From Guillardia theta CCMP2712 (Eukaryota; Protista; Cryptophyta): a DNA stretch of 64,000 bases. Position numbers and translations under genes: made by a program. This document shows positions 1 to 64,000 of this stretch, piece after piece. The stretch covers positions 74,969 to 138,968 of the forward strand of contig NW_005434665.1 in assembly GCF_000315625.1 (NCBI RefSeq), in the 5' to 3' direction. The notes below the pieces were generated by a model that searched no databases, was not told the DNA's origin, and saw only the letters and a program-made list of their open reading frames with translations. Numbering within the stretch: the stretch's first letter is position 1; the number at the start of each line of letters is the position of its first letter.

Positions 1-83
1 GGAAGAGCAGCAGGATTAGCAGCAGCAGCAGCAGGAAAGCAGGAGCACTGAGCCGGGAGGAGGAGGAGCAGCAGCAGCAGCAT
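1..83 (-). CDS. 5' end of a putative secreted protein (runs off the window)
   Basis: ATG at 83 reads MLLLLLLLLPAQCSCFPAAAAANP, a signal-peptide-like start; a TACCCC-rich region lies upstream on the same strand. Confidence 0.45.
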   Translation of the reverse strand, partial: MLLLLLLLLPAQCSCFPAAAAANPAAL

Positions 84-1549
84 GGCCCGGGTTTCTCTGT
101 CAACCATCGCATTTTAACGATTTGATTTGCATGAGGGACATCACCGGTACGGTGCCAAAACGATGGTGGGGTGGAGTACTAAGTAGGGGTAGGCTGGCCT
201 CTTGGTACCGGTCATTTGCGTGGTATCGAGTCGAGGAAAGAGGGGTCGGTAGGATCAAAGGGTATGCTGAAGTGCCTCAGAAGGGGGTAGGGTACTCCCT
301 GATTTGACACTCCGAAGTGGGGGTACACTGTATCAGACAATCGTCAGACTGGGGTAGGGTGGTTTGATCGGACAGTGCCGTGGTAGGAGTCCCTTACCCT
401 ACCAACACTTCAACGTCGTTTGAGTGGAATAATGAGGGGTAGTATACCTGAGCTTTGACCACCCCCCTACATTGGACCCCAGGAACTCGGAGGATCGGGA
501 TGGCCGGGCGTGGACCGTACAAGCATTCTGATTTGTTCCTTGCACAGAACAAATCGGCTCGGGTCCGCCTCAGTAGTTACTGAGAGGCCGCGGCTCACGC
601 CCCCGCGGTGTCAGGGGCCGGTGCCCCAGTGACCCAGCCCGGGCTTCCGCACCCTATACGGGCCGTTCGGCAACTTGCCAAACTGAGGGACTCCGGCGGC
701 CGGGACTACCCGCCGGGCAGTTTGGCCCGGGCCGGGCACTACCGCGGCCCCGCGGTGGGCGGCTGTGTCGGATCCGAACGTAACTGATTGACGAGCCTTA
801 GTGGCGGCAACTCACTGAGTCGCACGTGGTCACTCCGGGCCCGGGCCCGGGCGGCCGATGCGGCCCGGCCAGCCGGGCCCCCGGCATTATTTTAACTTAA
901 CTTTGAGTAAATATTGCCGGGCGGCAGTTGGTGTCGAAGCCTCCGAGGCGGGCTTGAAGACGAGAAATGCTGAGAACGCAGATGCGACGAGAGGAAGGAA
1001 GAGGAGAGGAGAGGAGAGGAGAGGAGAGGAGAGATGAAGGAAGAGGAGGAGATAGAGAGCGGGGAGGGGGAGGGGGAGGGGGAGGGAGAGGGAGGGAGAG
1101 GGAGGGAGGGAGGGAAAGAGAGGGAGGGAGGGAAGGAGGGAGGACGGGGTCAGGTCAGTTCTGGGTAGGGTAATGGAGTGAAGAGGAGTTGCAAGGAGTG
1201 AAGCAGGTAGCTTGAGATGAGACGAGAGCAGAGGATGGTTAGCTGTTGACAAGGTGAAACATCAGACTTTCACACGTCGAAATGCTCTGCTACGTGGAGG
1301 AATAAGAAATCAGTATAGGAAGTTGATGTCTGCAGAGAAAGTTTAGGTGCTGCAGATGATTTGGGCGAGTTTGTATACACCAAGTTCATGTGACATCTCA
1401 AACAAAAGCAGAGGATCGACCTGAAAGGAAAAAGGGAGGATAAATCAAGGCTTGATTGTTGTCTTACCTACCATTGTCTTGTTCGGCAGGCATGATTGAA
1501 GTGCTCCGGAGTTAACGGCAGTAAGGAATCAGAAGACCTGAAGCCTTCT

Positions 1550-8049
<6,500 letters not shown>

Positions 8050-8248
8050 CCAGTATCAACATGAAGCTCAGGATTTTAAGTTCATTCAAAAAAAGTTCGA
8101 GGAGGCCGACAACGACGAAGCGCCTCTGACCCGCCATCTCCTGTGTCTCTCTCTAACGTTAACATCTCAGTGCTACGATGACTCCGCAAACTGAACCACC
8201 GAGACCACTTGCCCCGCGTCTTTGAATGTACACATTCAAAACAATAAT

Positions 8249-8539
8249 TTACTCGAGGAAAGGTCCTCCAGTAAGCTTGTCAATGCACTTCAAGCGGTTG
8301 GAGAGGTACTGTACAACATGTCAGATGTCCACATCATACCGAGCAAGACAGCAGGTAGAAGAGAGGGGACCAAGACAAGGGGAGGAAGATCCAGGGGCAG
8401 CGCTTACGTCGAACTGCTGAACACAGTAGTCGATGCGTCCCTTGTTCTTGTAGATGTTGGTCCAGGTGTTCCTCGAGGAGCCAAGGGGAGGAACGTAGCC
8501 AGCAGGGGGCTCTGGGATACCTTCAAGCTTGAAGAACAT
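8249..8539 (-). CDS. Small 63-aa hypothetical protein, 2 exons (8539-8408, 8308-8249)
   Basis: cag-accaccATG start and a clean GTAAG..TACAG intron give MFFKLEGIPEPPAGYVPPLGSSRNTWTNIYKNKGRIDYCVQQFD|YLSNRLKCIDKLTGGPFLE*; third codon positions are biased to C. Confidence 0.65.
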
Positions 8540-10471
8540 GGTGGTCTGTAACCAACAGTCATGGCTCCATCGAGAAAGTCAACTTCCAACATGGAACCAT
8601 TCTCAATACATGAAACACAACCACGATCTAAACAGAATATGCATACGTTGACGTAAACAATAGGACATGAGCATTGAACTGTAGATGACCGTAAATATTT
8701 TCTCTTTTCACAACGCTACCCATCCTGGAACAACTCTGCTGTTTTGTCTCACAGGGACCAATACAACCAGCAAACTGTTCAGAACTTCACATCACGAAGA
8801 CAAGATAAGGATAAACGAGGAGAGTCACGAATCTGGCTTGTGAAATAACACCGATGCGAGGAGTCAGCAACAGTCAGTGAGGAGATATGATATAAACAGT
8901 CTGCATGAAACCAAAAAAGCATGCAGATGACAACAGGACGCATCGCACACGAACAACATGCATTCATCGTTCAAGGACGCACGAACATCACCGTACACAG
9001 CATGCGCGCGATCAGACACAGCATTAGGGTTGGGCGGCATGGACCTGTCGGCGTGGAGGGTCGTGACCCTTGGGACTTTTTTTGATCTCCCAAGGGGCAG
9101 TAACGGTTCTGTAACGTATTGCATAACGATGAGCGTAAAGAATAACGCTTATAACGGACATTACAATGATGCGGGCTCGGTTAGTTATCACAAGTCTGTG
9201 AGCCTCGCCTTCAAGCTAGCCACAGTTTTCACATTTTCAACTTCTCAGCTCAAATTTCATCTTTTCCAGCGAAATTTAAGCCCTGAAGTTTTTTTGAAGG
9301 GGTTTCCGAAACGACGTGTAAGTGAATCGTTTCGAACTTATAATACAGACTACCCTATTGTTTCAATTCATATCAAGTAACCCCTACCTCCAATTTTCAT
9401 AGGGAAATCCACCGCCCTTTCTCCCTAGATACAAATACCCACCCCCTTTCACACGATCATAAATGTACCCTCACCCCCTAGAAAGCCCTGGCCTAGTGAC
9501 TCCATTTTTTTTTAAAACAGAACCTCAACTGTTGTACCCCACCCCCATGACCAACCCCTCTGTGCGATCGATCCCTCTACCCGTGGATATCCCTCTCAAA
9601 TGCCCCCATCGAGAACTGAAACTGATGAGACTACCCTACCCCAGAGAGGGGTACCCCGTGACGTCAATTTGCCAATCTCAAGATCAAGGTCAATCTGAAT
9701 TTAAAACCATCAATTTATAATTAAAATGGATGTGAGAAATCGATTTGTACCGGCCAGGAAAATGTTTTTGAGTTTTATCGTAACTGTAATCAGTACTAAA
9801 ATTTGTTAACTGTAGTCCCCAAAAGGTAGTTACATAGTACTATTTCATCTAAAATATGTTTTGTACTGGGTTTTAGACTTTATAAAGTATTACCCAAATC
9901 CCCATGCCTGAACTGCCGCTATGCGGCAGGGTCGGAAGAAGTCATTGCCTCAATGCAGAACCCTCCAGCTTCTTCCTATGGCTTGCATCCTGACGAAGAG
10001 ATGTCTGCTCCCAGCCTTCCCAGCCTCCTCTTCCTCTTCATGATCATACCTCTGCTAATGCAACTCCTTTGCCGCTGAAAAAGTCAATTCTGCCCCCGTC
10101 TTCCTTCCTAGTGACCCGCTCACCTTGTGTGATCCATTCGCAAACTGCTCTTGCTTCCGCAGGATCTGGAACATCATCATCCTCCATTCTCACTTTGGCC
10201 TCTCACGCAACCTGGCGTGCATACCCGAACCTTCATTCCAATCCTCGTTCATTTCAACACTCAATGTTTTCAGCTACACTTCATCGCGTTGTCTTGGTGT
10301 CACCATTTCTCTCCTGAGTCCTTAGAAATGCTCATAGATCAATATCAATCACTTTGATGCATTCAAACTCTCTCTTACTCTGTGACGTCAGGTGCTGGGG
10401 ATGGGCGTTGTAACGCCTCTGGTGCCGTTCCAGGAGGCAGCAGCCTGACTTTGTTCTTATCTGTTTCTTGA

Positions 10472-12989
10472 ATGTTCCGCTTGTTCGGTCGACGACCGAA
10501 GCCAGAGCCCAATGGCTACCTGGCATGCCTGAAGGACAACTCGCTCGCGTCCTACCTCCACGAGGCGTTCAAGCTTCTGGAGCTCAGGTTCAAAACGTAC
10601 GATAAGGACGGGGCGGAAACTCTCATGTTCTACGAGTTGGAGCGACAGCTGTCTCTGGCTGGGTTTGCCGATCATGAGAAGCTAGAGCATCTGTTCAACC
10701 GGGTCGACCTCGACAAGAATGGGACGCTGGACTTTGCAGAATTCCTGTGCCTGCTGTACCTCTGGGTGGACCAGGGGGACTACTCGCATTTCTTTCAAGT
10801 CCCGCAGAACGCGATGATCGTCTCCCAATCGTTTGCGCTCATGGAGAGAGCGATGATCAAATACGACAAGGACAAGAGCAGAGCACTGTGTATAGCTGAA
10901 CTGAATTCTTTCTTCAAGGACCACCTGCCGGAAGCCTTTTACTCTGGTACTTACCAACAAATTGTCGACCTTGTATACCCCGTCTCTTCCCGGCAGGTAG
11001 TTTTCTGTGCCTTTGGGTCAGGACTGAGCATGCTGACGGTGTGTCAGGCTGGGAAGGAGCTTTCCTTCCCTAAGTTCATGATCCTCCTCTATGAGATCAT
11101 GTGCCGATACCCACAATCGAAGCTCGATGGCTTCTTCTCGAAGCTTGGATCCCACAGCCAGTACGTCATGGACGCCTCACAGGAGCACCACAGCAAAGAG
11201 AAGAGCCGATTGTGGATATCTCTCCAGCAGGCCTTTCAGCACCTCGAAGAGGATTTCAATCGATTCGATGCGAATGGCGACATGTTGGTCGACTTTGTTG
11301 AGATCACTCAGGGAATCCCGCTGACTTGTCAAGGAACAGACAAGGTGAGTATCTTGTCTCGGCTGGAGTATGCCTACAAGCAGGTGGACTTCGATCGCTC
11401 CGGGACGTTGGACTTCTTCGAGTTCGTCTACATGAGTTTCATGATGACACAGAACGGGTCCTACCATGAGCTGGTAGAGCACTCGCAAGGGTCCCAGATC
11501 GTCAAGAAGTCGTTCATTGACATCCACACATTCTACCGGAAGTACGACACAGACGGGAACCTCCGGCTCACGTACGATGAACTTGAGAAGTTTTGTACAG
11601 ATTTGTTCGGGGAGATTCCGGCTGAGGTTCCCGGGCTGTTCGCTAAAGTGAGTTACCAAAGCTCGGCGACGCAGGGAAGGAGGGCAGTCGATGTGGTTCG
11701 ATTTATGAAGTTGCTGTACATGCTGATCAAACCCAACGGAAGGTTTCATCCTGACAGGTACAACCCGACCAAGCAGCCCGCCTCAAAGAACGACAACATC
11801 ATCTCCATGCCCATGGCAAAGCATTCCACCAGGCCCTCAAGGTTTCAAAACATCGTCCCAGCCAAGTTCATGAAGCACAAGCTGCTGGGTAAAGGAGGAC
11901 AAGGGGAGGTCTACATGGGACAGTATGAGACAGTGCTGTGTGCGGGGAAGACGCTGATAGGCGACATCGATGAGCATGCTGTGCGAGAAACGATGGCGGA
12001 GGTCGATTTCTTCATGAAGCTGGACCATCCTAATTGCCACTACCTGCTGGGGGCCAAGACCTCGATCGAGAACGGAGGGATCCTACTGCTGACTGAATTA
12101 TGTGAACTTGGCTCCATCTACGACTTCTACGGGAAAAGCCGAAAGACTTTCGACATCCCGACAGCATTGCGACTTGCGCACGAATGCGCGACAGGCTTCT
12201 CGGTGATCCACCAGATGGGATTCATGCATCGAGACATCAAATCTCTGTAAGCCGCTCGTTATCTTTCTCCTCCCTCCCTCCCTCCCTCCCTCTACTCCCT
12301 CCCTCCCTCCCTCCCTCTACTCCCTCCCTCCCTTCCTCCTTCCCTCCCTCCCTCTACTCCCTCCCTCTTCTCCCCTCTTCTCCCCTCGCTTCCTCACCAC
12401 CACTCACCGCTTCCTTCCTCTCCTGCTCTCCTCTTCTGAACTCCTCATCACCTCAACTTGTGTTCTCCTCTCACTTGTCATGGCAGGAACGTGTTCCTCA
12501 CTTCTGATTTCATCGCCAAGGTCGCTGACTTCGGCATGTGTACAAACTCTCCGTTCGCATGCGAGGCCTGCGGGACCCCGCAGTGGATGGCGCCAGAGGT
12601 GCTGGCCAACGTGCTGGGCAAGGCGACCATGTACGATCACAGCATCGACATTTACAGCTACGGGGTCCTCCTCTGGGAGCTCTTTCATTGCAGCACTCCC
12701 TACGCGGACACGAGACTAGATCAGATGGGGATATGTAAGAGCGTCTTCTACCATGACATCCGTAGGTGCTGCCTCCTCCTCCCTCCTCCTCACTCGCCCT
12801 GCAGGACCCAAGGTTGGCTCCTGCTGCCCTCCTCGCATCGCTGCGATCATCCATCAGTGCTGGGACAAGGTACCAGGGAACCGCCCGTCCTTCCTCCAGG
12901 TGAGCTCAGGACGTGCCTTGCTGCCGTGTGACGCTCAGGTGCAGATCTGCTCGGCGCTAGAAGAGATTCGAGGCTCCATGGCTCTGTGA
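10472..12989 (+). CDS. Multi-EF-hand protein with C-terminal TKL-type protein kinase
   Basis: EF loops DLDKNGTLDFAEF, DANGDMLVDFVEI, DFDRSGTLDFFEF, DTDGNLRLTYDEL; kinase motifs GKGGQGEV, HRDIKSL|NV, DFG, GTPQWMAPE across spliced exons. Confidence 0.92.
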
Positions 12990-13141
12990 GAAGCGAGAGA
13001 GAGGAAGAAGAGAGGAAGAAGAGAGGGAGCTCGTGTACGATGGGATTACATAAGATTCAATATAAGTGTCAAGGAAGGAAACATCCAACAGCAGCAGCAG
13101 TTTCAAGCTTGCTCTTGCCCTTCCGTTTTGTCTCCTGTCAA

Positions 13142-15576
13142 CTACCGCGCTAGAGACTCGATGTGGTCGTAGGCGTCGAGCGTCATGCTGCCCTCCACAC
13201 TGCCGTCCAGTCAGCAGGGGACAGGAGAGGGTTACGGAGAGCGTGGAGGGGAGGGAAAGGAGGAGAGAGAGAGCGAGAGAGACAGAGAGAGGGAGAGGGA
13301 AAAAGGGAGGGAGAGGCAGAGGGAGAGGGAGAGGGGAGAGGCAGAGGCAGAGGCAGAGGGAGAGGCAGAGGGAGAGAGAAAGAGAGCGAGGGCGAGGGAG
13401 AGNNNNNNNNNNNNNNNNNNNNNNNNNNNNNNNNNNNNNNNNNNNNNNNNNNNNNNNNNNNNNNNNNNNNNNNNNNNNNNNNNNNNNNNNNNNNNNNNNN
13501 NNGGGGGGGGAGGGTGGCGAGAGAGAGAGGAGGAAGAAGAAGAAGAGGGAGAGGTCACCTTCGGTCGGACATGGAGACTTCAGTGCAAGACTCGCTCAGG
13601 CTCACTTCCTGCTGCTGAGGTTTCAAGCCCCAGGCTGGCGAGACTTCCCCGTCACTGCGGCAGCATGAGAACCACAAGGATCGCGGTAGGGAGAAGCTGA
13701 ACCTCTCCTGGACTTCGATGTCCTCCTCGACCACGTCATAGTCGCTGTTGCCCTGCCGCACAAGTCAGGCGAGCAGGCGAGGGCATGAAGTGTTCCTCGT
13801 CTTCGATCTCGATGTTGTAGCCCTGCAACCTGGTCAGAAACGTGCATCTCTCAAGCCTCAGCCTGCCTTGTGAGGCTTGTCGCTCCTCCCCGCCATCTTC
13901 GTCCGCTCCTGTAGGGAGAACCCGATGAGCCTGTACCCTCCCCCCTCGCCTCCCTCCTCCCTCCCTCCTCCCTCCCTCCTCGCCTCCCTCCTACCCTGCT
14001 CACGTTCGTGGCTTTCGGAGAAACGTTTTCTGACGCAGCAGGCGATTTGCCTCGTTCCAAGTCGACGTTGTCATCCTTCTTGGGATAAAGTCGTCGGGTC
14101 GTGCTGGTCAGGGAGTTGTACTCCTCCTCCTCCTCCTCCTTTTCTCCGCTGTGCGTCGCGTCACTGGTCGCCTTGTCGCTTCTTGGGAACTCCGGGGGGC
14201 TAAGCTTGGCGACCTGCTCTCGAGCATCAGAACAGAACCTCCGCAGTGTCGCAACCTCCTCGAGCTCCTGAACGCCTCGGGAAGAAGGGAACGAGAAGAC
14301 ATGCTTGTTCGGTTTCATGCCTGAAGACAAGCATCAGCGTCAGTGAACACGGGAGGAGAGGGAGGAGAGGGAGGAGAGGGAGGAGAGGGAGGAGGGAGCA
14401 GTCATTGTGGTGTCTGACCAGGGAGAGGAGGGAGGTCGCTGAGGGGAGACAAGTCGTTGCGAGACTTGGGGGGATCCAAGTTTCTAGTGGGTTGAGATTT
14501 CTTTTCTGCTCCGAAAGAGAACTTGGAATCGCGATCGTTGCCATCGCGATGAGGGCTAGACAGACTTGTAAGACAAGGTCGCTGCACATCGTGGGGACCT
14601 CAAGGTCGGAGGGGAGGACGAAAAGTTGCCGTCGGAAGGTTTGTTCTCCTTCACAGGTGAACTTTGTTTCTGCAGATGAAAAGCATCACACGCAGAGGAC
14701 CATATCAAGAATTTCTCTCACATGATTATCTTCCTTTTGGTGTCCATCCAGCGATCGCCTTGTCTCGGGAGCTGATGGCTGGAGGTCGTTGTCAGAATCC
14801 TTCAGAAGTCAAGAAACTTCTTACATGCGCCTTGTTGGAACCCGCAGTCATGAATGACCTCAACATTTGAATCTTGGCAAGATATCAGCGTTATGACATG
14901 GGAGGAAGGGAGGGAGGGAGGGAGGGAGGGAGGGAGGGAGGGAGGGAGGGAGGGAGGGAGGGGGTCTGGTACCAAGAGCGGCTCTTTGCTGCTTTCCTCC
15001 AGCCCTTCCTATCGTCAGCGCAGAGCTCAGACAAGCTCATCGTCCTCTCACCTAGTCGCACGGCGAGCGGAGATCGTCCGGGATAATCAACTTCCAGCGA
15101 AGCCTGACGGTCAACTTGTCAACTGCTACCAGCTCACGGACTTTAGACCTCTGGGAGGAGCACAGAGATGGTGCTGTGAAGCTCGTAAAACTCCATGAAT
15201 TCACGAATCTGCCTGGCAATTCAAAGGAGACTTGAGTTTCCTACTCTTACGAGGTCGACGGCCAGGGCCCCTTCAGTCGACTCCATAATCGCAGAGCTCT
15301 TGGATCTCGACGATCCGGCTTCATCGTTCACCACCTTGAAGACAGCAGCCTGCGCCCAGGGTCAGAGAGCTCTCAGGTGACAACGTTGCCATACCCTCAG
15401 CTGTGCTTTCAGGCTTGCAAGTACTCCTGAAGAAGTGGTGAGAGGCAGAGGCAACAACAAGCGAGGACCGTTCTGTTGCAAAGAACCCTTCACAAGCTCC
15501 TTAAGTTCGTCTAGCAATGCATTCAAACTTTCTCATTGTCGCTCCTCCTGCCCTTACCGAGTTGTGGTCCCTCCAT
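13142..15576 (-). CDS. CEP43: FOP/FGFR1OP (CEP43)-like centrosomal protein, multi-exon, spans a gap
   Basis: Spliced N-terminus ELKELVKGSLQQN|GVLASLKAQLR|AAVFKVV..GALAVDL|IREFMEFYELHSTISVLLPE matches the TOF/LisH FOP dimerisation domain; C-terminus SDR|SVEGSMTLDAYDHIESLAR*. Confidence 0.8.
13403..13501. other. Assembly gap
   Basis: N run flanked by GA-rich low complexity. Confidence 1.
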
Positions 15577-15895
15577 CGTTTGCCAACCTGCAGGCCGTGG
15601 CTCAGAACTCCATACAGCACCTCTCAACTTCCTTATACGCATCGCTACTTCTACTTGTAACTTTTCTCCTTCATTCTGGGTGAACTCTCGGTTCTACGAG
15701 CATTTTGCATCTTATTGTTTCCTGCTCATCCTCATGTTCAATGCTGCCCTACTCCGTTCTCCTCCTCCCTCCATTCCCCTGGAACCATGGGCGGTACCGC
15801 TCTCTCCCGCCATGTCAAAATTTTTAAAACTTTGATTTCTGAGTGAAAGTTTCAAACTTCCGGACAAACTTTTGGGAACGAAACCCAGCCGTTCC

Positions 15896-16900
15896 ATGGC
15901 AGACAGAGGGGGTAGGAAGGAGACAAGATTACAGGAGTCAACGATCAGACGGTCAAGATGTACATCAGCTACTCTGACTGATTTATCTCTTCTCAATGGA
16001 ATGAGTCTTGTACTCCTGTGAACCGAGTCAGGGTATCACATGAAATCCTCTCAGATATCGAGACTGCTGGAGTGCGAGAGGTATCAGGACGCCTCATGTT
16101 TGTTTGTGCCTACCAGCTGACCAAGTGCAGCGACATAGGGAGTGAGGACAAGAGGCGCTGCGAGAGATTGACGTCGCTCAGAGCAAGGATAGCTTCACTG
16201 CGCGATGCGCTCGGCAGTGAGGTTGGAGCAGCGAAGAACCTCCAAGATGTCTCGGCGTCGACTGATTCATCAAGAGATCTTCTCCCTTCAGTCGCATCTC
16301 TACGACATGCTGTTGAGAGATACTACAAGGTTCGAGATATGCGACAGCCATGGTCGATGCTCTGACGAGTCGCAGACCATATGCCCTGCTCACGTTTCTG
16401 AACGCCAACGCGTGCTCGAGCAGCTCGAACGAGCGGAGGATCTAGAGGAAGAAACCAGGCGATTGAATCGCTTCCTGAGCCTGATGCATGGCTTTGACCT
16501 GAGCATGAAGCCGTCTCCTCTCGGTTGACCTGACCCACCTCGTGCAATTCGTTGATAATCCTCGCGCGCACAGGATCTGAGGAGGAGGAGACTTCGGTTT
16601 ACGCTCAAGGCAGCAAGGTAGACATGTGTCATTATGGATACAAGACGCACACAGTAGTATCATAACTATCCTCCCAGGTTGCAGACCAACGAGACCAACG
16701 AACTAGCCTTCACCAGTCTCTTGAAGGTGCGATCACTTGCTCTATCATCATGTTCCGTGAAGAAATAGCAGTGTCAGGCCGGAGTTCCAACACCAGCACA
16801 GAATTCTTACACGTGTTTTTTGTTCCAAAACAAACCAAATGACTTTAAGAATGCTGATGGCTAAATTGACATGGTAAAGAGAAGATGTCTTCGAGACGAC
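15896..16900 (+). CDS. Hypothetical coiled-coil protein, multi-exon, divergent from CEP43
   Basis: ccATGGCAGAC start; helical exons (LTSLRARIASLRDAL; QRVLEQLERAEDLEEETRRLNRF) bounded by GT-AG; end uncertain. Confidence 0.5.
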
Positions 16901-16946
16901 ACATCTTGGCTCCAGACTGATGGTCCCACTACACGCTCCCTCAACT

Positions 16947-17537
16947 TCAAAACCGTCTCCTGCATTCGCCCGCACATAACCTGGACAAGAAGTCTGGAGC
17001 CGTTGGTCCGTATTGATGTGCTGAGTACTGCTGCTCGCATCGTTCAACGCAGTCCGCGGCGAGGCAGATGTCGGCGCATGCTGTATACATGGCGTACGGG
17101 TTCCCCTGGTAGCTTTTTGCGCAATGCCAGCAGGCTGCATCTGCGCGCATGTCTACCTCGCCGTTGTCGTCCGACTCATCGTACATCTGAGTTGCCCGCG
17201 CCTCCCCCTCGGGGAGCTGAGACAAGAAAGTTCTGCGAAGCTGGTTCCTGCTCCTCCGCCTTGCTCCAGCTGGGTTGTAGGAGAAGTCGAGAACGTTGGG
17301 GCTTGTGACGACTGTGGGGTCGCCGAAGTAAGGCGTGGCGCCATGGCTCGTCTCCAGCGGCCAGTAACCGTCGATTGGAATGCCTGTGGTCCCACCAGGA
17401 TAGTTTCCATCGACAGGAAGAGATTTCGGCGGCATGTACAAAGAGATGGACAGTGACTTGGGAATGATAACCAAGATGAGAGCAGAGCACAACAAGGTAC
17501 AAGCCACTGCTGCTATAAGTTGATTTCGAGACCTCAT
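16947..17537 (-). CDS. Signal-anchored protein with Cys-rich C-terminus, intronless
   Basis: Hydrophobic N-terminus (LIAAVACTLLCSALILVII); C-terminal CxxC..CxxxCxxxxCxxxC..CxxxC pattern. Confidence 0.7.
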   Translation of the reverse strand: MRSRNQLIAAVACTLLCSALILVIIPKSLSISLYMPPKSLPVDGNYPGGTTGIPIDGYWPLETSHGATPYFGDPTVVTSPNVLDFSYNPAGARRRSRNQLRRTFLSQLPEGEARATQMYDESDDNGEVDMRADAACWHCAKSYQGNPYAMYTACADICLAADCVERCEQQYSAHQYGPTAPDFLSRLCAGECRRRF

Positions 17538-17749
17538 GCTGCTTTCGAATGCTCTTGAAAACACAGTAAACAACGAAAAGTATGTGATGCTCGAAGATGT
17601 TTCTCGCCTCAGGATCTTCCTGATAAATCAACCTGTATCTAAATCCGATCTCGATCTGTCACGTTGAACCTTCCTCTATCAGCAACTCTTCTTCTCTCCC
17701 CGTTCTCCTCTCCCTTCACCCTTGGCGGCTCTTCGCCATTACGGTGCGG

Positions 17750-17915
17750 ACCAACTTTGTAAACTTCGATTGGCCACGGGATGATACTTTGAAAGTTCAC
17801 GTGAAAGTTTTAAAACGCAAAAGTTTGACTTTCTGTCGCGAAAGTTTCCAGGAACGTTCAAAGTTTGCCATACTCCAAAGTTTTAAAGTTTTGAGTTTGA
17901 ATTCAAAAGTTCCGT
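17750..17915. promoter_or_regulatory. AAAGTT/TTTGAA motif cluster in the divergent region upstream of SPC24
   Basis: About eight AAAGTT plus TTTGAA/TTCAAA in about 165 bp; similar clusters at 15815-15880, 20810-20840, 56196-56235. Confidence 0.55.
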
Positions 17916-18586
17916 TGCAGGTGGAAATGGGGGGGTAGGAAGGGCCGAGGGAGACGCAGCGGCAGCAGGACAGGAGAGGGAGGGAGAGGAGGGAGAGAGC
18001 CGGTGAAGAGGAGGGAGAGAGGAGGGAGAGTGATGAGAGAGGAGGGACAGAGGAGAGCACAGAGAACAGAGGTGAGATGAAGTTAGGAATGAAGACATGG
18101 ATGTGAAGATAAAGCTCTGGACGATGGTGTGGAGGGTTGAAGCTTCCCTGAAGAGTAGATGAAAAATGTTGTATCAAAGAATTACTATTCAACACAGCAG
18201 GGATTCTCAATTGAGCATGGAGAGGCTTGACATTCAGAAAAACTCGTGCTTACCAGAGTACGAACTGAAGAAAGCGGTAGCAATTTATAGAAGAGGCAGC
18301 AAAGAATCAAGAATTTTGTCTGACCCGATGAAGAATTAACAACAGAACGACACAGAAAGGAGAGAGGAGAAAAGATGTTGCCTGAGATCGTGTTGAGTAG
18401 ATCAAGCATACGAAAGGAGACGAGACCGTTGAGATGCTCATTTGAGATGAGGTTCAATATGTGCACGTCTGCAACATTTGCACTCATCAATTAGATGATA
18501 GACTGTGAATTGAATGGATGGATGTTTGACCTCATTGTGCACAACACAATCAGTTCCGAAGATTACATCTGACATAAGGAGCAGGA

Positions 18587-19188
18587 TGGCGGAGATTGAT
18601 CCAAATCTTGAGAGCATACTCCCAGAAGTGCATGCTATCTTCAATGAGAAAGCGACCGAAAAAGACCTTGCCACTATCAAGAGGGTGAAGAAGATTGAAG
18701 CTGACACCCGCCAGATAGTGAAGAACCGCGAACTTGAGATCAAGGAGGTTGTGCTCGCTCTGCAACAGCGAGTTGAGAAGGAGGAGATTGCTGCAGATGA
18801 TGATCGGGAGCTTTCCGAGTCGGCAGAAGCGCTGAAAGTTCTAGAGAAACAACGAGATGAGCTCGAGTCGTTCATTGACGAGCTCTCTTCGAACAAGGAG
18901 AACACCAAAGTACAGATCCAGTCAATTCGTGAGGAGATTCAACAAGTTCAGCACAAGAAGCAGCACGTCGACAAGGACATGCAGGTTCAGTTGCCCCGCA
19001 ACAAGGGCCTCCTAGCGCTCTATAACAACATCAGCAACGTCAGGTGGGACTCGGAGTCCAAGAACTGGAAAGGGGTAGTTGTGCCGGCAGAGAATGAGCC
19101 AAGCCGTTCGATCCGATCGTTTGAATTCGACCCGATGACGATGACTGAGTTTGAACTCTGCAATGCTCTGTGGGATATGATCGAATAG
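18587..19188 (+). CDS. SPC24: Kinetochore protein Spc24 (NDC80 complex)
   Basis: Long coiled coil followed by LALYNNISNVRWD..KGVV..FEFD..FELCNALWDMI, the Spc24 C-terminal RWD signature. Confidence 0.8.
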
Positions 19189-19406
19189 AAGAAGACGAAG
19201 AAGCCTCCTCCTGTCTTGTCTGTATAGTTGCATTTTCCCACATTTTAAGGTCTTGTCTAACGCATAGCAGCAGCACAAGTCTGGTAAATACTTGTGCCTT
19301 TTACATTAATAAAACTGAATCTACACAAGTCAATTTGTCCTCAATCTTCCCAGTCATCACTGTGATGAAAGATGTTACAGCTGGGTTTGTCACATCTTCC
19401 AAAGCA

Positions 19407-20781
19407 TTAAGACCTCGTATCACAATGCTTCGGCGACTTGACAGTTCCAGCTACGTGGAACTTCTTTCTGAGAGCTTTCTCAAGAAAATGTTTGGTGGAA
19501 GCTGATGAGCAGGTGCTCAACAATTGACTGCAAAACTTGAATGATGCCGACCTGAAGTATCTCCCTCAACATGCGTTGACTTGGGCTTGGCGATACTCCC
19601 TCCCGGTGTCCTGCGAAATTTTCAAGCTCAGGTTAATCCGAACAGCACCGATCAAAGAAACACCTTGGAATCCCTGTCGTTTTCAGTCTTCCGTTCATTT
19701 TTTCCTGTAGCTCGACCATGATGGGCTTTGACTTTCTTTTGCTCGTCACTTTTCGCTGCATCAGCAGTCAATGATGCATCAAGTCTGGTCTAATACTTCA
19801 GAGACTTCATCCACTGCTTTCGAGGCTGTTTCGTCATGCGTTGTCAAATCTTCTGTCAAAGGAGGAGGAGGCGGCGGCGGAGGGGGAGGGGGAGGAGGCG
19901 GCGGTGCAGGCGCAATCCGATGTGTTCCAGCCTCTTGATTATCTGCCCATCGCACTTTTCGTTGAGGAGAACCCTCGCCCGAAGTTGTGTGTGCTGTCCT
20001 TTCTGTCAGATGCGAACAACAAGCAGGTGAGTATGAAGCTCGAGATTGTTTGATTGAAAGCTTACAAACCTTGATGAAGAATCGGTGACTCTGTCCAAAG
20101 TGTCAAACTTCAAAAGCAGAATGAGAATAAGCACTATGTACCATCTACACTGTACAACAGCTCTTCTTGGATTCTTGCATGACATCTCAACTCCTTGAAC
20201 AAGTCTGCCAATTTCTGCCCTGATTCGGACTGTCGAGAACCTAATTATGCATTGAAATCACAGGTTCTCCCCTTATTTCTCAAGCATGTGACAGGCGAAC
20301 TCACTGGACAAACTTGCATCTTCATCTTCGGCTGCTCACCAAAAAAATCAGAACGACTTAATACGCTGCATTCCAAACCTCCCCAGCTTCGTGCAGGAGA
20401 AATCGAGTCAGGCACTGACTGTGAAAGAAGACATGATGCACTGGACATATGGAACTGACGAAGTTACCTCCTGCAAGTCTTGCCAGAGCTCATTTCGTCG
20501 AGAAATGGCTCGTTGGATCCCTACAGACATACATGATCCAGTCACATGCATGGCCTGGATGATCAAAGCAGCTTCATATGACTCACTGTCGGAGAGCTGC
20601 TCCCTTACATTCCTGTACCCTGCCAATCTGTGCCCAAGACAGTCAACGAATTCCCAAGAGCAAGTGGAGCAGGGCTGAACCTCTCTCTGAGCTCGTCGTG
20701 ACAGCTCTCTTCGTTCTTGTGTCTTCCTTCCCTTGTCGACATGTTCACCGGAAGCTCTGCTAAGGCGCGGCGGGAAGCCAT
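19407..20781 (-). CDS. Proline-rich protein with PRR11/MTFR1-like C-terminal motifs, multi-exon
   Basis: Start MASRRALAELPVN; poly-Pro near 19860-19905; spliced C-terminus RLKTTGIP|RTPGGS..FLEKALRKKFH resembles the PRR11 RSPGGTP..ALRRKF motifs. Confidence 0.5.
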
Positions 20782-21289
20782 CGTCTGTCCCCGCCTTCCC
20801 TCCTTCAGGTCAAACTTTCGAAACTTTGAAACTTTTCTTTTCTTCCTACAGACCTGGACCTAGGAAGTAGTCCTAGGGGAGTAAAAGAAACCTTGCAGAA
20901 AGACAGCAATAATCACTGTGACGGATCAATTAACAAAACAATTGCTGCCCCCATCCGACTAGGCGCGTCACGTGGGACTCTGCCAGAACGGTCCGATACG
21001 ACGAGAGCATTGTTCCTGTGATACTACCCCTACTATCTCGCGGATTGCGAGGGGTACCTCCGATAGTTGCTACATGACAATCCTGAGTCACGAGCGAGAC
21101 ACTTGTATCTACAAGTTCCCAGCTTCGAGCTTCTTCTCTGACTGTCTTAAAGTTCCTCTTGTAGCCTCAACACTCATCGGTTGACGCAAACCAGAGGGTC
21201 AAACTCTTCTCTGACTGTCTTGTGGGCCGATTATACTCCACTCTCCTCTCCCCTCCCACCACATCTACTCCGGCGCTCTCAGCACCGCC

Positions 21290-21532
21290 ATGTCCCCACT
21301 CCTACGCTCAGATACCCTGCCTGATCTTCTCCCCTACGAATCCTCCGCTTGTCGCTTCGCTTCAGGAACCAGTTTCTCCTCCGCCTCCTCTGCCTCTGCC
21401 TCCTCCTCCAAGACCCTCCAGCTCGCCCGTCTCCGTGCCGCCATCGCCTACATCCAGCGCCTGCAACACCAGCATGGGGGCAGCATCGACGGGCTGCCGC
21501 TGCCCTGCGCGATCGCAACCGCGGAGGGATAG
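21290..21532 (+). CDS. Microprotein copy A (80 aa), bHLH helix-2-like motif
   Basis: cgccATG context, upstream TTATACTCC, C-terminal half and stop identical in three copies. Confidence 0.5.
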   Translation: MSPLLRSDTLPDLLPYESSACRFASGTSFSSASSASASSSKTLQLARLRAAIAYIQRLQHQHGGSIDGLPLPCAIATAEG

Positions 21533-22325
21533 ACAGACAGAGGGAGGGGGGGAGGGTCGAGCAAGCGAATGGCCGTGTACATTAGTAAATATCTACATCC
21601 CTGACAGCACCAAGCGGCTCAGACTCCTTGTGCGATCCTACAGCCAGAAGCATCTTGCTCCTCCAGCGAGCAGCAACTGAGAGTCCCTCGCCCCCGCCCC
21701 CGCGATGATCGCTGAACCGTCCTGCACCCACGCAACTCGTCAGCACTTCTCGCACGTGAAGCCTGCGACGAGTCACAGAAGTGAAGTGAAGAGGGATGGA
21801 TGGGCCGCGGTCAGGGACGGGAGGTACTGGATGCTTGCAGATGCGTCACCTCAGTATCAGCTTACGACCAGGCAACCCAAGTCATGCCGGCGTAAGACCC
21901 GGAGCGGCAGGGGCAGGGTGCAGTCAGACGACCGAAGGAGGAGATGGGTCGGAGCTGATATGTGCGCATTTGCACTAGACCGTACGGGATCGTGACGGCA
22001 TCCGGACTAGACGAGGAGCCTACGAAGATCTTGTTTGATCTACTCTGCTTGACCAGGAGGATTGAGAGGCAACTCAGTAATCAACTCTGAACTAAGTTGC
22101 ATCGGATTCCCCAAGTTCTCGATTGGTCTGTCAACCTCCCCAAGTTTCTTTTTTGTAGTCACCGGCTTAAACTTCAACGAATCGTGCTCCTCTACTTACT
22201 ACCTGACTTGCCTTACAGGACCCTCGTGACCGTGACCTCCTGTACCGTGACTCTCCGACTCCTCTTATACTCCCCACTTCTCTCCCTCTCCCCACGACCT
22301 CTACCAGCCTGCTCGCCGCCTCGCC

Positions 22326-22523
22326 ATGTCCCCGCTCCCTGCCCTGCCCTTGGGCACTCTCCCTCCTCCCCGCTTCCCCTCCGCCTCTGCCTCCTCCTCC
22401 AAGACCCTCCAGCTCGCCCGTCTCCGTGCCGCCATCGCCTACATCCAGCGCCTGCAACACCAGCATGGGGGCAGCATCGACGGGCTGCCGCTGCCCTGCG
22501 CGATCGCAACTGCGGAGGGATAG
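22326..22523 (+). CDS. Microprotein copy B (65 aa)
   Basis: Same features as copy A; KTLQLARLRAAIAYIQRLQHQHGGSIDGLPLPCAIATAEG*. Confidence 0.5.
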   Translation: MSPLPALPLGTLPPPRFPSASASSSKTLQLARLRAAIAYIQRLQHQHGGSIDGLPLPCAIATAEG

Positions 22524-23574
22524 ACAGACAGAGAGGAGTGAGGGGGAGAGGGTCGAGCAAGCGAATGGCCGTGTACATTAGTAAACAAGACATGAACGAC
22601 TGCACAATTGTGGGAGATGAAGGAAAGCGAATAAAAATCTTGCCGAAAGGGGAAAATCCTCTCTTGATTTCTCTCAGTGCCTGCCTGAGCTGAACAGGAG
22701 AAGGAAAGCTGTTTACAGGAGCGTGCTGTTGTATGCACATCACAGAGATCAAGGACGCTACGAGCAGAGTAAGGACCAGAGAAGCCAAAGAATCAGATGA
22801 TAGAAGTCTCTAGATTTACTTGAGCCAAACTGCACACAAACCAAATGCACCACACTCGCTGCACATGTGTCCGCATGCAAGGGGATCGAAGAAAGGAGAC
22901 CCGACGCTGATGGCGCATCTGTTCAAATAGAAAGTATCCGTACAAGTATCAGTAACGTCCGGATCCTGGTGGATATGATAACCCTTGCCGTTCAACGACT
23001 CGTGCGCAGCCCATGTGCTGCCATCGATGGTTATCTAAATCTTTCAAGTCTGATGTGTTAATACATCGCCCTGTCCTCTAAAGCTCAGGAAGGAGCAAGA
23101 TATCGTCCAAGAATGTTATCAAACTTCCGGTTGAGTTGTGGCAATCAGTGGTTGTAATGTCAGAGTGTTAGCGAGTACTGATATGTTTGCAGCAGCAGGA
23201 GAGATGACCAAGACATGGGTAATGTCATGGATCATGAGCTTTCAACCAGCAAACTCTGACCTGAGTCGCACCCCCGACCTCCAATCCCTCCGCTGTCCTG
23301 CTTACCTGAAGATTTGTATCTTACGTGACTATCACGTGACCACAACGTGACTTCAAATGTTCCCAGCTTCGAGTCTGTTCTGCGACTGCATCTACAGGTA
23401 TTCCCCACTTTTCCACCCTTTCCTAAAAGAATCGTGCTCCTCTACTTACTACCTGACTTGCCTTACAGGACCCTCGTGACCGTGACCTCCTGTACCGTGA
23501 CTCTCCGACTCCTCTTATACTCCCCACTTCTCTCCCTCTCCCCACGACCTCACCAGCCTGCTCGCCGCCTCGCC

Positions 23575-23772
23575 ATGTCCCCACTCCCTGCCCTGCCCTT
23601 GGGCACTCTCCCTCCTCCCCGCTTCCCCTCCGCCTCTGCCTCCTCCTCCAAGACCCTCCAGCTCGCCCGTCTCCGTGCCGCCATCGCCTACATCCAGCGC
23701 CTGCAACACCAGCATGGGGGCAGCATTGACGGGCTGCCGCTGCCCTGCGCGATCGCAACCGCGGAGGGATAG
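23575..23772 (+). CDS. Microprotein copy C (65 aa)
   Basis: Protein identical to copy B; 3' flank nearly identical to copy A. Confidence 0.5.
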   Translation: MSPLPALPLGTLPPPRFPSASASSSKTLQLARLRAAIAYIQRLQHQHGGSIDGLPLPCAIATAEG

Positions 23773-25582
23773 ACAGACAGAGGGAGGGGGGGAGGGTCGA
23801 GCAAGCGAATGGCCGTGTACATTAGTAAATATCTACATCCCTGACAGCACCAAGCGGCTCAGACTCCTTGTGCGATCCTACAGCCAGAAGCATCTTGCTC
23901 CTCCAGCGAGCAGCAACTGAGAGTCCCCCGCCCCCGCGATGATCGCTGAACCGTCCTGCACCCACGCACTTCGAGTCGTGACTGGCTCGTCAAGGCAAGT
24001 TGGGCTGCGATTCTCTGCTGCCAGTGTGATCAGCCTGAGGCTGCGAGGGATGGATGGGATGATCGGACATCTGAGTCTTCAAGCCTGGCAGTGCTACCGT
24101 AATCATAGTAGTAATGCCGGGGCCCGGCCATCTTCGGCTCCGTCGGACCGAGCGGCCCGGGTTGGAACTCACTGAGTTCACTGAGTCAACGGTCACAAGT
24201 CGCACGCCGGTACACTGGTGTCACCGTGGTGGCACCCCGGCGGTGACCCGGCGTGAGTCAGTCCGAGCCGGGCCTTCAATCAGGCTCTCTCTCTAGCCGC
24301 AAGTTGTTTAGGCCTCTCATCTCAGCCTCAATTTGTTTGATTGATCTTCGAATAGGAAAAACAAGCCTTCCCCAGCCAGATTGGTCGGTCGAATATCTGA
24401 CTCGAACTGTGGAAACACACTGGAGCTTATTCGATTCATATTTTCTTGCCATGATCTTTGAGTAGGATCAAATGGAACTACCAGGAGATCTGGCGGAAGT
24501 TTCATGTCATGGAGCTAGGCTGTGGCATGCATAACTGAAGCTACTTCTGGATCGGCGAACAAGGTACAACTGCACAACATCTTCAAATGCCTTGAAACGG
24601 ATGTTCCAATCTCGCGGCAGCAATCCGACTCTCTGGTCACAAGTTCTTTACGGTTCAAAATTTATCTTTTGGTCTTCAAATTTGAATGGTTATTGCCTGC
24701 TCAGCATAACTGTAAACTTGACGCAGACAGTCTTGTCGTATCTCGACTTGGAACTCTGCTGACATTCTCTTGTTTGATTGACTTTCTGACGTCCGATGTA
24801 ACGTACTATTTCAGAAACTCGGGGGGAGGATGGAACGTATGCCAGCCGTGCCAGTCAGATAGCGCCGAGTTAACAAAAACTCTCCTGTAAACCAAGATGA
24901 CTTACGTGGCGAGGGCCGGCCGATGTAGCTTGTCACGTGGGACGAAGAGGGGGCCCTTTCCTAGTAGCCGTTTTGCCAAGGTCCTCTCATGTCTGGATGC
25001 TTGGGTTTCACATCCTGGCATACAGTCTATCTCTCCCAGTGATGTGCTCCTCAATTCCTTACAACTGAGGTCTATGGCAACGGTGATATCTCAGTGCGTG
25101 ACTTTTGGACTAGTACAAGTCTAACAAACTTGTGCTCCGTCGGCCAGTGTCAGGGTCAAGCCTCCTCGACTCTCCTGATTGTCCTCGTACTCACTCAACC
25201 GTGCTTTTTCCTGAACTTCACTTTGAGTAAAGATTGGCACTGAGCCTGTCGGTGAGTCGAATCCGCCGAACTTCGGAATTTCCTCGGCCCCCGGATCTGG
25301 CAACCCGGTATCATCGGGTCCGCACGGTCTCGCCGGGCCGGGCCCGGGGATGATCCGGCCCGGCCCCAGTGTCAGGTGACCGTCGGACAAGCGGCCGCCC
25401 GCCGCGCTACTACCGAGGCTACCGTGTGACTAGCCTAACTTAAGTTAATCCGGGGCCGCCGGAGCCTGGGCTACGGACGGGCGGACGCAAAAAGAGGCAG
25501 TGATCCGATACCGCACGGTACGGTACTCGGAGGCGCGGCCGGGTCAGCCGGAGGGCGGAAGTCACTAAGCCTTGCCAGCAAT

Positions 25583-25630
25583 AAAAAGAGTTGTCCAACC
25601 TCGGAGCCAGACGGCCCCTCAGCCAGCCGG
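25583..25630 (-). ncRNA. Conserved 43-nt tRNA 3' extension plus T5 terminator (candidate small RNA)
   Basis: Shared by all three tRNA-iMet copies. Confidence 0.45.
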
Positions 25631-25702
25631 TAGCGAAGGTTGGTTTCGATCCAACGACCTCGAGGTTATGAGCCTCGCACGCTCCCACTGCGCCACTTCG
25701 CT
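25631..25702 (-). tRNA. tRNA-iMet: Initiator tRNA-Met (CAT)
   Basis: Cloverleaf AGCGAAG/CTTCGCT, A1-U72 pair, T-loop ATCGAAA (A54, A60), anticodon CAT. Confidence 0.96.
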
Positions 25703-27337
25703 GGAGGTTACACCCCATCCTACATTATATGACCCCCCTCTTCCCCTCCCCTCCTCCCTTCCCCCTGCTCCTCCCAGTACTCCTACCCAGCGTCGCTCCA
25801 CCCTTGTTACTTCCCTCCCATCCTGAGCTCCACCGATCATACACATCTCATCTACTTGCTCTTTGTCTGGGCATCCTTCAACCTCTCACCCATCGGCTCC
25901 CTTCACACCTGCTCAATCGCTTCTTCCTCGGGTATTGCTCCCTTCCTAATCTAAGCCTTCCGCGGAACCATGGCTTTGAACTCTCAGCCAAAGGATGATT
26001 GTGTATCATTACGCTGCTGTTCGGTTTTGAAAAAGATCTCATGATTTGATTTCATCGATGTCCTCAGCGCTCACGACTCATACCTATCCCACGATTCGAA
26101 TGCAGTCTTTTACCTCTTGTTTGATCACAATTGTGTACAGAAGTGAACAGGGAAAAGATCTGTACATGCTGTTTCCCTATCATTTATTCACTGATTATGT
26201 AGATGTTGACTACATCTTGGTGGTGCCATCCTTTAACCCCTCACATCCTTCTACTCGATTTTGATCTTCCTTCTCTGATATTCGGGGCCTATTTGAGATT
26301 TATCCTATCCAGTTTCTTGCAATTGCCATACGTTTACCCTGTTTCGCAGCACTTGTATATTATCCATTCTCAGATACGCAGTGTTACCTTCCTATGTCTT
26401 TCCTTGTTTCCCTACCCCTGGTCTCCCTGTTATCAGCTTACTCGTATGATTGATCCATTTCGAAAATGCGATCTTCTGCCTCTGCCTAAAGCCTTATTGC
26501 AGCTCTGATTTACCGCTCATTTCGTATGCTTGCCCCGTACCATCACTAACACTTTGTATTTTATTGAAATCGCGCGATTCGTTTCTCGTTTTCCTTCTGC
26601 TACCACTTTGTTCCATATCGTTTGATACACTACTTTTTCTTTCATGAAGTGTGTTTGCTTTTCGTTGACCACCTTTTTGCGCCATGCGAAAAACTACAAT
26701 CACCTTTCTTCGCATGAGCGTATGCACATAGCAAAGTTGGATCAAGACCTGTGGATATGTTGGAGAGGGAGAAAAAACAAGAAACAGCATGGAACAATAC
26801 AAATCATTTTGATTCAACATTTGACTTTCTACTGGAATTAATGAAAAAAAATCTAGAATTGTGAATGATTTCGTGAATGGATCTTTTCCCTGTTCACTTC
26901 TGTACACAATTGTGATCAAACAAGAGGTAAAAGACTGCATTCGAATCGTGGGATAGGTATGAGTCGTGAGCGCTGAGGACATCGATGAAATCAAATCATG
27001 AGATCTTTTTCAAAACCGAACAGCAGCGTAATGATACACAATCATCCTTTGGCTGAGAGTTCAAAGCCATGGTTCCGCGGAAGGCTTAGATTAGGAAGGG
27101 AGCAATACCCGAGGAAGAAGCGATTGAGCAGGTGTGAAGGGAGCCGATGGGTGAGAGGTTGAAGGATGCCCAGACAAAGAGCAAGTAGATGAGATGTGTA
27201 TGATCGGTGGAGCTCAGGATGGGAGGGAAGTAACAAGGGTGGAGCGACGCTGGGTAGGAGTACTGGGAGGAGCAGGGGGAAGGGAGGAGGGGAGGGGAAG
27301 AGGGGGGTCATATAATGTAGGATGGGGTGTAACCTCC

Positions 27338-27409
27338 AGCGAAGTGGCGCAGTGGGAGCGTGCGAGGCTCATAACCTCGAGGTCGTTGGATCGAAACCAA
27401 CCTTCGCTA
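27338..27409 (+). tRNA. tRNA-iMet: Initiator tRNA-Met (CAT)
   Basis: AGCGAAGTGGCGCAGTGGGAGCGTGCGAGGCTCATAACCTCGAGGTCGTTGGATCGAAACCAACCTTCGCTA; TATAAT at about -27. Confidence 0.96.
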
Positions 27410-27457
27410 CCGGCTGGCTGAGGGGCCGTCTGGCTCCGAGGTTGGACAACTCTTTTT
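27410..27457 (+). ncRNA. Conserved 43-nt tRNA 3' extension plus T5 terminator (candidate small RNA)
   Basis: CCGGCTGGCTGAGGGGCCGTCTGGCTCCGAGGTTGGACAACTC-TTTTT. Confidence 0.45.
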
Positions 27458-28304
27458 ATTGCTGGCAAGGCTTAGTGACTTCCGCCCTCCGGCTGACCCG
27501 GCCGCGCCTCCGAGTACCGTGCGCCGGGCCCTCCGTGCCACCGTGGCACGGACCCGGTGACCTGTGCAGTATCGGATCAGTCCCTCTTTTGCCCTCTTTT
27601 TGCGCATTGCACGATCCCGGGCGCACTTCGCCGGGCGGGCACGGAACTGCGGCGCGGCCCGATCGGATCGGACAGTGAGTGACTCGCGGGCCGACCCGGC
27701 CGCCCGGCGCCGGCCGTCGTCCTACCGTCTGAGTACTCCTCGGCCTCCGAGCGCACTAGATCCTGATATCAAATAGCGGTTAGTGACGTTATAGCCCGCA
27801 AAAAAGATCTGAAGCTATTTTGGGAGATCGGCGATTGCGAGAATCCTTCAAAAATTCATGGGAAATTTGAAATAATTTCAGTCATTGAATGTTGTCCAGG
27901 CTGACGAGCCTCTGAGGGGTAAGATGCTATCCTACTCGTTATCTCTTATTGATTCAATTAGAAATAATTGGATGTGGGGGGGGTATGATGCATCAGCTCT
28001 AATGCCTCCGGAAATAGAACAGGGAAAAAAAATCGAGGGGCGGCAAAAAGGCGGCGGCTGGAGACCAAACCTATAGCGAGGTACGATGCCATGCATGCAC
28101 GCTCAGATGCAAGATGTAGTCTGACCTGATGCTGTTTCCCCTTCATGCTGTGTTTCAAATGTTTTATGGGATGCACAGATGTCCTGAAAATGTGTTGTGT
28201 TGAAGTGTCTCGTCTTAAAAGATTCTTGTGTCAATGATGAGGCTGAAAATGTAAATGGCTTTGTTCCGCGAAACTATTATGTTCCTTTCTTACATGTTCT
28301 GCAG

Positions 28305-28490
28305 ATGTTCCAGACTCTCTACGGCCAGACTGCTGCTGCTCTCTACGCCAAGGCCGCCGGCCAGAACGCCCAGGCCCGTCAGCTCTACAACGCCTCTGCT
28401 GACACCTACTACAAGGCCAACGATGCCGCTGCCTACGACGACTGGGTCCGCGCTCGCAACCACTGGGACTACTTCTACAACCGCTCGTAA
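28305..28490 (+). CDS. Small 61-aa Ala/Tyr-rich protein
   Basis: ATG directly after ctgcag acceptor; almost all codons end in C/T, as in highly expressed genes; MFQTLYGQTAAALYAKAAG..HWDYFYNRS*. Confidence 0.75.
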   Translation: MFQTLYGQTAAALYAKAAGQNAQARQLYNASADTYYKANDAAAYDDWVRARNHWDYFYNRS

Positions 28491-28685
28491 GCAGTACTAG
28501 CTCACACGGTTTAAAGTAGTTGTTGCCAGTAAATGAACTGAAACTAGCATAGCTGTCACTACGATGAATTGTCTTGTGGGAGGAAATTAGGGATTTCTTA
28601 CGGATCTACGCATCCTCTTTGTACATTTCATTTCTTCTCTTTCATATATCCTTATATACTAAACCCTAAAAATACTGTGATCATC

Positions 28686-31118
28686 TTATGACCCTTTCAT
28701 TTCGAAATATTTGAGCACTTGTTGTCGATTTGCCCATCGTCCGAAGAAGGAGTTCTGCAGTGCCTCATATTTGGTGATGAACTCCTTGCTGCGAAGTCCT
28801 GGAACAGTCGCACGAAGTTTTATGTTCTTGATTAAGCAGGCGTCAACGAACAGGCATAAGCCTTCCGAATACCTGTACAGTCGTTAACTACACAAGTACC
28901 TCCAAGCGTCGGTACTTACTCTTGCCGAGAAAGCGATGGACTGTTTTCTTCCACGATATGCTTCTTGAACTCGAAGATGGACTTCGCATCGTAGAGCTCT
29001 GAGGTGTCAAAGAATGGTCTACCAAGAAGGAGCTCGAGCGTAAGCATGCCAACGCTCCAAACATCAGAAGCAAAACCGCACTCGAGCCCCAACAGTCTTT
29101 CAGGCGCCATGTACCCATACCTCCCAGCGAATCTTTGTGACTGCGAGGTCTGCGTCTTAGAACTAAACCAAAATCCACTCAAGCGAACTTCTCCCGATCG
29201 CAAGACCAAGAGGTTGCTTGGATGAATGTCATTGTGTATCCGCATTTTCCTCGAGTGAAGGTAGTCGAGAGCGTGCAGCACTTGCCGAAGAATGATGGAG
29301 ACATGCTGCTCTGGCACATTGCCTTTGACGTTCAGGATCTCGTGCAGGTATCGCCCGCCTCCATCGTCCAAGACAAGCATGACCTCCAGCCGGTTGAGGA
29401 AGGCATCCACCACTTGCACCCCCGTGTGCGGAACACTCGTAATCGAAGATTCCAGATCATGCAGACCGTCCAAAGAAGCAATCAACATGCGTCTTCCCTC
29501 TGACTCTGTGATCTTGAACTTGTGCACAGTGTATGTGCGGGCACCATCTATTGAGCGAGCTCTGTGACTTGTGAATCCTCTGGTTTCAAACAGCTCCTTC
29601 CTCTCATACTGGCAATGAACGTTCCAAGTGTCAATAAAAGAGAATGGACGAGCACTGAATGAATTACCTGCAGGTCTTGCAAAGTAATGTACAGTCCTCT
29701 CTTTACATTGAACTCTTTCAGTTGCACGAAACTTGACGGGCTGAGGATTCCATTCAGGGAAAATACGTAACCCGCTTTCTTCAGCAAGGGGTTTCCTTCC
29801 AAATACGAGAACTCAAAGTCAGAAGATTTGGGGAGCAGCTTCAGTTCCAGCTGAATTTCCTGTGAAGCGTTGCTGTTGATAAAATGGCTTGTCAACCTGG
29901 ATAGGACAATTTTTTCTCCCCCAGCTTGCAATACAGAAGACAAATCCACAAACGATGATCCCATCTCTGAAATCGTAAATGAATCACATAGAAGACAACG
30001 AGTTAATGAAAACTCACGCTGTGCATTTGCAAGCTCATCTCCTTGCTTCGGGTCAATCTTCTGGTAAAGTTTGATCGACATGAGAATTTTGAAGATGTCG
30101 CCTGTGAGATCGAACTCGTAGTTGTGCTCCGGAATCTAAGAAAGAGTCACGTTCCTTCCCTTGAACATTTCATGTTGTTGCAGATCACCGAAGACGATTT
30201 GAAATTTTGCATGTGAATAGACTTTGTCACATGGGACTGAGAAGCTCCATCCAAGGTCCCGTCGACAGAGAGAGAAACAATTACATTCCTGACCTCCTCA
30301 ACCTACCAGAAGAGAGTTTCACATCAGTGTGTCAAACATCTCCTTCCATTCTTCTTGTCACCTCATCTTCTCCGTCTCCTGCAAGGTCATTGAAACCGAG
30401 CTTCACACTGAGAATCTTTGCTATCAACGTGTAGTAGGAATGACTCGAAATGGAGACGTTCGTCTCATCCATTGAGTTCATGCTCTGCAAGGAAGACAAC
30501 ATCTTGTTGTGCTTCATCATTTTGACCCTCCTGCACATCTACTTCAGTTGAAGCTAATCCGCATTTAGCAGACAATTGAAGCAATGTAATACGTCGGAGC
30601 AATCAAATCTTTTCTGTCGTGTAGGAAATGGTTCACATTGCTAAAGTTCTTCCTTGTGCTTCCTGTGAGATCGAGTGTAAGGATCTTCTCAACCGTTGAG
30701 CAACTTCAGAGTACGATGTACCAGCGGTGAAAGGACGTGATCTCCTTTGATCCAAGTGCTGCTGCTCTGCATGAACTGATCTTGACGGCCTCGAAGTCTG
30801 AGGGCGATTCCACTTTCTATCTTCAGCATGCGCACTGGCTGCAGCGGGAGCATGGTCCATCCAATGATTGAGCGACCGTGACAAGTTGAGCGGGTTGGAG
30901 CGATGGTAAACTTCCCTGATCCGTGAAGCAGCTTCAGCACTGCTCTTGCTCCTATTGGAGATGCGAGGAGATATGAAGTTCACCAGCCCATGGTTCGCGC
31001 TCTTGGCACGGTTCGGACGTCTGATGCTCTCGTAGTCTCTTCCTCCCATCCAAGCAGGAGTCTCCTGCAGCCTCTGCTTCCTCTGCTCCAGCAACGACCG
31101 CATCTCCTCCATGGTCAT
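28686..31118 (-). CDS. MAP kinase kinase (STE7)-like probable pseudokinase with long N-terminal extension, multi-exon
   Basis: HNDIHPSNLL, VRLSGFW, FAGRYGYMAPERL, SDVWSVG; joining of 5' exons (30633-31118) is inferred. Confidence 0.75.
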
Positions 31119-31448
31119 CGAGCCAACGGAAGCCGGGTGTCCGTCGGGTCTCTCGCTTTATCCCCACCTGGTAGGCCCGGCGGCCCGCGGCAGCTCCGAC
31201 GGGCCCGGCGACTCAGTGAAGGCTCATCGGCCCGGGAGGCCGGGAGGCCGCAGTCACGGCAGGGCCAGGGCAGTGGGCCCCCGGAGGCGAGCCTGATGTC
31301 CGATGTTTTATCACCTTGTCAGACCCACCCATCACCTTCGAAGGAATCACCCCGTACTACCCCACTTTATCCTTGTATAATGGGGGGTTCAGGACTACCG
31401 TACCCCCAATTTTCCTGGGCCTCGTCTCAGCTACAATCCAACACGAAC

Positions 31449-33722
31449 ATGCTGGGCGAGGAGAACGGCTCTGCGCACCCTTCGTTCTTCTGTCCCATGA
31501 GCAGGCAGGTGATGACAGACCCGGTCACATGCTGCGATGGTCTCACCTACGACAGACCGCACATCGAAGCATGGCTCCAAGATCATGACACTAGCCCTCT
31601 CACTAACGCTCGCCTTGCCAGCAGAACACTGGTCCCCAACATCGCTCTGCGCAATGCGATCGAAGAGTGGCAGCAGCAGCAGCAGGGTCATTTGAGAATC
31701 GTTCCGAGGCACGATATCACATTAGGAGAGCAGCCGATCTCAGCGGGCTCCTTCAAGGCGGTCTACAGAGGACTTCTCAAGGTCTTGATTGAGGGAGACG
31801 GGGCCAGGAGGGTGCCAGTGGCCGTGCTCAAGATCAGGTCGACAGGCAATGGGGAAGAATTGCAAGGTCTGCATCGAGTTGGACGTCATCCTCGACTCGT
31901 CAAGGTCATGGGGCTATGCGAAGGGCCGGGCTTCATGTTACTTCCGATGGAGCTTGCCGAGCGCGGATCACTGAAAGACGCCTTGGGCCGGCTGGAGGGT
32001 CAGGTGTCGCTGCAGCACAAGCTGGTTATGATGCAGCAGATCGCACAGGGGATGGGGCATCTGGCAGAAAACGGTATAGTCCACAGGAAGCTGGGAGCGC
32101 ACAATGTGCTCCTGTTCGGCTTTGACCCGAACGATGTGCGGAAGACTTCAGTGAAGGTGACAGACTATTTCCTTCCCGAGGAGCATCAGAACCGCACTCA
32201 TGGCAGGGAGGCAGCACTAGCTCTGCCGATCCGCTACATGTCTCCTGAGGTGATCCAGGGAGGAAGCTACTCGGAGAAGAGCGACGTTTGGGCGTTCGGC
32301 GTGACGTGCTGGGAGGTCCTGACTTGTTGCAAGACCCCTTACTTGAGCATCTTGCAAGATGACAAGGTGTCTGAGTACGTGTGTGGAGGAGGGAGACTCA
32401 AGAGGGAGGACATTGTGGCTGGGTGCCCGCAAGAGAGCTGGGAACTGATCGAGAGCTGCTGGAGTGAGCTTCCAAACCATCGTCCGACGTTCTCAGCGAT
32501 TCTGATGGACCTCGGGAGAGCCTGTGAGGATCAGAGGACAGAGGGAGGAGTCGTGCAAGCTCTAACAAGGATGGCGGCAAGTGTCATCAGGGCGGTCGCA
32601 GGAACGTTGGAGGCTGTGGGTGGAAGGAAGCGAAAACGCGAGATTGAAGAACAAGAGGCGGAGAAGCGAGCAAAGGCAGAGGCAGCAGCAACGATCGATG
32701 CGGTCGTGACGAGAATGGTGCAAGCCGAAGACAAAGCAGAGGAGCAAGAGCTGGGGTGTGCAACGATAGGGAACATCCCGCAGAATGACCGTGACGGGAT
32801 TCGAAGGGCAAGAGAAGCAGGAGGAATCGAGACGGTGGTGACAGGGATGATGCGGCACGAGGAACATGCAGGGGTGCAGAAGCAAGGGAGCACGGCATTG
32901 TGGAATATGATGTCCATCGACGAATACGAACATAATGGAGATAAGGTCAGAGAGGTGGGAGGAGTGGAGACTGTTGTGAAGGGCATGGTGCGGCACGAGC
33001 AGCATGCGGGTGTACAGCAGGAAGGATGCAGATTCTTGTGGGATTTCGTAACGAGCGAAGTCAACAAGGTGGCGGTGAGAGAGGCGGGGGGGATCGAGGC
33101 AGTCGTGAGGGGGATGGTGAGGCACGAAGAGCATGCTGGGGTTCAGAAGCAGGCGATCAGATTCTTCCGACGGATTGCCCTGCATGTTCGCGAGAATGAT
33201 GTGAGAATGAGACAGGCAGGAGCTATCGAGGCGGTTGTGCAATCGATGGTGCGACATGCCGAGGACGCGGAGGTGCAGGAGGAAGGGTTCGGAACCTTGA
33301 TGAACGTCATGGCCAACGATGAAGAGAACCACCAGAGGCTAAGAGCGGCCGGGGGGATCGAGGCCATAGTGAATGGCCTGCAGAGGCATCAGCAAGTGCC
33401 ATCCTTGGCTAGGGCTGCAATGCTTGCCATCTGCACTATGATGGAGCGACCGGAGCAACTAGAGTACAACGAGGAGAGGTTCAGAAACGCCGGAGGGATC
33501 GAGCTGATCGGGAGTGTGATGCTGAGGTACGAGGGCAACTATCCGATGTGGTGCTGGGGATGCCGTATCCTGCATGCATGTTTGACGCAGAGGCCCGAGA
33601 ACTTGCGTCTCATCGAGGGACTCGTTCATTTGATTCAGCAACTTGCGGCAGCAAATCAATCCGGCTATGGCCCGGTACCTGCTCTGCTCCAAATCATCAA
33701 CCATGGAATTCACCAGCATTAG
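31449..33722 (+). CDS. U-box + tyrosine-kinase-like (pseudo)kinase + armadillo-repeat protein, intronless
   Basis: U-box FFCPMSRQVMTDPV..TYDRPHIEAW..TSPLTN..LVPNIALRNAIEEW; kinase PIRYMSPE, SDVWAFGV; about 6 ARM repeats AGGIE.VV.GM.RH. Confidence 0.92.
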   Translation: MLGEENGSAHPSFFCPMSRQVMTDPVTCCDGLTYDRPHIEAWLQDHDTSPLTNARLASRTLVPNIALRNAIEEWQQQQQGHLRIVPRHDITLGEQPISAGSFKAVYRGLLKVLIEGDGARRVPVAVLKIRSTGNGEELQGLHRVGRHPRLVKVMGLCEGPGFMLLPMELAERGSLKDALGRLEGQVSLQHKLVMMQQIAQGMGHLAENGIVHRKLGAHNVLLFGFDPNDVRKTSVKVTDYFLPEEHQNRTHGREAALALPIRYMSPEVIQGGSYSEKSDVWAFGVTCWEVLTCCKTPYLSILQDDKVSEYVCGGGRLKREDIVAGCPQESWELIESCWSELPNHRPTFSAILMDLGRACEDQRTEGGVVQALTRMAASVIRAVAGTLEAVGGRKRKREIEEQEAEKRAKAEAAATIDAVVTRMVQAEDKAEEQELGCATIGNIPQNDRDGIRRAREAGGIETVVTGMMRHEEHAGVQKQGSTALWNMMSIDEYEHNGDKVREVGGVETVVKGMVRHEQHAGVQQEGCRFLWDFVTSEVNKVAVREAGGIEAVVRGMVRHEEHAGVQKQAIRFFRRIALHVRENDVRMRQAGAIEAVVQSMVRHAEDAEVQEEGFGTLMNVMANDEENHQRLRAAGGIEAIVNGLQRHQQVPSLARAAMLAICTMMERPEQLEYNEERFRNAGGIELIGSVMLRYEGNYPMWCWGCRILHACLTQRPENLRLIEGLVHLIQQLAAANQSGYGPVPALLQIINHGIHQH

Positions 33723-34805
33723 TTTGACTTCAGTCATCGTTCACATGATTCTGGGAGGCTGATTTCCGCGTTCGGATCAATGAATGCCGTATGAACTTGA
33801 CCGTTTTTGACGGAACATTCAACAGACGGTAGCGGTGGCTAACCGGCGATTGCCGTCAAGTTCACGCGGCGCTGCCGCCTGCCCCCCGCCCGATCACAAT
33901 GATCACTCAGTCACCGTCCGATCGCCGGTCCGATCCACTGTCCCCCCCCGGCGCGCCGGGCGCGGCGACTGACGGTCTCGGACAGGCTCGCCGGGCCGAG
34001 TCACCCGGCCGCGGCGGCCTCGGGCGCGCGGCGACCGTCGGGGGCCGATCCTGCCGGGCACCCGCCCTCAGAAACTTGCCAAGTTGTAAAGGCCGCTGAG
34101 GTTAGAAATCATTTCGGAAGTTCCGTGGCCGCAGTGATAGCATGGCAAGGTGACAACTGGCAATCAGTGGACGGTCCCGGGGCCTCCGAGTCTCGGGCGG
34201 CACGGGAGTCTCGTACGGTCATGGCGGCTGAGTGCTTTCGGACCGAGTCACACGAGTCACCGGGGCGGGCCCGGGCCCGGCAGCCTGTCGGATCATGACT
34301 CCGGCGGATTCAATGACCGTGACCTGCACTGCACGGGCCCGCGGCCGCCCCGGTCCGAGCCGCCTTGGAGCCTCAGTGATCATGAGTCACATCCGAGCAT
34401 GACAGAGTCAGTCACTGAGTGATGCGGCGCCGGGCCCGGGCCCGGCGCGGCCGTCAGCGGCCACCGCCGTGTGACGGTGTCTCCGTCACGGTGGCACTGT
34501 CAGCTCGGGCGGGTCACCGGCGCCCTCACTGCCAGCAGGCCCCCGGACCGTCCGATCATCGGATCCCACTGCCGGTCACCGGGTCGGATCGCCGTGCGGT
34601 GACCGTCCGACTCAGGGTGAGCTGCACTGACCGTATCATGCCGGATCATCGGATCTGATCCGATGAGTCAATTGCCGCCGGCCCGGGTCCACTGATAAAT
34701 ACGTTATTACACGCCAATTCAAAAAATCGTGTGACGGATCCATCCGTCCCCTGATTGGTGGGGGCGATACTGAGCAATCCATGAAATGCAAGCTGGGGCA
34801 CGCAG

Positions 34806-34807
34806 GA

Positions 34808-34840
<33 letters not shown>

Positions 34841-34845
34841 TGATA

Positions 34846-34882
<37 letters not shown>

Positions 34883-34945
34883 GGAGGAGGAGGAGGAGGA
34901 GGAGGAGGAGGAGGAGAAGGAGGACGAGGATGAGGATGAGGAGGC
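34806..34945. repeat. Compound (GAC)n(GAT)n(GAG)n microsatellite
   Basis: Directly visible. Confidence 0.95.
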
Positions 34946-34976
34946 ATGTGGCAAGAAGATGTTAGTTGCAAGAAGA

Positions 34977-37094
34977 ATGTCGTCAAAGGAAGAGGTATAT
35001 AAGTTCGTGTGGAACTTAGATATCACGAGACAGACTTGGTGAATCTGTGTCGTTGACGTGTTGAAAAACGATGATGAGGTTGAGAATCTTGAGAGCCAGT
35101 GGACATAGAGGAGGTAAAGAAACAAGGAAAGGAAGAGGAGGGAGAGGGAGAGGGAGAGGGAGCAGGGTGGGGGGTAAACAGTGAGAAGGGGGTAAGAGGG
35201 AGCAAGAGAAAAGGGGGAGAAGGGGGGAAGTCTTCAATGTGTTGCCTTGACTTCAATGTCAAAAACAACTTTTGATGAAGCAGAAAGATGAAGGGTTTGC
35301 CAAGTTCATATCACAGTCTTATTACATGTTACCAAACTGACCTGTTTGTTGTTTCAGGGAGACATGTTGGAACAATTAGGAGAGTCAAGCTTTGAGGGAT
35401 TGAACGATTTTTTCGGCACGCCTGAGGTCATGATTAGGCGCAGGACTCGAACGTCATGTAGGTTGAGTAGCTCTGGTTCAAACACTGACTGTCTGATGTG
35501 TAGGTGAGATTATGAATGGATCATGCCAGTCCCCGTTAAACAACAGCCGATCTGCTCTGCGAGAGGTGAGGAGAGAGAACTACCAGTGTGTTGTTGTGCA
35601 TTGCATCTCTTTCATTGATGTCGTTGGTTGTTGTTGATTGCTTCTCTCTCACAGATCACCAACCTGTCTGCACGATCTGCTCCTTCCTCAGCTCTCAGTG
35701 TGAAGCATGAGGAGAGCAGCAGAGACAGGTTCCCTTGCGACGCCTCTCCCTCTCCCTCCTCCTGTGGCGATCGCATGTGCATTGATGAAATCACCCACGA
35801 ATTCGCCGGGGACGAGACGAGGCCAAGGGAGGAGGAGGAGGAGGAGGAGGAGGAGGAGGAGGAAGGGAGGCAAGAGCGGGAGGAGGACGCGAGTGAGTGT
35901 CTGTTCAAGACGCTCAAGGCGTTGGAGGCCTCGCTATCCGGTGCTCCCTCCCCTCCCCATCTTGAGTCAGTCTACCAGAAGATCCTGATGGAAGCCCTGC
36001 ACCGCCTTCCCCGGACACCCATGAGGAAGGAGGAGCTGAAGGGTGGGCTCAAGGAGGAGGAAGCACTGTGCAGCGAGTCGCAGGTGAAGGTGCTGGAGGA
36101 GGAGCTGAAGGAGGAGAGGAAGAGGAGGAGCGAGGTGGAGAGGCAGTTGACAGCGCTGTCGGAGAAGACGTCATCCTGGAACGGTGCAAGCAGTGCCAGA
36201 GCTCGGGAGATGGACCGGCTGAGGGAGCAGCTCAAGACGCAAGACAGAGTCATCCAGGTGCTCTGCAGGAAAATCCCCTGTAAGGAAGTTCTGGAGAGTG
36301 TAGCGCAGTCGAGAGGAGAAGAGGAGGAGGGCACCACGATGCAAGTCATGGTCCCCATCCTCGAGGAGAAGTCCTTCTGCTCCCCCGAGACCAGCACCCT
36401 CGTCAGGATCACGCAGGAGCTCTGCTCGCTGCGAGAGCAGGAGAGCGACAGACAGGAGCTGGAGGAGGAGGTCCTTGCGGCAGAGAAAAGGTGCGAAGAC
36501 CTCGAGAGGGAGAGGAAGGATGTGTGCGAGTCGAAGAGCATCATCAAGCGCCTTCAGGAGGAGCTGTCTGCTTCCTTTGTTAGCATGCAGGAGGAGGTGC
36601 CGGGAAGTGCCTCGGTGACGAGAACGTCGAAGCTGCTCGAGGACGCTCTGGCTGACCTTGACAGGCTCAAGACTTCTCCTCTCTCCGCCTCCCTCCGATC
36701 TTCGGTCAACAGGAGCTCCGTGATCGAGGAGGAGGAGGAGGAGGAGGAGGACGACAGTGTGGCTCTTGGGGGGACCAAGGCCTCTTTCCTCCCACCTGCC
36801 TCCCAGTGCGAGTCGCTGGCAGAGGAGTGGGAGAAGTGTTGGTACGACCCCGAAGACCAGGAGGAGGAGGAGCATACAGGGTTGACCCCGCAGAAGAAAT
36901 TTGGAGACGTAGAAGTCGCGCCTCAGCCTCCAGCGGCAGCGGCAGCGGCAGCGGCAAGAAGAGGAGGGAGGGGAATGTTGACAGTCATGGTTCGTTGGAC
37001 CCTTGAGATCGGTGTTATCATCCTCCTCCTCATCTTCGCTGATTTCTTCCTCCTCGCTGGCTCCTCGTCCGGCAGACTACCATCGATCGTGTGA
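34977..37094 (+). CDS. Acidic coiled-coil protein with C-terminal transmembrane anchor
   Basis: Long last exon (about 35654-37094) with heptads and tail IGVIILLLIFADFFLLAG; small 5' exons inferred. Confidence 0.7.
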
Positions 37095-37234
37095 TCCTCC
37101 TCCCCCTGCAACTCACTTGGCAAGCAGACGAATGTTGAAATGTCATTGAAAACCTTGAAAAAAATTCTCCTCTCCTCTCCTCTTCTCCTGCTCATCCTCC
37201 TGCTCATCCTCCTCTTGTCCATCGTTGTCTGCTT

Positions 37235-40200
37235 TCATTCGCATCGCCATCCTTTTGGTCGAGGCTTCAGTCTTGAGTCCTTCATCTCTCTTCCCCAAAC
37301 TTTGACCTGAGAATAGTTAGCTGAATCAGCTACTCCTCCTTCCTCTCCTCCCGCTCCTGCTTGCTTTCTCCCTACTCTTCTTGTCTGTCCCTGAGCTCCT
37401 GCCCCAGCCTCTGCCCCTACTCCTGCTAGTGCTGCCGCCGCTGCCGCTCCTCCTCCTCCTCCTCCTCCTCCTCCTCCTCCTCCTCCTCCTCCTCCCTCGC
37501 GTCACCTGCGGGTTGCTGTGCCCGTTGAGGAAGATGTCGGTGATTTGGGCGCATCCTCGAAGATAAAGTTCTCGCAGGTTATGGGCCTCGTCAACGAGAT
37601 TACCCAGACCCTGGAAAGTGCGTTGAGAGAACAACAAGATATGGAGAGATGTAGAGGAGATGATGGTAGAAGAGAAGATGGTAGAAGAGGTATCAGTGTA
37701 TTAGTGATGAAGAGTGTTTCAAGGATTGTGGAAGAGATTACAACCTCATCGGTGATTCCTCTGCACCAAGACATGTCGAGGTATTCCTGTTCTTGTAGAT
37801 CAGTCGAGAAGCAGTAGACGCAAGAAACATCAAGGATAGAAGGAAGAGTTGAAGAGGTGAGAGATGCGGAGCGAGGATGGTGAGCAAGACTGGAGGAGGA
37901 GGGGGGGGAGGAGGAATGGATGGGGGTTGGGCAAGGGGGGAAGGAGGAGGAATGGAGGGGCGGGGAGGAGACCAGAGTCTTGGTAGAGTGCTGGTGGAGT
38001 GCGAGGAGCGAGGCGTCGGTGATGCTGTAAGTTGTGACTTGAGAATCTTCATCCAAGATCGTGGAGCCAGCGGAGTTGAGAGTCAAGCGAGTCAACGAGC
38101 AGCAGCGAGACGCGATGGCCTGAACTCCTGCAAGCCAAGATCAGCTTGTCCTCTTCCTCCCTCTTTAATCTGATCCCTCCTCTTCCTCTTTCTCACCCTC
38201 GTCCTCGTCTACCTGCGCCCCCCAACCCCCCCATTCCCCGTTTTTTACCCTCCCCCCCCCCAATGAATTCTTCCGCTTCTCCATCTGTCCCTCCTCGAGC
38301 CCCACCTTCATCCCCGATACACTTGCAGCGAGAGAAGTCGAGCTCCAGCAGGTGCGGACAGCCCTGGCACAGCTCCTTCACTCCCTCATCGCTGATCGTC
38401 TCGACGTTGCGGAGGACGAGCCGCGTCAACTTGCGGCACTTGCGTCCGAGGTAGGACAAAGAGGCATCTGTCATCTTGCAGCTGACTGGCTCCGCTGAGA
38501 AGCCCGAGTCCGGGAGAAAGCTGGAGAACGAGGAAGTCAACATGCATGTAGGATAAAGGGGGGGGAGCAGAGGGGAGGAAAGGTATGACAAGAAGGACCA
38601 GGCCAGAGAAAGAATCGGCGGAGACAGGCAGAGTAGGGAGTGAGAAGGAGATGGAGAAAAAGGTGGCAAGGCAAAGAGGGGTAGGAGGGGATTGCACGGA
38701 ATTGAGAGGGAGACCTCAGGTCCAGCTCAGTCAAAGTTTCTCCGCAGGAGTCTGCGATAAGCTCGACGATCGTGTCTGACAACCCGCGGCAGCCCGACAG
38801 GTTCAGCCTCTTGAGGTTCTTCAAGGCGCCAAGCTGGGGTTGAGCTGGGGTCAGCAGAACAGCTCAAGATTTGGGAGGCAGACCTGCAAGAAGGCCTCGG
38901 CATCGAGCTGGGAAGAGTTTTTGAGAGAGAGAGATTCCAGAGTGTCGGCAAGGGAGGAGATGGAGCGGAGGGCGCAGATGGAGATGTTAAGACAGTCGGA
39001 GAGCTCGAGAACTCTTAGCCTGCGGCAGAGTGAGATGATGAGGATGCGGAGGAGGAGAATAAGGACTGGGAGAAGTGGAGAGGAAGCAGAGGAGCAGAGA
39101 CAACGAGGCGAGGAGAAGGGATGGTTGAAGGAGACTGCACGTCTACATCATATCATCCCATGTCATCACAAACAGATCACTTTAAACATCCTCTCATTAC
39201 ACTTGATCTCACCTTGGCAATGCCTTGACGGCACTGGAAATTCCCGCATCCGACAATCTGTAGCAGCCTCCGAGGATCTGGAAACAAGGAATGCTCACAA
39301 CCTCTCACAACCTTGTTTGATCTTCTCTACCAGCGTGTGGAGATTCAAAGAGTTCTTACAGACTTTCTCCAGCAATCTGTCGCTCAACGCACGGCCGCAG
39401 TAAACCAAATTCAAGACCTCGAGCTCCGAACCCTAACGAGAACAATGAGGGAACAAGGGAACAACAGTTTCAGCCATGGTCGCAACAAACGGTTGCAGCA
39501 AACAATGAAATGATGCAAGCGGAAACAACGACAGATTCAGGGTAGAAAGCAATCGATGGGAAGAAAGAATTGACACAAGAACAAGTGAAAAGAAGAAGAA
39601 GGGATAAGTGAAGAAGGGATAAGTAATTCAACATTTCTACCTGACATCGTTCGAAGGCTTTCTCCAGATCTCCTTCTCCTATCTTGCTGCAATCCGGCAG
39701 AGCGAGAATGGATGTCTCCTTATCAGTGAAGATTGGAAGGATCTCTGGAGACAGCTTCCTCTTTTTACCCAGCAATTCGCAAATTTTTGCCTGTTCACTT
39801 CGATCAAAAGAAAGCATTCATTGAACCAGCGGACAACACAAACGGCAACTTGAAATTCGATGCATTGACAAAGAGTACAGAGGATAGTCAGCTCCATTAC
39901 CTTCATCTCCGGCAAGATACTTCCAAGGCCAAACTCGAGGCAGGCTTCGATATGCGTAGCTACAACATCGATGCACATATCCTGTAGGGATGGACAACCT
40001 GCCTCGACAACCTTGGAACATCTGTTGGCCTTGGGGGTCCACGAGACAAGCTTCTCTGTCTGGTTGTTTGCCGTCTTGAGGGCTTCAGCTACAGCCGAAC
40101 GCCTCTCGTATCTGAGCAAGCTGGTCACATGCACCAACACCATCCCTCTCACTTACAGCTCCGAGGCCGTAGACCATGGTCCCGGCCAGGACTCGCGGTT

Positions 40201-41215
40201 TGTTGTTTCAGGAGCCGCCGCTTCTCCCTCCTGATCGTTGTTCTGTACCTCTTCCCTCCTCTCCCTCCTCCCGCCCCTGGCTGATCTCCTCGACTCCGTA
40301 TCCCTCCCCTCATCATCCTTGAACCTGAGCCAGCCGTTTGGTCAGCAACAAGACAATCGGCAACAAGCACGTACCCCTGTCCTCTCGCAAACGCTGCTGC
40401 TCGGCTTTCGGCTATCTCTCGATTCCGCCGCTTCCCAAGGGCCGTGGCTCCTCCTTGATCAGGTTCGACAGCAGGGGTTCTGTTAGCCGGTGCGCTGCTT
40501 TCTCTGCTGCTACGACTCGTAGTCCCCATGGGCAGGTTGCCTTCTCCTGTCTTGGCAGTCTTCTCGCTACCTCCTTGACTTCCTTCACTCAAAGACAGAT
40601 TCCTCCTCTTTGCTCTCGTCTCCTTCACAGGAGTGTCGCTGGCGCTTCTTGAATCGTCCTTGGTGCTCGTCGTGTCGTTCTCGTTGGGGACTTCAGGATC
40701 AAACACGAACGTTCCATCCAACTCTGACTGCGGCCTTGTGATCCCTGCTTTCTCTAGATACGCTCCAACGTCACCCGTAGAGCGCAAATAACTTCCATCT
40801 GGCGCGACATAAACTATACTGACTCGCCTGGTTTTGTACACGAGGCGAACAAACTCAATCCCATCAATCTGGAAAAAAACAGAAAGAATGAGCCAAGGAA
40901 GTCAGATGACAATCAAGGGACGTTACTAACGAGAGGAATCAAGAAATGACTACATCATCGACATCTTTCGACTATCACGAACATCTCGAGGTGATCTTCT
41001 TTCCCACAAAATCGACTTCCTGGGCCGGGTTTCTCAGCATTCCTTTGTACTTGACAATCCCTTAACTCGCCTTACCACCGCAAACAGCATGGAATGCTTC
41101 TTCTATCGTTCTCCTCTCCTCGTTTGCTCCTCCTCCTCCTCCTCCTCCTCTGTTCCCCACTTCTCCCTCCCTCCCATTTCCACTTATTACTCACCGCTAC
41201 GCGTGTTGCCGCCAT
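37235..41215 (-). CDS. Rad7-like LRR protein with N-terminal MBD-like domain, multi-exon
   Basis: IVYVAPDGSYLRSTGDVGAYL (MBD-like); PSLQDMCIDVVATHIE..LGSILPEMK|AKICELLGKKRKL (Rad7 BC-box region); Cys-containing LRRs (LNLSGCRGLSD, LDMSWCRGITD, LRGCAQITD). Confidence 0.8.
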
Positions 41216-41340
41216 TTCTTGCTGGTACCGTTATCATTAGCAACGGAATAGAATTTACCCACATCCACCCTACGGCCCATATCTTTCAGGCCAGCGCAGG
41301 GCCAGCGTCCCTCCGATAAAACGGAGGGATGCCTCCCGTC

Positions 41341-41388
41341 AAAAAGAGTTGTCCAACCTCGGAGCCAGACGGCCCCTTAGCCAGCCGG
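41341..41388 (-). ncRNA. Conserved 43-nt tRNA 3' extension plus T5 terminator, third copy (1 substitution)
   Basis: 42/43 identical to the other copies; sequence beyond the T-run is unrelated. Confidence 0.45.
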
Positions 41389-41460
41389 TAGCGAAGGTTG
41401 GTTTCGATCCAACGACCTCGAGGTTATGAGCCTCGCACGCTCCCACTGCGCCACTTCGCT
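41389..41460 (-). tRNA. tRNA-iMet: Initiator tRNA-Met (CAT)
   Basis: Identical to the copies at 25631 and 27338. Confidence 0.96.
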
Positions 41461-42045
41461 GAGAGCTCGCCTCGTCGCTGGGTCAATAGAATCGGAGCTC
41501 AGTCTGACCGGGATGGACTCTAAGGCCGACCGTCGCCGGACCGTGGCAGCCCGGTGCTGTACTACCGTACGATCCGATCATGTGATCGGCAATGCGGCAC
41601 ACCGTGGCATGCCGCGTACGGTGTGCGGCAGTACTAACCGTGCGGCCGCGCCCGCCGCGCCGGGCCCCGGCCGCGGGGACCGGACGGCCCCGTCACAGTA
41701 CGGTCCGATCGGACGGTCCGATCCGACGGACGCCGGACGTCCGACGCGCCGCGCGGCCGATCATCGGCGGATGATCAGCCCGGCCGGCCGGCTGGCCGGC
41801 CGGCGGAGGCTGTCGTGAGTTTACTAAAGACAGGAAATAGTTCCGATCATGGCAGGGGATCGACCATGATACGGAGGGAGCGGAGGAGAAAGGGAGGAGG
41901 AGAAAGGGAGGAGGAGAAAGGGAGGAAGTGCAGGAGGTAAGGAGGATGAGAGGAGGATGTGGGAAGGAGAGGACATGGAAAGAAGTTTGCTGCTCGCATT
42001 GAGCTGTGACGGGGGTTCCATGCTGGATACGTCTTTGCTGCAGCC

Positions 42046-43913
42046 ATGAAGATGCTTCGTCAGCGGCTACTGTTGTGGGTCCTGTGCCCTGTTGTCCTCA
42101 TCCTGTGCGCTGAAGAACCGGAATGGAGAGTTCGTCGGGGCCTCAAGATCGTCAGCCCGAGAAACGGGGCAAGGTACTGGATCCCCGCGGACGGGAACAG
42201 GCAGAGTTGGACTTTCATGATCAATCATCGAGTGATGGACATGTGCTTCCGAGTCTCTTGCACGCTGAATGAGCAGACGTTCCCCGACTCGGAGGTTTGC
42301 GGCAGCGGCTCCAACGGGCTGTACATCCTGGAGGACCTGTGGTATTCTGCTATCCGAGAAGGAGGGAACGTGTTGAGTTGTCTGCTGGACTTCCAGAACT
42401 CAACTCGTACCATCCCTCCTGCCCACGTCTGGAAGTTCACGGACCAGAGCCGGTTCGACGTGTTTGCCATGGAGACATCGATCGAGGTGCGCGCGAACGA
42501 ATCAACAGAAGCCTTCTTGCCGAGGTTCAGAGTAGAGAGGGAACAACTGCTGCTATACCCTCCTCCCGTCCACAGCCATCGCCTCTGGTTCGTCTCCCTC
42601 AACGTGAGTGAGCATGGGCCGAAGCAGGAGATGTACAGAGCGTACGTGATCAACGTTCCAGAGCACCTGTCACGATGGAATGCAGTGGAGGAAAACCTCC
42701 TGCAGGTCTCTAAGATCGATCCTGTGCGATGGTTGGCTGTTCCTCTTGACAATGAAAGGATCACTCAGCACCACCCTCCCCTTGAGACAATAGAGGACAG
42801 GAAGACGACCTCTCTCTGGCTATCCTTCACTGAAGCCTGGAGGCATTTCTCAGAGGACGGGAACTTCGAGGAAGACGGTAAGGAACGTCAGAGTTTGAGC
42901 AGGAGTAAGAGGATGAGTCAGATTGGGCGTTTTTCCTGGAAGATGACGCGGAATGGCATCATTCGATCAAGGATGATCCTGGGGCAATCCTTCGCTCTAT
43001 CGAAGCAGGTGAATCTTTGCCCTCTCCTACTACTCCTGCTCCTCTTGATCCTCCTGCTCCTTCTGCTGCTCGACCAATCCTGATGATCGACCAACAGGGT
43101 TGGCTGTGGCATCGGACGACGGGTTTGCATACCTGGGTATAGCGACGGAGAGCACAGGGTCTGCTGGACCGTCACAGCCTTATGCAGGAGTATGTAGTCC
43201 GTCCTTCTTCCCTCCAGGAGAAAGTTGGGTATCTGCCGACGTGGTGATCCGGTACACCATCTTGCTCATGTTGTACGCGTAGACTCATGTGACGTCACTA
43301 GTCGAGGATCCGGCTGGTGCTGTCATGGATTTGCTCTGAAGAAGTGATCCACTTAGTCTTTCCTTCCTCTGCAGCATTTCAAGTTCCGGTGATAAACAAT
43401 CTTCTACGCAGATGGTTGGCAAGGAAGTTCGAGGAGGAGCTGAGTTGGATAAGGATCAAGGGGAAGGATAGTCTGCATGTTGATGTGAAGTTAAGAGAGT
43501 GGATCAGGTCAGTACTTGATGTTTCTTCAAGTTCTTTCCCATCTCCTCGCAGCTTCAGCTTCCTTCGCTCAGTGTCAAGCTCTGTTTGCTCTCAATGATC
43601 CTCTGAACAGGCAGCAAGAAGCAGGCGCCGGCTTCTACGGTTGACCCTTTCAATCTCTCGTCTCAGTACCTAACGAATAACAGGCATGCCGGTGATTGGG
43701 GCAAACCTCAGTGACGGGCCCGGCAATATTTTCCATGGGATCCTTGTGCAAGTGAGGATTGAGGGGGTACAAACACTTTTGATGATGACGAAGAAAGCAG
43801 AATCGAAGAGATTTCACTTCAGTGCGCAGGGAGGAGAGGGCAGAGGTCAATCTCATTACAAGCTTGCGCAGTTTCTTGACATCCTTATTGTGCAGAATGC
43901 AACTGAGCAGTAA
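42046..43913 (+). CDS. Secretory-pathway glycosyltransferase, GT25-like, multi-exon
   Basis: Signal peptide; AYVINVPEHLSRW..SLWLSFTEAWRHF..WAFFLEDDA resembles GT25 motifs. Confidence 0.6.
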
Positions 43914-44296
43914 TGGCGGCCTACATGTTCTGAGCAGTCGAAGCAGAGCACCTGTGTAGGAGCACTCTAACTTGTTCTTCTGAAAGTCCAGGCAACATTT
44001 AGTGAGCTCCGACGACTTTGCTTCTCAACGGCATATTATCTTGGATCAACTTAGATGATCTATCAATGCGAGATTACCCCAGTAGGAAATTGTAAGATAA
44101 AGAAGCATTTCAGTTGCATGACGTGAAGTACTTTGGTTCGCTTGATCAAGACCCATTGTATCCTAAACCCCATGACAAATCCGAGAAATGCAACTTTTCA
44201 ACACAAAATTCTCTACAAAAAAAATTGTAATCACAAAAAATATTTTCGTTAGCAAACAGAAAAAGATTTCACGTTCCCACATCAGCACTAAACATA

Positions 44297-45447
<1,151 letters not shown>

Positions 45448-45534
45448 TGCGCCACGTGGAAAGAATTCCTAGTGTGACAACAGTTGGAACTCGTTATGAC
45501 TGAAACGGTTCATAACGGTTTCTTCTTGTCGAGA

Positions 45535-46760
45535 AGGGTACCCAAGTAGATGGAAGACCACTGTTCTGATAAGAAGGGGTACTTTGCACAGGAATTATGG
45601 GGGTACTTTGCCACCCTACAAAGCAAGTCCAACAAAACCGGTTGTTGACAAGAGCAAAAGTACCGGTGATCCATGACTTCTCCACCGGTAGTTTTACTCG
45701 ATTGAGACATGGGTAGTGAAAAGCTTGAGGTCGTAGTTTTTTTTTTCTTGGCAGGGCTGATTCGTATTTGGTTGGTGGGGGTACTCAACTACCCCACCGA
45801 ATCTCATATCCACCCACCTATTCATATGCATTTCATTGCGAAAACATCCGGTAGTAAAAATACAAAATGGATCTATGGGGTTGTGCAGTCGAATGAATAT
45901 TAGGGGTGGGGGTGGAGGAATCATCTGTAGAGGAAACGAGTCTATAGATGGGGGTGATCGGGGGAATGTCAGGGGGTAGGGTAGTGATACACGAGGGTGG
46001 TGGGATCGAAGGGGGTAATGTTTACTGGAAACATGAAGGTAGGGTACTCAGGAAACCGAGAGATGGGTGGTAGGGTGTTCGAGTGTTCTCTTTGAGATTG
46101 GAGTGATCGGGGGAAATATGCAAGCATGACCCGGGGGGGGTACATTCCGAATATTCTAACCAAGGGTGGGGTATCTCCTTATTGGGGGTAGGGGTTATAT
46201 TCATTGTAGGAGGGTGGGTAAAATCTGAAGAGAAGGAGGGGTATTCTCAAAACATCATCGTCTAGTTATATAGGGTAGCAATAGAAGAAGGCGGTGGGGT
46301 GGGGTGGTGTTAATCCAACCCAGGGTCACTCTTGCTTTGAGCTACTTGGGGGTAGGGGTCCTGACATTTTCTTTCCAGGGGAGACGTAGTGTGCAGGGCG
46401 AGGGGTAGGGGTGCTTTATCAAGGGTCGGGTAGGGGTGAATTGGTTGTGATGGACATAAGGGGGGTTCAAATTCCATGAAAGGGGTATGCTTTCCTACTA
46501 CGGGTACTCTTCAGAACCTTGATGGAGTAGGGGTGTCTCATGAATCCTTTTACAGGCAAAGTACCGGGTCATCAGACTGTTGGCCGCGAACTTGACCGAG
46601 GGTGGTATACCTCTTTACTGTACGGAGAAGGTAGGGTGGTTTCGAAGGCATTTGGAACACATGGGGTAGTGAGTACGATGCCAGTCCATATGGGTGGTAG
46701 GGGTGGAGGTAGCAGGGTATGGTGAATGTGGGGGTAGGGGGACTGTGGAGCAGGGGGGTG
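45535..46760 (-). promoter_or_regulatory. GGGGTA/TACCCC-rich tract upstream of UMP-CMP kinase
   Basis: Dense GGGTA motifs mostly in one orientation; same class at about 150-480, 9350-9660, 31325-31410, 55900-56060, 59940-60070. Confidence 0.5.
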
Positions 46761-47357
46761 GTTGCTCTAGGGAATAGGAGGCGAACAAGATGGTGGAGAA
46801 GAGGAGTAGAACAAGCAAGAGAGGAAAGAAGTAGAGGAATATGGCAAAGTGAATGGCGGAGAGCGTGAAAACAGCAACGAAAGGGACATCTAGGAGGAAG
46901 ATCAGAGGGAGGAGAACGGAAGGCTGACTGGGGGCAACACAAGACTAAGGACCAGCAGCCGAATGTAGTGGAAAGCATCGAAGGAGAGTAAAAGAAAAGA
47001 TGCTGCCGGTGTCTTTGCAATGAAGTAGATAGATGTATTCGTAAGCGAAAAAGTAATGTTGAAATCATCAACACAAGAAGTCATGCTGTTTATGATTAAG
47101 GAGGTACAGACCCGACATTTAGTAACTGTCGATGGAGGGTTGTGGCCTTCAACAAAATAGAACGATGATGTTTGACCAAAACCACGAGCTATGCAAGCAT
47201 GCATTCTTGGGATATTGATTCATGCGATCCATGAGTGATGAACTTGAGTGTGTCGAATGGTCAGCATCTCGACAACCATGTAGACTCACCCCTGAACCTT
47301 TTCTGATGCATCTTGACGCAGGTTTTGTATCGCCCGTTGTGTTAGGTCTGTGCATCA

Positions 47358-50346
47358 ATGGGGCACGGAACGGAGAGCGACAGCGTAAGTGCTCGACTTC
47401 CTGCTGGCCCTGGAAAATCAACTGTGTTGCAGGCGTCGCTGTTGAACAATGCGGAGGATGCCGATCAGAAGGGGTGAGGCGACTTGGCTACTTGATCTCT
47501 GCCATGACACTTGTTTCAGGGATGGACCCTTGGTGGAGGTGGAGCTCGCTGAGGTCTCGAACATTCAGGTGCGTGATGCATGGGATGGTGGTTAACCTGT
47601 GACTGACTGCTGGTCCTACAGGCCGAGCTCACCAAGATGCATGCAAGATTGTGGGAGAGTGATGAGATGACCGAGGAAGATGCAGAGGAGGTTGAGCGCC
47701 AGGCCAACTTGCTCAAGATCAAGATGACGGCGGCGTCGGACAAGATCAAGGAGTGGGGTATGAAGACAGGTCTTGAGAGGATGCTGGCCCACGAGAATAT
47801 TACGAGATGGCACGAGGACAAGAAAGCTCCAGTGAACGAGTTCATCATTCTTGCTGGACTTCTGCCGATTGCTCTCATCTTCATGACCTTAGTTCTTGGA
47901 GCATCAACGGTAGCTTCTGTGCCTCCATTTCTCTCTGCTCATTGAAGTGATGCCAGGTCCATTTCGACGACAGTGTACCGATTAGCGGAAATCTTTTCCC
48001 TTTGGATCCTTCTCATCCTATCATCTGGCCGATGGGCCATGCATCAGCCATGGTGGAAGCTCGCATACAGATTCAGTCGGACTCGGAGCCAGGACACAGC
48101 AGCGGAGGTCATCATCGAAGGCGCAATGCATACCGCCATCAACTCCCCTCCTTCATGCGCAGCAACTCGAAGCTCTTGAGTGACTCGCATAGTTCAGCCC
48201 AAGACAGTAGCGCGCACACGCCTGAAGCTCCAAGCGGCTCGGCTGAGTCGGGTCATGGGATGGATCTGAGCCTTGACGACGGCAACCACACCTCAGCCTC
48301 TGACAGCCATGGCGAAGCGAGCGGGCACGGCAGTCGTGAAATCGTCGTTGAAATGCTCTTGGTGGAGTTTGCGAACTCGGATTGGACGCATGGAAACAAG
48401 TCTTGGGAGGCCATGAAGGCTTCTGCGGCTCATATTGAGGTTCTCGGACAGTACGATATTCGCGCCGAAGAACAGACCATCTTGCTTGAGTTCGAGCTAA
48501 AGAACGACCCATTGGATCAGTACTTCATCATGATTTCGCACATGAAAGACCCCATGGCCGTGGCAATCAACATGCACTCTCTCGGGCCGACGGGAAGCAT
48601 CCAAGTCGGGATTGCCGCATTCATTATGGTTATTCTTTTCGGACTTATCATGACTGAGGTGAGCAATATCAACAAGTCAATTGCGATAGTCATATTTGCG
48701 TCTCTGTTGACACGATTTGCAATTGCAGGTTCTTCACAGAACTATGGCTGCTATGATTGGCGCAGCTCTTTGCATGGTCACACTTGCAGTGCAGAATCGT
48801 GTCCCATCGCTCACCAAAGTCGTTGGTTGGATGGACCATGGCACTCTTGGTCTTCTCTGGGGTATGATGCTCATCGTCGGCATTACGATGAGAACGGGTG
48901 TGTTCGAGTGGACGGGAGTTCTTGCTTGCAAGATGTCTGGTGGAAAGTGAGTTTTCTCTCTGATGAAACTGCCATGTCATAACAATCTGTCCGACAGCAA
49001 GACCAAACTCCTCCTCCTCCTTTGCATTGTGACAGCCGTCCTCTCCGCTTTCCTGGACAACGTTACCACGATTCTTCTTATTGCTCCTGTGACCTGCAAG
49101 CTCTGCAAGCTGGTGAACATTGATCCAAGGCCCTATCTCATCAGTGAGGCGATCTTCTCCAACGTTGGTGGGACGTCGACCATGATTGGTGAGGAGAAGT
49201 TGCTGCACGTTGGAAAAATTCCTGACGTCAGCTGATTAGGTGACCCTCCAAACATCATCATCGGCAACTTGTTGGCCAAGTACCTGGATTTCAACGCTTT
49301 CTTGTTCAACTTGGGTCCTGGCGTTATCCTGAGCAGCCCCTTTGCATTCTACTACCTCGTCTATTACTTCAAGGATGGAGTGAAAGGTCACCTCTCCGTC
49401 GACATCCCCAAATTGCAGAAGATGTGAGAACAAAGCTCATTCCCCTAGTGACATCTCGATGCTGATGCTGATGGCAGGTACCCAATCACAGACAGACCTC
49501 TCCTCATCAAGTGTGGAGTTGTCTTGGGTTGTGTCATCTGCTCCTTCTTCTTGCATCCTGTCACTCATCTTGACCCTGCCTGGATCGCGATCATGGGGGC
49601 CGTCTGGTGATGCTTGCACTGCTCCTCCCTGCGTGCTGCTTACGGAGTTGGAACAGGCTGCTGGTTGCCTTCGACATGCATCACTGCCACGAGGCTCTGC
49701 ATGCCGTTGAATGGGACACGCTTCTCTTCTTCGCTGCTCTCTTTGTTGTGGTGGAGGGTGTGGGTGAACTTGGCTTGTTGCGCTTCATTGCCAACACGCT
49801 GAGCGGGATGGTGGCGACGGTGCCTGTGGAGGGGAGGCAGTACTTCTCCCTCTTCCTCATCTGCTGGGCCTCTGCGATCTTCTCTGCCTTCGTCGACAAC
49901 ATTCCCTTCACTGCCACCATGGTCCCCGTCATGATGCAGGTCCTTCCTCCCGCGGCCGCACCTCCTGTCCTCACCTGTCGTGCAGATGGTTGAGACTGTT
50001 CCGGGGATCAGCATCGAGCCCCTTGCGTGGGCGCTGGCGTTTGGAGCATGCTTCGGAGGCAACGGGACGCTGATTGGGTGAGTCTGGCGAAGAGGAAGAG
50101 GATGAGGGTAGTGCTGAGCTGCTGTTCAGGGCTTCGGCAAACATCGTTATGGCATCCAAGGCAGAGACTGAGGGATACCATATCTCCTTCGTGGATTTCT
50201 TCCGAGTATGATCTCGTTTCTTATGGCCTCAACGCTGACCTCGTTGCCAGATCGGATTCCCCGTGATGATCATCACCGTAGTAGTTAGCAACATCTACCT
50301 CTTCATCCTCAACGCTATGTTCTGGCAATCTCACGCTGGCGCGTGA
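47358..50346 (+). CDS. OCA2/P-protein-like ArsB/NhaD-superfamily permease, multi-exon
   Basis: SAFLDNVTT, SNVGGTSTMIGDPPNIII, VEWDTLLFFAALF, SAFVDNIPF, ALAFGACFGGNGTLIG|ASAN; start approximate. Confidence 0.9.
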
Positions 50347-50456
50347 AGTCAGCAGCCTCCTCCCGTTCATCGTGCTAGTTTACTGCCGTAAATCAAAGAT
50401 CCTTTCACATCTCACATGACATGTTTTGTAGCTCGTGCTCTGCTGCTCCTGCTCTC

Positions 50457-51141
50457 TTACTTTGTAATCCTCATCTCATACCATGGATCTGCTCCATGTT
50501 CAACATCCGATGGTCCGACCATGACGAATCCACACTGCTTGTAGAAGTCCACCAGGTACTCCTTGCAGATCAGCGCTATCGCCCTGACCTGCTCCTTCCC
50601 CTGCACCTCCTCCACGTAGTGTCGCAGCATCCTCCTCCCTAGCCCCTGCCTCCTCATGCTCTCCTGCACTACAACCGAGTGTATGCAGAGGGTGGAGCCT
50701 TGCGGGTCATGGTGGGACATGCTCTCGTGCGTTAACTTGCTGTCCTTGCTCAGCGTCCCGTTGACAAACCCGACAACATCTTCTCCTCTCCTGCACACCA
50801 TGAAGAACTCCTGGGCATGGCTGATGCGAAACTCTAGCTTCGCTCGATCGGCACCCTCGTCTGCTGGGTACGAGGAAGACTCGAGTTGCTCCACGACGTC
50901 GAGGTCCTCAAGGGAGGCTGAAATGCTGAGGGTCAGGAGAAGCAGCTGAAAACAATCACCCCTGATCCACACACAACATACCATTCTGATCTCAGTCCAA
51001 CCCTCGCCCTCCCCTCTCGTCCTCGTCCTCTCCTCTTGTCTCGTCCTCGTCCTCGTCCTCGTCCTCTTGTCTCGTCCTCGTCCTCGTCCTCGTCCTGTCC
51101 TCCTTGCCTGTCCTCTTCCATTTCCTCCATTCTCTTGGTCT

Positions 51142-51195
<54 letters not shown>

Positions 51196-51250
51196 CTCCT
51201 CCTCCTCCTCCTCCTCCTCGCGTACCAAGGGCGAAGTCAAGATCCGCCAT
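50457..51250 (-). CDS. GNAT acetyltransferase, AANAT/Paa1-like, 2 exons
   Basis: LESSSYPADEGA..VGFVNGT..LCIHSVVV..RRQGLG..ALICKEYLVDFYKQCGF. Confidence 0.9.
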
Positions 51251-51300
51251 GCTTCAATTGACTACAACCCTACAACCTTGACTAGATAAAAGATGAAATC

Positions 51301-51417
<117 letters not shown>

Positions 51418-51463
51418 CGGCATGTCGTAGTAGGAGCATAACGAGATCGTAAGGGCTCTTTGC

Positions 51464-52128
51464 ATGTCTCTTGTCTGGAAGCAGAGGAAGAAGCCCAAGG
51501 TCATCGCCAGCCTCGTCGAGGAGTTTGCAGCCGATGCTGATGCCCAAGAGGAGAGAGAGCTTGATGCGCTCGAAGACTGGATGCGGAAGCAGGCGACCCA
51601 CAACGTCTTGACCTTGGAGGATGGGAGCACGCTGAGCAAGAGGAGGCAGGATGAGGCATGCGTCCTTGCAGAGGCCGGGAGGTTCCAAGAAGCCATCAGC
51701 CGGCTGCAGGAGGCGATCGAGCTCACCCCTGATCGAGCAGTGCTGTACGAGCTGCAGGCTCAGTGCTTCATGGAGGTAGGCGAGATGTTCCAGGCCATCG
51801 TCGTCGCAGAGAAGGCTGTCAGCAAGGATCCTGCATGGCCTGTCGCCTTCCAGACCCTCGGCCGTGCCCAGATGAACCTGGGGAGGTCGAGCTCGCCATC
51901 GCAAACTTCGAGCGCGTGCTGGAGCTGGATCCCAGCATGAGCGAGGTGCGGGACAAGGATCTGCCATGGGCAGAGGAGGTGCTGGAGAAGAAGCGGAGAA
52001 TCCCAGGAGCTTCTGCTGGGGAGCAGCAGGGGAAGGCAGTGGCTCGGGCCATCCTCGGGGGTGGGGTCTGTCTTTCCTGCATCGAGATTCGCCGGCCGGA
52101 GGAGAGGGAGGGAGGAAGTCAACCATGA
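51464..52128 (+). CDS. TTC33: TPR protein TTC33-like, with 1-nt frameshift at about 51880
   Basis: LAEAGRFQEAI..LTPDRAVLYELQAQ..EMFQAI..WPVAFQTLGRAQMNLG continues as EVELAIANFERVL..DLPWA in another frame. Confidence 0.85.
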
Positions 52129-52321
52129 TGGAAGAGTTTGCCAGAGGAGATAGATAGAGGAGGAGGAGAGAGCTAGAGGTGGGCAAGGGGAGGGAGGGAG
52201 GGAGGGAGGGAGGGAGGGAGGGAGGGGAGGGGAGGGGAGGGGAGGGGAGGGGAGGGGAGGGAGGGAGGGGAGGGGAGGGAGGGGAGGGGAGGGGAGGGAG
52301 GGGAGGGAGGGGAGGGAGGGA

Positions 52322-52421
52322 NNNNNNNNNNNNNNNNNNNNNNNNNNNNNNNNNNNNNNNNNNNNNNNNNNNNNNNNNNNNNNNNNNNNNNNNNNNNNNN
52401 NNNNNNNNNNNNNNNNNNNNN
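52322..52421. other. Assembly gap
   Basis: N run. Confidence 1.
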
Positions 52422-52728
52422 GAGGGAAGGAGGGAGGGAGGGAGGACGACTTTAAAGGATGAAGATCCCTGGTGCATGATGTATTCGAGCTCTTGAGTTG
52501 ATTTTTGACTCATGTTCCTTGAAGGATAAAAAAACTATCTCATGAGGAAGAGAAGGAAAAATCCCCTCCACACATATCACCTTCCAAACCTCCCTCCCTC
52601 CCTCCTTTCCTCCCTCCCTCCCTCCCTCCTTTCCTCCCTCCCTCCCTCCCTCCCTCCCTCCCTCCCTCCCTCCTTTTCTGCCTCTCTCTTCCTTCCCGTC
52701 TCTTGCCCCCTGCCTTGCCTCCCTCACG

Positions 52729-53490
52729 TCACTCTACTAGGTAGAGGCATCTTGTGGCCCTTGCATTGTCCGTTGGTTTCCCCGTCGAGTCGTTCCGGAA
52801 GGGACTCTTGCCCACGAAGTAGAATCGCATGTTCCCGTTCCTCCACTGCACCTGCACTGACATCATCTCCTCATCCTCTTCTTCGTATACATGTCAAACA
52901 ACTTCATCGAACAACTCGAGGTATCTTCATCTCCAACAACATCGTTATCACAGCTACGACCACTAAATGTTGTGAGATGCCCTTTGCGATATCCTCCATC
53001 TCTATCCTCTTCCTCTTCTACGAGATGTTCTGAATACTCCTCATCATGAGCATATCGGTGATTATCACAAATACCTCGACTTTCAACTCTAGCAACATCA
53101 TCGTTGCCTTCAAAACCACTCTCCTTCTCTTCTCCTTCTGCTTTTCTCTCGCCTTCTGATCCTCCTCCTCCTCCTCCTCCTCCTCAGATTCTTCATCCCT
53201 AAACTGCACCAACTCTTTCTCGTCATCTCTGATCTTGTCATCATTATCGAATAATCGTCTCCATCCCAACAATCCCAACAGTCTCATCTCGACGTACTTG
53301 AGCAAAGTCTCCGCAGACGTCGATAACCTTCCCTGTTTGTCCTCCGCTCAGATAGTCTCCATGGAAACTTCCTTTCTCGTAGTTTCCACCCGAGAGATGT
53401 CGGACAACCTTGCAACAATCATCATTCACCCACTCCTCCTCCTCCTCCACCTCCGCCTCCTTCTCCCAACTGGTCCTGGTCGGAGTAACA
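52729..53490 (-). CDS. 3' part of a hypothetical protein with a possible MIB/HERC2-like SH3-fold segment; 5' end lost in the gap
   Basis: Spliced VVRHLSGG..GQTGKVIDVCGDFAQ|VQWRNGNMRFYFVG..CLYLVE*. Confidence 0.4.
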
Positions 53491-53491
53491 C

Positions 53492-53807
53492 NNNNNNNNN
53501 NNNNNNNNNNNNNNNNNNNNNNNNNNNNNNNNNNNNNNNNNNNNNNNNNNNNNNNNNNNNNNNNNNNNNNNNNNNNNNNNNNNNNNNNNNNNNNNNNNNN
53601 NNNNNNNNNNNNNNNNNNNNNNNNNNNNNNNNNNNNNNNNNNNNNNNNNNNNNNNNNNNNNNNNNNNNNNNNNNNNNNNNNNNNNNNNNNNNNNNNNNNN
53701 NNNNNNNNNNNNNNNNNNNNNNNNNNNNNNNNNNNNNNNNNNNNNNNNNNNNNNNNNNNNNNNNNNNNNNNNNNNNNNNNNNNNNNNNNNNNNNNNNNNN
53801 NNNNNNN
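53492..53807. other. Assembly gap
   Basis: N run. Confidence 1.
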
Positions 53808-53953
53808 GGTACTTGGGCTTTGACAATCAAGAAGAAATTTTCTGTTTCTATTTTGTATCTAAACACAACAAACGACGATCGTAGCAGACAACACTGAAGC
53901 GTCGGAGCTCTCCTCTCCTCTCCTCTCCTCTCCTCGCCCTTCCCATCATCTGC

Positions 53954-55846
53954 TCACGCATGCAACTTGACCCTCATCACGGAAGCGTCACGGAACTGCT
54001 GCATTGCGAGACCGAGCTCCTCGTCGCAAGAGATCATCACTTCGTCACCGTCCTCGTCTGTGTAAGAGATCTTCACGTCGTCGCATCCCATCTTCAGCTC
54101 GTTCCTGAAGGCATACACCAGCGCGTCCGTCACTGCAGAGAATCCTTCCACGGGCACCTCCTCCTCGTCCAACTCCACGGGGACAGAGAGCCTGCGGATC
54201 ACCGAGTCGGCATCCTGCGACGAGAACGTGGCCTTGAGAGGGAGGACGCTCTTCTTGCAAGCTACTCGCTCCTTGAACTCGGGCTGGACAAGCACGGCCT
54301 CCTCCGTCGTCTCGCTGCAGGAGTCAACAGAGGAGACAACGTCCTCTGAGCCCGACTCTTCCTCCACAGCTGCCTCCTCCACGGCCGGGGCGATGACATC
54401 GATAGCAATCTGCTGCACAGAAAAGAGTTTCTCCAGACCACCTTCCACCACTGCAGCCACCTCGACCTCCAACAATCTCCTCCCTTCCTCCGCAAGGGGC
54501 ACGTGCAACCCGATCGTGAACGGCTCCAGATCCTCCGATGTCTTGAACACAGCAGCCTTGCGGACCTCGTTGGGGTCCGTCACATCCCTCACGACCAGCG
54601 CGAACTTGTTGGGCGCATCCTCCCACGTACGAGCGATCGCCATGATCACTTGCAGGCGGCCATTGTTCACCACGTTAGACTTCAAGTTGGGCCATCGCGC
54701 TCCGTGGATGTCGATGCCACAGAGCACGACACTGTCCTTCTCCGCGATCCTGGGCATCGGCGGGTTGGAAACAGAGACCTTGCGGGGTGGGAAGCGGAAA
54801 ATCTCGAAGTTGCCGTATGGGGTGCTCTCAGCAACGCAGATCTCAACGAGATGATCGCCGGCCTCGTTCATCGGCACCTCGATCCCAATGGTCTTGAGCT
54901 CGTTGTCAACAAACTGCTTGCGAACGACAGCAACTCTCGAAGTACCGTCCGGGAGAATGTCACGAACGATGAGGGCGATGTTCTCAGGGGCGGCGGCCCT
55001 CTTGCGCTGCAGAGCCACGATCCCTCGGAAAGTTCCCTGATCCACATGTTCTGGGACATCAACGCCGCACACAGCAAGGTTCTCATCCTCAACAACAACG
55101 CTCGGAGGAGGGTTAGAAACATACACGACGTTGTCATCCAACCGAAACACTTCTTCCATCTCTCCGTTCACCACCTTGGCGACTTGCACAGTCAGCACGT
55201 GGGCGCCAGCTTCACCAAGGGGCACTTCGAGTCCGACAGCTTCAGCGTCATCTCCAAGGGTCCTGTAGACAACGGCCGCTCTCCTCACCCCGTCGGGCTG
55301 CAGATCGCGGACGATGAGGGCGATTTCCCTGGGAGCGTCGTTCCAAACTCTCTTGAGCGCGACGATGACTCGCAACTTGCCGTCACTGACCTCCTTGGGG
55401 ATATCGACCCCACAGAGAACAAGAGCATCCTTCTGCTGGAGACGAGGGAGGGGAAGCCTCGGCGCCTCAACTGTGCAGGTAACATCCTGAGGCTCAAAGA
55501 ACGGCAAGCCGACGCTTCCATCTTCCTCTACCGGGCAGACTGAGACATTCAGGGTGTGCTCTCCCGGCTCTGGAATCGGCACCTCAAGGCCAACAGTGAA
55601 GGAGGATCCATCAGGCAAGACTGTCTTGCGCACGACAGCAGCTCTTCTCTCCCCGGACGGCATTTGGTCTCGCACGATGAGAGCGATCTGTACCGGAGCA
55701 TCCGGGCATGTTGGGCTGGGTTGAAGCTGACCAGCTTCTGTATCCTCATCTTGAGAGGAGGAGGAGGAGGAGGAGGAGGAGAGAGCAGCGATCACTCGCA
55801 GCATGCGAGCGTCCGACGTAACGTCGAGGCCGAGCAATGTGAACAT
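53954..55846 (-). CDS. 630-aa protein with four ~115-aa beta-rich repeats and a C-terminal PB1 domain, intronless
   Basis: Repeat core CG.D..LRVI.AL..AP..IALIVRD..RRAAV..GLEVP..E.G.H.L.V.V occurs four times; PB1 OPCA motif ISYTDEDGDEVMISCDEEL. Confidence 0.88.
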   Translation of the reverse strand: MFTLLGLDVTSDARMLRVIAALSSSSSSSSSQDEDTEAGQLQPSPTCPDAPVQIALIVRDQMPSGERRAAVVRKTVLPDGSSFTVGLEVPIPEPGEHTLNVSVCPVEEDGSVGLPFFEPQDVTCTVEAPRLPLPRLQQKDALVLCGVDIPKEVSDGKLRVIVALKRVWNDAPREIALIVRDLQPDGVRRAAVVYRTLGDDAEAVGLEVPLGEAGAHVLTVQVAKVVNGEMEEVFRLDDNVVYVSNPPPSVVVEDENLAVCGVDVPEHVDQGTFRGIVALQRKRAAAPENIALIVRDILPDGTSRVAVVRKQFVDNELKTIGIEVPMNEAGDHLVEICVAESTPYGNFEIFRFPPRKVSVSNPPMPRIAEKDSVVLCGIDIHGARWPNLKSNVVNNGRLQVIMAIARTWEDAPNKFALVVRDVTDPNEVRKAAVFKTSEDLEPFTIGLHVPLAEEGRRLLEVEVAAVVEGGLEKLFSVQQIAIDVIAPAVEEAAVEEESGSEDVVSSVDSCSETTEEAVLVQPEFKERVACKKSVLPLKATFSSQDADSVIRRLSVPVELDEEEVPVEGFSAVTDALVYAFRNELKMGCDDVKISYTDEDGDEVMISCDEELGLAMQQFRDASVMRVKLHA

Positions 55847-56518
55847 GGCGCCTCTTGGTTTCGAGCGAACCCACTACCTTGTTGGAACACAGATCGTGGT
55901 TTTAAGGGGGTAGGGGTGATGGGATCATACATTTTAATATCAAACGGTGGGTACTTTCAGGATCGATTTTGGGGTATGAAGAGGCAATCAGTTGAGATAG
56001 GGGGTAGGGGTGAAAGGTGTAGGGTATGCACAAACAGTGGGGTATTGCTGGGGGTCGGGGTGCTATGATAATTCTAGGAAATCCATAGACTATAGTGATC
56101 TTGGTCTTATCTGCCTACTGCAATCTAGGATGATGAGAATGTGGTGGGTAGTTGAAGGTAAAGAAGACCGGTTGTTTAAATTATTTCCGATATCTCTTTG
56201 AAAATTTCAAAAATGGATTTAGCTTTTGAAAATACATTTCGAGGCCCGGGCAGTAGCATGATGGCGGGAAGCACGACGATGCAGTGAGGGAGAAGAGAGG
56301 AAGTTAGGAGAGGAGAGGAGAAGATGAAGGGAGGAGAGAGGAGGAAGTGAGGAGAAGAGAGGAGAAGATGAAGGGAGGAGAGAGGAGGAAAACGATATAG
56401 ACTAGAACAAAGAAAGGAGATGTGATGGAGTTCAAGAAAAAGATCGTTTCGTTCTAAACGTGGAAAGGGTTTGAACAACACAATAGTTCCTTGATATTCG
56501 GCCTTCGTATTGAAACAG

Positions 56519-58100
56519 GATGCAACATCATAGCGTCGATAACAACCCGCCACTTCTTGACAAGCATGAAAAATTTGAAGAGACCGATCAGCTGCCCATG
56601 TTAAGGGAGAAGGAAAAGCTTCCGAAACCAGCGACTGATCAACCATGCTCAAATCCGTTCCCCGATGACAGCCAGCACAGAATACTTGAATTGCAGAAGG
56701 CATGGGTGTGGCTTGCAGCCGAAAACAGTTTCCTGAAGACTACCTGCGCCCAAGAGAAGTGAGGAGAATGTTTCGAGAAAGCTGCGCGTGTTGTTGATGA
56801 TTTGGCAGGTGCTCTAACAGACATCTGCGCAAACAGGTTCAAGCTCTTAAAGAGGCGATCATGATTCTGCATGCCCAGAGGTCTGAGCACAGTGAGAAGG
56901 ACGGGCCACGACCTCAAGTTGAGAAATTTCACACGATTGTTAAGCGATTGGAAAGTTTGGAGGAGGATTGGAAGGAAAGCATACGAAAGACCGAAAACAG
57001 CACGAGAGAGCTCAGTCAGTTGAGAGTGGAACACGCACAAGTGCTCGAAACTTCTTACATGCTGCGAGATGCATATGATAAGCAGATTGAAAGGCTGAAA
57101 CTAGACATACAGGAGAACGAGATTAAATACCATGACGCGGAAAACCGATATTGCTGCATGTCAAAACTTTATCAAGATCTGGAAAGCTCCTCACGAAAAG
57201 AAGAGGAGAAGCATGCACGATTTGCCAGTCAAATCCTACAAAGGCACTCTGAGATGGAGGAGCAAGTGTCGCAGTGGATATCGGGTTTAGAGTCAAACAT
57301 TTCACAATTGAGCGACATTCTCAATACTTCCAAGACCAGTATTTCTGTTGCCCTCCAATCCACGAACAGGCTCATCTCGATCCAAAGAGAACGATGCCAG
57401 AAGCTGGAAGAAGGGAGGCGGACAAAGGAAGCCCATGTCAAGAAGCTGTTGCTCCTCGTCAAGGACTTGGAGGGTAGGGCCAAGTCTTCCTTGGAGCGAT
57501 TGGAGGAGGTTGAAGAGGAGCGCCTGAGCCTTCAGGCTTCTCTGTCCCATCTGAAACAAGCAAGTTGTGAGAAAGACATTCTGATAGAACAGCTGGATAG
57601 ACAGTGCGCCGAATATGAAGGCGCATTGACAACTGCAAGAAGTTGCAAAGAGTTGAAGAAAGCTACTAGTCTCAAGCAGCTGAATTCCAAACCAATCAAG
57701 GTCAAGACTGAACCTCAAACTCGTGCATTAACGATGAGAGCTCCAACGGAGGCGGTAAAGGGACGAGATGGTCTCACAGATATTGGTTCCCACAATGCTT
57801 CCGATCAGCAAGAAGTACCTTCCAGAAAGCCGTTGATGGAGAAACCGGTGAACCGTCAGCAAAGAGATCTTAAAACTCCAGGAGAAAGCGGAAAGAGATC
57901 GGTGAAGGTACATAGTTTCATCTTTGTTCTTTGCTCAACTCACAACAGATGCAGGATACGAGGCTCACTCCTTCTTACCAACACTTCGAAGTGAAACAGA
58001 ACAGTACAGACGATGCAGCTACATCTGATAGCACCAAGTCTCAGTCTGCCCTTGCTCGACAATTAGATCCGATGTTGCAGGTATAGGTTCAGTTGTGACA
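56519..58100 (+). CDS. Hypothetical coiled-coil protein, multi-exon
   Basis: Long heptad-rich exon about 56880-57907; ends approximate. Confidence 0.65.
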
Positions 58101-58389
58101 TTTTCAATGTTGTGACGATGCTTTCAAAAGCGATCAAAAGTAATCTCTGCAAGACCGACTGCGGTGCGAAGAAGATGGATAGCAAACTCAGATTCCGACC
58201 ACAAGACTTTGCATTCGAGATAGGGTTGGCTGCAAACTTATTCTTTTATTCATGTCCTTGTAAGATAAATCGAGCCTCATGTCTGTCTGTCCTTCTGGTA
58301 AAGTTCGAAATTAAATTATATCTTGAATATCTTGAAACTGAGTCCTGAAGGCTGGGGGATAAAGTATGCCCCTGTTAAGCCTTCTGTAC

Positions 58390-59777
58390 CTTTCGAGCTT
58401 GACTTTGCTGAAGGAACACAAATTGTTAGACATACATCGCTGTGCAATGAGTCCTGTTACCTTGATGCTGTCATAAACAAGATAAAATGCTGCAGTCTGT
58501 AAGACCAGCAGGCAGTCAACGGGGATGTCTACAACAACAAGCTGTACTTACACTCGCAGCCAAGTGGAAGACTCGAGGGCTCAGGCTTGCCATTATCCTC
58601 CTTCGCCCTTCCTCCTTCCCGATGTCCCTCAACACATTCAAGGCGTTCACCCTCCCATTGCTAGCCATCAACTGACTCTTCATCAGGTCAAACGGAGTCG
58701 TCAGCACCGCTGCTGCACATCCTGCTCCTGCTCCCGTCAAAACCACTTCCTTCATCTCCAACTTTCCACCCTGCTTGTATGCTGCAAATCTTCTTAGCAT
58801 CTCATCGAACAGCACTAGCTGGAGCGCTCTGTAAGGAACATCGCGGAGCAGCATTGCGGGGTATCCACGGTAAAACTCTCCGATCCCTCCTCTCAGCATG
58901 TGCGATGCCCCCGAGGCAACATTGGTGTGCATCCTCAACTGCAATCTTGTCTTCAGCACTTCAGTCGGCGCCAGCAGCACATGCCCAGTGATGTCGCCAA
59001 GGACAGCGGAGACGATCTGGAACGAGCTCAAGTCAGCAGATCTTCTTAGAGGACGACTAACACTGTTCTCACTGTGTTCAACGTCCGATCCATAGAGGGA
59101 AAGGCATCCATTGTGATTCTCCTCCACACCTCAAACCCCAGGCATGTTGTCAGACCGTTTGCAATGTTGCCAACCAAAGAAGGGGCGACTCCCGCAAGGG
59201 ATGCTGACGAGCGATAGACCGCAGTGACCGCAGTTCGTTTGCTCTCCAGACTTACAACCTGCAGAAGAGCGGGAGAGCGGGAGGTGAGTTGCTGTTACCA
59301 AAGCAGTTTGCAGTTCCGATGATACCTGAGCACGAGTCTTGATAGTGTCCACGGGGTGCAGCATCAGCACAGACACAAATCGGCTGTGGGAACTTGTCAG
59401 ACGCATGACAAGAACAAGTTTTTCACATCACAAACACCTCAGATACGTGCATGAAAAACAAGGCCATGAAGAACTCTGGGGTAGACTGGTATTACCCCCA
59501 AACGATGCGCACAGCAAAAAATCATGTGCATGCCGACATATCGTGACAAACACATGGCAATTCCATCTTGTCTGCATCGAGCTCACCCTGATGCTCCTGC
59601 AAATGCCGAATCTTTGATCGATTCCATGATGTTCTTAACCCTCGCACCGATGCTCATGTCGGGCCTCAATACTCCGGCAGGACTGGCAGCACAAGATTCC
59701 GATATCATCACGACGAGCAGCAAGAGGAGGGGTATGAGGACATGCGATCTCCCGAGTCTCATGATGTTCATCCTCAT
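58390..59777 (-). CDS. Mitochondrial carrier family protein (SAM-carrier-like) with signal-peptide-like N-terminus
   Basis: Three Px[DE]xxK motifs: HPVDTIKTR, APTEVLKTR, TPFDLMKSQ; YRGYPAMLLRDVPY; ends approximate. Confidence 0.85.
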
Positions 59778-59800
59778 CTCGCCTTCCTTCTTTACCATCT

Positions 59801-59881
59801 TCTCGTTCCTCCTTGTCTCCACGTTCGCCATGTTCTCGTTCCTCCTTGTCTCCACGTTCGCCATGTTCTCGTTCCTCCTTG
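59801..59881. repeat. 33-bp tandem repeat, about 2.4 copies
   Basis: Unit TCTCGTTCCTCCTTGTCTCCACGTTCGCCATGT. Confidence 0.9.
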
Positions 59882-60184
59882 CCTCCATCGCCTCCTCGCG
59901 CCCCGTAAATGGCTGCATTATCGCTCCGATCCGAGGAATTCACCCCACCCCATCAGTCACAGCAAGGGACCCCCCTACGTACTACCCCCACCCCCAAATA
60001 TTTACTTGCTAAACTAAATTTTCTATAACTCGATGTGTACTCAGGACAAAGTTTGAGTACCCCTACCCATTCCTGAAAAAAATTCTTCTAAACGCAACGG
60101 TCATAACGGTCGGGGGACATGGGCTGGGACGATAGCCTACTAGAGGAGGGACAGGGGCGAGAAAGCGAAGGAGGGAGGGCGAAG

Positions 60185-62289
60185 ATGCGAGGATGGAGCG
60201 AAGAGAAGGAGAACTGGTAGCTCATGGGCGAACTTGTATGGAGCCGATGAAGGTGAGGCTACACTGAGATATGCACATTCTGTTTTCAACAAAGTTTGAT
60301 CAAAACCGATGCGAATCTTGGTCGACAACTCATTGATTTGGTTTTGCAGGAGTTGCCTACCTGCAAGACGAAGTGAAACCGCTGTTGAACAAGAATGTCC
60401 TCGATCGATAGCGAGATCTTCGTTGAGGAAGAGTCTCCTGCGAAGACGAATGCACCAAAGAAACGAGATGTTCCTGGTAGTGTCGAGCACCGCAGTCAAC
60501 CTACCAGTCTGAGTTGTTCCTGTAGGTATCATTGTCATGGATGTTGGTGATATCGAGTCTCCTGCCCCTCCACACGAAGAAGGTGGTGTTAGCCCAGATG
60601 TTGTGAACCTTGCTGAATCTTGGTGTTGACAGGCGACTGGCAAGATGAGGAGGACGATGGTTTGTTGCTCCGATGCTTCACAGTCACCACCGGCTGCTGT
60701 GCTGCTGTGCACAACGTCATGCTACAGCAGTGGAACTCTTGTGGCAACTTCGTGCGAGATAGGAGGTCTGCACTGAGTGAGGTGGGTGCTTTGAGCCAAT
60801 TGACCGACTCGATCGGCAGGTTCTGGCTCTGCAAGATAATCATTGTTGTCATGGATGCTGCTATCTTGAGAGGATCGTTCTCGATGGCAGAAGAATATTG
60901 TGACCAAGATGACGAGATCTCCGAGTTTGGATGGGTCCTCTGGTCGTCGTTCCTGGTCTTCTGTAAATTTGTGTACCTACGACCTGTCTTCCACCTCCAT
61001 CAGGTTTTGCTCGCGGTGGAGATGGAGACTTGTATCTCACTCAATCTGTCTAGCTCGGCGTCTTCCACAGCTCTCGCTGGGATGCCGTGAAGAGCGCGTT
61101 CCTCGAGCTGCTCTGCGTCATTTGCCATATCCTCATGCTCCTGTCCCTCATGATCCGGACTGTCGAGCCTGGCTTCGCCGCTTTCCGCAGGTGAGCCCTT
61201 GAAGGCGACGCGTTAGGATCGAGTCTGACTGTCTCGTCAGTGGTACGTGCGAATCTCGAGGAAGGGAGCTGGTTAGGGATCCTTTCACCTGTTCACTGGC
61301 TGCTAAGGTGTTGTTGGGAAGTAGCAAGGGTTGGAGATGATGATCATTGCGGTGCAGTGGTATTCGTTGACGCCGGATCACCCCATCAACGGAGACAATA
61401 AGACGAAGCCCTTGTCTCATCAGCCACCGGGCTGCTTCTTCGTCCAGGTGTTGGACATGGAATCTATTTGCCGTGTGATTTGACTGTCGCACAGAGTGAG
61501 AAGCAATTGTACTTTAACAAGGTTCTTTTGTGTGACTTTACTCCGCAGCTCTCTGACATTCGAATGCAGGTTATATGTTCTCGTGAAGAAGACTGGTGCG
61601 AAGATTGGATTCATCAGAATTATGGCCAGTGAGATCAAGAGACTATCCTGATTGGAGTGGCTAAATTGTTCCTTCAGGTGCACGAAGGAGTCAACTTGTT
61701 TATGTTTATGTGAATTTTTCTCCGCGTCTATCGTCATGTCAATCATCATTTTTGCTCTCCCGATGCCCGTGCAGGTTCATGACGCTACTGTCATGCTCTC
61801 ATTCTCTTCTGACATGTGTTGTTTTCCCTTTCCCTCCCCTTCCTCATTCTTCTTGGTTTGTTACAGTGGAGAATGTTGTCCTCGTCGCTCACAAAGGTCT
61901 CAACTCGTCGCCGCCTGCTTGTTTTGCTGAAACAATGGCAGATTGCCGAGAGACCGCGTGATAGCAACGAGCATAACCCATCAAACATCACCGACGTTGT
62001 AGCTCACTGTCATGATATCTACAAGCTCTGAAAGACTTTCGTGTAGATGACTGGTCCTAGTCAGAGAAATCGAGACGACGGGATGGAAGGAGTTGAGATG
62101 CAGACTCGATCAAGAACAACAGACATCGTTGTTGACGAAGATGACGCGGCTGAATCCGATAACGAGGGAACAACCCCAATGCCGTCAGATTTGTATGCAA
62201 AGGTAACTCGGAACATGTCTGCGGTGCAGATCAGATGTAGTGATGCTGGTTCTCCAGTGTATGGAAGAGTACAAGTGCCAAGGTGTTGA
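60185..62289 (+). CDS. Hypothetical multi-pass membrane protein, multi-exon
   Basis: Hydrophobic exons (FGWVLWSSFLVF; LCEFFSASIVMSIIIFALP) with GT-AG boundaries; family not recognised. Confidence 0.5.
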
Positions 62290-62334
62290 GGGTTTTCACG
62301 GCCTCTCGAGCTTCGCCGGTGATCTGAAACCTCC

Positions 62335-64000
62335 ATGAACGAATGTGGGCGAGTGATGGATGGATTTTCAGAGTCGGAGAAGCATGACGAGCAAGGCGGT
62401 TCTCATCAGCGAATGAAGAGGTTCGTTGCTGCTCCTCCTGCCAAACCGTCTGAACCTCTCAAAAGGCTGCACAAGGAGTTGAAATCTCTACCCAAGCAGC
62501 TCGAGCAGGTACCACCACCTGCTACTCCTCTCCCTCCTCTTCTCTCCCTCTTCTCTCCCTCCTCCACTCCAATCCGCTCCCTTGCCCTGTCCCCCACGCG
62601 CTCACACTCACCCCGTCCATTGCATTCCCCCCTCTTCTATTCTCCTTATTCTCTCTTCCCTCCTTCCTCTTCCTCCTCGCTCAGGCTGAGCTCGCACTTG
62701 CTGCAGCATCCAAACTCGAGCATATGGATACGCTACGACCAAGACAGGCCGCAGTACATGCGAGCCGCTATCACGGGACCCAGCGGAACACCTTATGAGG
62801 TAGATGGGAAAGGAGAGGAAGGGAAGGAGGGAGGGAAAAGGATGGGGGGGGGGGGTGGGGGAGGAGAGAGAGAGAGAAAGGAAGGAGAGGTGAGGTGAGG
62901 TGAGGTGATAAAGGGGAGGAGGGAGAGGGAGATAGCAGAAGCGTAGAGTGAGCTGATTTCCTCCCTCTGGTGTGATATCCTTTGATTTTTTCTCCCAGTC
63001 TGGAGTTTTTTTGTTTGATCTTTACTTCCCACCGAGTTATCCTTTGGTTCCCCCGAAGATGCTCTTCTTAACAACAGGTCGAATCTCTCTTCCTGCTCCT
63101 ACTCCTGCTAATGATCCTCCTCCTCTCTTGCCTTGTTTCCCTCATTCTTCACCTGTTTCTGTTTCCAATTCTCCTTCTCCTCTTTCTCCTCATCGTCACA
63201 CCCCTGCTCCTCCTCCTCGTCATGCTCTTCCAGCAGCAACTCCTTCCTTCTTTTTTCTTTGCTAACTTTGTAGTCTTGCCAGCTCATGGAACCATCCGAT
63301 TCAACCCGAACCTTTATGCTGACGGCAAGGTACATCAGAGCAAGCTTACAGTAGAGAGGGTGGGAGAGAGGGAAGAAGAAATGGAGCAGGAGAGGGGGGA
63401 GAGGGCGGGGTCGAGGACGAGAAGGTTTTGATCATCTTGTCCAGGTCTGTCTTTCGCTCCTTGGAACGTTCGATGGGCCCAAGTGGGATCCGGGCAGCTC
63501 GCTCTATCAGGCACGGGAGTGGAGTCAGCCCGAGCCTCCTCCGCTCACTCCTTCTCCAGGTCCTCATCTCCATCCAAGGGATGATCCTTGGAGCCCCGCA
63601 CCCCATTCTCAACGAGCCCGGGCTGGGAGGGTTCGAGCGACAAGGTGGGGAAGGAGGAGGAGGAGGAGGAGGAGGTCTTGGGTGCTGATGGACTTGTGCA
63701 GAGGGAGCGGCGGGGGGGAGGATCGCTCATGTGTGCGACAATGCCGTGCGCGCCTATGACGAGAGGGTTCAGCTTGCGACGTTGCAGGTCAGAGGAGGAA
63801 GGAGAGGCAGAAGACGGATGCCGGGGAACAGGAAGAGAAAGTAGAGGAAGAGGAGGGATTGGAGGCCGAGGAAGAGGCAGCAGCAGCAGCGGCAGCAGCA
63901 GCGGCAGCAGCAGCAGCAGCAGCGGCAGCAGCAGCAGCAGCAGCATCAACAGAGAGGGAGGCAGGGAAGGGGAGTCAAACGGAGTGACGCGTTGGTCTAC
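62335..64000 (+). CDS. Ubiquitin-conjugating enzyme, BIRC6/UBE2Z-type UBC domain (3' partial)
   Basis: SIWIRYDQDRPQYMRAAITGPSGTPYE|SGVFLFDLYFPPSYP..RFNPNLYADGK|VCLSLLGT..SSLYQ|VLISIQGMIL..NEPG. Confidence 0.92.

Follow-up and report, generated by a model that had tools for sequence, protein, structure and literature searches.

The window, the whole 64-kb stretch of DNA analyzed here, belongs to a eukaryotic nuclear genome and carries kinase, U-box, and EF-hand genes. It contains three tRNA-Met(CAT) genes on which ARAGORN and Rfam concur. Each scored 63.7 bits against RF00005, for which the gathering score is 29, and the cloverleaf is the minimum free energy (MFE) fold. It had been noted in the initial annotation that all three initiator (tRNA-iMet) genes are followed by the same 43 nt and then by TTTTT. 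This proved correct: the 43-mer occurs exactly three times in the 64 kb, each time abutting a tRNA gene and with 0, 0, and 1 mismatch, and a T5 run follows at each. Dinucleotide shuffles of the window contained no match to the 43-mer, and the chance expectation is 0. The single difference is an A that replaces G at trailer position 11 of copy C (window position 41378). Because the trailer begins with CC, the ARAGORN call is 2 bases longer than the gene given here. No T4 run lies inside the tRNA or trailer of copy B. The features on which the analysis is built are as follows:

27338 to 27409, plus strand: tRNA-iMet copy B, 72 nt, with discriminator A at 27409 (ARAGORN; Rfam RF00005, 63.7 bits)
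27410 to 27452, plus strand: 43-nt 3' trailer of copy B, beginning with CC (exact 43-mer; identical to that of copy A, one G>A relative to copy C)
27414 to 27445, plus strand: predicted trailer hairpin of copy B (MFE, −18.0 kcal/mol)
27453 to 27457, plus strand: T5 run, presumed Pol III terminator, closing the conserved block (sequence and copy comparison)
25631 to 25702, minus strand: tRNA-iMet copy A (ARAGORN; Rfam)
25583 to 25630, minus strand: trailer of copy A (25588 to 25630) with its T5 run (25583 to 25587) (copy comparison; 43-mer search)
41389 to 41460, minus strand: tRNA-iMet copy C, an independent copy (ARAGORN; Rfam)
41341 to 41388, minus strand: trailer of copy C (41346 to 41388) with its T5 run (41341 to 41345) (copy comparison; 43-mer search)
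25520 to 26160, no strand assigned: left arm of a perfect 641-nt inverted repeat, carrying copy A (100% complementary; 719-nt spacer)
26880 to 27520, no strand assigned: right arm of the same inverted repeat, carrying copy B (100% complementary)

The tRNA carries the marks of an initiator, namely, an A1:U72 pair (AGCGAAG...CTTCGCT-A) and an A54/A60-type T loop, ATCGAAA (AUCGAAA); together these are defining features of eukaryotic initiators. G29:C41 is near-universal in eukaryotic initiator tRNA. Here the anticodon stem, CGAGG/CCTCG (27364 to 27380), has A29:U41 at that place, so that two remain of the three successive G:C pairs (29:41, 30:40, and 31:39). The metagenome relatives described below have CAGGG/CCCTG with all three G:C pairs, and pairing at 29:41 has thus been kept by a double change. 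Since the pair is kept in this way and the variant is present in all three window copies, we still read this tRNA as a working initiator.

Among the neighboring genes, an uninterrupted 910-amino-acid ORF on the plus strand (30990 to 33722) encodes a U-box, a protein kinase domain, and ARM/ZER1-like repeats. Its best named relatives come from the cryptophyte Hanusia phi, with 53% identity over the kinase part, which agrees with the cryptophyte origin supposed in the initial annotation, and no relative above 53% identity was found among 5.8 billion proteins. The best matches are paralogues that are 38 to 53% identical, which makes this gene unusable for locating orthologous iMet loci. The window also contains a direct repeat of about 410 nt (22176 to 22585 and 23426 to 23829) with a 1.25-kb period, the repeats being 96 to 99% identical.

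To judge conservation of the trailer, the independence of the three copies matters. Copies A and B face outward from the two arms of the inverted repeat, each arm of which reaches from 458 nt upstream of the tRNA to 63 nt past the T5 run. Because they lie within sequence that is 100% identical, A and B constitute one observation, and the window holds two independent copies. The identity of the arms also points to very recent duplication or ongoing conversion. Copy C lies 14 kb away. Its identity to the other two starts at −1 (a C), covers the tRNA, the trailer, and the T5 run, and goes no further, and the flanks of copy C cannot be aligned with those of A and B on either side. The shared block has one change in 120 nt and reaches 48 nt 3' of the tRNA versus 1 nt 5' of it. 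The original statement that identity with the third copy is bounded by the tRNA 5' end and the T run therefore stands, with the start refined to −1. So does the proposal that the conserved block coincides with the Pol III transcription unit, which agrees both with these boundaries and with the presence of the unit behind an unrelated flank in a second species. On the evidence of these comparisons, the trailer appears to be under constraint.

The second species, which carries a different species label and is called organism C here, is represented by a DNA sequencing run (X6). Seven of 16 words sampled from the 201-nt stretch from 27300 to 27500 were found in that run; these seven lie in the 120-nt unit, and the run gave no match to the unique flanks. 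When the region from 27138 to 27737 was searched at 85% likeness, a 283-nt contig of organism C matched positions 27337 to 27448 with two letters different. Sequence ahead of 27337 on this contig is unrelated to the window, and the contig stops at 27448. The only other organism C match of at least 85% on 27138 to 27737 was to a G-rich low-complexity patch. Hence, a relative retains the tRNA and no fewer than 39 of the 43 trailer nucleotides in another context. A freshwater metagenome (X7) also matched the unit. It represents the same organism as the window, flanks included, and is therefore not an independent source. A contig from a seawater metatranscriptome has tRNA positions 6 to 72 and the following CC in common with the window and diverges after that; its 5' end is different, so it may be chimeric, and we give it little weight. 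Viral contigs scanned with a tRNA anchor and the trailer core yielded 0 matches. From an RNA run of the species itself (cDNA; about 6% of it read), four reads fell on the 600-nt region and none on the trailer, a result that is uninformative for a short Pol III transcript.

More distant, uncultured relatives came from a scan of JGI metagenome contigs for the final 22 nt of the tRNA gene (T arm plus acceptor strand), which returned 23 loci, about 12 of them distinct. Similarity between these loci and the window is limited to the tRNA (90 to 95%), and ORFs on the contigs gave no Pfam or Atlas signal. The relatives' iMet trailers extend 16 to 38 nt to the first T4 run and differ in sequence; 6 of 10 start with CC. 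For comparison, we took the other tRNA genes of these contigs, 22 distinct ones (Ala, Trp, Val, Gly, Thr, Phe, Glu, and Ser). Thirteen of these have a nearby T run, with trailers of 3 to 15 nt, which do not overlap the iMet lengths; the other nine have no T4 within 60 nt, and four of the nine are Phe genes upstream of Ala. A CC start is found at 1 of the 22 non-iMet genes versus 6 of 10 iMet genes (Fisher P = 0.0014). Long, CC-initial trailers are thus specific to iMet among these relatives.

Although their sequences differ, the iMet trailers of the relatives have a common layout, with a short palindrome adjoining the T run (for example, GAGGAC-AGU-GUCUUC, GGUGC-AGU-GCAC(U), GAUAC-AUU-GUAUC, and GGAUA-A-UAUCU). 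On a MAFFT alignment, a 6-bp helix had 84% of its cells paired versus 72.6% in column shuffles (0 of 500 reached 84%) and 40 to 65% when the partner strand was slid, a comparison in which the helix is favored because it was derived from the tested sequences themselves, with three sequences shifted by one column. Four of the six pairs show changes on both sides. Several of the individual hairpins are thermodynamically marginal (0 to −1.6 kcal/mol), and RNAalifold predicted no consensus structure on the alignment of the relatives' trailers. Five of the loci are syntenic, with iMet convergent with a Phe-Ala pair, so that at least part of the variation is orthologous divergence with pairing kept. 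MAFFT failed to align the window trailer with these trailers. The locus richest in G+C, L011, has a weak local match to it (GAGGG..GCCGTCT; P of about 0.03), beyond which homology between the window trailer and those of the relatives is not demonstrable.

The same contigs yielded several observations on tRNA gene arrangement. At L011, tRNA-Ala(CGC) follows iMet by 36 nt on the same strand with no T run between them. Same-strand Phe-to-Ala(AGC) pairs about 52 to 64 nt apart (L003, L006, L008, and L021) and a same-strand Glu-to-Ala(CGC) pair 23 nt apart (L010/L020) likewise lack an intervening T run, and these closely spaced tRNA pairs of the relatives are probably dicistronic. The relatives' Phe trailers all open with a small hairpin (GGAU..AUCC or GGAA..UUCC) that varies with pairing kept. 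In one iMet copy, found at L005, L014, and L019, the anticodon stem has lost 2 nt (GCAG-CTCATAA) and the variable region carries G-to-T changes; this copy, at the syntenic Phe-Ala-iMet locus, is probably a pseudogene.

Folding of the G. theta trailer predicts a single hairpin at −18.0 kcal/mol, a structure that makes up 36% of the ensemble. Its outer stem, CUGGCU/GGUUGG, includes four G.U pairs and is separated by a 2×2 GA/GA internal loop from the inner stem, GGGGCC/GGCUCC (27422 to 27437), which is closed by the loop GUCU. Pair probabilities are about 0.9 for the outer stem and about 1.0 for the inner stem, and when the 120-nt unit is folded whole, the tRNA cloverleaf and the trailer hairpin form side by side. 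Seven unpaired nucleotides precede the U run; since the hairpin ends this far short of the T run, it is no close copy of a hairpin-plus-U terminator. The stability of the trailer is ordinary for its G+C-rich composition: z against dinucleotide shuffles is −1.1, with 26 of 200 shuffled sequences reaching the same stability. The initial annotation had described the extension as structured and had offered two folds for it. Its description is apt insofar as the trailer does fold at the energy given; the fold is not statistically remarkable. The second of its folds, GGGGCC[GUCU]GGCUCC, matches the inner stem of the MFE structure, while the first is suboptimal, at −11.7 kcal/mol. The G>A change at trailer position 11 lies in the loop of that first fold, as had been stated, and in the 2×2 internal loop of the MFE fold.

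Two other structural candidates were considered and set aside. A second small hairpin abutting the T5 run, GAG(G)UU[GGAC]AACUC, contributes about +0.1 kcal/mol and has a pair probability of 0.0. The trailer as a decayed second tRNA was dropped because local alignment of the trailer to the tRNA was no better than that of shuffles (P = 0.44). Separately, just past the T5 run of copy C (41296 to 41340, minus strand), there is a G+C-rich hairpin, CCCUCCG[UUUUAU]CGGAGGG, inside a longer stem. It folds at −25.8 kcal/mol (z = −4.2; 0 of 200 shuffles as stable), has a T4 in its loop, and has no counterpart downstream of copies A and B.

The reading that we prefer, at a probability of about 0.5, is that the extension is an iMet-specific, structured pre-tRNA trailer that likely acts in cis and that selection together with gene conversion has kept the copies alike. 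What the sequences show is the anatomy, the boundaries of the conserved block, its conservation in organism C, and the iMet-specific long trailers of the relatives; that the trailer is transcribed, is cut off, and has a role is inferred. The nuclear Pol III unit would comprise the 72-nt tRNA, the CC-initial 43-nt trailer with its 32-nt hairpin, and the T5 terminator. The trailer would be transcribed within the pre-tRNA, on which it would act in cis. With a structured 3' end next to oligo(U), the precursor would be protected from 3' exonucleases and nuclear surveillance, and the hairpin would favor clean endonucleolytic removal of an RNase Z type, end formation by Pol III at the five-T terminator, or both. 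The piece cut off, 43 to 48 nt long, would then count as a by-product resembling 3'U-tRFs (tRF-1). Purifying selection on the transcribed unit plus gene conversion or duplication would account for the near-identity of the copies. CCA is a known antideterminant of eukaryotic RNase Z, and by analogy the CC at +1/+2 of the trailer is notable, given that it might bear on the same enzyme.

The likeness of the copies could also have a neutral history, with a functionless trailer and copies that are either young duplicates or homogenized by conversion dragging the trailer along with the tRNA. The perfect identity of A and B over 641 nt indicates that recent duplication or conversion has been at work at this very place, the window offers two independent copies, and the fold is no better than those of shuffles and lacks an Rfam match, all of which fit such a history. 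However, leakage from conversion should ignore the limits of a transcription unit, and the shared block ends exactly at −1 and at the terminator, 48 nt on one side of the tRNA and 1 nt on the other. Nor would a neutral history predict a trailer kept behind an unrelated flank in organism C or long CC-initial trailers specific to iMet in the relatives, and we regard it as a real possibility that is nonetheless rather unlikely. Boundaries that match the presumed primary transcript would suit copying through an RNA intermediate, and the initial annotation had raised a tRNA-derived, SINE-like retroposon as an option. This option fails on several counts. Target-site duplications are lacking (the flanks agree at 7 of 16 positions for copy C and at none for A or B), as is an A-rich, simple-repeat, or LINE-like tail, the unit closing instead with its own T5 terminator. 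Its head is a full-scoring, canonical tRNA, and there are three copies in 64 kb with no fragments elsewhere in the window. In organism C, the contig with the unit has a depth of 61.2 versus 40.3 to 53.9 for three longer contigs on the G-rich patch, so that the unit is low copy there, with the reservation that contig depth is a poor measure of copy number. We find a retroposon or RNA-mediated origin scarcely credible. In a separate search of the window, complements of the tRNA 3' end or trailer resembling a primer-binding site did not exceed chance.

Two further explanations give the trailer a function different from the one we prefer. In the first, the gene is dicistronic, and RNase Z would release from it a stable small RNA of about 43 to 48 nt, the trailer, that acts in trans. 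The position between the discriminator and the U run is that of 3'U-tRFs, the predicted hairpin is stable (−18 kcal/mol), and the trailer is kept between dispersed copies and in organism C. Set against this, comparison of the trailer with Rfam, which had been proposed along with the small RNA, was run at the gathering score and at E values up to 10 and gave chance-level matches only; no family was recovered on 27400 to 27470 up to an E value of 10, with the best hit at 11.9 bits versus a gathering score of 50, and sR10 and sR14 reached 7.7 and 6.6 bits versus gathering scores of 45 and 38. The trailer is not a C/D snoRNA: the 43 nt contain no C box (RUGAUGA), and the sole CUGA (27418 to 27421) becomes CUAA in copy C through the G>A change. 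For a tRNA-linked pre-miRNA of the MHV68 type, about 20 bp or more would be needed, while the stem here is 6 plus 6 bp around a 2×2 loop and, at 12 bp including four G.U pairs, falls short of what Dicer requires. No read fell on the trailer in the RNA run, an uninformative library. The trailers of the relatives differ in sequence, which leaves no conserved guide or target sequence. A released, trans-acting RNA is, in our estimate, distinctly unlikely.

In the second, the conserved element would be read as DNA, as part of the promoter or terminator: for example, an external B-box-like TFIIIC site or a context that strengthens a weak T5. The B-box consensus is GGTTCGANNCC. The sequence GGTTGGACAAC at 27440 to 27450, about 31 to 41 nt past the tRNA, fits it at 7 of 11 positions, and the elements of the relatives are DNA palindromes adjoining T runs. 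Yet GGTTGGACAAC has a G at the equivalent of the critical C56, and the motif occurs in none of the relatives' trailers; with the key C replaced and the relatives lacking the motif, an external B box is unlikely. Because the palindromes vary in sequence while their symmetry is kept, they are a better fit to RNA pairing than to one DNA-binding protein. A DNA-level signal of any of these kinds is accordingly very unlikely in our judgment.

Pre-tRNA trailers are usually short, unconstrained, and ignored. Translation initiation is limited by how much initiator tRNA the cell contains, and the precursor of this tRNA serves as a model substrate of nuclear RNA surveillance. An initiator-specific trailer conserved between dispersed genes and across species would suggest a dedicated control step in the biogenesis of initiator tRNA, and the system would suit asking how trailer structure directs a precursor to RNase Z, to exonucleases, or to decay. 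If the conservation reflects concerted evolution only, this is an ordinary tRNA gene family whose terminator lies slightly distant. A bolder proposal, which we hold to be speculative and unlikely, is that cryptophyte-like algae share an iMet trailer module (CC, stem-loop, and oligo(U)) that gates maturation versus decay or yields a functional hairpin RNA. Such a module would be a cis-regulatory switch on translation-initiation capacity or, in the alternative, the source of a functional hairpin RNA produced in step with the initiator tRNA. A full-text literature search turned up no account of trailers like these in cryptophytes, nor of trailer hairpins confined to iMet in any group. Long or structured trailers and trailer-derived fragments are already known as kinds.

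Several known systems resemble the G. theta unit in part. The external B box of Dictyostelium is likewise a conserved element a few tens of nucleotides beyond the tRNA 3' end, and it is found at most tRNA genes, iMet and others. The iMet motif differs: it agrees with the consensus at 7 of 11 positions, the key C is replaced, and the relatives do not have it. Like tRNA-derived SINEs, the unit joins a tRNA to extra 3' sequence in several copies; unlike them, it has neither target-site duplications nor a tail, its tRNA is intact, and its copies in the 64 kb are few. The plant tRNAGly-snoR43 and MHV68 tRNA-miRNA genes share with the preferred model a tRNA promoter, a longer Pol III transcript, and a split by RNase Z that separates off the downstream RNA. 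The iMet trailer lacks their C/D boxes, an Rfam snoRNA match, and a hairpin of pre-miRNA size, and it is only 43 nt long. The 3'U-tRFs (tRF-1) cover the same part of the transcript, between the RNase Z site and the Pol III U run. Known 3'U-tRFs are 13 to 26 nt and largely unstructured (PMC10275265); the G. theta piece would be 43 to 48 nt with a predicted 12-bp hairpin.

The pre-tRNA trailers of yeast bear on the preferred reading, a cis-acting trailer, most directly in their place and effect. A review of established yeast work describes how longer or structured 3' trailers shift processing between Trz1 (RNase Z) and Rex1 (PMC10275265). Of the four yeast pre-tRNAiMet species, two carry longer trailers, and TRAMP/exosome surveillance, in competition with 3'-end formation, has pre-tRNAiMet as its main client (PMC10275265). 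In both systems, the trailer lies between the discriminator and the oligo(U) of a Pol III transcript, iMet is among the tRNAs affected, and trailer length and structure set, or in G. theta would set, which nuclease acts (Trz1/RNase Z or Rex1) and how far the precursor is exposed to surveillance. The G. theta trailer differs from those of yeast in that it is much longer, at 43 nt, begins with CC, is near-identical between dispersed copies, is kept in another species, and forms part of an iMet-specific pattern across an algal group, features that have no described equivalent in yeast.
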